This document shows positions 1-64,000 of a stretch of DNA of 64,000 nt, piece after piece. The notes beneath the pieces were generated by a model. That model was given only the letters and a program-made list of their open reading frames with translations, was not told the DNA's origin and did no database searches. This stretch comes from the human T2T-CHM13v2.0 reference genome, Homo sapiens. Where the stretch lies: the NCBI RefSeq assembly GCF_009914755.1, contig NC_060932.1; one strand, written 5' to 3'. Each line of letters starts with the position of its first letter. Position 1 is the stretch's first letter. A program made the translations under genes and the position numbers.

Positions 1-223
1 TGCAGCCTAGACCTCCTGGGCTCAAGCAATATTCCTACCTCATCCTCCTGAGTAGCTGGGACTGCAGGTGGATGCCACCATGCCTGGCTAATTTTTATAT
101 TTTTTGTAGAGACAGGGTTTTGCCACGATGCCCAGGCTGGTCTCAAACTCCCGAGCTCAAATGATCCATGCCCCTCAGTCTCCCAAAGTGCTGGGATTAC
201 AAGTGTGCACCACCACGCCCAGC
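1..223 (-). mobile_element. Alu (AluJ-like), cut by window edge
   Basis: Antisense Alu sequence: CTCCTGGGCTCAAGC...CCCAAAGTGCTGGGATTACA...CCCAGCC. Confidence 0.9.
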
Positions 224-1367
224 CTATGATTTTACTTTCACTTAGTGAATTAAATTCATGTTTCTTTTTTTCTTCTACTATCTCTTTTTGCTTATTCTGG
301 CTGCCAAATAGCTCTTCTTGCTTATTTTTCTGACAAAACTTATTTTTCTATAAAGGTAGCTTACTTTCACAAGTAACCTAAAATTAATCTTTTTAATAAA
401 CAGATTATAAATATTTTTAATATTTTGATAGTATCTTTAATTATTGTGTGAATATATTTGAAGTGAAAGTACTAATATATGTAATATTAATATAAAAAAT
501 GCCAAGTTTTCTGCATTTGCATTTACTGTTGCCCAATTCTTAATTAAAGTATTATCTCAAGTGGATATATTTTATACATGGATATTTTTAATGGAAAATA
601 ACAAAAGAACTATTGTTAAAACCTACTCAAGTCTAAAACAACATGTATTTGGAGATTAATCAGATCAGGTTTAAAACTGTTAAAAAGTAACAAATATTCC
701 TTAAGTTTTCCCAGATAGAATGAGAAGAAGACAAATAAATTCAAGTCATCGAGCCCAAGCTAAAATTCCCTGGTTAAAAGAAGACCAGTGAAATATATTT
801 TTAGAGGAAGACTGAAGAAAGATATTTTACAGTGAGACACAAGCAAATTATTTGCTTGATAGCAGCTGCACAGTTTTATGTAGATAGTATGTATAAAAAT
901 CTATTGATAATATTTTAATACAAATTTTACTTGCTTTTCATGTGATAAGTAGGTGAATGATTTCTTTTTCCAACAGTCATTTAATAATGGTGGTCATTGC
1001 TTTAATTTAGTGAGGATTCTTACTACTCTTTTTAGGATTTGGATGTGTGTGGATGTTCTAATAGTCCTGAATTCTGGTTCTAGCAGTTTCAGCCAGTTGA
1101 AGCTATGATCCGAGATAAATGTGTACTGTTACTACAGAAAACTAATTTGATACCATCTTTTACTTGATATATCTTGTTTCCTTTTGAACTTCTTCTTAGA
1201 CTAGCTGGTCTTTAAGTACAATAGTTTAAGAGTTCTGCAGTTACATTAAAAATATAATCCTTATCTTTTGGATAAAAAGGCTTTTAACATTAAGTCCATT
1301 GCATGTCTCTTTTAAAGTTATAGTCACTCCACATCTTACACTTTTGTATGTCTCCATTCCCCCCACA

Positions 1368-1560
1368 CACAGTCCTTGCCTTACAATGGCCCTATTTAGG
1401 ATTTTTGGGTTTATTATGATGGTGCAAAAGCAGTACACATTCAATACATTCAGACTTAAGATGGGGTTACTTTGAAAACACACTTTTATACTTACGATGT
1501 TTTCAACTTATGATGAGTTTATTGGGACACGTTTCCTTTGCAAGTCAAGGAACATTTGTA
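1368..1560. mobile_element. Tigger-family DNA transposon fragment (MER47/Tigger3-5-like)
   Basis: GACTTAAGATGGGGTTAC, CTTACGATGTTTTCAACTTATGATG and AAGTCAAGGAACATTTGTA resemble Tigger terminal motifs. Confidence 0.55.
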
Positions 1561-2008
1561 CTTTGTTATTAGAATTAGCTTTGGAGGCTATAAAGCTTTT
1601 TCAATGAATGACAAAAGCTGTATTCATTAGACTTCTGTGTAGAAGATTCTGCCCAGGAATCACAATTGTTATGCTAGCATATTAGTTTCTTAATTAAACA
1701 AACTTTTTTTATATGCCTATTACTGTCTGACTGTGGAGATAGTGGGATTATGATGATCTGTAAGAGCCAGTGTTTATATAGCTTGGAATATACCAGAGTA
1801 TACTTACATGAATATTAATGTTATGAAAGTAATAACATGATGGATTAAATAGTTCTTTATAATTCTCAAAAGGCTCAATCATACATTCATGTCCATCATT
1901 ACAGTTTTCAAACACTGAAACACATTATCACAATCCCATTTGAAGTATGTTAAATATTTTGCCCAAGAGCCCATGAGTGGTAAATGCAGACATAGATCTA
2001 CTATATTG

Positions 2009-2231
2009 TAGGTCAAATTTTCTCAACCTGAGCATTATTAACATTTGACTTAGATCATTCTTTGTTGTGGACAGCTCCTCCATCATTTTACGATGTTTGC
2101 AGCATTCTTGGCCTGTAGTCACTACATGCAGTAGCATCTTTCTCCCTCAGTTATCACAGCCAAAAATGTCTCTAGATACTGTCAAATGTTCCTGGGGAGC
2201 AGGCAAAATCATCTGCCATTGGAAACCACTG
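2009..2231 (+). mobile_element. MER20 (hAT-Charlie)
   Basis: TTCTCAACCT...AAAAATGTCTCTAGATACTGTCAAATGTTCCTGGGG...GAAACCACTG matches recalled MER20. Confidence 0.8.
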
Positions 2232-2431
2232 ATGTAGCCGCCTGATGATTTCTCTAATATGTTACCTAAATTTTGGTAGAGCGATATTTCATATAAGTTA
2301 ATATGAAGCTGGAGTTATAGCATGTCTATATAATGGAAATGCTTTCACTGGAGTTTATTTACTTTAAATAGCTTGACAAAGAGATGGCATCAAAGAAACA
2401 AAGCCTTTGCAATCAGAAAGACCATTTTTGA

Positions 2432-2816
<385 letters not shown>

Positions 2817-4663
2817 CTAAATCTTCTCCCAGATACTAATTCAACTTCTTGAATCAATTCAATTTCACAGGCTCTCTAATTGGCATCTAGGTCTCATGAC
2901 TGCAATGCCTCCTTTTTAAGAAAATATTTTAATCTTTTATTTTATTTTCTGCATTTCCCAGTCATACACACAAAACACTCCTAGATATATAATAAACTAA
3001 TGTTTTCAATATTTTGAACCCTAGTGATAAACAATAAATATAGAAGAGAGGTATCTATGTGAGTCATTTTAGTGTACGTTAAATGTATGGGGAAACTGGT
3101 ATGTGTAATAGTGCTATCTAAGCATCCAGGTATGACTAGTGAAAAATCAAACATTTTTCTAAAGTAGAAAGATGCAATGAATTTTTTAAAAACTTCTCCC
3201 TACTGTATAAAATAGTATTATATTTTATAATACTAAATAGAGTATTAAATCACAAAAAGAAAACCATGTCATTGCAGTAACACACTGATTATAACTGATG
3301 AGAAACAAATAATTTTATATACTTCTATATTTTTATAGAAGTATTGGTAATTGTCTTATCTTTATCAAATAATATTCTTAGTGTAATAATATAAGAAGTA
3401 TAATGAAAATATTTACTAGAAGACACCTTATATGGGGTACCTTTTAATTTTAATTAAAAATTAATCTGCTGTGAGATTATATCTCAAGGAAGTATGAGTA
3501 TACTTATATACTTATATAGATACAGAAAAGTGCACAGATTATCCACCTATAGCTTGATAACGTTTACAACTATACACGCCTATGTATCCACAGATTAGGA
3601 TTTAAGCACAGAGACATGAGGATTTTTAAAAGACCTATAGTGGACACACATTTTACATGGTTTGACTTCTTATTAATGCAGTTATTAAATAAAAATGAAT
3701 GATGTAAATATTATACATAGTATTTTATCAGGTACCATAAGATATATGAATAACTACGCAAAGTTATAATGTAAAGAATTTCTTTGAATTTGGGAGGCAT
3801 ATAAATGGAAACTTTAGCCAACAATTCAAAACATTCTACTGTTGTGTGCCCAAGCTCATCTTCCTTAGAAAGGAACAAAGACTCAAGAAATCACATGATC
3901 ACTCTGTCTGATTAAAATGGTAATCTTGAGAAATGTTTCATCATTTAGTATTGTATCATGCATAGTTTCGAAAACCTACTTTATGTATTTATGTCCATAT
4001 GTTACATATTTTTATTATAGTAGCCATTAATTTGTGTATCAGAATTATGACATTATAAAATAAGTATTTTAAGACCAATAGCCTGTATACAGTACACAGA
4101 AATGGATGAGGGAAAAGATGGAGTAAGTAAACGTACTGAAAGGCAATATTGCAACACCCTACACAGGAAATGTTTTCACCTTGAATTAGGAAGACAAGGG
4201 GAATGAATAGTTAGAGACAAATAAGAAAAGTGTTATTTAGGATGAATCAACATAACTTGGTTATTGAATTGATAAAAAGATTAAAGTAGACAGAATTTGC
4301 TATGTTTGTTAAGAATATAAGTGTGCGTATATAGTATATGGGTTATTTGAAGAATAATTATGCCAAAATAAAATTAGGGAAATTATAAAGGCAAACTTTT
4401 ACATTTGCAGCAGGTAAATGGGTTCCAGTGTGTGTATATTAAAACTTGTATTAACCTGTTTCATAAATATGACAGTTTGGGCACAATGTCAGTTTTTGGC
4501 AGCTGGTTCTCATTCTTCCTAAAGCCCCAGTTCTCAAAGTGTTAGAGAAGATAAGAGGACAGATGAGGTCATAGCAGTAAACCCACACTGGGAACTAATG
4601 AGACAAAGAGTTGTCACTGTCTTGGCAGTTTTAACCAATCACACTTTCCAACATCTTTTCTGA

Positions 4664-4951
4664 TTTTTTTCGAGACAGGGTCTTGCTCTGTCTCCCAGGC
4701 TGGAGTGCAGTGGTGTGATCTTGGCTTACTGCAACCTCCGCTTCCCGATTCAAGCAATTCTCCTGCCTCAGCCTCCTGAGTAGCTGGGATTACAGGCACT
4801 CGCCACCATGCCCGGCTAATTTTTTGTATTTTTAGTGGAGATGGGGTTTCACCGCGTTAGCCAGGATGGTCTCGATCTCTTGACCTCATGATCTGGCCGC
4901 TTCGGCCTCCCAAAGTTCTGGAATTACAGGCGTGAGCCACCGCAACCGGCC
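4664..4951 (-). mobile_element. AluS
   Basis: Full antisense Alu dimer. Confidence 0.95.
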
Positions 4952-5589
4952 TCCATTGGTTTTTCTAATAATATGTCAGCTTTAATGAGCAATTATTACC
5001 CTGTGAAAACCACCTCTGGGACCTGAAAAGACATGGATTGTGCTACCTGACACCTCACCTCTAAGCCAGCTAGCTCCACAGGTTCACTTGTGATTTTTTA
5101 TTAACCTCATAGTGATGAGATTGAATATTTTGGTCCACACGTACATTGTTGTGGCAGAGTTTTACCGTATGTGACACAAAACGCACTCTAAGAAAAAAAG
5201 GGTTATTCAACCAATTAAGATATAAGATTATATTTTGAAATGGAGCAGTCTCTGTAAGAAAAAGTTGAACTCATATTTCTAAATAGTAATGGTCATTTTA
5301 AATGCCTGAGATTCCAAAGGAAAATTATAGCAGCAAACTAAAGAATGAACCTTAGAGAATGTTTGTATTTATGAGGTGGATGAGGAAACAAACAAACAAA
5401 AAAGGGAGTTGTCACAAATGTAAAGGATGAATCAGAAGCATATAATTTTAAATAAAAATATTTACTGCATTTGGTAAGTTGGAGGGAGATTTCAAATGAA
5501 GCTAGAAACTGAAATGTCAGGACTCATGTAAATAGAACCGATCTTCATTATTTGCAGATTCCATATTTATGAATTCTCTACTTGCTCAA

Positions 5590-5591
5590 AT

Positions 5592-5634
<43 letters not shown>

Positions 5635-5820
5635 GAGATAGGGCCTCACTCTGTCACCCAGGCTGGAGTGCAGTGATATGATCATGGCTCACTGAAACCT
5701 CAATCTCCCAGGCTCAATCGATCTTCTCACCTCAACCTCCCGAGTAGCTGTGACCACAGGTGCACATCACCACACTGGGCTAAGTTCTGGGTTTATAGAC
5801 CTGAGCCACTGCACCTGGCC
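5590..5820 (-). mobile_element. AluJ-like, internally deleted, with (TTTA)n tail
   Basis: (TTTA)n at 5590-5634 followed by antisense Alu; TCAAATTTAT on both flanks (TSD). Confidence 0.85.
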
Positions 5821-6009
5821 TCAAATTTATGTTTAACCTCTAAATCAATACGTGGACACTTTGGCATTCATTCTTGGACATATACAGAGTGGTGGAAATG
5901 TTTGAGTAACTCAGTGCGCATATTCCCAGTTGAAGTCCAAGGCAATGAGCAATGCTCTTCCTTCTTGTTTCAGTTCTCATGCTGAAAGTAAGTCTCCTTC
6001 TCCTTCTCC

Positions 6010-6562
<553 letters not shown>

Positions 6563-8288
6563 CAACAAGCATTCTTTTCACAACATGTTTAGTGCCCTGT
6601 TTGCCTCATTTTTGTGCTTATTGTTGGTGTTTAAAATGGTCCTCAAGCATATTGTTGAACTACTATCTAGGGTTCATTGGAGCAAAACGGCTATGATGTG
6701 CCTTATAGAGAAAATATGTGACTTATAGAGAAAATATGTGTTAGATAAGCTTTCAGATATGAGTTATGGTATTGTTGGATGTGAGTTTAATGTTAATCAA
6801 CAATATATATTAAATCAGTGTCTTTAAATAGAAACACACACAAAAGGAAGGTTATATGTTGATTGGTTCATGAAAATGTGTGAGCAAAGGCTCGCAGGAG
6901 CATAGCCCTATTTCTCCTAGGAGCAGTGGTTCAGTATTCGCTAATTCAATGTTCACAATGACTTTGTAAAAAAATGATTACCATGGATAATGAGAATCGG
7001 TATACAAACATATATATACACAGACATACACACATCCTTTTTGTGTTTAAGAAGTTAAAGTAGAAAATTGTAGTATACCAGTATTAGTTACAGTCTCCAA
7101 GAATACAACTATAAAAACATATTTAAGCCATTAGTAAATTTCATTATATTACAATCAGAATTCAAATAATTTTGTTTAATATTTGCTTCTGAAACTGGTG
7201 CACCATTTAGCTGTTTTGATACCATAAACAAGTAAATTTTATAAATGTAGATATATGAGATCTTTCAGTTATTTTGATTGACTCATTTATAAAATGTATC
7301 TTTGAGTGAGTCTATATTAGGATTTCTCCTTTTCTGTGTAAATTAAGTAAAATTCGATACTTTCTCTGCTAACTTTATTTAAACAATGCTTCTTGAGCTC
7401 TCTGTTATTTGATAGGAATTTAGTAGTTCAGAGAAATCAATTGACTCTTCTACTTCAATTTTTTGTCTTTCTGAAATCTTGAATAAAGGCTTTAAACCTG
7501 ATGGCAATACCTTTATCTCTAACCCTGTTCATGTGAGAGTGCATAATTGTGCATTTTGCAATTTCCTTGTCTCATTTGTTCTCTGTTGTTTATCTGCTTA
7601 CTCCTAAGGCTGGGAAAAGTGATAATATATGAGTGGCCCATGTAGTAGGTAGAAAATGAGGGCAAGTCCATGGATATCTTATCCATGTCTTGGTACTAGT
7701 GGCATGCAATAATATGGGCCTACCAAGGCTCCTAGAAGATTTTTTAAGCTTTAAGTTTTTTTTGTTAGATACACTGCCAATATATAGAAGAGACTATAAC
7801 ATCGGAAAATATGAGTGGTTAGTTACATTCAGGCCTTGCTGTTTGCAGCCTTAAACTTCATGTAAAACCTCAATGAAACATATTTTCTCTACTTTTAAGA
7901 TAAAGGATTTGAACAATTGATCTAATTCTCTCACAGCATTACTGTGATTATCAGAGGAATAAAAGGCATTTTTAGTACTCTATCTTTTCTTCTGTAAAAT
8001 ACTTCACTTTCTCTGTGTTTGAAAAATGAGGTCCCTCATAGAACAAGGTCAGTATTATGGGAGAATGAGTCATTTAATTCTAAGCTGTAACATGTTACAA
8101 TAATTTGTCTTAAAATGGTTCAATGCAGATGTCATAGAATGAGTTCAGATGGGTCTGCAGAGGCAAATTCATAGGAAACTTTGTTACCTCTCTGTTTGGA
8201 TTTATGAAACTGGTTCTCTAGTTTCATTGTATAGTAATGCCCAAAAAGTGAAAAGCCTAAACTTCTACTTTTTTTCATGTTTTTCTTA

Positions 8289-8932
<644 letters not shown>

Positions 8933-9899
8933 CTTAGCTGTAGGCAAAAAAAATGGGATATATCTTTATTCTTTGACTTTCTAGAAATGCCACTATCTCA
9001 AAAATATAAGCCTAGGAGACAGAGGGTGAAGGTAGGGTACCATTTTCTATGGTAGTGGGGATGAGTGATGCTTTTTTAATCCTATTAGTTTAATATAGGA
9101 AATGGACAATGATCATGTAAATGAAATTAATTACATAACTACCAAATGAACCAAAAAGAAACAGAAAAGGGTTCTGTGAGAGAGAACTATGGGGAAGATT
9201 CACCTTAAATTAGATGTGAATTTCCTTTCACTAATTTCTACTTGAATTATTTAGGCATACTCAGGACTCCTGTTGTATTTTTTAAGATTTTGAATTTGGA
9301 TCACCTTTCTCATCACAACATTTATCTTATTTTTAATTTTTAAAAATATTTAATTTTTAAACACTTAATTTTGTTGTCCTCTCCTCCAAACTTTTATCCA
9401 ACCACCATTCACCTTTCTCAAGAAGAGGAGCTACCAAAATAAGCTGGCGGTAAGGCCAGGAGGGTAATAACAAAGCAGAACAGAGTGCGTGTGCAGAGGC
9501 TACTGTTCCCTGCTCTAGATGTGAACCTGGGGACTTGTGCCACAGGATCCTGGAGCAAGAATCAGAGTTCCAACCAAGATATCTGGACCTGTCCCACTCG
9601 TCTCAAGGATAGATTGTGCCGGCCTAAATACATTATACCTGGAGAGCTGCTGGTGTTCTAGGCCTCCGGGAAAATAGCAGAGCTGTGATATTAAGCTGAG
9701 TTCCCCTATCCTTGATCCTCAGGGCACCAGACTTTGTAGTTGAAGGCATCACAAGCAGAGAGGTTCTACTTGTCACTTTGCAACAAAACTGGCAATTTTT
9801 TAGCTGTTCTAGCACCTGCCCACAAGGTTACTGTGCCTTACACTGCTGTGTGACTCCTTCATTTATTATACTCAGGCAGGCAGATCTGGATATGAAGGT

Positions 9900-10860
<961 letters not shown>

Positions 10861-11083
10861 AAATTTAGCATTTCAATACAAGAGGTTAGAATTGATAAAA
10901 ATTACATTTACAAAATATAGAGGTTAAAGGACTTTGGCATCTTATCTTTCCACTATCTAAGTATTTTTCTCTGTGGTGCAGTATGAGTCCAACTTACCTT
11001 TGTCTAGGATAATAAAATATCAAAATAATTATTTGGATGAAATATCCCTTTTTCACACTGAACTTAAACACTTTTATATTATA

Positions 11084-11373
11084 CAGTCAGCCCTTCATAT
11101 CTATGGGTTTCATAATCACAGATTTCACCACAGACTGAAGATATTTTCAAAAATAAATAAATGAAAAATAATAAAATAATACAAATAAATAATTATGATG
11201 ACTATGTAGCATCTACATTGTATTAGGTACTCTAAAGATAATTTGAAGTATACAAAAGGATGTGCATAGATTATATGCAAATACTATGCCATTTTATACA
11301 AAATGAGCATCTGAGGATTTTGGTATCCACAGGGTTACTGAAACTGCCCCATATGGATACTAAAAGACAACTG
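11084..11373 (+). mobile_element. MER2-like (Tigger) MITE
   Basis: TA|CAGTCAGCCCTTCATATC...GGATACTAAAAGACAACTG|TA: terminal inverted repeats with TA target duplication. Confidence 0.8.
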
Positions 11374-12763
11374 TATTCATTGGCCATATACACCAAATAA
11401 ATTGGAATTTCTCTTTTATCTCCGGATACTATTTATTCTTAAACACAACTATTCTGTTTTTATTATAATGGCTTTATATTATGTTTGCATATCAGATAAG
11501 ATCATCTTCACTATTCTTTCATTTATAACTTTTGGCTATTTTAAAATTTTTATTCTTTAATATGAGTTTGAAGTCATAACATCTAAAAACCCCTCTACCT
11601 CATCAAAAATAAATAAATAAATTCTTCCTGTAGCTGTCTTTGTACTTGGAACTGCACATGTTATTTTGAGAGAAGAGTTATTTTTATAATACTAGTTTTT
11701 ACATATAAGAAATTGAATCTTAATTATTGTTTTCATTTCTGGCTGATTATTTTCTAAAATGTTATTTTCATATCATTTTCGAAGATTTATACCAATTATT
11801 TTTTCTTTCCCTATTGTAAATACTAGAACATAAAAAATAATAATGATTAATACTGGTGACATTGCATACTCTTGTAGTAGTTCTAGATTAAGGGAAATGA
11901 TCTTAATACATCGCCATTTAGAAATATGTTCAATGTTGAGTTTTGGTATATTTTTAAAATTATATTTATGTGGGCACCTTCTATTCCAGTGCTTACTTTT
12001 TATACCACATTGAATCATGCTTCCCAAACATTACCTCTTAAATTTACACCTAGAGTGGAAGTGAATGGGGTAAGAGAAGAATGTTCTTTGTGCTCTGGAA
12101 AGTCAGCATTGGTAACATGAGGCACATATGCAATCATATACAGGAGACTGTATCAAAAATGGAATAAGATTTTCTTCCTATTTAGACTAGCCCCAGGCTA
12201 GTAATCCTATATGTATATTTTGCAACTTCCCACTGAAATACCCATGACTAAACTACAGTGTAAATTATGACAGGCATTCAAGAGTCAGACAGTATCAGGG
12301 CTACACCTCTAGCTGCAAACCAATAAATTTGTTCTGTTGCAGAAGTCTAAATGTGTAGGATAATAACTCTATTTCTCAGTCCAGCTTCATGGATCCTGTA
12401 GAAAAACAATGGTTCAGCTATTTGTCTCTTTATACAGATATAAGTCTTCATCATTATCATCATGATCATTATTTTATCATGATTACTTGATTATAAGCTC
12501 CATGAGGGCAGGGATTTTTCTCTATTTTTTCATGTAGAAATACCCAGTCACTAGAAAAGCATTTGACACATAAAATGTACTCATGTACTCAGTGTAAATG
12601 CTATACACTTCAAAGTTTATTATTTGCATATGTATTTTATTCACACTTTCAGTAAGTATTTGTGGAGCATTTCCTGGGTGACATACAGTATTCTAGGAAC
12701 TGCAGACAAAATAGTAAATAGAAAATAGAAGGTCTTTGCCTTCATAGAACTTGCTTCTTAAAG

Positions 12764-12941
12764 CAGTAGTTCTCAGATTTTGCTGCACATTGGAATCACC
12801 TAAAGAGTTTTTAAAACACTGATACCAGCTTCTACCTCCAGACTTTCTGATTTAATTCGTGTCTGATGCAACTTGAACCTTGGGGGTTCTTCAAAAGTTC
12901 TCCAGATAATTGTAATGTGCACCAGAATTTTTGAATCATTG
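12764..12941. mobile_element. MER5A (hAT-Charlie)
   Basis: CAGTAGTTCTCAGA...GCTGCACATTGGAATCACCT...TTCTGATTTAATT...TGAATCATTG. Confidence 0.8.
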
Positions 12942-15900
12942 GCCTAATATACAAGTTGGCATTAAACAATTCCGGGTTTCTTACTTGAGAGTGATAATAG
13001 ATTGTGTTACAAAAGCCACCACTTTACCCACTGTGTTTAGTTCATATTATATTCATATGTTTACTATTAATATTATTTTAATTATGTCCTATATTCTTGA
13101 ACCAAAAAAAAGTTCCTTATGGTATTTTTGAGAAACCAACCAACACTATTTTCTAAAAATACATTTATCAAAAAGGAGGTGAAATATTTAACATTTCAGT
13201 TGAGCCAGTTATACACCTACCTCTATTAAATGGAGATGCAAATATTGTTTACTTTTATCTCAATCAAATATCACATTAAAATGTTATTCTCCATATGTAT
13301 CTAAGAAAGCTTTAAAGAGGAATTTTGAGCAGTTCTTGACTACTTGACTGAACATATAATCTATTATTGTATTTTATATGGAGAAACTCTCTTATTTATA
13401 TGTTTATTTATTTATCTGGTTTCCAGATGCTAAAGTGTATGTTCATTATAGTACATTATAGTTCATTAAAATGTTCAAGTCTAAATTGCACTCAGCATAG
13501 TGAAACTGCTGCTATTTTTCTTAAACATTATACCTCTTCAGAACAGATTTGCAATAGGTACTGGCCCAAACTGATAACTTCCTTCCCTTCATTTTGCATA
13601 ATACAGCAATTTTGGTTTCAAAATGCCACCACAATCTTAAATATTCTGACTAGCTTTGCTGAGTTTGCAGTAGCAACAATGATAATACCCATTGTAAAAA
13701 CGAAATGCAGAAATAGTGACTGTCAAATCCTAACATGTTCCTTATATCCACACTTCAGTTTCCTTACCAGTATAATCTACATTCCAGTTAATAATTTAAT
13801 GCTAATCAGCTCCTTATCTTCTGAAAAGGAGAGTCTGCTTTGAATCATAAGGCAGCTGACCTTGAAGGTAGGTTTAATATATGCAGATTTCTTATATCAC
13901 CTCTAAGCTTTTTTTACTCAGAGCATTTTCTTGGTTACATTTAGCTCAGAGCTGTGCAATCATCATTTTGTCTATCCTAACAGTAACTGATTTAATAACG
14001 ATAGTTTTTACTCTTCCTTAGTTTTGGACTTTACATTTATTTGTATAACTAGTTTTAAATAACGTAGTGTTTTAATATGCAAATAAAATAAATATAAATA
14101 GTTCAGGTAAACCATAAATACTAGAAAGAATATAGTAGCATCTTTCTAAACAAATTCTGCTATTTCACAAGGTGCTTATGTATTTCTGTCAACTTTCTTT
14201 AGATTTTACTGTCAAATGGCATTTTTTAGTAGTGATGTGATAAAGATTTAAAATTGGTTCCTTGGACTACATTTTGTGAATTGAAATTCAACATGAATTG
14301 AGAAATGAGCTATAGAATTTTATTATATATAAAACTGTAAGCAAAGCTGTATTATTATAATAAAACTATGTAAGCAAAGCTATAGAAGTTCAGTTTAAAT
14401 TTTTAAAATTTTCAACAAATCGAGGACAGGAACATGTTTCAAAAATAATATCAAAATTAGAATTTTTACATGTTATAATAACTTCGGTTTAAATGTGTTA
14501 ATGAGTTAATGCGATTGCATAGATCTAAACTGAACAACAAAGGAAAGAGATAAGAAAAAATAATTTTTGTTTATCTAAAAATTACACATAATCTGGGCTT
14601 TAGGAAAAAAATGTATAAAGCTCTTTGGAAATAGAATCCCATCATAAGAGGCAATTTCAAACTTCTTTGTATATACATGGTAGTGACTTGCCTTAAATAT
14701 TAAAATACCCATCTTTGTTTGTTGTAATTTGTGAATTTACTTGTTTTCCCCCATCAAAATTAGGAAGAAGAAAATACAAGATTTCTATTTCAAAAGAGGA
14801 AGAATGGTTAGATTAGGACAGTGGCAGCAAGGAAATATGATTTTTTTTTAATTGAGATCCTTTTTGAGAAACAAAAGGTGGCTTTGCTTTGAATTAAAAA
14901 GTCATTTATGTTGGGTAGAGTTCTTCACTTAATGGTTTCCTGCTTACACTGAAAAATACACTGGGTTGATTTAGATTGTTATTCTTCTTCATTTAGCTTT
15001 TAGTGATCTCATTTGTGTAATCTTCATACTTGAAAAGTAGAATATGAAAACAACAAGAACTATAGATGTGCTTTGGAGATTGATATGTAGTGCTTTTGCT
15101 AGTGAAAAATAATCTCAAAGAAATAAGTTTAAAAAACAAATTTTCTTAACTCTATTTTACAGTAAAATGTTTTTATATTGTTATTAGCATTCCAAATTAT
15201 TTTCATGAAAATTATTTTATGGAAATAACCCTTATTTTATTAGCTTGCTTTCTATTTTAAATCACGCTGTGTAAGAATGATTAAATCAAATATAAAGTAT
15301 GGAACAATTTAAATGACTTAATGGTCTTCCAGATAAGATAGAAATGTTTCTGCTATTATCTTGAAGAATCAATAGTGGATTGGGTTGTCTTCTTTAAACA
15401 TCATGCTGTTTTCACTGCTTGTTATGTTGCTCTAAAGAAATTTAAATATTTCACATGCCAGTTGCTTGGGAGAAACATTTTTCAAGACAATTAGTTGTGC
15501 TATTTAAAATTAACCTTTTATCTACAAATAATGTTGTCATTCTCTCTGGAGTGTTTGACCTAACTAGAGCTAAGATGGAACATCTTAGCCTACAAAACAT
15601 GAGATTTCACTAAGTAAAAGTAATGTTTTGCTCAGTTTAGAGAACAGATACTGGAAAGCAATGTTAAGAGAGATTTTCAGTAGTTCATAGTTCATCATAT
15701 ATTTATATTTTTTGATACAGATTAAATTTATATATCTTTAGAAAATGTGTGCTACTTATTATAAATTACTGTTTTATGTATTGCTATGTATAAATGATGT
15801 GCTTCCCAATTTAACCTTTAGAAGTAAACTTAAAAGCACTCATAAATTTCTGTTGAATGTAGGGTTTAATAACATAGGTCTTATTTATTTAAGGATAATT

Positions 15901-16705
15901 TTCTTCTACTATCACTTAGGCATAAAATTAATATAGTTTTATTTTTAACTACTTAAGTTCTTAATCTAATGTAGCCTTAATGAATTTACCCATGTAAAGT
16001 ACTTGATGAAGCCATCATGAAAGGCTGCTTGGCTAATATCCATCAGTCCCCTTGCTGAAAATAACTGAATTTTAATGTGAATATATATAAAAAAAACCGG
16101 TAACTGTTTCATGTATCTAAGGTTTATGCAACTTAATTTAATAATTTCATTTTTTAATTGTGCCATAGACATGTTTATTGAGTTATAAAAACACCACAAT
16201 CACGAATGAATGGGAAACACAAAGAATTAGTATTAAGAGTATGCTGTTTGTTTTGATTATGATGCATAACTAAAAACCTAAAATTAACTGTAACTTAAAT
16301 TGTTTCTCTGTGGCTTTTTTTTTCTTTCTCATCCACCCTCTTCATTCTCCCTTCTCCTCTTTAAATAAATAAAAATATTCTGAATGTAGCTTAACTAGTT
16401 TTAGAAGTAGAGAGGAAGATTGGTTATAAAGAGGAATGTAAATTAATTTATAAACACAAGTTATCTCAAGTTAAAATCAATATAAGAGAGCCTGTAATCT
16501 CCATGTAGCCAAAACCTGGGATTAACTAAAGTACTCAATTTCCTTTGTAGATCATACTAATTAGTTTTCAGGGTAGGCACATCTTACCAATTTTATGCAC
16601 TTATCAAGAGTCATTTGGATTTGTTACCTAGTGTATGACTGCCATTTGTTCTTGTTATTTCATTTCACAATTTCGTTAAAAATTGTGCTATCTAATGCAA
16701 CATGA

Positions 16706-17032
<327 letters not shown>

Positions 17033-19139
17033 TAAAAGACTTTTTTTTTCCTCCACTATAAAAACCAAGGGAAATACTGTGGAAGTAGATAAAAGCAAAT
17101 CGACTAAAGTTTAGACAATATTTTGAAAAACTAAAATTCTAGAAGGGTTCTAGAATTTTTGCTTTGGATTGCCTTATGGGTTGCTTTAACTTTTTTCTCC
17201 ATTAAAAAATAAAAAACTAGAAATCAAAGGCAATGTATGAGACTTATGAAAAAAAATTTAGTAAAGAACCCCAATCAGTGCATTCTTACTCAATGAAAAG
17301 GTCTTGGTTTTACAAACAGTAGCATCCATATCCCCCTATGTAAAATAAGATGAAGTAAAGATATATCTTTTTATGACTTTCTGTTTTAATTATTTTATTT
17401 GCTTAATCAGTTGGGTAAATTATGAGTCCTAGAATTTAAGAAAAGAGGGCTTCCACTGTACTTTGTACTCTCCTTCAGAGAAAAGCTAAAGAAACCGCTT
17501 CTTTTGCTAGGCTGAGGCTGACTGAATTCCGTGGGTGTTTCTACATCTGAATATCATTACAAAGACTACCCACTTGAGGAGATATGCTTGCTATTCAAAT
17601 CTACCATATCTTCTGGAAATTCTTGAGTTCTTACTCTATGAAATGAAGAAAATAACATAAACTAACATGCATGGGGCACAGGTTTCTTCTTGAATGCCAA
17701 CTCTGATTAGTTGCTAATTGCTACTTGAAGATCTGTGCTTAGATCCATCTGTAGCCCCTTTCACCTTAGAGTCAAATGCCTGGATCCGGTACTGTCACCC
17801 GCGGGAACAGACTAGGGTAGAAGGATAAAACTATGACAGCATTGTTCTCCTGAGCTACAGCCACATTTCTTTTAGTGTTTTCCAGATGTATAAATGAGCT
17901 TTTCCTATCTTTTTCTTTTTTACTTTTTCTTCTGTTGGGACACTCCCGTCAGTGACATCCCTCTGTATTGGTTAGTTATTTCATAGATTAGAAAGTTTGT
18001 GGGCTCTGCACAATTCATCCCTTTGGTTCCTATAGAAAAGAAATGTTTGTTAACTCATTTAAAATAAGGACTACTTCACGCAAATAAAAACCACTTCTGT
18101 CTACTTCTCTAAAAACTGAATAACCTATGTCTAGTCTTCATTAAAGAAAGCCAAAAAAGAAAGTTTATTCCAACATATTATCTTCACAATTAAGAGTATA
18201 CAGAATATGAGGGCAAGAGGACTATTCCAATGATCACTGTTTGATTTAGTGAATCTGGCTGCTAAATTGACTCTAAGCTATTTTCTTTACAGTTTGTCAC
18301 ATGGTTTAGAGTACTTTAAGAGGCCAGCCTTCCCGGGTGAAAAGTACAATAGTTTCTAAGACAGAGTATTCATAAGGTTTGTGGTGTTAAGAAATATTAC
18401 TTTTCTGCAATCTTTAACAAATGTGGAAAAGGACATTCTGAATTTATAATGTAAATGGGGCTGGAATTCTTTCTTGGAAAATAGAATCAATAAACATATT
18501 TTCAGAAGTAAAATATATTGATTGAGAACTATTGTCTAAATATTCCCCAAACCCTAGATGTTCCTTGTCAAATATACACACAGAAGATGTACTGTGCTAT
18601 ATAGATGAGGATTGATGATAGGAATATGTAGATCTACACGTTAGGGATAATTTTATTTCAGTTTAATGACATCAGAATTCAAAAGAAATGAAACATTATA
18701 CATGTAACAATTATTGAAATGCCTCCCATGTACTAGCAGCTGTACTGGTTCTGCCCTTGGGAAGTTTATTAGCATAGCTGGGACACAGGCCTATAAATAG
18801 ATAATTAAAGAGAATATTGTTAAAGGCCATATAAGGGTTACGCCTAGGGGGCTGTCAGGATATGTCATAACTCCCCACATTTCAAATTACAAAATTTGCT
18901 TTACTCCAAAATAAAGGTAGCTTTATTGTACATTTAAGAAAACTTGAAATTGTAAAGTGTTTATGTGAAATGTTAACTTACAGACTTGATTTACCAAATT
19001 TATAGCAGTAAAGTAAGTCCCATTTTTCAGAATATGAGGTATGTGATTTCAGCTCCTTAAATGGGATACCTCACATTATTATTACAGTTTAAAACCTATG
19101 AGATTTTCTTTTCTATTTTTAATCCTTCTCTTAATGATC

Positions 19140-19450
19140 TCATTTATTGTCTACTGGAAATCAATTTAGGAAATCATGTTAGTCCACTAAGCACTTCAGA
19201 TAAGGCTATTCCATGAAGCATTCCAAGATTATCACAAGGAATTGCTTTCATATGCCATAAAAGAAGAAATAAGCAGAATATGGCCTGCTGAAGAAGGTTA
19301 CAGTTTTACAGCCCCTCCCATTGCAGCTCTTAAGTCACTCAGTTACAGTTAACTTTGGATTAGCACTCACAGATTGAAAGCAAAACACATCAAAACACTC
19401 ATCACGCACTCTGGGCTTGTGGTGCCACTTGTATGTGTGTTTCTAAATCA
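19140..19450 (+). promoter_or_regulatory. CpG-poor proximal promoter/5'UTR of HNF4G exon 1
   Basis: Directly upstream of a first-type coding exon. Contains AAATCAAT (ONECUT-like, 19158), AGATAAG (GATA, 19198), TTATCA (GATA, 19229), GCCATAAA (CDX-like, 19254) and TTAACTTTGGATT (HNF4-like, 19349). Confidence 0.6.
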
Positions 19451-19568
19451 ATGATGAGGGTATCAGAACCAATACTGGACATGGACATGGCAAATTACAG
19501 TGAAGTTTTGGACCCAACTTACACAACTTTGGAGTTTGAAACTATGCAGATTCTATATAATTCAAGTG
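19451..19568 (+). CDS. HNF4G: HNF4G coding exon 1 (proximal first exon; A/B domain, AF-1-like)
   Basis: Translates MMRVSEPILDMDMANYSEVLDPTYTTLEFETMQILYNSS, clearly paralogous to the HNF4A exon 1A peptide (MRLSKTLVDMDMADYSAALDPAYTTLEFENVQVL). Ends at donor G|GTGAG, phase 1, and joins exon 2 in frame (G+AT=Asp). Confidence 0.93.
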
Positions 19569-20333
19569 GTGAGTTATCATCTGTTTATAGATGTAAAGAA
19601 AAGTAAGTATAATTGGAGAAGGTGGAAGACTGAGCTTCCAAAGGTGGTGGCTCAATGTTTTTTTTGCTGGAGAGTTTAGGGCTTGCTTTTAAGGCCACAG
19701 ATCTGAGCTTTTGCACTTCATTACAAAATTTAAGTTAATAATGCTGTGGCTATTTTGTGTTAGAGGTAGAAAAAGCCTGGTTTTGTGTAATAAAGTAATG
19801 TCAGAATTCTGTCATGGGCCAGTTAGACAGGTAAAAAGAGTAGTCTCAGCTGTTATTTTATTTGCTGTAAATCATAGTAATATGTCATATTGGCAGATTG
19901 GCTGTGAAAGTATATTTTCTAAGCAATATTTAAAATGACTTATGGAACAAAGTTTCCATAGAACATTAGGGAGTTTCACTGATTGTCTACCCTTTTCCTT
20001 ATAATTCCAGTTCTCAATTGCTAGTGATGAGAAACTACATTTAAAATTACTATCAGGTTTTTGCATTGAACGCAAATATGAAAGGGAATAAGGCTTGTAT
20101 TATAACCTCACCTGACAGGCTAATGTTTAGCCGCACAAAGCTGTTGGTATTTAATTACTGTAACATTTTAACTTTAAATAAGACATGAGTTTTTTAGGGG
20201 TAGTGTCTTTATGTAATACAGCTTACTATTGACTTTGAATTTAGACTTAATACCCGGTAAAAAAAATCTTGTTTAAAATATGTTATAACTGTTAGAACTC
20301 CTAAGATCGAGTAATTATGTATACTTTGGAAAA

Positions 20334-20334
20334 T

Positions 20335-20370
<36 letters not shown>
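20334..20370. repeat. (TG)n microsatellite, intron 1
   Basis: Direct reading. Confidence 0.95.
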
Positions 20371-20372
<2 letters not shown>

Positions 20373-21505
20373 AATGCAAGATTGAGAATATATCTTGTAC
20401 TGAGGATATCTTACTATTCTACTGTATTGTATAATTTGTATGACTGGTGTTCTGGTTCTATTTTTAATAAGCAGTTCCTTATTAGTGGGGATTTTAAAAA
20501 ATAGTCAAAAGGTGAATTCTGAAAATTTAGCACAACTATAGTTAAAATAAACCTGTAGTGCAACTTTCAGGAAATCACTGTTTTGTGTCCTTATGTTTAG
20601 ACTTGACTAGAGATATTTAATAGAGTATTTCATCAGAATCCTGAATTTAAAAAACACTCATGATTAAGAAATGGTAGGGACATATTTGCCATAATCATAA
20701 CACTTATTTACTATAAGTGTTTAACAAATGTACTGAAATAACGATTTTGTATGGCTATATCCAAAGTATGGTGTAACTTGTTTGTTTGTAATAATGTTGT
20801 CAGCAATATGTAAGTATGGCACTAAACTTGAAGCAAGAGTTGAATTTTTCATATTTCTATATAGTCTCTCAGAATACAATCAATTCCAAACAGTTCTAAC
20901 TTTCATATTGTCAATATCTGTTTTGTTAATGTTACCAGAAGAAAAATGTTTAGCATTTTAATCCTATGTCACATGACTAACCCTAAGCATATTCTCATTA
21001 AAATTTTTTTCTACTTCATGAAATTATATATGACAATATTTGTCTACTCAGAAATATTAGTAAGTAGAATATATGTAAGTTACAAAATATAATCAGGACA
21101 TGACAACCTTTAGTATTATCCTTTTGTTAGCTATACAATAATCAGTTGTTAATATACAATTTTATAATGAAGTTTTATTACATATATTTAATATCTTTTG
21201 AATGCATATAGATTTTTCAAGATGTAATCCACAATATTAACTCATTTAAGAAATATTCATTTTATTATAAATATCTACATTTAAAAAATAATTATTCCTT
21301 CAGAATTATGTATTAGATGACCCACTGTATCCTGGGCATAATCCTAAAAGCTGGAAAACAGAGGACTAAATAAGACAGATAAATTCTCTACCAACATGGG
21401 GCTTATATTCTGTGTGTAAAGATGGGTAATAAATGAGCAGACCAATGCAGAATATACTTTTCACTAATAAAGTTATATAAAAAACTAAGGCCATTTAAAA
21501 AGCTA

Positions 21506-21827
<322 letters not shown>

Positions 21828-22392
21828 CTAGGTTCTACTTGAAGGACAGATGGGAGGTGACATTTTTAAATGTGTGTTCAGAGAAGGTTTCACACAAAAT
21901 GTGAGACTTTAACAGAAACCTGGTAGCTAGCTCAAAGAAACGTTTAGGGAGGAACTTTCTTTCCAGACAGAAGGAACAGCAGGTGAACAAGTTCTGAGAT
22001 GAGAGTAGCCTTCAATGACGACGAAAAAAAAAAAAAAAAAAAAGACGGTATTGCTGGAGAATAGTGAACTGAATGAAAAGTGGTACCAGATACTGGGATC
22101 AGAGATTTCGGGGAGTTTTACGGGGGTTTGACATGCAGGGTTTACAGGCTGTGGGAAGATGCCTAGACATTATTCTGTATCTGGTTACGACAGGGTTGGA
22201 TGCAGAGGGTGACATGATATGAATTACTACAGCAATATCACTTAGGTGGCTTTGAGGTAACAAACAGTAGGGCAGCAAGAATGGAAGGAAAGAACTTAGA
22301 TAGCAGGCTGTTGCCATAATCTAGAGGAAAGATGATGGTTGATTGAATAAGGATGTCCATAGTGAAAAGTTGTGAATTAAATATGTATTTCA

Positions 22393-22722
22393 GGCCAGGC
22401 GCAGTGGCTCACGCCTATAATTTCAGCACTTTGGGATTATAGGTGGGCAGACCGCCTGCTGAGGTGGGCAGACCGCCTGAGGTCAGGGGTTCAAGAACAG
22501 CCTGGCCAACATGGTGAAACCCCGTCTCTACTAAAAATACAAAAATAAGCCTGGCATGGTGACACACGTCTGTAATCTCAGCTACTCAGGAGGCTGAGGC
22601 ATGGGAATCACTTGAACCTGGGAGGCAGAGGTTGCAGTGAGCCGAGATCGCACCACTACTCTCTAGCCTGAGCAACAGGGGGAACTCAGGCTCAAAAAAT
22701 TAAGTAAATAAATAAATAAAAA
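22393..22722 (+). mobile_element. AluS with internal rearrangement
   Basis: Sense Alu; AGGTGGGCAGACCGCCTG duplicated at 22441 and 22462. Confidence 0.93.
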
Positions 22723-23298
22723 GTATTGTAAACATGGACTTACCAAGGGATTGGTTATAAAAGATAAAGGAGAGAATACAATAAAGACTCACAGATTATT
22801 GGCCCTGGGAAACTGGATGGATCCATTGACTGATACAGGGGAGACTGAAGGAAGGAAGAACAAGTTCTAGGGGAAAAATGAAAGACTTTTGTTTTTGATA
22901 TGTTAATTTACAATTCTGATTAGATTTCACAATGAAGTTCTTCAATAGGTGCTTGGGCATTTCATGTTGATGCCCATGGGAGACATCGGGGCTAGAGATA
23001 AAATATTGGAATTATTCATCCTACAGCTAATATTTATTGTCATGGAACTGATAAACTTCCCTTGGGAAAGAGCATAGTTGGAGAACTAAGCCCTATGGTG
23101 TCCCAAAGTTAAATGTTCAGAAATAAGAAAGGAGAGCTTAGAACGGAAGCAGCCAGCCAGGGGTTAAAAGGAAAGCACCAGTGTGGGGTCTCCAAGAAGC
23201 CAATGAATGGAGTGTTATGAGCCTATAAATAATTAGTAGGACAATTTAGTCAGGAAATAGTACTAACTCTAACTGTAATCTTCCTTTTTTATTGACAG

Positions 23299-23467
23299 AT
23301 AGTTCTGCCCCAGAGACAAGTATGAATACCACAGACAACGGTGTCAACTGTCTGTGTGCTATCTGTGGGGACAGAGCAACAGGAAAACACTATGGGGCAT
23401 CCAGCTGTGATGGGTGCAAGGGTTTCTTCAGACGCAGCATTCGTAAGAGTCACGTTTATTCTTGCAG
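23299..23467 (+). CDS. HNF4G: HNF4G coding exon 2 (first C4 zinc finger, P-box CDGCKG)
   Basis: Acceptor ttgacAG|AT, donor AG|GTAC. Encodes [57 protein letters not shown]. The internal ATG at 23322 gives the shorter 408-aa form. Confidence 0.98.
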
Positions 23468-24726
23468 GTACTTTAAATGCCCTTTTAGGCAAGTTATCTT
23501 TACAGATGTTTCAGTTTGGCACGCAAAAAGTAAGAGAAGAAAATTCAGAGTTTTCGTATATCTGTAAGTCTATAAATACAATCTCTAAACTGCGGTACAA
23601 GTAAGAACGTGTGGGTATGTACACAGGATGTATTCACATAGGTGTTCTTTTTTATGAAACATTTTAGACTTACAGAAGGTATATAAAAAATCCACCTACC
23701 TACCACCCAGCTTAGACCAATATAGTTGAAGCCTTTAATGGACACCTCCTCTGTCACTTTTTCTCCCTCGTCTCCTAGAGGTAACTACCATTGCCATTTC
23801 ATGTTATCTTTTCCTTGTGTTTCTTTATTATTTTACCACATGTTCATATACCTCTAAACATTTTAAAATCTGCATTTAAAAGGTTTTTTAATAAGAGTAT
23901 TTTTCTTCATGTTTATTTTTTAAGTGCCATTACATCCTAGGTCTAAAAACAAAATTATGAAAGTGCAGATGATTTTGGTAGTTTGTTGATATCAATGAGT
24001 GAAATTTAATTTTCAGTCCTAAAATTTAGAATGTATTTCTCATGCCATATTTTTTGTCATTAAATTTAAATGTTTTGTCAGAAGCTTATTTAACTATATT
24101 ATATTTGTCACGCATTTCCAGTAGGCTGTTTTCTTGGGTTTTTTTTTTTTGATTAATACCTAGTCAACATCATAACACGATTTAAGTATACATATTGCAT
24201 CTTGATTCATCTGTATGACTGTCCTTGAATGCAGATTACATTTAGATTGAATATAGGCTATTAACAAAAATGGTTAAATTTAACATAAAAATAACTATGT
24301 TGGTTCTGTCAATAAAAGGTACGTGTAGAATTATGTTCTTTTAAGAACAGATTGGACATTTGGGAAGAGGTTAACTTTCTCAAAGTCTTGCCATGTGATT
24401 TCCTAGGGTGCAATACAAGTTAATATATAACTCCCCAAATATCTGTCTAGTTCTCTGGTAATTCTTTAGTAATTTTTCCAAGATAGTTTGAAGCAGGTTA
24501 AGAGAAATATAAATTGCCCACTTTAAAAACTTTCTAGGTAAACAAAAAAAAGTGTATTTAGATAAGTTTTGCCTTTATTTACATTAAAACTCTAAAGGTA
24601 AAAGGTAGATCAATGTCCTTCATTCCCTCATCAAAAATAGTTTTGTATGAATGTTTCTAAACTAAAACAAATACAGAATAACCTGTAAACCATACCTTCT
24701 GGAGTCAGGTGCTCTGTTAAAATTGA

Positions 24727-24727
<1 letters not shown>

Positions 24728-24760
<33 letters not shown>
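24728..24760. repeat. (TG)n microsatellite, intron 2
   Basis: Direct reading. Confidence 0.95.
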
Positions 24761-24765
<5 letters not shown>

Positions 24766-25864
24766 GATGATCCAAACAACTAAATCCTACAACTTGTGAG
24801 AATCAGAGAATCACAAAGGCTATGAGGACTTCTGTCCTTTCTTTATGGGAAGAGTGGAAAAGGGATGCTCTCAGAGCAGCTTTTAGAGGTTTAAAAAATA
24901 TTCTAACAACAGATAGAGTTTAACTCCTGCACCTTCCTATTAAGAATGCTACTGCCAACCTAGCTTTCTTTACATATTTTAGTATTCAGCAAATGTTATG
25001 ATTTTTCATTTGGAAAATGGTTAGTATATTGATGGAAGTTTAAGGGCATGGAGACTTTTTGAAGCTCAGGTTGTGCTGGTCTCAAATGTATCTATTTCCT
25101 TAGATTACAAAGTTCCATTTCTACTGTAACTGCTCCATCAAACTGAGGTTGGGATTTCCTTCAAAAGCACTTTTAATTGCTGTTTCAATACTTTTCATGT
25201 TATGTTTTTCACATTATGTACAATTTGTATGTGTACTCTATTAGATTATAATTTCCTTGAGTGGAGGAAACAAGTAGCATTAATCTGTTTAATCCCTACA
25301 CCAGGATCTTGTATGTTGTAGGTGCTTAATAATATGTGTATTCAATTTTTGTTATTAATTTAATGTTAATTGAATGCATTCTCCTTGTGTTTTTGTCAAT
25401 CTGGTCCTCTCTCCTGAGTCTCATCAGCCATTTGTTCCCAAATGGGCAATGCCTTGTTCTCACTCTGAAAGCACATTTCTCTTCCAGCTCAATTTGTTGA
25501 TGATAGGCTTTGCTTCTCATTCAATTTTAAGTGGACACCGATAGTTTTTAGAAGAAGTACATTTTATAGGTCACAAAATATATGTCTTTATTCTTATCAT
25601 TAATCATCAACTATAAATAAACAGGTACATATCAATATGTATGGATAATTTTTGCCAGAATTTTGAAGAAATGTTAGCGTTTACTGTATGCTTAATATTT
25701 GCCCCCAACTATTTGAAGTGCATTCACACAACAACCTTTTGTGCAAGTCCTTCTCTTTATTTTACAATTGTAAATTAATGTTACTTAACACCCCCAAGTT
25801 CTGCTGAGAGTCAATGGTGGAATCAAGCTTAGATTTAATTTCAGAGACTGTACTCTTTTTTATG

Positions 25865-26540
25865 TGTTTGTTTGTTTGTTTGGTTAAGTATACAAGTCAG
25901 TTTTTTAGTGTATCCACAGAGTGGTGCAACAATCACTACAGTCAAATTTGACCATTTTCATCACCTTATAAAGAAACCTTTAGTAGTTACTCCCCCATTT
26001 CCTCCCAACTCCCTCCCCAACAATATGAGGCAACTATGAATCTATTTTCTGTTTCTACAGATTTGCCTTTTCAGGACATTTTGTATAAACAAAATCATAC
26101 GATATATGATCTCTTGTGACTTACTTCTTTTGTTTAGAATAGAATAGGCTGCCAAGGTTTATCCCTGTTATAGCATTTATCAGTACTTCATTCTTATTTA
26201 CTGACAAATAATAAAATTCCACTGTGCAGTCATGCCACATTTTGTTTTTCTATTATCAGTTGATAGGCATTTGGATATATCTCCACTTTTGGGCTATGAT
26301 GAATAATGCTGCTGTGTACATTTATGAAGAAGTTTTTATGTGTACATATGTTTCATTTCTCTGCATACAGACCTAGCATGGCATCGCTGGGTTATACTAT
26401 AACTTTATGTTTAGCTTTTTAAGACAGTGCTAAACTGTCTTCCAAAGCAGCTGCATCATTTAACATTTTAACCAGCAGTGTATGAGGGCTCCAATTTTTC
26501 CACATCCTCACCAACATTTGTTTTTTCTTTATTTTGTTTA
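25865..26540 (-). mobile_element. L1M (L1MB-like) 3' fragment
   Basis: Antisense L1 3' end/ORF2 tail; the ORF 26468..26710 tail NVGEDVEKLEPSYTAG is an L1 ORF2 C-terminal motif. Confidence 0.8.
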
Positions 26541-27074
26541 CCTGTGTGTAAAGTCTTACCCCATGATGCCAACTGTACTCTCAATGTTGTCCTCAATGAC
26601 CTCTTAATAGATAATTTGCCATTTAGGGTAAACTTCAGTGGGCTGTGGGGTACACTTAAAATTAATAGAAGAATATTTGAAAAGAGAAAAGCATGAAAAT
26701 ACAGGGCCATGAAGTTCTGACAATAGCCTCCTTCATACTGAAATCATTTAGCAATAAGCAACAAAAACTTGAATGCCAAAGATATTCAAAACTAGGTTTG
26801 GCTTTCATGACTCATGATAAAAGTGGTTATGCACAGCAGCCAAAATGAAGATAGTCATTCAGTTTTATTTTACTATAAAGACTAAGTGAGAGGTGAGGCT
26901 CGCGTTTTCACGCACATGCTGATTGAGAGACTGGAAAGGTCATAGCTGATTGTTCCTATACCTTCTTTTTATCGAACCGAATTTGACAATACATATTTAA
27001 AATCCATTTGTCTGTTTATTTGCTTCTTTTGTAAATTATAGTTTTCTGCAAACTGATATATCTTTATGTTATAG

Positions 27075-27169
27075 GTTCAGTCGGCAATGTGTTGTTGACA
27101 AGGACAAAAGGAATCAATGTAGATATTGTCGATTAAGAAAGTGTTTTAGAGCGGGAATGAAAAAAGAAG
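27075..27169 (+). CDS. HNF4G: HNF4G coding exon 3 (second zinc finger)
   Basis: Acceptor atAG|G, donor G|GTAAT. Encodes [31 protein letters not shown]; 95 nt keeps the frame. Confidence 0.97.
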
Positions 27170-27477
27170 GTAATAATAATGATGATGATAATTAACATTA
27201 TTGATGAAAAGTGATAAACATACACACACATTCTCATTGATTAGTATAACTTTTTACATGAGTTCTAATTTTCCTCAATATAATAAGGAGGAATCTATGA
27301 TTCCTCAAGTTAAAGAATTTAGCCCAAGGACATCCAGTTATTGAGTGGTATAGCCAGTATTTATCTGGTGACTACCTGATTATGGATATCATTCTCTCCA
27401 CCATTACATTGTCCAAGGCAACAAAATTATTGACTAAATGGTATACCAATATTCTGTTAGTGGGTTGAAATTACAGA

Positions 27478-27770
27478 TTTTTTTTTTTTTTTTTGAGATG
27501 GAGTCTCGCTCTGTCAACCAGGCTGGAGTGCAGAGTGGCATGATCATGGCTCACTGCAACCTACCAGGTTCAAGCAATTCTCCTGCCTCAGCCTCTCCAG
27601 TAGCTGGGACTACAGGTGCGCATCATCACGCCTGGCTAATTTTTGTATTTTTAGTAGAACCAGAGTTTCACCATGTTAGCCAGGCTGGTCTTGAACTCCT
27701 GACCTCAAGTAATCCACCCCTCTCAGCCTCCCAAAGGGCTGGGATTACAGGCTTGAGCCACCACACCTGA
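27478..27770 (-). mobile_element. AluS
   Basis: Poly(T) plus antisense Alu in intron 3. Confidence 0.93.
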
Positions 27771-29024
27771 CACAAATGTATTTTTTGTTGTTGTTGTTCT
27801 CAATAACAACTGAATATCTTTTTTCTTTTGATGAACATTGAATGAACATCTACTTTTCATGCATTCATTTATTTACTAAATACTTGTTGAACACTGCAAT
27901 TTTCCAAACACTGTTCTAGGTGCTAAAGCTTCAATAGTGAACATAGCAGACAAAATAATCTTCCCTTTCAGGAAGCTTGTATTATATCGAGGGACCGAGA
28001 CAAGAGACTAGATGTGCTATTTTAGTGTGTACTAATTTCATCTTGAATATATTAAGTAATCTGATTATATTCTCCTACATTTTAAATATGATTAATTTAG
28101 AAACAAATGTATTGAACACATTGTAAACATGTGACAGTGTGTAACAGCTACAAAATTTTATACTTGTCAGTTTTGCTGTTTGGTCATGCCTATCATATAC
28201 AAAGAGATGTTTTTCACAACTATTTCACAAACTAAAATAATCAAATGAAACCACTATACTAAAGAAGTGTAAAATATATGAAGCCCATCTTTAACATAGT
28301 TAGATTTTTCTTTGCCATTCAATATTTTAAGGATACAGAAATACCATTAGTTTTGCTCAGGTTGGTAGTGTCGAAGACAACAAAAAATAAAGTTCACAAA
28401 ATTAAAGGAGAAGCACTTTCTCATTTAAAAAGTGATTTATTTCTAATTTCATAGGAAGCTCTATTTGGCAGTTTATGGAACTAATTACACACTTGGTCAA
28501 TTGCCTTCCTCCATTTTTACTTGAACTCCATGTTTATCCCCACAAAAGTGTAAGCAAATAACAATCCTATGTTTCCTTTATGAGTTTTACAATTTGTGAA
28601 ATACAATTATGTTTTAAAATAGGTAAATTTTATCTTTTGTTCATAAAAGAATGTGTTATTTTCTTAAATAAACTGGAAAGTAATTTCAAGTTTTAAAGTT
28701 GATATATTTCTCTTTTTTACACTAACAGCATAGTAGCAAGATTAATTAGATGGAAACAAATAGAAGCATAGTTTTATGTCAAAAATGATAGCACTGAGAT
28801 TATAAATGTTTACAATATCTTTTAGCATTTTTCTAAAGAATAATCATGTAAGTGAAATTCATAAACGCTTAGCTAACATCTTAATTTTTTATCTCTGCAT
28901 ATGCATTTCCAAATAAGTCAGTTTAGGTTAAAAATCAATAACAATTTCTGTAAAACAAAAAGAGCAAGCTACCAGTAAGTATGATTTTAAAATAAAATAT
29001 TACTGATTCACTCCAACTTACAAA

Positions 29025-29513
29025 AACTCACTCTTTCTTTTTTTTTTTTTTCACAAAGAAGTTTCTCAGAATGCTTCTGGGTAGTTGTTTTTTTTTAATT
29101 ATTATTATTATTATACTTTAAGTTTTAGGGTACATGTGCACAACATGCAGGCTAGTTACATATGTATACATGTGCCATGCTGGTGTGCTGCACCCATTAA
29201 CTCATCATTTAGCATTAGGTATATCTCCTAATGCTATCCCTCCCCTCTCCCCCTACCCCACAACAGTCCCCAGAGTGTGATGTTCCCCTTCCTATGTCCA
29301 TGTGTTCTCATTGTTCAATTCCCATCTATGAGTGAGAACATGTGATGTTTGGTTTTTTGTCCTTGTGATAGTTTACTGAGAATGATGATTTCCAATTTCA
29401 TCCATGTCCCTACAAAGGACATGAACTCATCATTTTTTATGGCTGCATAGTATTCCATGGTGTATATGTGCCACATTTACTATGACAAACCCACAGACAA
29501 CTCACTCTTTCTT
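29025..29513 (-). mobile_element. 5'-truncated L1PA (L1PA3-like) with 3' transduction and micro-inversion, TSD-bounded
   Basis: TSD AACTCACTCTTTCTT at 29025-29039 and 29499-29513. Antisense L1PA 3' end at ~29097-29478 (GAG rather than ACA at the Ta-diagnostic site; CCAGCATGG, GTAACTA). Confidence 0.92.
29052..29087 (-). repeat. 36-bp alpha-satellite fragment
   Basis: CACAAAGAAGTTTCTCAGAATGCTTCTGGGTAGTTG. Its reverse complement AACTACCCAGAAGCATTCTGAGAAACTTCTTTGTG closely matches the alphoid monomer core (AACTA(G/C)ACAGAAGCATTCT(C/G)AGAAACTTCTTTGTG). Confidence 0.85.
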
Positions 29514-29759
29514 AAAAGCAAAAAGTCCTGTAATTCCTCCTTTAACTTAATGGAGTGGATATTTAATAGTAAGTTTTAGGTCTCTAGAAATTGGTGGATT
29601 TCTTTAACAAAAGCATACTTGCAGAAAAAAAATGATATTTTAATGCCTTGTTGCTCCAGCAGAACAAATTACAGCCTTAACCGAAATAATTTAGGGGCTA
29701 CATTCCTTGTTTCCCTTCTCTTTGGTTAATGAAAGATAATTTCACCTCTAAAGTTTTGA

Positions 29760-30107
<348 letters not shown>

Positions 30108-30876
30108 TGAGTTAATATTTTCCCTGTCACTCTTCCTTATATTTAAAAATGCAGTTTTCAGTAAGGGATTTGGGGAATTACATTACTCTTTTTTTTTTTT
30201 TTAACCCTGAAGTAAAGAAGCAGATCTAGCTTTCTCTTAGAAACCTGTATAATATATAGGATTTCTTCATCTTTCCAAAATGCTGATATTCAAACCTCAA
30301 TTTTCTCAGGAGAGACTGCTCCATGGTACATCTTTTGCTTTATTAATGTTGGTAAACTGTCCCATGGACAGTGTTTTATAAGAGATCATAATATTGCAAT
30401 CCTAAAATCATCATAACTAAGTTTACTTTCCATTTTTGCTCGTGTTTTATAGAGAAAAGAAAATGGAAGTTTCAAAATCTATGACTCATATTTTCTGATA
30501 GTGAATACACTCTTATCTTTGACCTGGTCAATCTTATAGGCAATGCTCTTCCTCTAGTTATCTTATAGTTTTATTAACTTTGAGAGAATAGAAAACCACC
30601 CTATTAAAAATACAGCGTGGCGGAACTGGCTGACCCAACACTTTCTAACATGCATGCTGTCATGAAGTCTCAAACAGCATTGTTTTATGAGCTCTAGTGA
30701 CAAACCTGACTATTGCTATTTTTGAAAGTAGTGGAGAATGAAAATATCTTTCTTCCAAGGTCTTTTAGAAAGACTTTTTCTCACTTTTTTTACTTAAAAA
30801 AAAAACTCCTTAAAATCTATATTCTAACATACACTAAAGAGAAGTGCTCAATAAATACTGTGTTTTTTCCCCCTAG

Positions 30877-30983
30877 CTGTACAAAATGAACGTGACAGAA
30901 TAAGCACCAGAAGAAGCACATTTGATGGCAGCAACATCCCCTCCATTAACACACTGGCACAAGCTGAAGTTCGGTCTCGCCAG
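30877..30983 (+). CDS. HNF4G: HNF4G coding exon 4 (T-box/hinge)
   Basis: Acceptor ccctAG|CT, donor CAG|GTAC. Encodes [36 protein letters not shown]. Confidence 0.97.
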
Positions 30984-32530
30984 GTACCTGTGGCACGGCA
31001 GCATCAAACCCTATTTAATAAAATCAAATGTCCATGTAGGCATCATGCTAAAATAATCTAAGTTTTTTCAAAGGTGCTCATTACTAAAATAAGTTACATC
31101 TACACACAATTAAGAGTTTTACTTTGAAAGTTTGAGTGGGACTGCTGACTTAATTTTGACTGTTCTTGAACAAGACTAGTTTTAAATGGAAAAATAAAAC
31201 AAATTTCAGTCTAAGATTGTTTTTTAAAAAGTTTGCTTATAAGTTTGATTAAAAATAATGAATAGCACAAAGCTCTGTAGGCAGTATTTTATTTTATTGA
31301 TGGAATCTGTACAACCAGCTACCACAACTTTTGGGGAGTTTGGTTGATATTTGTTATCAGAGCTTCTTTCCTTGAAAATGACTTCTGGATCTTTGGGAAC
31401 TGCTTTGGAAGCAGACATTTAAATGAAGAGTCAGAATTCAGAAAACACAGAAGAGAGAAAACTTTATTATTTTAAATTTCTCAAATAACAGTTCTACAGT
31501 TAAAAAAATAAGTCATTAGTTATATACATAAAAATAAATTATTTAGTGTTGTATAAAGAAATCCTTAAATCAAACTTACTTTAGCATTGCCCTTATTAGA
31601 AATGTTAATATTATTTTTCTATTATAAAGCAGATTATAAAATTGCCAAGTAGTTAATCAGGTCCTATAATGAGTCAGTGCAACTACTTTCATTTTTGATA
31701 ACACAAGGGTAATATGATGAGGTTAACATCACCGTTATCATTATTACTTGAAGATTGCTTGATGGGCAATAAAGCTTTTAGAGAATGACCTAAAGGGGAG
31801 CTATGAGAAAATATTCAAATACAGATAAAGATACACTCACACGCATGTTCAAAAATAAGTTTATAAAAACTTTTAGACTGTGTTTTCTTTCAGCAGAAAA
31901 GCTTTATTACTTATATTTTTATATAGTCTAAAATTACAAATTTACAAATTTACAAATCTTACAAATTTATTATATGTTAAGCTCTTCAACATTGCTGAGT
32001 CACACATTGGTTTTTTAATTTAATTTTGATGGGCTTCCTTTTAATGCAGCGAGACAAATAGTTCTTGCTTCTTGTCTCCCCAACTGGGTAAACGTTATGA
32101 AAACATTTTCTTCATAAACTTCCACAAATTAAAGAAAATATCACCTTTAATTCAAAATAAAATCAAAGAGCATATTACATATGGATACTATCTATCTATT
32201 TTTATAGCCATTTTGAATTGTGAAATTCCTCAAAAGTTGGGGTAAAACTTAGTGTACAGATTTGACCACTAACATAAGATACTGTTCCCAGAGGATGGTG
32301 CTATATATATGAAATGTTTTTAAATTAACTTGTAAACTTATAGGTATTTTATTTTTCAATTTAAATCAGTATTTCATTTTTCAATTTAAAATGTTTAGTA
32401 TTTGTCAAGATACTGTAACAACAATAGTGCCTACTTCTATGGCCTTTACTTATCATAGTCAAAAGAAAAAAAGGGGAATGTTGGCCATCTATTATTTTAA
32501 ATGATAATATAATGCTTTTCTTAATACTAG

Positions 32531-32686
32531 ATCTCAGTCTCAAGCCCTGGGTCAAGCACTGACATAAACGTTAAGAAAATTGCAAGTATTGGTGATGTCT
32601 GTGAATCTATGAAACAGCAGCTCTTAGTCTTGGTGGAATGGGCTAAATATATTCCTGCCTTCTGTGAATTACCATTGGATGATCAG
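32531..32686 (+). CDS. HNF4G: HNF4G coding exon 5 (LBD, helices 3-4 signature)
   Basis: Acceptor actAG|ATC, donor CAG|GTAC. Encodes [52 protein letters not shown], with the nuclear-receptor WAK..P.F..L...DQ motif. Confidence 0.97.
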
Positions 32687-33974
32687 GTACACATTTAAAA
32701 CTTTATAAATGCTTTAAAAATGCTTCTTGAACTTTGCTAAGTTTATGTTCTTTCCATATTATTTGTAATGCATATTCTATATTACTGTATTTGGCAAAAG
32801 ATAAATTAGGAGGAAGGATTGGGTTTCCTTACCCATTCACCTTGTTCTATCAAGAGGCACAACTGTTTGACTTCTATTTTAGGGGTGTAGCAAATTTATT
32901 GATTGGACAAGAACTGAACAAAACACTCCTCTGCCCTTTTGGAATTTTAAAAGGGTCATGTGAGGGAGAAAGGTAGATAGCATGTAACTATCATTGTGAG
33001 ACAAAGTATTAGAAGAGTGAATGTCTGTGAAGCAAATGGTGGATGTTGTGTATTGGCGTTTACTGAAGCTGCTATATAAAACTCCTCAGAAATACCAGGT
33101 CACTCCTAGACAGAAACCACACAGGTTGTGGTGTTGTCTTGGTGGGTACTTCATGCAATTAACATAAAGTTTTACCTTTCATGCTGTCAATTTTATTCTA
33201 GAATTTATTGTATAAAAGTTACATGTCTGGCAAAAAGAAAAACATCTGTAGAAACATGATCAGAAATTTATAGAGAAATAAAATTTACACAACAAAAGAT
33301 AGAGTGATCTTTTACTAATACTTCTATTTTCATATTTTGTCATATGCCCATTAGGATATTTTAATAAATACTTAGGAACTTGAATTTCCTAATTGTACTA
33401 TAAAGATAAGTATTTTGGTTTCAGATTCATTTTGAACCGTTCTTACTAAGTAGGGTATAATTTTTTGTAGATGAAAATAATTGGAAAAATTCCCTTTCTC
33501 TCACCTTAAATTAACCATGGTAAGTGTTATAACCAGTGTATATTTATTTTTAAGAGAGCGTTTCACCTGGTGACAGGAAAAAAAAATACAGTGAAATCTG
33601 AAATAATTCTTAAAATGCTCTGTAACTGCCTTCCTGGTGTGAGTCACGAATATTGACATACCATAAAGATAGCATGGCTCAGAAGGTTATGCCAGTGAAT
33701 AACGCTAAATTGCTAAAACCTACCAGTCTCACCCCAAGCAATATAAGTAGGGTTACGTTATTTATCAGTTTTATATTTTTATTATCATTCTTCTTTAGAA
33801 GTTGCTGACTTATATATTCAGTGATTTAAAAATTGGGAAATTAAAATCCAGTAACCAGTGAAAAACAGTTTTAATTTGCCAACTGATTCTTTAATATTAA
33901 CAGTATAACATTTATTAATTAGCCACAAATTAGTAAATGTCTGTTATGAATAAGGCATGGGAAATTAGCTTTCA

Positions 33975-34900
33975 GTTGCACTATAAATTACATCATTTCA
34001 TTTAATTCTCTCAGGAGCTCGGTGACAGGTGTTATTATCTCCATTTTACAGTTTCTAAAACTGAACCCTAGATCAGTAAAATTCATTCAATAAATTCATC
34101 AAATGAATATTTATTAGGAGATTACTGTTCAGTTTTAGGAACTGTGGGTATTTAGCAGTAAAAATACAGATTTCTTCACTATTCTCATAAATGTACACTC
34201 TATTTGAGAAAGGTGGATAACTTAAAAAATGCAAAAATTATGAGAAAGTTCATTCCAAGTGGAGATAAGCTCTATAAAATGCTATAAAATGGAATAGGAT
34301 GAGTTGTTGGAGAATGGGGATAAAATGAGAAGAGATACTTTAAACTGAGGACCAGAGAAGTTATTGCCTGAGACCCTGAAAGACAAGGGGCCAAGCCCAG
34401 GAGAATCTGAGAAGAAAGCACTCCAGATACAGGAACAGCATGTCCAAGGTTCTGAGTCAGGCAGCAACAATGTGAACAAGGGGTGTTGCAAGATGAAGTC
34501 AGAGACATGAGGGCTGGGAGGCAAAGCACTGACCCCTCTCACGCCTCCCATCACCTGTGAGGCCATGTTTGACGAGTTTGGATTTCAGTCTAGGGACAAT
34601 AAGAAACCATTCAAAGAGTTTTCAGCCTGGACTAGGGTGGTAGCAATGGAGATGAAAAGAAGTGGATCACTTTGGCTTGTATTTTGAGAAGCAGCACTAG
34701 AATTTACTGCAGAGTTAGAGAGGACTCAAAATAGTCTCTTGTTTTGATGTGAACAAGCACTTTGGATTACGGTGTCATTTACTAGATGAAGATAATGGGG
34801 AAGTGTTACATTGGTAGGTGTTAAATTTGTAATGCTTCCTATACTTCCTAGTGGTGATGCCCAGCAGGTAATTGAGTGTACGAATGAAGCTCAGTTGAGA
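33975..34900. mobile_element. MIR followed by antisense L2 fragment (approximate)
   Basis: ATTATCTCCATTTTACAG (MIR core), then ATTCATTCAATAAA...TATTTATT and CACTCCAGATACAGGAACAGCATGT (L2). Confidence 0.6.
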
Positions 34901-35470
34901 GCTTACTGAGAAGAATAATCTAGAAAGCGGCAGAACCCAGACCTCCCATCTTTTCCTTACAAGAAGTCTTTGCTTTGCTTTTGTTTATTTAGTTTATTAC
35001 GTGCAGGAGATTATGTTTTATATATGTTTTATCGTTTAGTACTCATGAGTACATGATGAGATTTTTTTTATCTCTACTCCCATTTTGTAGATGAAAACAA
35101 ATGAGTAAGTTCAAACGTACTGGTTAACTTACACAAGGTTAAACAGGTAGTAAGTGGCCGTGCTGGGATTTGAACTCTGGTCTGATTCTGTTTCCCTTGC
35201 AAACAGTTAACTTGTCTGCTTTTTTTTTTTTTCTTTCTGCTGCCATTGTATTGATTTGCTAGATAGTTTTAAAATTTTTGAAAAGTAAGTTCTATTGACA
35301 TGCTATGATAGAAAACTGGAAGGCTTAATGATGGCATGTATCTATGAATACTATAGTTTGTTAAACAAAAAGTACCAGGCTTAAAGAACACTCTAAGTTA
35401 ACAAGACTCATGTCATCTTTTAATCATTATATATTATAATTAATTGTTAAACTGAGAATTTTTCATTAAG

Positions 35471-35558
35471 GTGGCACTGTTGAGAGCTCACGCAGGGGAG
35501 CACTTACTGCTTGGAGCTACAAAGAGATCCATGATGTATAAAGATATTTTGCTTTTGG
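35471..35558 (+). CDS. HNF4G: HNF4G coding exon 6 (LBD)
   Basis: Acceptor ttaAG|GTG, donor G|GTAAG. Encodes [29 protein letters not shown]. Confidence 0.97.
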
Positions 35559-36309
35559 GTAAGTTTTTTTTTTTTAATTTAAGAAGAAATTATGCATATT
35601 TTATTCTTGCAATATTATACAGGGTCTGTTCTGTATGTACCAAGTATTTACAGACACTGGCAAATGGTGCTGTCACTTCACAGGTTTAATTTAATTGTGT
35701 CCTCACTTGGCCTTATTTTTCCTTGCCTTGACTGTATGTAAGTTCAGAGTCCATGAGACAATCAGGGAGCATTAAGATTTAAAAATAAAAAAGAGATGTT
35801 GCTCAATAAACATAATATTGAGGTATGTTCAAATTATATCAGAATGAATAATTAGTAAATTATATGGCTGCCTTATGGAGTCTCAATGTGTTTTCATATT
35901 TCCTCAGAGTCTGCTTTTTATTTTACACACTTTAAAAAAACATGTTTACGTCCTATGATCTTATTGCCCATGATAGCCCACGATATGCTACAAAATGATC
36001 AAGTAAAAAAGTATTGGTGGTAATGACTGAACAATTTCGATAGACAGGAATGCTAGAAGAGGCTAAGGAAGGATAATAGGTGTGGGGTGGTGGGGTAGAG
36101 AAGACATAAAGAAAAGACATTTGTCTTCATTAATTGCTCCAATCCCGCTACCTTACTTAACTTAAACAGTTAGGTTTTGAGGGTTGAGATCCTTCTGACA
36201 CTTACTAGCTCTACCTCTCTCTGGCATGTGTGAAAATATGACTAGATTATTTTATTTTTGTGCTAGATGTTTTAGCCCCAAATATAAATAAATTGAAGAC
36301 AATATAACA

Positions 36310-36550
36310 ATATTTAATATTATTGCAGGTTTACTATGTAAATGCACTGGTCTAAGTACATTACATGTATATGTATATATATTCTCTCATTTAATCCTTG
36401 AAATAGCCCTAAGGGATTAGTACTACTATTTTCAGCCCATTTTGCAGGTGAAGAAATGGAGACAGAGAAAGTTTACCAAAGGTCACAAAGCTAGAAAATA
36501 ATATAGCCAAGATTCTAAACCACATAATGTGATTGTGGAGACTATGCCCT
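36310..36550 (-). mobile_element. MIR
   Basis: CTCATTTAATCCT...CCCATTTTGCAGGTGAAGAAATGGAGACAGAGA...CCAAAGGTCACA. Confidence 0.75.
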
Positions 36551-36714
36551 GAAATGCTATTAAATACCTCTCTTGAATTTCTAGTAAACATCTAGAATAC
36601 TGTTCTTGTTATAGACCTAAATGCAATATACCTAGAAAACAAAATGCCTACTGTATACATTCTAGTTCTAAATTGATTTACCCAGAATAGTTAGGTAAGC
36701 TAACCTTTCATAAA

Positions 36715-37200
<486 letters not shown>

Positions 37201-38006
37201 AGTGAGGCTACCATTGAACATGCTGTTACCCTGAGGATTGTCTTTGCCTGCAGTGAAAGAATTTAGAATATTTGTCTTTTTATAAAACCAGAAAATAACA
37301 ATTTAACTGTTATTTTTGGAAGCTATAAAAATTTTCATCATATTATAGCTAGAGAATTTCTAAGTTAGAAAGATCTTTAGGGAATAGGTGGTCCAGCTCG
37401 CTACCCAATCTCTGAACTCCCTTAAAGTCAGCCTTATAAAGTGGTTATCCCACCTCTATTTAAAGAAGTCCTGGAAGAGAAAACATACTATCAGAGGCAA
37501 CTCATGAGAATTCACATGCTAATTTAAAAAAAAAAATCAACCTCCTTTACTTAGGTGTGTTAAAACTGTCTCAATAGTGTATGCCTAGAATGCCTAGAGT
37601 ATCAAAGTGCTGTTTTTAATCCGCTGTAAACAAGAAAGATTCTTTAGGGTTTGTATTGTAGTCATTAGTGAATAAAACGCTAATAGATGTCTGACACAGA
37701 GAAAAACTAATCATTATATTTAGATTTTGTCAAATATCAGCATGTTATTAGTCTGCACTTTTGTGTTATCACCAGTGACTGATCCCGTTAAAATGCATGT
37801 GATCACATTATTAATGTTCTTGGTCCTTTAAGCATGCTTAAGTTTTTCTAGCATAACTAACAACACCACTGAGAGAGGAAGTACATCACTATTCCTTCAA
37901 GGGTAGACTATTTTAAACACCGGTTTGTTAAATTTTAAACAGTGCTGACAATTTGGGGAGACAGGTGGTTATTTTGTTTTGTTTTGTTTTGTTTTCTCTC
38001 TCATAG

Positions 38007-38159
38007 GAAACAACTATGTTATTCACCGCAACAGCTGTGAAGTTGAGATTAGCCGTGTGGCCAATCGTGTTCTAGATGAGCTGGTTAGACCATTTCAAGA
38101 AATCCAGATTGATGACAATGAGTATGCTTGTTTAAAGGCAATTGTATTTTTTGATCCAG
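38007..38159 (+). CDS. HNF4G: HNF4G coding exon 7 (LBD)
   Basis: Acceptor catAG|GA, donor G|GTTGG. Encodes [51 protein letters not shown]. Confidence 0.97.
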
Positions 38160-38198
38160 GTTGGTTTTCAAAATTCCACTAGAGAATTAATATAATAA

Positions 38199-38540
<342 letters not shown>

Positions 38541-38673
38541 TAATTTCTACTTTATTGATTAGAATCACACTAAATATAAGTTTGACCTACTGATTTTTTT
38601 GTCCATATTTAATTCATCTACTGAAGTTGCTGTGATGCTCCTGAATTTTTTTCCTTCTGCTATGACATAATGA

Positions 38674-39060
<387 letters not shown>

Positions 39061-39832
39061 TGAAACCCCCATTCTTATTAGCCTCCACCACCTCTATTCC
39101 ACAGTCCCTCTGACTTAAATTTTCAGATCCTTCCAAACATGGCAAAGAGAAACAAATTTCCTGATTTTATGACCTCTTCAAATATATCATGGTTTTTCAT
39201 GCCCTGATTCATTTAAAACCTCAAGGATACTGGAATTGCAATACAACCTAATACATATATATATATACTATCTTAAAAATGAACATTGTGCTCCTGAAAT
39301 AATTAATTGACACAAAATAGTAGAAAGGGAAAATGATATTTCATTGTTGCAATACATGTCAGGAATAAGTTAAGAAATCATTTATTTTGCATTCCAATCT
39401 AGATTAAATTTCCTTGTAAAATCATTATATTTATTTTTAGTTTTCTGGTGCATAATTTGTTCCTAATGATATCTTTCTGAAATGAAAGTTGTTCATGCTA
39501 TTACAGTGATCCCAAATACTATAAACTTGAGGTAAGTGATTCTTGGAATTGCCTTAACAACAGGCAGCGAACCTAATGATTCCAGGAAACGGCACACAAG
39601 GTCCATTATTAATACACAGCATAATATGATGCAACATTAATCTAGCCAATGTACAGTGAAAGCTGACATTGTTCTTAATATGCCAGTGGTTCTGTCAATT
39701 TATTTTTGAATTCCCAAAAAGCACTTGGCAAAAATAGCGATATTTAAGCTGTCAATCAAAACATTTGTTTCAAGGTAAACTTGCTGTTCCTGATTAAATA
39801 TCACTAACACAGCATCTTTTTATCTTTTGTAG

Positions 39833-39955
39833 GGGCTTCCAATGATGGCAGTCATCTCCATCATCCAATGCATCCACATTTGTCTCAAGACCCATTAACT
39901 GGACAAACTATACTTTTAGGTCCCATGTCAACACTGGTTCATGCAGACCAGATCT
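39833..39955 (+). CDS. HNF4G: HNF4G coding exon 9 (F domain)
   Basis: Acceptor tgtAG|GG, donor T|GTAAG. Encodes GASNDGSHLHHPMHPHLSQDPLTGQTILLGPMSTLVHADQI. Confidence 0.95.
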
Positions 39956-40203
39956 GTAAGTTTATAGACTACTTTTCAACCAAGATATTTCTTAATTACC
40001 CAAGAAAAAGTGGAATTGTGGGAAAGAATCTATTAGTAACCAGAAATGGCAAAAACTTGGTGTAATTTCCCATCTGAGACTCAGCAGTAGAAGACTGTTA
40101 TTCAGCTTGTCACTTATTCTCCCTAGACATAAGTTTGCTTCCTAAAATGAAAATGAAAGAAAAATCTTTCTACTTCATAGGTCTGGGGAGCACAAAAGAG
40201 TAT

Positions 40204-41292
40204 ACAAGTAGTCCTTGCTTTGCATGGTAGTGTGAGACCATAAAAACGACAATGCAAGCTGAAACCATGCAAGGGAATCTTAATAATCAATGGGAAAATT
40301 ATTTCTTGCTTGGCACCTTCAAAAACGTTTGTCAAAATATTAAGAACTCTCTTAATGTTTATGGAGACTAAAGAAATATAATCTTTATACTTATTTTGTA
40401 GAATTCAATACAAAACATTTCAGTTGGTACACTGTAATTAAAACATTAGGAATATTGACAATCGAAGGGTTTTATTTCTCTATAAAAAAAAATTGTGAAA
40501 TGCAGTTTGACCAGTTCTTGTCACCTTCTGAAACTTACATTAGGAAGTGAGGATTTTTTCTATGCCCTGATGAGTTTTACTCGTTGGGAAGTTTGGATCA
40601 GCTTTCAACATTTTATCCCTTGCATTCTCAATGTCATGGCATGTTTCTGAGAATTCATTTAATGTGAAATTTTCTTGCCGGTTTCACTTATTTTGGGACA
40701 CCTTCTCCCCTTTCGACACATCCAGCTTTCTCATTTATGTGGACACGTTTTCCTTCGCTGGGTTCTTGGCTGCATATTTAGAGACTCAAACAACAGCAGC
40801 GGCAACATTCCCATGGTCAGCTACTTCTTCTGTGACTGCATTTATGTTTTATTTGTATGTCACTTCCAGCATTATCACTTTTTATTCCTTTCTGCACTTC
40901 CACTGTTGTTGGTCAATTCTAATTCAATTATTCAATTTTGTAAAATGTGATGTGAATTTACCACTAGGAAACAAGGAGGCAACACAGCCACCGTATGCAG
41001 TTTGTTTTCCATGCCTGAACTGAATAGAAGATGCTCAATGACCAATCATGGACAGACTAAAAGTTGTGACATGATCAGTCACTGATCATAAAGCACATCT
41101 GTTATTTAGGTAGCTGTTTGCAGACTGAAGAGTTGGCAGTGGGGTCTGTATTTATGAAATTGCTCACTCTTAATTGTGAGTTACCGTGGTAACTGAAACT
41201 TGAACCATGTTGTTGCCAGACTGGTGGTGTTTAACTAAGCCTTGGTAACCAGAATTCATTCACATCAGAATTGTGCAGTGAGGGCTGCTTAT
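40204..41292 (-). mobile_element. Tigger-family DNA transposon, internally deleted, intron 9
   Basis: Inverted termini CAAGTAGTCCTTGCTTTGCA / TGTGCAGTGAGGGCTGCTTA. The minus strand near 40860-40900 resembles a decayed pogo/CENP-B-type N-terminus (KVIMLEV). Confidence 0.7.
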
Positions 41293-43463
41293 GAAAACTC
41301 CTTGGAATGCAAATGACCATATAAATACTATAGAGATTGTTAGTAGCTAAGTTAATCTATTATTGTAGCTTTCATGCTAATTCTATTTTTTCTAAGCTAC
41401 TCTGGTGATACAAATCTCTAATTATTTGATTAAATATCTAGATTAACTGATTAATTGCTTCTGAATTTACTCTAATTAATCCCAGATTTACCTTTGATCT
41501 ATTGCCTCTGAACACCAAACCTACTACTAACTCACTGAGATGACTTGAGTTATTGTGATGTAACTATTATGCATACACTTATTGCCTACTGAATTTACAA
41601 TAGTCTTTAATAGCTAGCTACAGCATTTTTTTTTTCTTCCAAATGTTGTATGCAATGTAACAACAATTTACCAGTACCACCTGACTTCTAGGCATTGGTA
41701 GGGAACGTAGAAGCCATGGGACTGCGTGCTACCATGCCATCTTTTAGATACAAGCACAGGTAGATCTTTGTGTAAATAGTATCTGAAACCAAAATTATTT
41801 GAATATATGAGAAAGAGAAAGAAATGAAATTGTTAGGAAAAAATATAAATTTTAGAAAAATATGGCATAATCTTGGATTTCCAATGTACTTGAAAGACAT
41901 TATTTGGGACCATCCTTGCAGAATAGATCTTACCATTTTCATTTAACAGATAATCAATAGCAGAAAGAGAGGGGCAAGCCTAATACCAAACTAGAGCGTT
42001 TATGGAGTTGTGTCTCTTAAAGATCAGTTATTCATAAACTCACAAAATAAAACACATTAACAACACAATAAACATTGTAGGAATCAACTGACAAGAGAGT
42101 TGGACAGTTCTGCTGGTGGTTGAATACTTTTTAAGGGCTAGTATTATAGTATTTTAAAAACATATTTGCTGACCCTAGTCTTTTAAAAATCACATTGTTA
42201 CTTTCATTTTTATTCTTGTTCTTTCCACATACTATTTGTGGGATTTGTTTGCAAAAGAAAACTTGGCTTTACTATGCTCATTTGAAATAATTTATATTTT
42301 ATGCAAAGCAGGATATTAAACACAACCAAAATTTAAATTCATGCATATTTTCTTGGTCTTTTAGAGAAGGCTACTGCAGTCTTAGATCTGGTCTAAATAG
42401 CCAGAAATAATTGTAAAAGCAGATTTTGATATTGATTTGTCATTTAAACTGCACTTAAAAATTTTGCTTCTAAGTAATTGCTAATCCATACTTAACAATA
42501 ATATAAAGCTAATGTATTAATGAACACCAGGTAAAAGGAGACTGTTCTTGTTTTGTATATAATGTTTTAAAACTGTTGAGACATAAGCTATAAAGTTTAC
42601 AAAGCCTCAGCCTGATCATCAAACATTTTCTGTTAGTTCTGTTTACTATGTGGAATAATACAATAACAATAAGCGTGAGTACTAAAATATTTCAAGTTTC
42701 TAAAAATTACAGAATAACTCCTGGATTATTTTATAATATGGTTAGATTTTACAATAGAAAGAACTACTATTCTAGACAATGAAGTTTTGAAACTGTAACT
42801 TTTTACATTCAATTCAATTTTTTATATTCAGTTACTTTATATTCAATTACTCAGGCTTGCTCTTTGCATCAAAGGGGATGCGACAGGCAAGCTCGATTGT
42901 AATAGAATAATTTTGAAGCAAAAAAAAAAAAGCCAGTATTTTTCAGATGCTTTTGACTACAACTTAGATTTCAGAACATTTATAAAGTATCTTAACCTTA
43001 ATTTTTTATGTCATCTAATATGTCTGAATTAGTGGAATCCAAACCAAATATATTTTTATTTTATGTGAATTTTGATTATAAAAAATATAAACATTGTTTT
43101 CTAATATTTGAGAAAACTGTCCTTCTGTTAATTCTTTTCACTGCCTTTTTTTCCTGCTAGGTTTGTTAGAGAATCAAATGCTTATAAATGCTATTAGGAA
43201 AGGCAGAAAACACCTTAAAGTAACTATGAAAAAAATTTTTTAACATGACCTCTTTCTATTTAATGTTATTTGGAAAGTAAGGTGAGAGTACTCTCTAACA
43301 GTACGTCATGGGCCAATAATGCATTCTACAAATCACTATTCTGTGTAGGATATTTTAAAAACATTTCCAAATTACGCTAATGTGTATTGGTGTTATGTAG
43401 GGTTTAATGGGGTGAGGAAGACTGACTGCCACCATTAGACTCAATTCTCTGATTCTTTTTCAG

Positions 43464-43585
43464 CAACTCCTGAAACCCCACTCCCTTCCCCACCACAAGG
43501 CTCTGGGCAAGAACAGTACAAAATAGCTGCAAACCAAGCATCAGTCATTTCACACCAGCATCTCTCCAAACAAAAGCAATTGTGA
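43464..43585 (+). CDS. HNF4G: HNF4G coding exon 10 (end of F domain, stop TGA 43583-43585)
   Basis: Acceptor tttcAG|CA. Encodes STPETPLPSPPQGSGQEQYKIAANQASVISHQHLSKQKQL*; TPETP.PSPP is shared with the HNF4A F domain. Confidence 0.96.
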
Positions 43586-44519
43586 AAATGTGTTTACTTC
43601 AGAACGGCACTACATAAATGTGAAAAGTTGTTGATCTTGAAATATCTCAGGATAGCACTTTTGGCAAACTCTTAGCCAAGGCTTCTTCATTGGTGCTGTT
43701 ATAAGATGGTGTCCTATTTTCTTGTTTATACGTTCATTCTGTTTGTTATTGCTACTATGTAAAACTTTCACATGCAACCAATGTATATCTGAGTTTGAAG
43801 ATGTTTATATAGGGTATTTTTTCCAACTGCCCCTGCATTGTGCCTGAACCAATTGAATCTTATGTATGAGTTTCATTTGTTTTATTAATGTTAATTTAAA
43901 TCTGTAAATAATTGCTTTATTGTGATGTGATACAGAACAAAGTGTTCGTTTTTGACTGAAAATAGTAGATCAGAAATCTCAGTTTAATATAAAATGAGCT
44001 AAGTTTTTAAAAATAAATTATAAACTTGGAGATTAGAAAAATAAAGCAGTTGCTGTAGAATAGGCTGTATCTTTTTCAAGAAGAATCTCTTATGGACAGT
44101 CTGTGGTAAAGAAGCAACTCTTTGCTTTAGAGTTAAATATTCCTATCTTAAGTTTAGAAAAATACAAAAAACCATTCCAAGGATGACTGGATACTTTTTG
44201 AAATCTGACTTTCTTTGAAGATGTATGTTAAGCAAAAACATGTTGCTTTTATCAGTTAGGATACAGGGTGAACTGTAACAAAGAAACCCCTAAAACAGTG
44301 ACTAAATCAAGAGAGGAATCTATTTCTTTCTCCTGAAACAATTTAGAAAATAGTTATCCATTGACTAGAAATTAGTACATGCCCACAGCTGGCTCCCACG
44401 GTAGCCAGGAGAATTATCTATAGGTGGAAAGTCTGTGTCAGCCAAAGCCATGTCACTCTGAGAGAACTGATTCTGAGGACAAGTTAGCCATCTACCACCC
44501 ATGTCCCTTATTTGGTCCT

Positions 44520-44662
44520 CACAATAACACTTTAGGAGAGATATCATTATCGCTGTTTTATAAATAAGGGAAACTTTAGCTTGAGGGTTTAAGGAACATA
44601 ACCAAAGTTCACAAACATAACGAGTGAGAGAAACACATTCAAGCCCAGGTCTAGTTGACTTT
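44520..44662 (-). mobile_element. MIR within the 3'UTR
   Basis: ATCATTATCGCTGTTTTATAAATAAGGGAAACT...CCAAAGTTCACA...ATTCAAGCCCAGGTCTAGTTGACT. Confidence 0.7.
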
Positions 44663-45541
44663 AATGAATCTTTGGTGTGGAATGAAAAATGTGAACTTCT
44701 TACTCATAGTGTGGTTTTTAAATATATGCAGTTGAGTGATGATTGGATACTATTCATCATATTGCCTATAATATATATTTACCGATAAGCAGTGAGTGTA
44801 AAATTGTTGTAGCTTGAATAAGAAACCACTTTTGTAGTTTTAACCAGACTTTCTCTTAAAAACATTAGATAAAATAAAAGATTCACCGGATGGATTCTGA
44901 TGAAAACGAAAACAAAGTAAAATGACTGGCTTAGCAGATTCTTTGAAATGTAGCAGCCCAGGGATGTACCAAATGTCGAATTCTAGACTGAGGAGTAGAG
45001 TTCATTGGAGTCTTAAACTCTCTGATATCACTTAAAGCTGGAGTTTATTTTAAAACAAATGAAGCATGGGCCACCTCATGATGCAGTGGCTCCTCTCTGG
45101 TTGAGGAGAGGGAAAATTGGAAAAACTGGTCGAGTAATTATCAATAATTTTTTTTAAAAAGAGGATCCCAAACTGTAAAAGATTGAAATAATCTTTCTCA
45201 GGATTTTTTAAATGTCTAAGATTATGATGTCATATCTCCCACTTACCTTATAAGTAAAAAGGTTAATATCAAGTAACTTATTAGCTCTTAAAGTAAAATT
45301 GAACTTATTAAAAGCTATCTATGATTTAATAGATTTAATAAAATTCCTTCACGACCTGGTACCCTTGTGAAACTGTAAAATATATCATATGGGGGGAGTT
45401 TTTTAACTCTTATTTTTTGAAAATTTACTGTAGCTTCTATTTCGTGAATAAGAATGTTTTGATTTTGATCATACAAATAACTTTTGTAGATTTTTGTTTA
45501 CTTTTGGGGGGGTTCCCTTAGAAGACATTAAAAAAAAATAC

Positions 45542-45866
45542 TGCCTTGGTCTGTGCAGGCTGCTGTAATGAAATACTATGAACTTGGCAGCTTATAAACA
45601 ACAGAAATTTATTTCTCGCTGTTCTCAATGGTGGGAAGTCCAAGATTAAGGGATCAACAAATTAGGCCTCTGGATCATACATGGCATTTTCTAGCTGTGT
45701 CCTTATACATAAAAGGAAAAAGGTAGCTCTCTCGAGTCTCTTTAATAAAGATACTAATTCTCATGACTGAATCACCCTCCAAAGGCCCCACCTCCTAATA
45801 CCATCACTCTGGGGACTAGGTGTCAGCATGTGAATTTTGGAAAACACAAAAATTCAGAACATAGCA
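45542..45866 (-). mobile_element. MaLR solo LTR (MLT1A/MSTD-like) within the 3'UTR
   Basis: GCTTATAAACAACAGAAATTTATTTCTC...GGAAGTCCAAGAT...AAAGGCCCCACCTCCTAATACCATCAC...ATTCAGAACATAGCA. Confidence 0.8.
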
Positions 45867-46300
45867 AATACCTTTGAAGTATAAAAGATAAAATTCATTT
45901 TTAGTGAACCCTGTAATTTATTCGTGTATATTTACTAAACAGCTGTATCTTTGAAATTGTTAGTAATGATTCTGCTTCAATAACTATGGTCAGGGAATTT
46001 ATAATATTATATTTTTATATACTGAACTGCCATAGATGCTGGAAAAAAGGAACTGATGTTTTCAGCATATTTTCAAAATATTGATAAGGGAAGTTATTAC
46101 TTTTATATAGTATTCAACTTTTTTCAGGTAATAGAAGTGAATAATTTATTGTGAAATAATTCATTTTATAAATGTATAATTATTTTTATAAATTTTATTG
46201 TTGGAAATCAAAAATTAGTAGATTTTTTACCATGTTAAATTATAGTGAGATTAAAGTATTACTAAACTGTGATGCTATGTTTGTTTCACTAAACTTTCTA

Positions 46301-46306
46301 AATAAA
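46301..46306 (+). terminator. Candidate distal polyadenylation signal AATAAA
   Basis: Canonical hexamer with U-rich upstream sequence and a GT/T-rich tract ~60 nt downstream (TTTCGTGTTTTT). Confidence 0.6.
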
Positions 46307-46406
46307 AACTGAGAAAAAAAAAATCACTGAAACCAGGTGCTTCATTAGTGTTCAAAAATGATTTCGTGTTTTTACAGATGCTGATAATATATTTTATATA
46401 GTCATT

Positions 46407-49112
46407 TGTATTAGTCCATTTTCACACTACAATAAAGAACGATCTGAGACTGGGTAATTTGTAAAGAAAGGAGGTTTAATTGACTCACAGTTTTGCATGG
46501 CTAGAGAGGCTTCAGGAAACTTATAATCATGGTGAAAGGAGAAGCAAGCACCTTCTTCACAGGCAGCAGGAGAGAGAGAAAGCGAGAGGGGAACTGCCAA
46601 ATGCTTTTAAACCATCAGCTCTTGTGAGAACTCACTATCACAAGAACAGCATGGGGAAAATTGCCCCCATGATCCAACCACTTCCCACCAGGTCCCTCCC
46701 TAGATGTATGGAGATTACAATTTGATTTGAGATTTGGGTGGGGACAGAGAGCCAAACCATATCATTCTGTACTTGGCCCCTCCCAAATCTCATGTCCTTC
46801 TTACATTTCAAAACCAATTATGCCTTCACAACAATTCCCCAAAATCTTAACTTAGTTACTTCCAAGATACAATGGGGATATAGGCATTGGGTAAACGTTC
46901 TCATTCCAAATGGGAGAAATTGGCCATAACAAAGGGGCCCCATGCAAGTCCAAAACCAGGCAGGGTACTCATTAAATCTTGAAGCTCCAAAATAATCTCC
47001 TTTAACTCCATGTCTCATGACCAGGGCACACTGATGCAAGATGTGGGCCCCCAAGGCCTTGGGCAGCTCTGCCCCTGTGGCTCTGTAGGGTACAGCCCCT
47101 ACACAGCTGCTTTCAAGGACTGGCTCCGAGTGTTTGTGGCTTTCCCAGGTGCACGGTACAAACTGTCAGTGGATCTGTTATTCTGGGGTCTGGAGAACAG
47201 TGGTCCTCTTCTCACAGCCCCACTAGGCAGGGCCCCAGTGGGAACTCTGTGTGGGGGCTCCAACCCCACATTCCTTCTCTGCATTGCCCTAGTAGAAGTT
47301 CTCCATGCGGGCTCTGCTCCGGCAGCAGATTTCTGCTTGGACATTCAGGTGTTTCCGGACATCCTCTGAAATCTAGGCAGAGGCTCCCAAAGCTCAGCTA
47401 TTGTCTTCTGTGCACCCACAGGCCCAACACCACATGGAAACCACTAAGGCTTGAGGCTTGCACCCCCTGAAGCAATGGCTTGAGCTGTGAGCTGTACCTT
47501 TTAGCCATGGCTGGAGCTGGAGTGGATGGGACACAGGGCACCATGTCCTGAGCCTGAACAGAGCAGCAGCACCCTAGGCCTGGCCCACAAAACCATTTAT
47601 TTTTCCCCCTAGGCCTCCAGGCCTGGGATGGGAGGTGCTGCTGTGAAGATCTCTGAAATGCCCTGGAGACATTTTCCTCATAGTCTTGGCTAGTAACATT
47701 CAACTTCTCTTTATTTATGCTAATTTCTGCAGTCAATCACTTGAATTTCTCTCAAGAAAATTTTTTTTTTTCTACCACATGGCCAGGCTGCAAATTTTCC
47801 AAGCTTTTATGCTCTGCTTCACTTTTAAACAAAAGTTTCAGTTTCAGATAATCTCTTTGTGAATGCATATCACTGTATGCATTCGGAAAAGAAAAAAAAG
47901 GCACATCTTGAACATTTTGCTGCATAGAAATTTCTTCTGTCAGATACCCTCAATCATCTCTCTCAAGTTCAAAGTTCCACAGATCTCTAAGGCAGGGACA
48001 AAATGCTGCCAGTCTCTTTGCTAAAGCATAGCAAGAACTTTGCTCCAGTTCCCAACAAGTTCCTCATCTCCTTCTGAGACCACCTCAGCCTGGACTTCAT
48101 TGTCCATATCACCATCAGCATTTTGGTCAAAACCATTCAATAAGTCTTTCGGAAGTGCCAAACTTTCCCACATCTTCCTGTCTTCTTCTGATCCCTCCTA
48201 ACTGTTCCAACCTCTGCCTGTTACCCAGTTCTAAAGTCCATTCCACATTTTCAGGTTATCTTTATAGCAGTGCCCCACTCCCAGTACCAAATTTTCTGTA
48301 TTAGCCCATTTTCACATTGCTATAGAGAACTACCTGAAACTGGGTAATTTATCAAGAAATGAGTTGTAACTGACTCACAGTTTTGCATGACTCGGAGGGC
48401 TCAGGAAACTTACAATTATGGCAGAAGGTGAAGGAGAAGCAAGCACTTTCTTCACAGGGCAGCAAGAGAGAGAGAGAGCACAAGGCAGGGGAATTTCCAA
48501 ACACTTTTAAGCCATCAGATCTTGTGAGAACTGTGAAAGGAAAATATCTTGGGCCCCCAAAATCTCTAAGGAAAACTCAAGCTGGAAACTGCTTATGGCA
48601 AACCTGCCTCCCATTTTATTCAAATTTATCCCTCTGCTCACCAAAATGGATGCATATCTGATTGCCTTTTTGGAAAGGCTAATCAAAAACTCAAAAGAAT
48701 GCAACTGCTTGTGTCTCACCTATCTGTGACCTGAAAGCTCCCTTTCCCCTTCTAGTCTTCCTGCCCTTGCTTCAAGATGTCCCGCCTTTCAAAACTGAAC
48801 CAATGTACTTCTTACATGTTGATTGATGTCTCATGTCTCCCTAAAATGTATAAAACCAAGCTGTTCCCCGACCTCCCTGGGCACATATCATCACACGGAC
48901 GTGTCCTCAACCTTGGCAAAATAAACTTCCTAAATTAACTGAGACCTGTCTCAGATTTTCTGGGTTCACATAACTCAATCACTATCACAAGAATATCATG
49001 GAGGAAGCCGTCCCCATGATCCAATCACCTCCCACCAGGTCCCCCCCTCGACATGTGGGGATTACAATTAAGAGATGAGATTTGGTTGGGGATACAGAGC
49101 CAAATCATATCA
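46407..49112 (-). mobile_element. MST (MaLR) provirus: LTR 46407-46764, internal 46765-48296, LTR 48297-49112
   Basis: Two homologous LTRs (TGTATTAG...ATATCA), THE1/MST-int sequence between them, and a perfect 5-bp TSD TCATT (46402-46406, 49113-49117). Confidence 0.92.
48532..48970 (+). mobile_element. MER4A-like ERV1 solo LTR nested in the MST LTR
   Basis: TGTGAAAGGAAAATATCTTGGGCCCCCAAAAT...GGCAAAATAAACTTCCTAAATT...GGGTTCACA; flanks GAAC/TAAC (4-bp TSD, 1 mismatch). Confidence 0.8.
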
Positions 49113-50032
49113 TCATTTAATTAAATTTATACGTTAACGCTTGTCTTTAGAGTCCAAAGCAAAATTAATTAGCACATCTCCAAATAAACCACTGGACACT
49201 GATTGAAAAGGGAATCCTTACATTTGTACTTTAGTTATGTAGTTTTTCTTGCTACCTAGTGTTGTCATAGTAATAAAAATATATGCCCTAAGTTGGCTTA
49301 AACATTATATGAATATACTTTTGATATATAAATATTTAACCTAGATCCTTCAATTTTCTGGTACCCTCTGTTGATGTTTAAAGCTTCTTTGTAAAATGTC
49401 TTAAATTATAAGGACCTGTTAATCTTATACTTATGAAATTCTAAGTTTAATTTTGTTTTTACTCATATTAAGGTAATACGTGTACATCATTTAAAAAGAC
49501 AAATTACACTTAAGGCCTACAATGAAACCTGGAGCTCTCCTTCTTACCATTCATCTCTTATCCAAGTTCACTTCTGCAGCAACAACATTCAAATACTATA
49601 TCGGTTTTTTTCTCTATAATCTGAAAACATATTTAAATCTCATTTATTTATTTATTTTCATTTTAGACATTACTTGCTGTCTTTCTACTATGAAAGCAGA
49701 TGTTTTTAGCACATTTACTTTCATACAGATAACCCCCATGTTTTCCCAATTTCTTAATGAATCTGTATTTTTATTACATTAGTAGGCACTATTTAAATAA
49801 TTTCAAACAATTTTTTAAAATATTTAACAGATAATTTTTATATCTCAGTGGAGAGTAGAAGAGATATAACCTAATTTTACAGAGAAAAATGAGAAGGAAG
49901 GCTTTGCTCTGGGTCATATTTGGAATATGACACAGAATTTTAGAAAAGAATGTATTAATAATATGGTTTATTATAACACTATATGTGAGTGCAATTTGAC
50001 ATCCTTTTCAATGTGGCTGTTTGAGCAGATAG

Positions 50033-50236
50033 GTTTTTTTGTTTTTTGAGACAGTCTTGCTCTGTTGCCCAGACTGGAGTGCAGTGGTGCAATCAGGGCT
50101 CTTTGTAGCCTCGATCTTCCAGGCTCAAGGGATCCTCTCCCCTCAGCCTCCTGAGTAGCTGGCACTGCAGGCGTAAGCCATCCCACCTGGCTATTTTTGA
50201 ATTTTTTGTAGAGACAGGATCTCCCTACTTTGGCCA
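50033..50236 (-). mobile_element. AluJ, partial
   Basis: Antisense right arm plus truncated left arm. Confidence 0.88.
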
Positions 50237-50379
50237 TGCTTCAGCTGATACTTGAGCTTATGCTTGAGGTGATGCACTGATTTTCCTTGAGGCAGACAAG
50301 CTGATAGGGGCAGGGGAGGGACAGGGCCACAGCAATTTCCCTGCTTTATTGGACTGTGAAACAGGATTACCCAACAGCC

Positions 50380-51316
50380 AGCTCTCAACAGGAGCCTTGT
50401 CACTGGTAATTATTGGACAATGGATAGCTCCTGGAACAAAGTAGTAGTGAAATTATTTAAATTTTCACCTATAATGAACTGTAATGGTATATTGGTGAAA
50501 GAAAATGTACTAGTGGGTGCAATATATCAGGAGTTAAGAAAAATGAGGGAAATGATAAATGCAAGAACAATGAAATTTGACAGCTCTGTCTGGGGGCAAC
50601 TGTGTTTAGAAAAAGATAATAAAATGCTCTTCTCAATCAGAATAAGAATATCACATTTTGAGTGTGTGTTGGGGGAGCAAATATTATGATCTCGTAAAGA
50701 ACTGTAAAATGCAAGAATAGTAGTATTCATTAAATCTCTGCTTAATTCATCAAAATGTCTTAAAAGGGCAGATAGATGTTGAAGACTGATACTAGACTCC
50801 CACTAAATAGTAGCCCTAATCGTAGTAATTAACATGGCTGCAATTGTGAGGTATGTGCCTATTAATCTGTATGAATGCATGCTCTTTTGCATTCTTACCA
50901 GAAAGAAGGATCAGAAACAGTCTATATTTACAACCTCAATCCAAGGGTATGCTGACTCCCCTATCGTCTGCCATCATCTAGTCTAAAGACACTAGATAAA
51001 ATGTTTTACAGAATGTTGTATTGGTTCCTATTCAGCCAGCAGTGTTGGCTTCATAGAGAGATGTAATGGTGAATCTGAGGAGCCAGACCTGGACCTCTTG
51101 CCTCAATTCCGAAAAACTCTGAAAGCCATCTCAATTTCTGCTCTCACTGTGGGATTGGCGGACCCTCTTGTTGAGTCACCATCACAACTTAGCTTCTTCT
51201 ACCAAAGTTTGCCTCCATCTCCCTTCTGGGTGTGCGTTTTTAGAGCATTTCCTAGTAAATATCCTACATACAAATCTCAGAGTCCTATTCCTAGGGAAGC
51301 CAACCTAAAATGACAC
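50380..51316 (+). mobile_element. ERVL (ERV3-16A3/LTR16-like) internal remnant and LTR
   Basis: ORF 50420..50689 (MDSSWNKVVVKLFKFSP) resembles a decayed ERVL gag N-terminus. 3' end CCTAGTAAATATCCTACATACAAATCTCAGAGTC...CCAACCTAAAATGACA is LTR16-like. Confidence 0.5.
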
Positions 51317-54300
51317 ACAAAATGTATTTATATATTAGCAAAGAGAGTTATAAAATGAAATTAATCACAATATAGATTACAATATCTTCAAAAATCAAAT
51401 TTGTAAAACCCAAATTTGTAAAAATCAGATTTGTAGACTACAATACCACCAGAATTCAAATTTATAAAATAATCTAATGAAAAATACACTGAAACAAGAA
51501 AAACTATGAAACATGAATGATTCTAATTTATTTCCAGGTAAAATAGAACATCAAAGATAAATGGATTGGGAGAAAAGGGAGATGTTAAAAAGTATGGAGG
51601 AGATTGAACTAGAGATGTTTAGAAATAACAAATAAAATGGAAAGGCTGGCAAGATCTAAGTTTGGGTCAGAAAAAGATACTGTAGTTAAGAATTTCATAA
51701 TGGATGAGTTCCAGATGACAAATTTCTAGCTTCACCCTTTCACAGGCTATTTCTTCTGACTGGTGTTTTCTTCTTTTCTTTGATCTCTTAGCTTACTCCT
51801 ACCAGTTCTTAAAGATTTAGATTAAAAATTTAGTTAGCATACTACCCTCACCCTTGAGTGAACATTTTTACAACCTTCATGGGTAAAATTAAGGAATTCC
51901 TTCATGTGTCTCACTACTTGTTGTATATCCTTCTATTTATAGCATTTATTTTAATATTTTAATTGCTATTTATTACCCTTTACAATGAACCCCAGCAGAG
52001 CAAAGACCATGTTGGCTACATTTTTGGATTTCCAAGATTCAACAGAATTCCCAGCAATTATTAGGTGATTAGTAGCGATTTGTAAATTAGACAAGAGATT
52101 AGTCACATTATTCATTATTTTTGGTTAGTAAAGATTGAGAAAGAAATGTGCTGAAGAAAAAATAATATATATACTTCTTCAATGGGTTATTTTAAAGTAA
52201 TTATTAGTTATCTAAAATTATAATTAAATTATCACAAATTATAATTTAGATAATGATGATTTAATATGATAATCTATTTGTCGTATTAATTTTTGAAAAT
52301 AAAAATGGTAAAAAAGGATTCAACTTTTTAGTAAGTGAAACATTATCATTTAATGCCTGTCTATATTTTTAACTTATAGTTTTTTCTCATGGATATTTTT
52401 AATTCTGATTTTGGCTTATATTCTTTATTTTAAAATATACGCTGTGTAAAAATATTTCCCAAAACACAATGTATTATATTTTTATATGGCCAAAATGGCA
52501 TCAAAACACAAAGGTTTTTACCCTTATAATAGGTTAGGCTTTTTGTTAATAGATTAAACAATTCATTTAATCTGAATTGTTAGTCACACATTATTCTCCT
52601 AGTCATATTAGATATTAGGTCACAGGCAGTTTAGTAGGTACATTTACAATATAACCTGTTTATTTTATTTTTTTTAGCTATAAAATACCATGAATTTAGT
52701 ACAATGATAATTTAGAGAAAAAATGTAAAGCCCAATCACCCTAAGATAATGACTGTAAAAGACAGGATTTAAATAAGTTTAAATAATTGATTATTTTATT
52801 TATAAATCATCACTGCCCTTGCACTATGTAATAATTGAGTCTAAATATAAATGTAAAGATTTAATGAGTAGTTAGCTGGCAGATAAGATCAGATGTGCAA
52901 ATCAAAACCCATAGTGACATTTGTTTAGCAAAACACTGACCTTAGTCTAGAGTTAGAGTTTTGTCTAAAGAAGGAAATTCTGAAATGATTTCTAATGGCA
53001 TCATGAGACACACAATTTGATGATATTTCAGCAGCATAATTAAAGTAATGTACTACTGAATAGCCATAGAATTACCTCTACATTTCTCTACCAATATATA
53101 GAAAATAATCTTTCATAAAAAATATCCTGGTAATTCTAGAATAAAAATGGAATTTGGAATTTTAATATAAGCATATTTAAAAGTTGACAAATATTTATTT
53201 TGTCCAGACTAGGGTCAAGAAATGCACTAAGTAGGATGTGGCCAGAAACAAAGATGAATGATGTGTATGTATCTTTGTTCTCAAGGAGTTTGAAGTTTAG
53301 TGAGGAAGATTGATAACTTATTAATACTTATAACAGAGAATGCGATAAGTATTAGGATACAATGCATCATGGAGACTGAGAGTTTAGGATCAGCCTAGAT
53401 ACAAATGTGGGCTCTACTGTGTAATCTCTTTAAAATTACTTGCAAATTCTTCTTGAGTATTAGTTTCCAAACAAAACAAAACAAACAAAAGAATATTTAT
53501 AATACTAACATGAGTTACATTATTATTTAAGTGAATCAAGATGGTTTATAAAATGTGCTTATCATGAAATCTGGGAATTAGCAAGCACTAAAAATAAATG
53601 TTAGCAACCATCATCAAAGATACAAAGAATGGAGCCTGAGAACACAAATAAAATGTCAATTATTTCTGCGTATGAGTACTAGGGATACTTAACAGATGAC
53701 ATACTTTTGAATTGAGCTTGTAAGCAGGATTTGAATACAGAACAATATGGGATGGGGTTGTGAAGTACATTTTTGGCTGACGGACCAAAGACATGAAGAA
53801 CATAAAAGCTGAGGAAAACTATGGTCATTGTAGTCAAATCATGGAATGAATGTAACTGAAATGAAACCATTAGCCAAGAGGCAAGTGGCAAAACCCAGAG
53901 AATGGAGGTGAAATAGCTAAGGATGCATATCACGAATGGAAAAAAAAAAAATTCCCGTTTAAGGAAAAACCCAGGAAGATGCTGAAATTACTTTAAATCT
54001 GGAAAATCTTTTGAAAGAATAGGCAAATAAATTGTAAAAATAATCTCCTACTATTTATTTTAATATTTCATTGGCAGGACTATCTTCAACAAAACATGAT
54101 TAAATTATGGTTTGGAAATCATGATTTGATGGAGATACTAGATATCTGTCTTAAGTGTATTTTAACTGTTACATATCCCTTTCATTCATTTCTTAGAACA
54201 TTTTTTGGAAAAATTTATCTTTAAAATATGATTTAGAAAAATAATGTGGCTCTTTTTTAGGCTATTTATGATAAATCATCAATAATTCTGTTATGTGAAT

Positions 54301-55104
54301 TTTAAGAGCTAATTTTAAGAGCTTAGATAAATCAATTTTTAACCTAAATTTGCAAACTATAGTCTTTATTTGAAAAGTCATGGACATAATAAAATATTTA
54401 TCATAACTCTAAGATATACAAAGAATCCTTAAATATGTTGCATATTACTTTTTGTATGGGACTCTGATATAACAATGCTGTTTTTTAAATTCTGGTAAAG
54501 CATTGCAATAGTTACCAAAGGACCTACTCACTAACAGCTTATAACATGACTAAAAATATTATAATTATTTAACTATGAAATGAAAAATATCTGTACATGG
54601 TACAGCAAAAGGCTTTTTGAACTTGTAAATAATCATTTTAAAAGGAAACGAAATATCTATTTTCACACATTTATTGATTATATAAGAAATGCCTGGCTGG
54701 AAAAGGAATGACAGAGATGCAAGAAATGTGGTTAATCCTTGTCCAGGAACTGGTGGTGTATCTGAAACATGTAGCTAGAATGATCTCAAGGACATAACCT
54801 AGGGTTGAAGTTTTATGTGGCAATACTCAAGATTTAGACAGTCTGAGTGACATAATCTGTGCTCTTGCTGGTCTAAGTGCCATAAATAATTACACAGGTG
54901 CAATTGCAAGAGTGCTATAAATTAGAACTACTCTAACTCCTGTAGGTTGAGAACTTTCTGTAGTTACAGAAGGCTCAAAGTACTCATCTCACATGGATTT
55001 GAGATCTGGCCAACTAATCATAACAATTTACTCTGGGGCCAAGATTGTCTCCTGACTCCAAGGTAGATTCAGATAAGATCAGATACAGAGAATGGGCTTC
55101 CCTA

Positions 55105-55852
55105 GTTTTTATTTTCTTTTCTCTTTTTTTAATTTAAGTTTTGGGATAAATGTGCAGGGCGTGCAGGTTTGTTACATAGATATAAACATGTCATGGTGGT
55201 TTGCTGTCCCTATTGACTCCTCCTGTAAGTTCCCTCCCCTCATGCCTCACCCTCTAACATGCCCTGGTGTGTGCTGTTCCCCACCCTGGGTCCATGTGTT
55301 CTCGTTGTTCAACTACTACTTATGAGTGAGAGCGTGTGGTATTTGGTTTTCTGTTCCTGTGTTAGTTTGTTGAGGATGATGGCTTCCAGCTTCATCCATG
55401 TCCCTGCAAAGGACATGATCTCATTTCTTTTCATGGCTGCATAGTATTCCATGGTGTATATGTACCACATTTTCTTTATGCAGTCTACCATTGATGGGCA
55501 TTTAGGTTAATTCCATGTGTCTGCTATGATGAATAGTGCTGCAATGAACATACACTCACATGTATCTTTATAGTAGAATGATTTATATTCCTTTAGGTAT
55601 ATACCCAGTAATGGGATTCCTGGGTCAAATGGTACTTCTGGTTCTAAATCTTCGAGAATTTGCCACACTGTCTTCCACAATGGTTGAACTAATTTACATT
55701 CCCACCAACAGTGTAAAAGCATTCCTATTTCTCTGCAACCTCACCAGCGTCTGTTGTTTCCTGACTTTTTAAAAATCACCATTCTGACTGGCATAAGATT
55801 GTTTCTCATTGTGGTTTTGATTGCATTTCTCTGGTGATCAATGATGTTGAGA
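55105..55852 (-). mobile_element. L1PA (older, PA8-PA10-like) 3' fragment
   Basis: Antisense L1 3'UTR and ORF2 C-terminus (ORFs LLHCWWECKLVQPLWKTVW and IKKMWYIYTMEYYAA). Confidence 0.9.
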
Positions 55853-55989
55853 AAACCCTCCAAAGTATGGTGTATTGTGATGGGAGTATCAGGAGTTCAA
55901 TTACTTATTTATAGTTGTAGAATATTAATGAAAGAAAAATAAAATGTGATTATAATTTGGGAAATGCAGCTCAAAATGATCCTATTTGA

Positions 55990-56238
55990 AATGGCAGAAG
56001 GTGAAAGGCAGGTCTTACATGGCGGCAGGCAAGAGAGGAAATGAGAACCAAGCAAAAGGGGTTTCCCCCTATAAAGCCATCAAATCTTGTGAGACATATT
56101 CCCTATGATGAGAACAGTATGGGGGAAACTGTCCCCATGATTCAATTATCTCCCACCAGTCCCTCCCACGACATGTGGGAATTATGAGAACTACAATTCA
56201 AGATGAGATTTGGATGGGGACACAGCCAAACCATATCA
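55990..56238 (-). mobile_element. THE1-type LTR, partial
   Basis: ATGGCAGAAGGTGAAAGG...CCCCATGATTCAATTATCTCCCACC...GACACAGCCAAACCATATCA. Confidence 0.85.
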
Positions 56239-56239
56239 C

Positions 56240-57390
56240 AGGCTAACTAGAAGACTGAGACCTAATCTTAAAACTATAGAAAGCTTCTTCTACCCCCACA
56301 CCTTATCACTACCTGCAGTTTCTTTTACCCAATAAAGTATGTCTCCCTTTCAATGAAAAATTACAAGACATAGTAGAAAAACACACACACACACACACAC
56401 ACATACACAGACAATTTGAGAAGACAGAGCAAGCAAGCATCAGAACCAGAACCAGATGTTTCAGAGATGTTGGAAGTAACAGAGTGTGAATTTAAAACAA
56501 CTATGATTATATGGTAAAGGCTCTAGTGAAAAAATTAGACAATACACAGGAACAGATGGATAATGTGGGAATACAGCTGGAAATTCTAAGAAGGAACCAA
56601 AAATAAATTCTGAAGGTAAAAAACAATAAAGAAAGCTTTTTATGAGTTCCTTAGTAGACAGAACATGGCTGAGAAAAATCTTTGAGCTTGAAAGTATGTC
56701 AATAACAGCCTCCCAAATTGAAAAACAAAGAAAAAAAAGACAGAAAAACAAAACAGATATCATAACAGAATATTGAAGACCTGTGGGAAAACTACAAATA
56801 GTGTGATGTGCATGTAATAGAAATACCAGAAAGAAGAAAGACAGAAAAGAACAGAAGAAATATTTGAAGTAATAATAACAGAATTCTCTCCAATTAATAT
56901 CAGACATCAAACCGTAGACTTAGCAAGCTCAGAGAAAACCAACCAGGTTAAACACTGAAAGAACTGCAAGTAGCTATATCATATTTAAACTACACAAAAT
57001 CAAATGTAAAGAAAATGATCTTGATAGAAGCCAGAGGAAAAAGAAAACACTACTTATACAGAAACAAGCGTAAGAATTACAACAGACTTCTCAGAAACCA
57101 TAAAAGCAAGAAGAGCATAGAGTGACATATTTTAAATGTTGACAGAAAAAAAAAAACACACACCAAGCTATAACTCTGTATCATGCAAAATTACCCTTCA
57201 AATGTGAGGTCCCTCAGACAAACAAATTTTGAGAGAATTTGTTGCCAGTAGACTTGCCTTGAAAGAGATGTTAAAAGCTTTTTTGAGAGAGAAAATGATG
57301 AAGTTCAGAAAGTGGGCTTTTTATAAAGAAAAATAGAATGTTAGAGAAGGAATAAGTGAAGGTAACATTTAAAAAGTTTTGTTCTTCTAA
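56240..57390 (+). mobile_element. L1M (L1MC-like) ORF1 region, decayed
   Basis: A-rich ORF1-like motifs (AGAATTACAACAGACTTCTCAGAAACCAT, GAATTTGTTGCCAGTAGACTTGCCTTG); (CA)n at 56382-56410. Confidence 0.75.
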
Positions 57391-57567
57391 ATTGTGAAAC
57401 TGGATCATAGCCAAATTTAATTTAACCTTTAACATTTTGTTCAGAAAATAAAAAAGGAAATACCAATTTTAGTAGGGGAGATTTCTCCTGCTTTTCACAA
57501 GGTATTGCTCTTGGAGATAGCATGAGAGAATAGTTACTGATTTGCTCTTCTCTGTTTCAATAACATC

Positions 57568-57867
<300 letters not shown>

Positions 57868-58581
57868 AGCTGAACACCATGATGTCTTTGAGAGTGTGAG
57901 TATCTGACAATTCTTGATGTGATTCCAAAGTTTAAAGGGTAATCTTTTACAATTCACTTCTCACATTAACTCTAATTTTAGAGCTCAATCTTCAAGCAAG
58001 ATGCAACTGGACTATATAATTTATAAAATATCAATATTAAGTTTTTCTTTTTTCATAATATCTATTCAATTTTATATAACTTCCAAAAATAGGCTCCTTT
58101 TTTTTAAAAAAAAGATATTTAAGTCAAACTCCCTGTGGGCAGAAATGGTTTCTTGTTCACTCTTGCGTAATTATTACTTAGCATAGTGCTTGACACATAG
58201 TAGGTGTTCAATAAATATTTGCTGAACAAGTAATACGGCTGCCAGCAGTTGCATTAACTTTGCTTTTTCTTAGGAGATACCTTAAAGTTTACAATATACA
58301 TTTGCAATTAGTCCACATCCACTTTCAAATAGCATTATAGCATTTCACAACTAGTACCTTATAGTAACAAAATATTCTTAATTTCTTCCTCCTGTTTCTT
58401 GTTTCATTGCTTTATTCATTCCACTTATCAATAAACTATGTTGCTGGAATACATTGTTGTTATTATTTTGAACAAATTATTATCTATTAGGTCAACTATG
58501 AATAAGAAAAAAAGGTGAAGTAAAAAATGCAAATGAAAATGCATAGAAAAAATGCATAAAAGGAAGTAACAGACATGGTAG

Positions 58582-58883
58582 TTTTTATTTTTTTTTTTGT
58601 GGGGGACGGAGTCTCACTCTGTTGCCCAGGCTGGAGTGCAGTGGCGCCATCTCGGCTCACTACCAGCTCCGCCTCCCGGATTAACGCCATTCTCCTGCCT
58701 CAGCCTCCCGAGTAGCTGGGACTACAGGAGCCCGCCACAGCGCCCGGTTAATTTTTTGTATTTTTAGTAGAGACAGGGTTTCACCGTGTTAGCCAGGATG
58801 GTCTCGATCTCCTGACCTCGTGATTCGCCTGCCTTGGCCTCCCAAAGTGCTGGGATTACAGGCATGAGCCGCCGTGCCCGGCC
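58582..58883 (-). mobile_element. AluY-like
   Basis: CpG-rich antisense Alu; TSD CAGACATGGTAG at 58570-58581 and 58884-58895. Confidence 0.95.
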
Positions 58884-58916
58884 CAGACATGGTAGACATT
58901 AATCCGACTATACCAA

Positions 58917-59331
58917 TGATTTAATTTGAACGTTTGTCTCCTCGAAATCTCATGTTAAAATTTGATTCCCAGAGTTGGAGGTGGGGTCTAGTGGGAGGTG
59001 TTTGGGCAGAGCCTTCATGAATGGCTTGTGTCATTCTCATTCTCATGAGATTGAGTGCGTTCTCATTCTTAGTTCCTGCAATATCTGGTTGTTAAAAAGA
59101 GTATGGCACCTCTCTCCCATCTCTCTTTCCTCCTTTCTTACCATGTGAGACCTACTCTCCTTCCCCTTCCACCATAAGTGGAAGCGTCCCGAAGCCCTCA
59201 CCAGAAGCAAATGTTAGCATACACCATCCTTCTTGTACAGCCTGCACAACCATGATACAAATAAACATCTTTTCTCTATAAATCATCTAGACTAAGGTAT
59301 TTCTTTAGAGCAATGCAAACAGACTAAGACA
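58917..59331 (+). mobile_element. MST (MSTB/C-like) solo LTR
   Basis: TG...AAATCTCATGTTAAAATTTGATTCCCAGAGTTGGAGGTGGGG...GCAATGCAAACAGACTAAGACA; flanks ACCAA/ATCAA. Confidence 0.85.
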
Positions 59332-62300
59332 ATCAATCAATAACTCTTTTAAACATGAATGGTCTAAATATACTAATTAAAAGGCAGAGACTGCCAAGCT
59401 AGACTGAAAAAAAAAAAAAACAGAAAAAAAACTCAGGTATGTCTTGTTTATAAGAAACCCACTTTAAATACAAAGAATCATATAAAACAAAAGTAAAGGG
59501 ATGAGAAAGATATGTTATGCTAACATTAATCAAAATAAAGAGGAGAAACTATATTAATTTCAGACAGAGCAGTCTTCAGAGTAAGGAATATTATCAGCAA
59601 TAAAGTGGGGCATTTCATAATGATAAAGTGGTCAAATCTCTAAGAAGACATAACAATCCTTAATGTGTTTGCACCTAATAACAGAGCATCAAAATAGATG
59701 AAGCGAAAACTGATCAAACTGCAAAGGGAAACAGATGAACTTACTATTACATGTGTATACTTTAATACCCTTCTTTCAGAAGTAGACAGATCTAGCAGGC
59801 AGAAAATCAATAAGGACATAGTTGAACTCAACAGTACCGTTAATCAACAGGATATCCATTGACAACATCATCCAATAACAGCAGAACACACATTCTTCTC
59901 AAGCTCACATGGAACATTCACTAAGATAGACCACACTTCAGACCGTAAAATTGCACCTGAAAAAATTTGAATAAATAAAAATTTTATAATGACTGCTCTA
60001 AGCCCACAATGAAATTAAGCTGGAAATCAATAACAGAATAATAGTTAAAAAATACCACAATACTTGGAGATTTAAAAATATAGTTCTAAAAATACATGGG
60101 TCAAAGAAAAAATATTAGATAAATTTTAAAACATTTTAAAGTATACAAGAGTGAAAATACAACTTACCAAATGTGGGAGGCAGTGAAAGCTGTGCTTAGA
60201 TGAAAATTTATATCATTGAATGCATATATCAGAAAGAAAAAAATCTAAAATCAATAATATAAATGTCCACCTTAGAAAACCAGTAAAAGAAGAGAAAAAT
60301 TAAATCCAAAGTAAGTATAAGAACAAAAATAATAAAAACAAGACCAGAAATCAATGAACCTGAAAACAAGAAATGAAAAGAGAAAATTAACAAAATCAAG
60401 TGGTGGTTTTTTGAAAAGATCAATAAAATTGACCCTTTAGCTATGCTAACAGAAAAAGAGAGAAAACACAAATTCCTAGTATCATCTCTACAGAGTCCAT
60501 AAAAATTAAAAGAATAATAAATAAATACTATGGAGAACTCTATGCCTACACATTTTATCTTCTCAATAAAATGAACGAATTTCTTGAAAGACATAATCTG
60601 CCAAAACTCACAGAAGAAGAAATAGACAATCTGAATAGGCTTATACCTTTTAAATAAATTGAGTTAATAATTAAGCTTCTTAAAACAGGAATAACAGGCC
60701 CAGAGGTGTTTAATGATGAATTCTAAAAAATATTTAGGGAGGAAATTATCCCAATTCTTTACTATTTCTTCCAGAAAATGAAAAAATGAGAAAGTATTTT
60801 CTCATTTTATGAGTCCAGCATTTCCCTGGTACCAACATCAGGTAAAGACATTACAAGAAAAGAAGGCTACAAACCAGTATCTCTCGTGAGCATAGATGCA
60901 AAAATCTTCAACAAATTATGAGTAAATCACATCCAATAATGTATAAAAGAAATTAAAAATCACAGTCAGTGAGATTTGTTCAGGTATGAGGATTGGTTCA
61001 GCATTTGGAAATCTATTAATACAATCCATCACAACAACAGGCTAAAGAGGAAAACTACATGATCATATAAATAGATACAGAAAAATCATTTGACAAAATT
61101 CAGTACCTATTCATGATAAAAACTCTAAGCAAACTAGGATAGAAGAGAATTTATTTAACTTAATAAAGAGTATTTACAAAAAACCTTGCAACTAACCTCA
61201 TATTTAATGGCGAGAAACTAAAAGCTTCTCCACTAAGATCAGGAACACTTTATTGGAAGTCCTAGCTAATGCAATAACACAGAAAGGAAAATAAAAAGTA
61301 TACAGTTTTGTGAGGATGAAATAAAACTGTTTTTCTTTACAGATAACATGATTGTCTATGTAGAAAATCTACAGACAAAGATCTCCTGGAACTAATAAAT
61401 GACTAACACAAAGTTAAGAAATGCAAGGTTAATATATAAAAGTTAAGCACTTTTTTATGCCAGCAATAAACAAGTGGAATTTGAAATAAAAAACACAGCA
61501 CCATTTACATTACCACCCAAAACCATAATATATCTAGGTATAAATCTAACAAAATGTATGTAAGGTCTATATTTAAAAAGCTATAAAGTTTTGATGAGTG
61601 AAATTTTAAAAGAGAAATAAATAAATAAATAAATAAATAAATAAACAAATGGAGAGATATTACTTGTTCATGGATAGGAAGACTCAATATTGTTAAGTTG
61701 TCAGTTCTTCCCAAATTGATATATAAAGTCAATGCAATCCCATCTAAATCTCAAGGAGCTATTTTATATATATATAGTAAAACTATTTCTAAACTTAGCA
61801 TGGAGAGTCAAAAGACCCAGAATAGCCAACACAATATTGAAAGAGAAAAACAATGTCGGAAGATGGATAATATCCAACATCAAGACTTACTACAAAGCTA
61901 TGGTAATCAAGGCAGTATTGTATTGGCAAAAGAATAGTCAGATAAAGCAAGCATAATAGACAGCTCAGAAACAGACCCACATAAATATAGTCAACTAATA
62001 TTTGACAAAGGACAAATGCAGTACTACGGGAAAAGATAGTCTTTTCAACAAATAGTTCTAGAAGAGAACTGGGATAGCTGAAAATAAATAGTTCAACAAA
62101 ATATATAAGCTTAGACACAGACCTTACATTCTTCACCAAAATTAACTTCAAATGGATCATAAACCTAATTGTCAAATGCAAAATTACAAAACTCCTGGAA
62201 GATAACATAGGAGAAAATCTAGATGGCCTTGGATATGGCAATGACTTTTAAAATAAAATCCCAAAGTCATGTTCCATAAAATAAATAACCAATAAGCTGA

Positions 62301-64000
62301 ACTTCACTACAATTAAAAATTTATCTGTGAAAGATACTTTCAAGAAAATAAAAAGACAAGATACAGAATGGGAGAAAATATTTGCCAAAGACATATCTGT
62401 TTAAGAGCTGTTATCTAAAATATACAAAGAACTCTTAAAACTTGACAATTAGAAAATGAACAACCTGAAAAATGAGCAAAAGATCTAGGCAGACACCTCA
62501 CCAAAGAATATATACAGATAGCAAATAAGCATATGAAAAGATGCTCCACATCATGTGTCTTTAGGAAAAGGCAAAATAAAACAATGAGATGCTACTACAG
62601 GCTGATTAGGATGGCCAAAATCCAAAACAGTAACATCAAAAGCTGGTGGAGACGTTGACAAAAAAGGAGCTCTCACTGATTGCTGGTGGTAATGTCAAAT
62701 GATAGGGCCACTTTGGAAGACAATTTGGCAGTTTCTTGCAGAACGAAACATACTTTTACCACATAATACGGCAGTTTGCTTCTTACTATTTATCCAAATG
62801 AATTGAAAAATTACATTCATACAAAAACAAATACACTGGTGTTAATAGCAGATTTATTCACAATTGCCAAAACTTGGAAGCAACCAAAATGTCCTTCAGT
62901 GGTTGAAAAGATAAATAAACTGTGGTATATCCAGATAATGGGGAATCATTGAATACTAAAAAGAATGAGCTATCAAGCCATGAAAAGAGCGATAGCCATG
63001 AAAAGACATAGAGGAAACTTAAATGCATATTACTAGGTGAAAGAAGCCAATATGAAAAGACTATATACTGTATGATTTAAACTATATGACATTCTGGAAA
63101 AGGTAAAACTGTGGAGACAACAAGAAGATCAGTGGTTGGCAGAAGTTTAGTGGGAGAAAGGGATGAATAGGGAGAACACAGGATTTTTAGGGCAGTGAAA
63201 CTATTCTGTATAACACTTTAGTTGTGGATACATATTATACGTTTGTGAAAACCTATAGAATGTACAACACCAAGACTGCACCTTAATGAAAGGTGATATC
63301 ACTTCGAGTGATAATGAACTATCACAGAAAGCTCATTGCTTTTAATAAACTTATTATTGTGGTATTACGGATAGTGAGGTTAGTTTGTGTGTGTGGAAGT
63401 AGGAATATAAGGGAGCTCTGTGTACTTGCTGTTCAATTTTGCTGTGAACCCTAAATTGATCTAAAAATAATGTCTATTCAATCCTGCTGTAAAATGAAAG
63501 AAAAACTTTTCTAAAGTGTTTAATAATGGTGGTTCCCATGACAGACCTATTGCAAAAAAGGTCTGGCTAATTTTTCTGCCAGTATACTTTCATAACTCAG
63601 CTCCAGACCACACAAAGGCAATAACTTCATTTCCACTGTACTTCTAATTACAGTTTGATTTGAGTTATCTATGTTTTGTATGATATGATATTATTGATCT
63701 AGTTTAAAAGAAAACTAATATAGACATGTAAAGTCATGTTAAGTTTTGTGGTCTACATTGTTTATGTGTTAAAATTATAGTTTTAAACATTAACTTACTA
63801 ATGTTATTTTTATTTTTAAATATTGTCAGTTTGCTTTTTGTATAACATAACTACTGATCTTAAGTATGTGACGATATAGCAACTTGACATTGATCTCTTC
63901 ACCTTTCTGACACCTCTTTTATGTAAATGCTAAATTTATTATTCAGTTGCAACGAATTTTTAAAATATACATTTATCGTTTTATTATGCCATATAAACAC

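What the first reader, a model, noticed from the sequence alone, without database searches (positions are those of the whole stretch)
29025..29110. L1 3' transduction of alpha-satellite DNA into an HNF4G intron: footprint of a centromere-embedded active L1
Seen: read on the minus strand, the insertion is L1 3' end (...TAAAGTATAATAATAATAATAATT) + A9 + CAACTACCCAGAAGCATTCTGAGAAACTTCTTTGTG + A14. A 15-bp TSD (AACTCACTCTTTCTT) encloses all of it, and the empty site reads TTCTT/AAAA, an L1 endonuclease-type site. Known: two poly(A) tracts enclosing non-L1 sequence inside one TSD is the signature of a 3' transduction. The 36-mer matches the alphoid monomer core. In alphoid monomers this core directly follows an A-run (..CATAAAAACTA..), a plausible L1 target. 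Inference: the parent L1PA3-like element sat inside alpha-satellite DNA, was transcribed despite that context, and exported a satellite tag to a euchromatic gene. Such a tag could identify a (peri)centromeric source element and its sibling insertions.
Basis: partly seen in the sequence, partly recalled or inferred. Interest (0 to 1): 0.8.

Follow-up and report, generated by a model that had tools for sequence, protein, structure and literature searches.

The report
L1 insertion carrying an alpha-satellite tag
A short, old L1 retrotransposon copy in an HNF4G intron carries 36 bases of centromere-type alpha-satellite DNA behind its tail, the footprint of a parent L1 that sat in alpha-satellite DNA; it is a tidy but ordinary kind of event, and the parent cannot be traced.

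Summary
An identical 15-nt target-site duplication (29025-29039, 29499-29513) encloses one insertion. In L1 sense (minus strand) it holds a 5'-truncated L1 3' end, A9, a 36-nt non-L1 piece and A12-14. The nick site reads TTCTT/AAAA.

The 36-mer is alpha satellite. It has 1374 matches at up to 2 mismatches in this genome against 0 for the reversed control. All 29 inspected matches lie in alphoid DNA, and the two loci run through Tandem Repeats Finder are 171-bp arrays.

The best reading (0.85) is an L1 3' transduction from a parent L1 lying in alphoid DNA. The tag starts at the alphoid A-run where about ten other L1s in this genome end, in the same orientation.

New here: 20-22 nt of inverted L1 ORF2 (RT region) sit at the 5' junction, an atypical twin-priming mark. 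It shows that the template RNA carried at least about 2.1 kb of L1.

Not supported: that the tag identifies a source or siblings. None was found. The 18 one-mismatch alphoid places on 10 chromosomes lie in diverged, pericentromere-type alphoid. "Centromere-embedded" is therefore overstated. Ape orthologues could not be checked.

It is a new member of a known kind, of modest interest.

The parts
29025..29039 (.). Target-site duplication, copy next to the terminal A-run (AACTCACTCTTTCTT on the + strand)
   Evidence: family D3: 15 of 15 identical to 29499-29513. Sequence.
29040..29051 (-). Terminal poly(A) of the retrotransposed RNA. It is T12 on the + strand, or A12-14 if the first two A of the duplication are counted.
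   Evidence: It cannot be templated by alphoid DNA, which reads A + TGTGTGCATTC-like here in 51 of 51 related monomers.
29052..29087 (-). 36-nt alpha-satellite tag, the transduced 3' flank of the parent L1
   Evidence: 1374 matches at up to 2 mismatches, reversed control 0. The only exact match is the window, and 18 places have 1 mismatch; all 29 inspected matches lie in alphoid context; 171-bp tandem arrays.
29088..29096 (-). Internal A9, read as the remnant of the parent element's own genomic A-tail merged with the AA of its alphoid target. An ATTAAA hexamer spans 29094-29099.
   Evidence: ATTAAA ends 42 nt before the cleavage site. Of the 16 hexamers tested, none lies 10-30 nt before it.
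29097..29478 (-). 5'-truncated L1 3' end: the end of ORF2, the 3' UTR and an (AAT)n-ATT tail, about 382 nt
   Evidence: 374-393 nt at 88.5-92.4% to 7 of 8 genomic L1 comparators; nearest genomic copies 96-97%; 9 of 384 private differences. ATT x 5.7 at 29098-29114.
29479..29498 (+). Inverted fragment of L1 ORF2 (reverse-transcriptase region). It is 20 nt, or 22 with the 2 nt shared with the duplication. This is an atypical twin-priming mark.
   Evidence: 22-23 nt with 1 mismatch, on the opposite strand, in 8 of 8 comparators; it lies 1738-1743 nt upstream of the truncation point in 5 of 8; 8413 genome matches against 55 for the control; the site lies inside RVT_1 of the L046 ORF; junction letters.
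29499..29513 (.). Target-site duplication, copy at the L1 5' side. It is followed by AAAAGC, the other half of the nick site TTCTT/AAAA.

Best explanation
This is one L1 retrotransposition event, roughly 10-15 million years old, inserted antisense in the HNF4G intron between exons 27075-27169 and 30877-30983.

The parent L1 lay in alpha-satellite DNA. Its A-tail abutted the alphoid A-run just before ...CTAC(C/A)CAGAAGC.

Transcription ran through the L1 tail into the satellite. The RNA was cleaved and polyadenylated 36 nt into the flank, just before a GU-rich alphoid stretch.

The L1 machinery nicked the + strand at TTCTT/AAAA and primed on the new poly(A). It copied the tag, the old A-run and about 382 nt of L1, then stopped.

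The other target end (...GAGTT-3') primed by 2 nt of homology inside the RT-coding region of the same RNA and copied about 20 nt. The two cDNAs were joined, giving a 15-nt target-site duplication.

Shown: the anatomy, the alphoid identity of the tag, the recurrent L1 site in alphoid DNA, and the ORF2 origin of the inverted piece.

Inferred: read-through and the choice of cleavage site, the age, and that the parent was a long and probably competent L1 in pericentromeric diverged alphoid.

No function at HNF4G is indicated.
For: 1. The 15 of 15 duplication encloses L1 + A9 + tag + A12-14. The nick site is TTCTT/AAAA. The L1 target preference TTTT/AA is quoted in PMC8934628 (passages).

2. The tag is alphoid. 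It has 1374 matches against 0 for the control. All 29 inspected matches lie in alphoid context. L012 and L003 are 171-bp arrays.

3. The register fits. About ten other L1s end, in the same orientation, at this alphoid A-run:
- 6 of the 7 non-window hits, checked;
- two more, of which the chr11 one was checked and the chr20 one was not inspected;
- a chr19 element with the duplication AAAAACTACCCAGAAGCATT.
A random alphoid fragment would start here, in this orientation, about 1-2% of the time (my estimate: a few nt of 171, times one half).

4. The tag ends where related monomers continue with A + TGTGTGCATTC. This is exact in 19 of 51 and similar in the rest. It is a GU-rich stretch of the kind found after cleavage sites (recalled knowledge).

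5. The inverted ORF2 piece shows that the template RNA reached at least about 2.1 kb upstream of the L1 3' end.

6. Read-through from embedded elements into alpha satellite has been seen by PRO-seq (Hoyt et al. preprint, passages). In addition, 114 full-length L1s lie in CHM13 centromeric satellites (PMC8219666, passages).
Against: No parent element and no sibling with the same junction exists in this genome:
- One search found 1 of 1 match, the window.
- One search found the window only.
- In one search the only other full-span hit is 82% alike. It has a different tail and different L1 variants.
- The 7 L1s are only 89.1-94.7% alike to the window's L1 and have other tails.

These searches are not exhaustive. 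Exact anchors would miss perhaps half of 2-3% diverged copies (my estimate). One search scored only 40 of 518 candidates.

No usual poly(A) hexamer lies 10-30 nt before the cleavage site. The nearest, ATTAAA in the L1 tail, ends 42 nt before it.

The twin-priming reading is atypical. Only about 20 nt are inverted, and 1.74 kb of L1 is missing between the two pieces.

The empty site in other primates was not seen.
Confidence: 0.85

Rival explanations
1. Template switch. The L1 reverse transcriptase began on a polyadenylated alpha-satellite transcript. It copied 36 nt up to the alphoid A-run, then jumped by T/A homology onto the poly(A) tail of an L1 RNA from anywhere in the genome. On this reading no L1 ever lay in satellite DNA.
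For: The tag starts at an A-run (AA/CAACTAC in the window; AAAAACTAC in relatives). That could give a nascent T-ended cDNA a foothold on a poly(A) tail. No parent L1 with this flank was found.
Against: It needs a polyadenylated alphoid RNA used in trans, then a jump landing within 9 nt of the L1 3' end. Known chimeric retrocopies made by template switching carry the L1 as the first-copied 3' part and lack an A-run at the joint (recalled knowledge, not tested here). The genomic arrangement that a plain read-through needs exists about ten times in this genome.
Confidence: 0.06
2. Later capture. An ordinary L1 insertion with a tail of about 23 A later took up a 36-bp alphoid fragment inside its A-tail. 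The routes could be break repair with filler DNA, or integration of extrachromosomal alphoid circles as proposed for dispersed alpha repeats. Any short duplication of A's would be invisible.
For: Feliciello et al. 2020 (PMC7719264, passages) document dozens of short alpha repeats dispersed in euchromatin. They favour extrachromosomal circles and short homologies, and they report no evidence for spread by retrotransposons.
Against: Both ends of the fragment would have to coincide by chance with the L1 integration register in alphoid DNA, in the right orientation, and with a site followed by a GU-rich stretch. At 0.2 monomer the piece is smaller than any repeat in that paper's table, whose minimum is 0.3.
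Confidence: 0.05
3. Trans-mobilised read-through RNA. The template was not made by a competent L1. It was a transcript from some other promoter that ran through an L1 fragment lying in alphoid DNA, and it was copied in trans like a processed pseudogene.
For: Truncated L1s do lie in alphoid DNA at this register; the chr19 element is about 270 nt. Hoyt et al. state that truncated elements can transduce (passages). The insertion is 5'-truncated, so its own 5' end says nothing.
Against: The inverted ORF2 piece shows that the RNA carried L1 sequence at least about 2.1 kb from the 3' end, including the RT-coding region. L1 proteins prefer the RNA that encoded them (recalled knowledge).
Confidence: 0.04

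Closest known systems
L1 3' transduction (read-through of the L1 poly(A) site, with flanking DNA carried to the new site)
   Same: L1 3' end with its own A-run, then non-L1 DNA, then a second poly(A). All of it sits inside one target-site duplication at a TTTT/AA-type nick site. The mechanism is described in the Hoyt et al. preprint (passages), which lists 183 high-confidence L1 3' events in CHM13.
   Different: The cargo is alpha satellite and only 36 nt long. The parent cannot be located. Catalogue pipelines mask repeats in the transduced piece before looking for parents (T2T-Y preprint, methods passage). Such a case would probably not reach their high-confidence lists; I could not see their supplementary tables.
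AluSx3-WaluSat: satellite DNA moved by a retroelement transduction (Hoyt et al.)
   Same: A retroelement carried a piece of satellite-type repeat to new loci by transduction (passages).
   Different: There the carrier was an Alu, the cargo a 64-nt unit that later expanded into arrays, and several copies exist. Here an L1 carried a fifth of an alphoid monomer, once, with no expansion (one search finds no tandem array at the site).
Dispersed euchromatic alpha-satellite repeats (Feliciello et al. 2020, PMC7719264)
   Same: A short alphoid piece in a gene intron, far from any centromere.
   Different: That study lists repeats of 0.3 monomer and more. It does not list HNF4G (0 occurrences). It concludes that retrotransposons play no role in their spread. 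This piece is 0.2 monomer and was, on the evidence here, delivered by L1.
Twin priming (5'-inverted L1 insertions)
   Same: Antisense L1 sequence lies directly after the 5' duplication copy. It shares 2 nt of homology between the target end and the L1 RNA. Twin priming is named as a source of L1 structures in PMC8219666 (passage).
   Different: Only about 20 nt are inverted, and 1.74 kb of L1 is missing between the pieces. As I recall the classic cases, the two pieces nearly abut in L1 coordinates.

Membership tests
L1 3' transduction | L1 3' end with its own A-rich tail, followed by non-L1 sequence | tested here: met
   the L1 match ends at the (AAT)n-ATT tail + A9. The next 36 nt match alphoid DNA, not L1.
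L1 3' transduction | A second poly(A) at the end of the extra sequence | tested here: met
   A12-14 at 29040-29051. It is not templated by alphoid DNA.
L1 3' transduction | One target-site duplication around the whole unit, at an L1 endonuclease-type site | tested here: met
   15 of 15 at 29025-29039 and 29499-29513. The site reads TTCTT/AAAA.
L1 3' transduction | The extra sequence matches the 3' flank of a parent L1 elsewhere | tested here: not met
   Searches return the window only. The one other full-span hit is not the parent. About ten L1s do sit at the same alphoid register. The searches are not exhaustive, and the parent may be lost or absent from this genome.
L1 3' transduction | An unoccupied site with one duplication copy in outgroup species | not testable with these tools
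   No primate genome other than this assembly is held.
Alpha satellite | Sequence matches monomers of about 171-bp tandem arrays at (peri)centromeres, beyond chance | tested here: met
   1374 matches against 0 for the control; alphoid flanks in 29 of 29 loci; 3 of them abut another satellite on one side; period 171, 17.8 copies. That the coordinates are pericentromeric is recalled, not computed.
Alpha satellite of an active (homogeneous higher-order) centromere array | The closest relatives recur at a fixed long period in near-identical copies | tested here: not met
   only 18 one-mismatch places, at most 4 per chromosome, on 10 chromosomes. Periodic hits (chr5, spacing about 2.2 kb) have 2 mismatches; neighbouring monomers are 81-82% alike.
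Twin priming | An inverted L1 piece next to the 5' duplication, with microhomology at the priming site | tested here: met
   22 nt with 1 mismatch. TT is shared between the end of the duplication and the L1 sequence.
Twin priming | Inverted and direct pieces nearly contiguous in L1 coordinates | tested here: not met
   they lie 1738-1743 nt apart in 5 of 8 comparators.

The most novel reading that the evidence does not exclude
L1 3' transduction may be an overlooked, recurrent route by which alpha-satellite fragments reach euchromatin. It would be missed because transduction pipelines mask repeats in the cargo, and because surveys of dispersed alpha repeats ignore pieces under about 0.3 monomer. 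On this reading, several of the published dispersed alpha repeats 'adjacent to L1PA' elements are the same thing. Such tags would then form a fossil record of retrotransposition-competent L1s that lived in (peri)centromeric satellite over primate evolution.
Probability: 0.35. Interest if true: 0.5.

Novelty: new member of a known kind. Interest (0 to 1): 0.35.

Why it matters
The insertion is direct sequence evidence that an L1 lying in alpha-satellite DNA was transcribed into the satellite and retrotransposed into a gene-bearing chromosome arm. Published work has proposed centromeric L1s as an unexplored source of active elements (PMC8219666). It has also seen read-through into satellite at the RNA level (Hoyt et al.).

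One survey of dispersed alpha repeats concluded that retrotransposons play no part in their spread (PMC7719264). This single case runs against that general statement.

The practical limits are plain. The tag is too short and alphoid DNA too repetitive to name the parent. No effect on HNF4G is indicated.

Tried and rejected
1. Search for the parent or siblings by junction patterns.
- Searches (specific anchors; terminal A-run plus the start of the tag) returned only the window.
- (relaxed anchors) gave 7 and 8 other L1s in alphoid DNA. None has the window's tail. The 7 are 89.1-94.7% alike over the L1 3' end.
- (BLAST of the 99-nt junction; 40 of 518 candidates scored) gave one further full-span hit, on chr19. 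One search shows it to be a different, short, 5'-inverted L1.

2. Search for alphoid tags behind L1 tails at two other alphoid registers, in the opposite orientation. They gave 3 and 4 hits, all at pericentromere-type coordinates and none euchromatic.

3. Tails of the 29 nearest L1 relatives: none is followed by alphoid sequence.

4. Naming the L1 subfamily: no repeat classifier is on hand, so only divergence was measured.

5. Literature. Six full-text searches found no report of an L1 3' transduction of alpha satellite. bioRxiv supplements are closed and I opened no PMC supplements, so the transduction tables of Hoyt et al. and the tables of Feliciello et al. were not seen. They might list this locus.

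6. Earlier findings of this scan were not open.

7. The idea that the L1 landed beside a pre-existing alphoid fragment is rejected. The duplication encloses the tag and the second A-run. The bases after A9 do not repeat those before the L1 5' end.

Full report
**What is there**

Read on the minus strand, which is the L1 sense strand, the insertion has these parts in order:

| Part | Window coordinates |
|---|---|
| Duplication copy AAGAAAGAGTGAGTT | 29513-29499 |
| 20 nt that are not collinear with the L1 3' end | 29498-29479 |
| About 382 nt of L1 3' end, closing with TAAAGTATAATAATAATAATAATT | 29478-29097 |
| A9 | 29096-29088 |
| CAACTACCCAGAAGCATTCTGAGAAACTTCTTTGTG | 29087-29052 |
| A12 | 29051-29040 |
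| Second duplication copy | 29039-29025 |

- The repeat finder reports the 15-nt repeat at 100% identity (family D3). One placed 15-mer match has a chance of about 9e-10.
- The rebuilt empty site reads ...CTCTTTCTT/AAAAGC on the + strand. That is a TTCTT/AAAA nick site, close to the TTTT/AA preference of the L1 endonuclease quoted in PMC8934628 (passage).
- By the hub's gene table the insertion lies in the HNF4G intron between exons 27075-27169 and 30877-30983, antisense to the gene.
One refinement: its A14 is A12 plus two A that belong to the duplication.

**The 36-mer is alpha satellite**

- In the window's own genome the 36-mer has 933 + 441 = 1374 matches at up to two mismatches. The reversed control has none.
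- The only exact match is the window. Eighteen places have one mismatch: contigs 5, 10, 13, 16, 19 and 21 (one each), 22 (two), 14 and 23 (three each) and 15 (four).
- I printed the flanks of the 29 non-window loci returned. All lie in alphoid context. Three of them, on contigs 13, 14 and 21, abut a GGAAT-like satellite on one side.
- Two loci run through Tandem Repeats Finder are 171-bp arrays of 17.8 copies, with 81-82% matches between neighbouring units.
- Natural monomers read ...CACATAACAACTAC(A/C)CAGAAGC... or ...CATAAAAACTAC... at this point. The tag is therefore a bona fide monomer stretch, leading C included.
- After the tag's last G, all 51 related monomers examined continue with A, followed by a GU-rich stretch. 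TGTGTGCATTC is exact in 19 of the 51.

**Why 3' transduction is the best reading**

- Two A-runs around foreign DNA inside one duplication is the accepted signature. The mechanism is described in the Hoyt et al. preprint. Interspersed poly(A) tracts are used the same way in a 2026 cancer-genome preprint (passage).
- The register of the tag adds independent weight. A pattern asking for an L1 tail, a gap and alphoid at this register found the window and seven other places.
  - All seven are L1 3' ends running into further alphoid monomers.
  - Six sit at exactly the A-run before CTAGACAGAAGC or CTACACAGAAGC, and one sits 22 nt upstream.
- A shorter L1 anchor added two more hits, on contigs 11 and 20. 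The contig 11 element was checked and lies in an array. The contig 20 hit was not inspected.
- A BLAST of the junction added a chr19 element flanked by the duplication AAAAACTACCCAGAAGCATT.
- So the arrangement that read-through needs, an L1 tail followed by this alphoid A-run in this orientation, recurs about ten times in one genome.
- A random alphoid fragment would begin here, in this orientation, only about 1-2% of the time (my estimate).

- The 20 nt at 29479-29498, plus 2 nt shared with the duplication, match L1 on the opposite strand. The match is 22-23 nt with one mismatch in 8 of 8 genomic L1 comparators.
- In five of these (L046, L047, L051, L052, L053) the site lies 1738-1743 nt upstream of the point where the direct piece begins. 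L048 and L050 are themselves rearranged. L049 lacks a good match to the 3' end.
- The 20-mer has 8413 genome matches at up to two mismatches, against 55 for the control.
- In L046 the site lies inside an ORF whose residues 164-420 match RVT_1 at E = 2.9e-46.
- The orientation is what twin priming predicts: antisense L1 directly after the 5' duplication, running from a higher to a lower L1 coordinate, with TT shared between the target end and the L1 sequence.
- It is atypical because only about 20 nt were copied and 1.74 kb is missing between the pieces.
- Its value here is that the template RNA must have carried L1 sequence at least about 2.1 kb from its 3' end, including RT-coding sequence. 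That favours a long parent element over a small L1 fragment.

**Age**

- The nearest genomic copies of the 384-nt L1 piece are 96-97% identical (40 of 2271 candidates were scored).
- Against the majority of its 29 nearest relatives, the window's copy has 9 private differences in 384 nt (2.3%). The relatives have 1-11.
- At a recalled neutral rate of roughly 0.15-0.2% per million years this gives about 11-15 million years.
- The estimate is rough, and it is biased because the comparators are the closest copies. No classifier was available.

**What is not supported**

- The tag does not lead to a parent or to siblings.
  - The specific junction pattern and the pattern of terminal A-run plus tag start each returned only the window.
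  - The seven analogues are 89.1-94.7% alike and have other tails.
  - The chr19 element is short, 5'-inverted, and differs in tail and in L1 variants.
  - None of the 29 nearest L1 relatives is followed by alphoid sequence.
- These searches would miss perhaps half of 2-3% diverged copies, and the parent may simply be absent from this genome. So absence is moderate evidence only.
- With 2.3% divergence, a 35 of 36 match is as good as the true source could give, and 18 places share it. The tag therefore cannot name a chromosome.
- A monomer of a homogeneous higher-order array would recur hundreds of times at one mismatch. The sparse, scattered best matches and the 81-82% similarity between neighbours point instead to diverged, pericentromere-type alphoid.
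  - There, embedded L1s are commonplace. Hoyt et al. report that element density rises with distance from the higher-order arrays (table legend).
  - 'Centromere-embedded' is thus overstated.

**An open detail**

Of the 16 poly(A) hexamers tested, only ATTAAA in the L1 tail (ending 42 nt before the cleavage site) and AAAACA (34 nt) are present. None lies in the usual 10-30 nt range. Which signal directed cleavage is not settled. The parent's A-tail may have had a different length at the time.

**Rivals**

- Template switch from a polyadenylated alphoid RNA onto an L1 poly(A) tail (0.06).
- Later capture of an alphoid fragment inside the A-tail (0.05).
- Trans-mobilisation of a read-through transcript through an L1 fragment (0.04).

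The sequence excludes none of them. The first two do not explain the register at both ends. The third is weakened by the ORF2 piece.

**Comparison with the literature**

- L1 3' transduction is a known kind. The Hoyt et al. preprint lists 183 high-confidence L1 events in CHM13 and describes an Alu-borne satellite (WaluSat).
- The same preprint shows read-through from embedded elements into alpha satellite by PRO-seq.
- PMC8219666 counts 114 full-length L1s in CHM13 centromeric satellites and calls them an unexplored source of active L1s.
- PMC7719264 catalogues dispersed alpha repeats of 0.3 monomer and more. It does not list HNF4G, and it concludes that retrotransposons play no role in their spread. 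This locus is a counter-example.
- The transduction pipeline masks repeats in the cargo before it searches for parents (T2T-Y preprint methods). That may be why such cases are not reported.
- In six full-text searches I found no report of an L1 3' transduction of alpha satellite. I read passages only and saw no supplementary tables.

**Verdict**

It is a new member of a known kind, with an unusual cargo and an extra twin-priming mark. It has no traceable parent and no sign of function. Interest is modest.

Noticed in passing
window 29479-29498: A 20-nt inverted piece of the L1 ORF2 RT region sits between the 5' duplication and the L1 3' end. It was taken from 1.74 kb upstream of the truncation point. 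This is a very short twin-priming patch.
   Followed up: yes
L086 (G000:C19:25781250-25781750): A short L1, about 270 nt, lies in chr19 alphoid DNA and has a 5'-inverted half. It is flanked by the duplication AAAAACTACCCAGAAGCATT, at the same alphoid register and with the same ACCCAG variant as the window's tag (34 of 36). It lies 4 kb from a one-mismatch hit (L013).
   Followed up: partly
L004, L005, L014 (contigs 13, 14, 21): The same alphoid monomer is cut off at ...GGGTAGTGG and joined to GGAAT-like satellite. The flanks are nearly identical on three acrocentric short arms, so this looks like a shared duplicated junction.
   Followed up: no
L002/L013, L006/L015, L007/L016: Pairs of alphoid loci on different chromosomes (5 and 19; 14 and 22, twice) have identical flanks over the roughly 146 nt printed. 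They look like paralogous pericentromeric blocks shared between chromosomes.
   Followed up: no
G000:C5:50670153-50796028 (one search list): Two-mismatch hits recur at a spacing of about 2214 bp, sometimes 2722 bp, over more than 120 kb. This is a homogeneous higher-order alphoid array on contig 5 that carries the CAACTAGACAG variant.
   Followed up: no
L062 and L067 (tails): Among the nearest L1 relatives, one tail runs straight into another L1 ORF2 3' piece. Another has two A-rich runs around about 25 nt before an Alu-like sequence. These are possible nested or transduction cases and were not examined.
   Followed up: no
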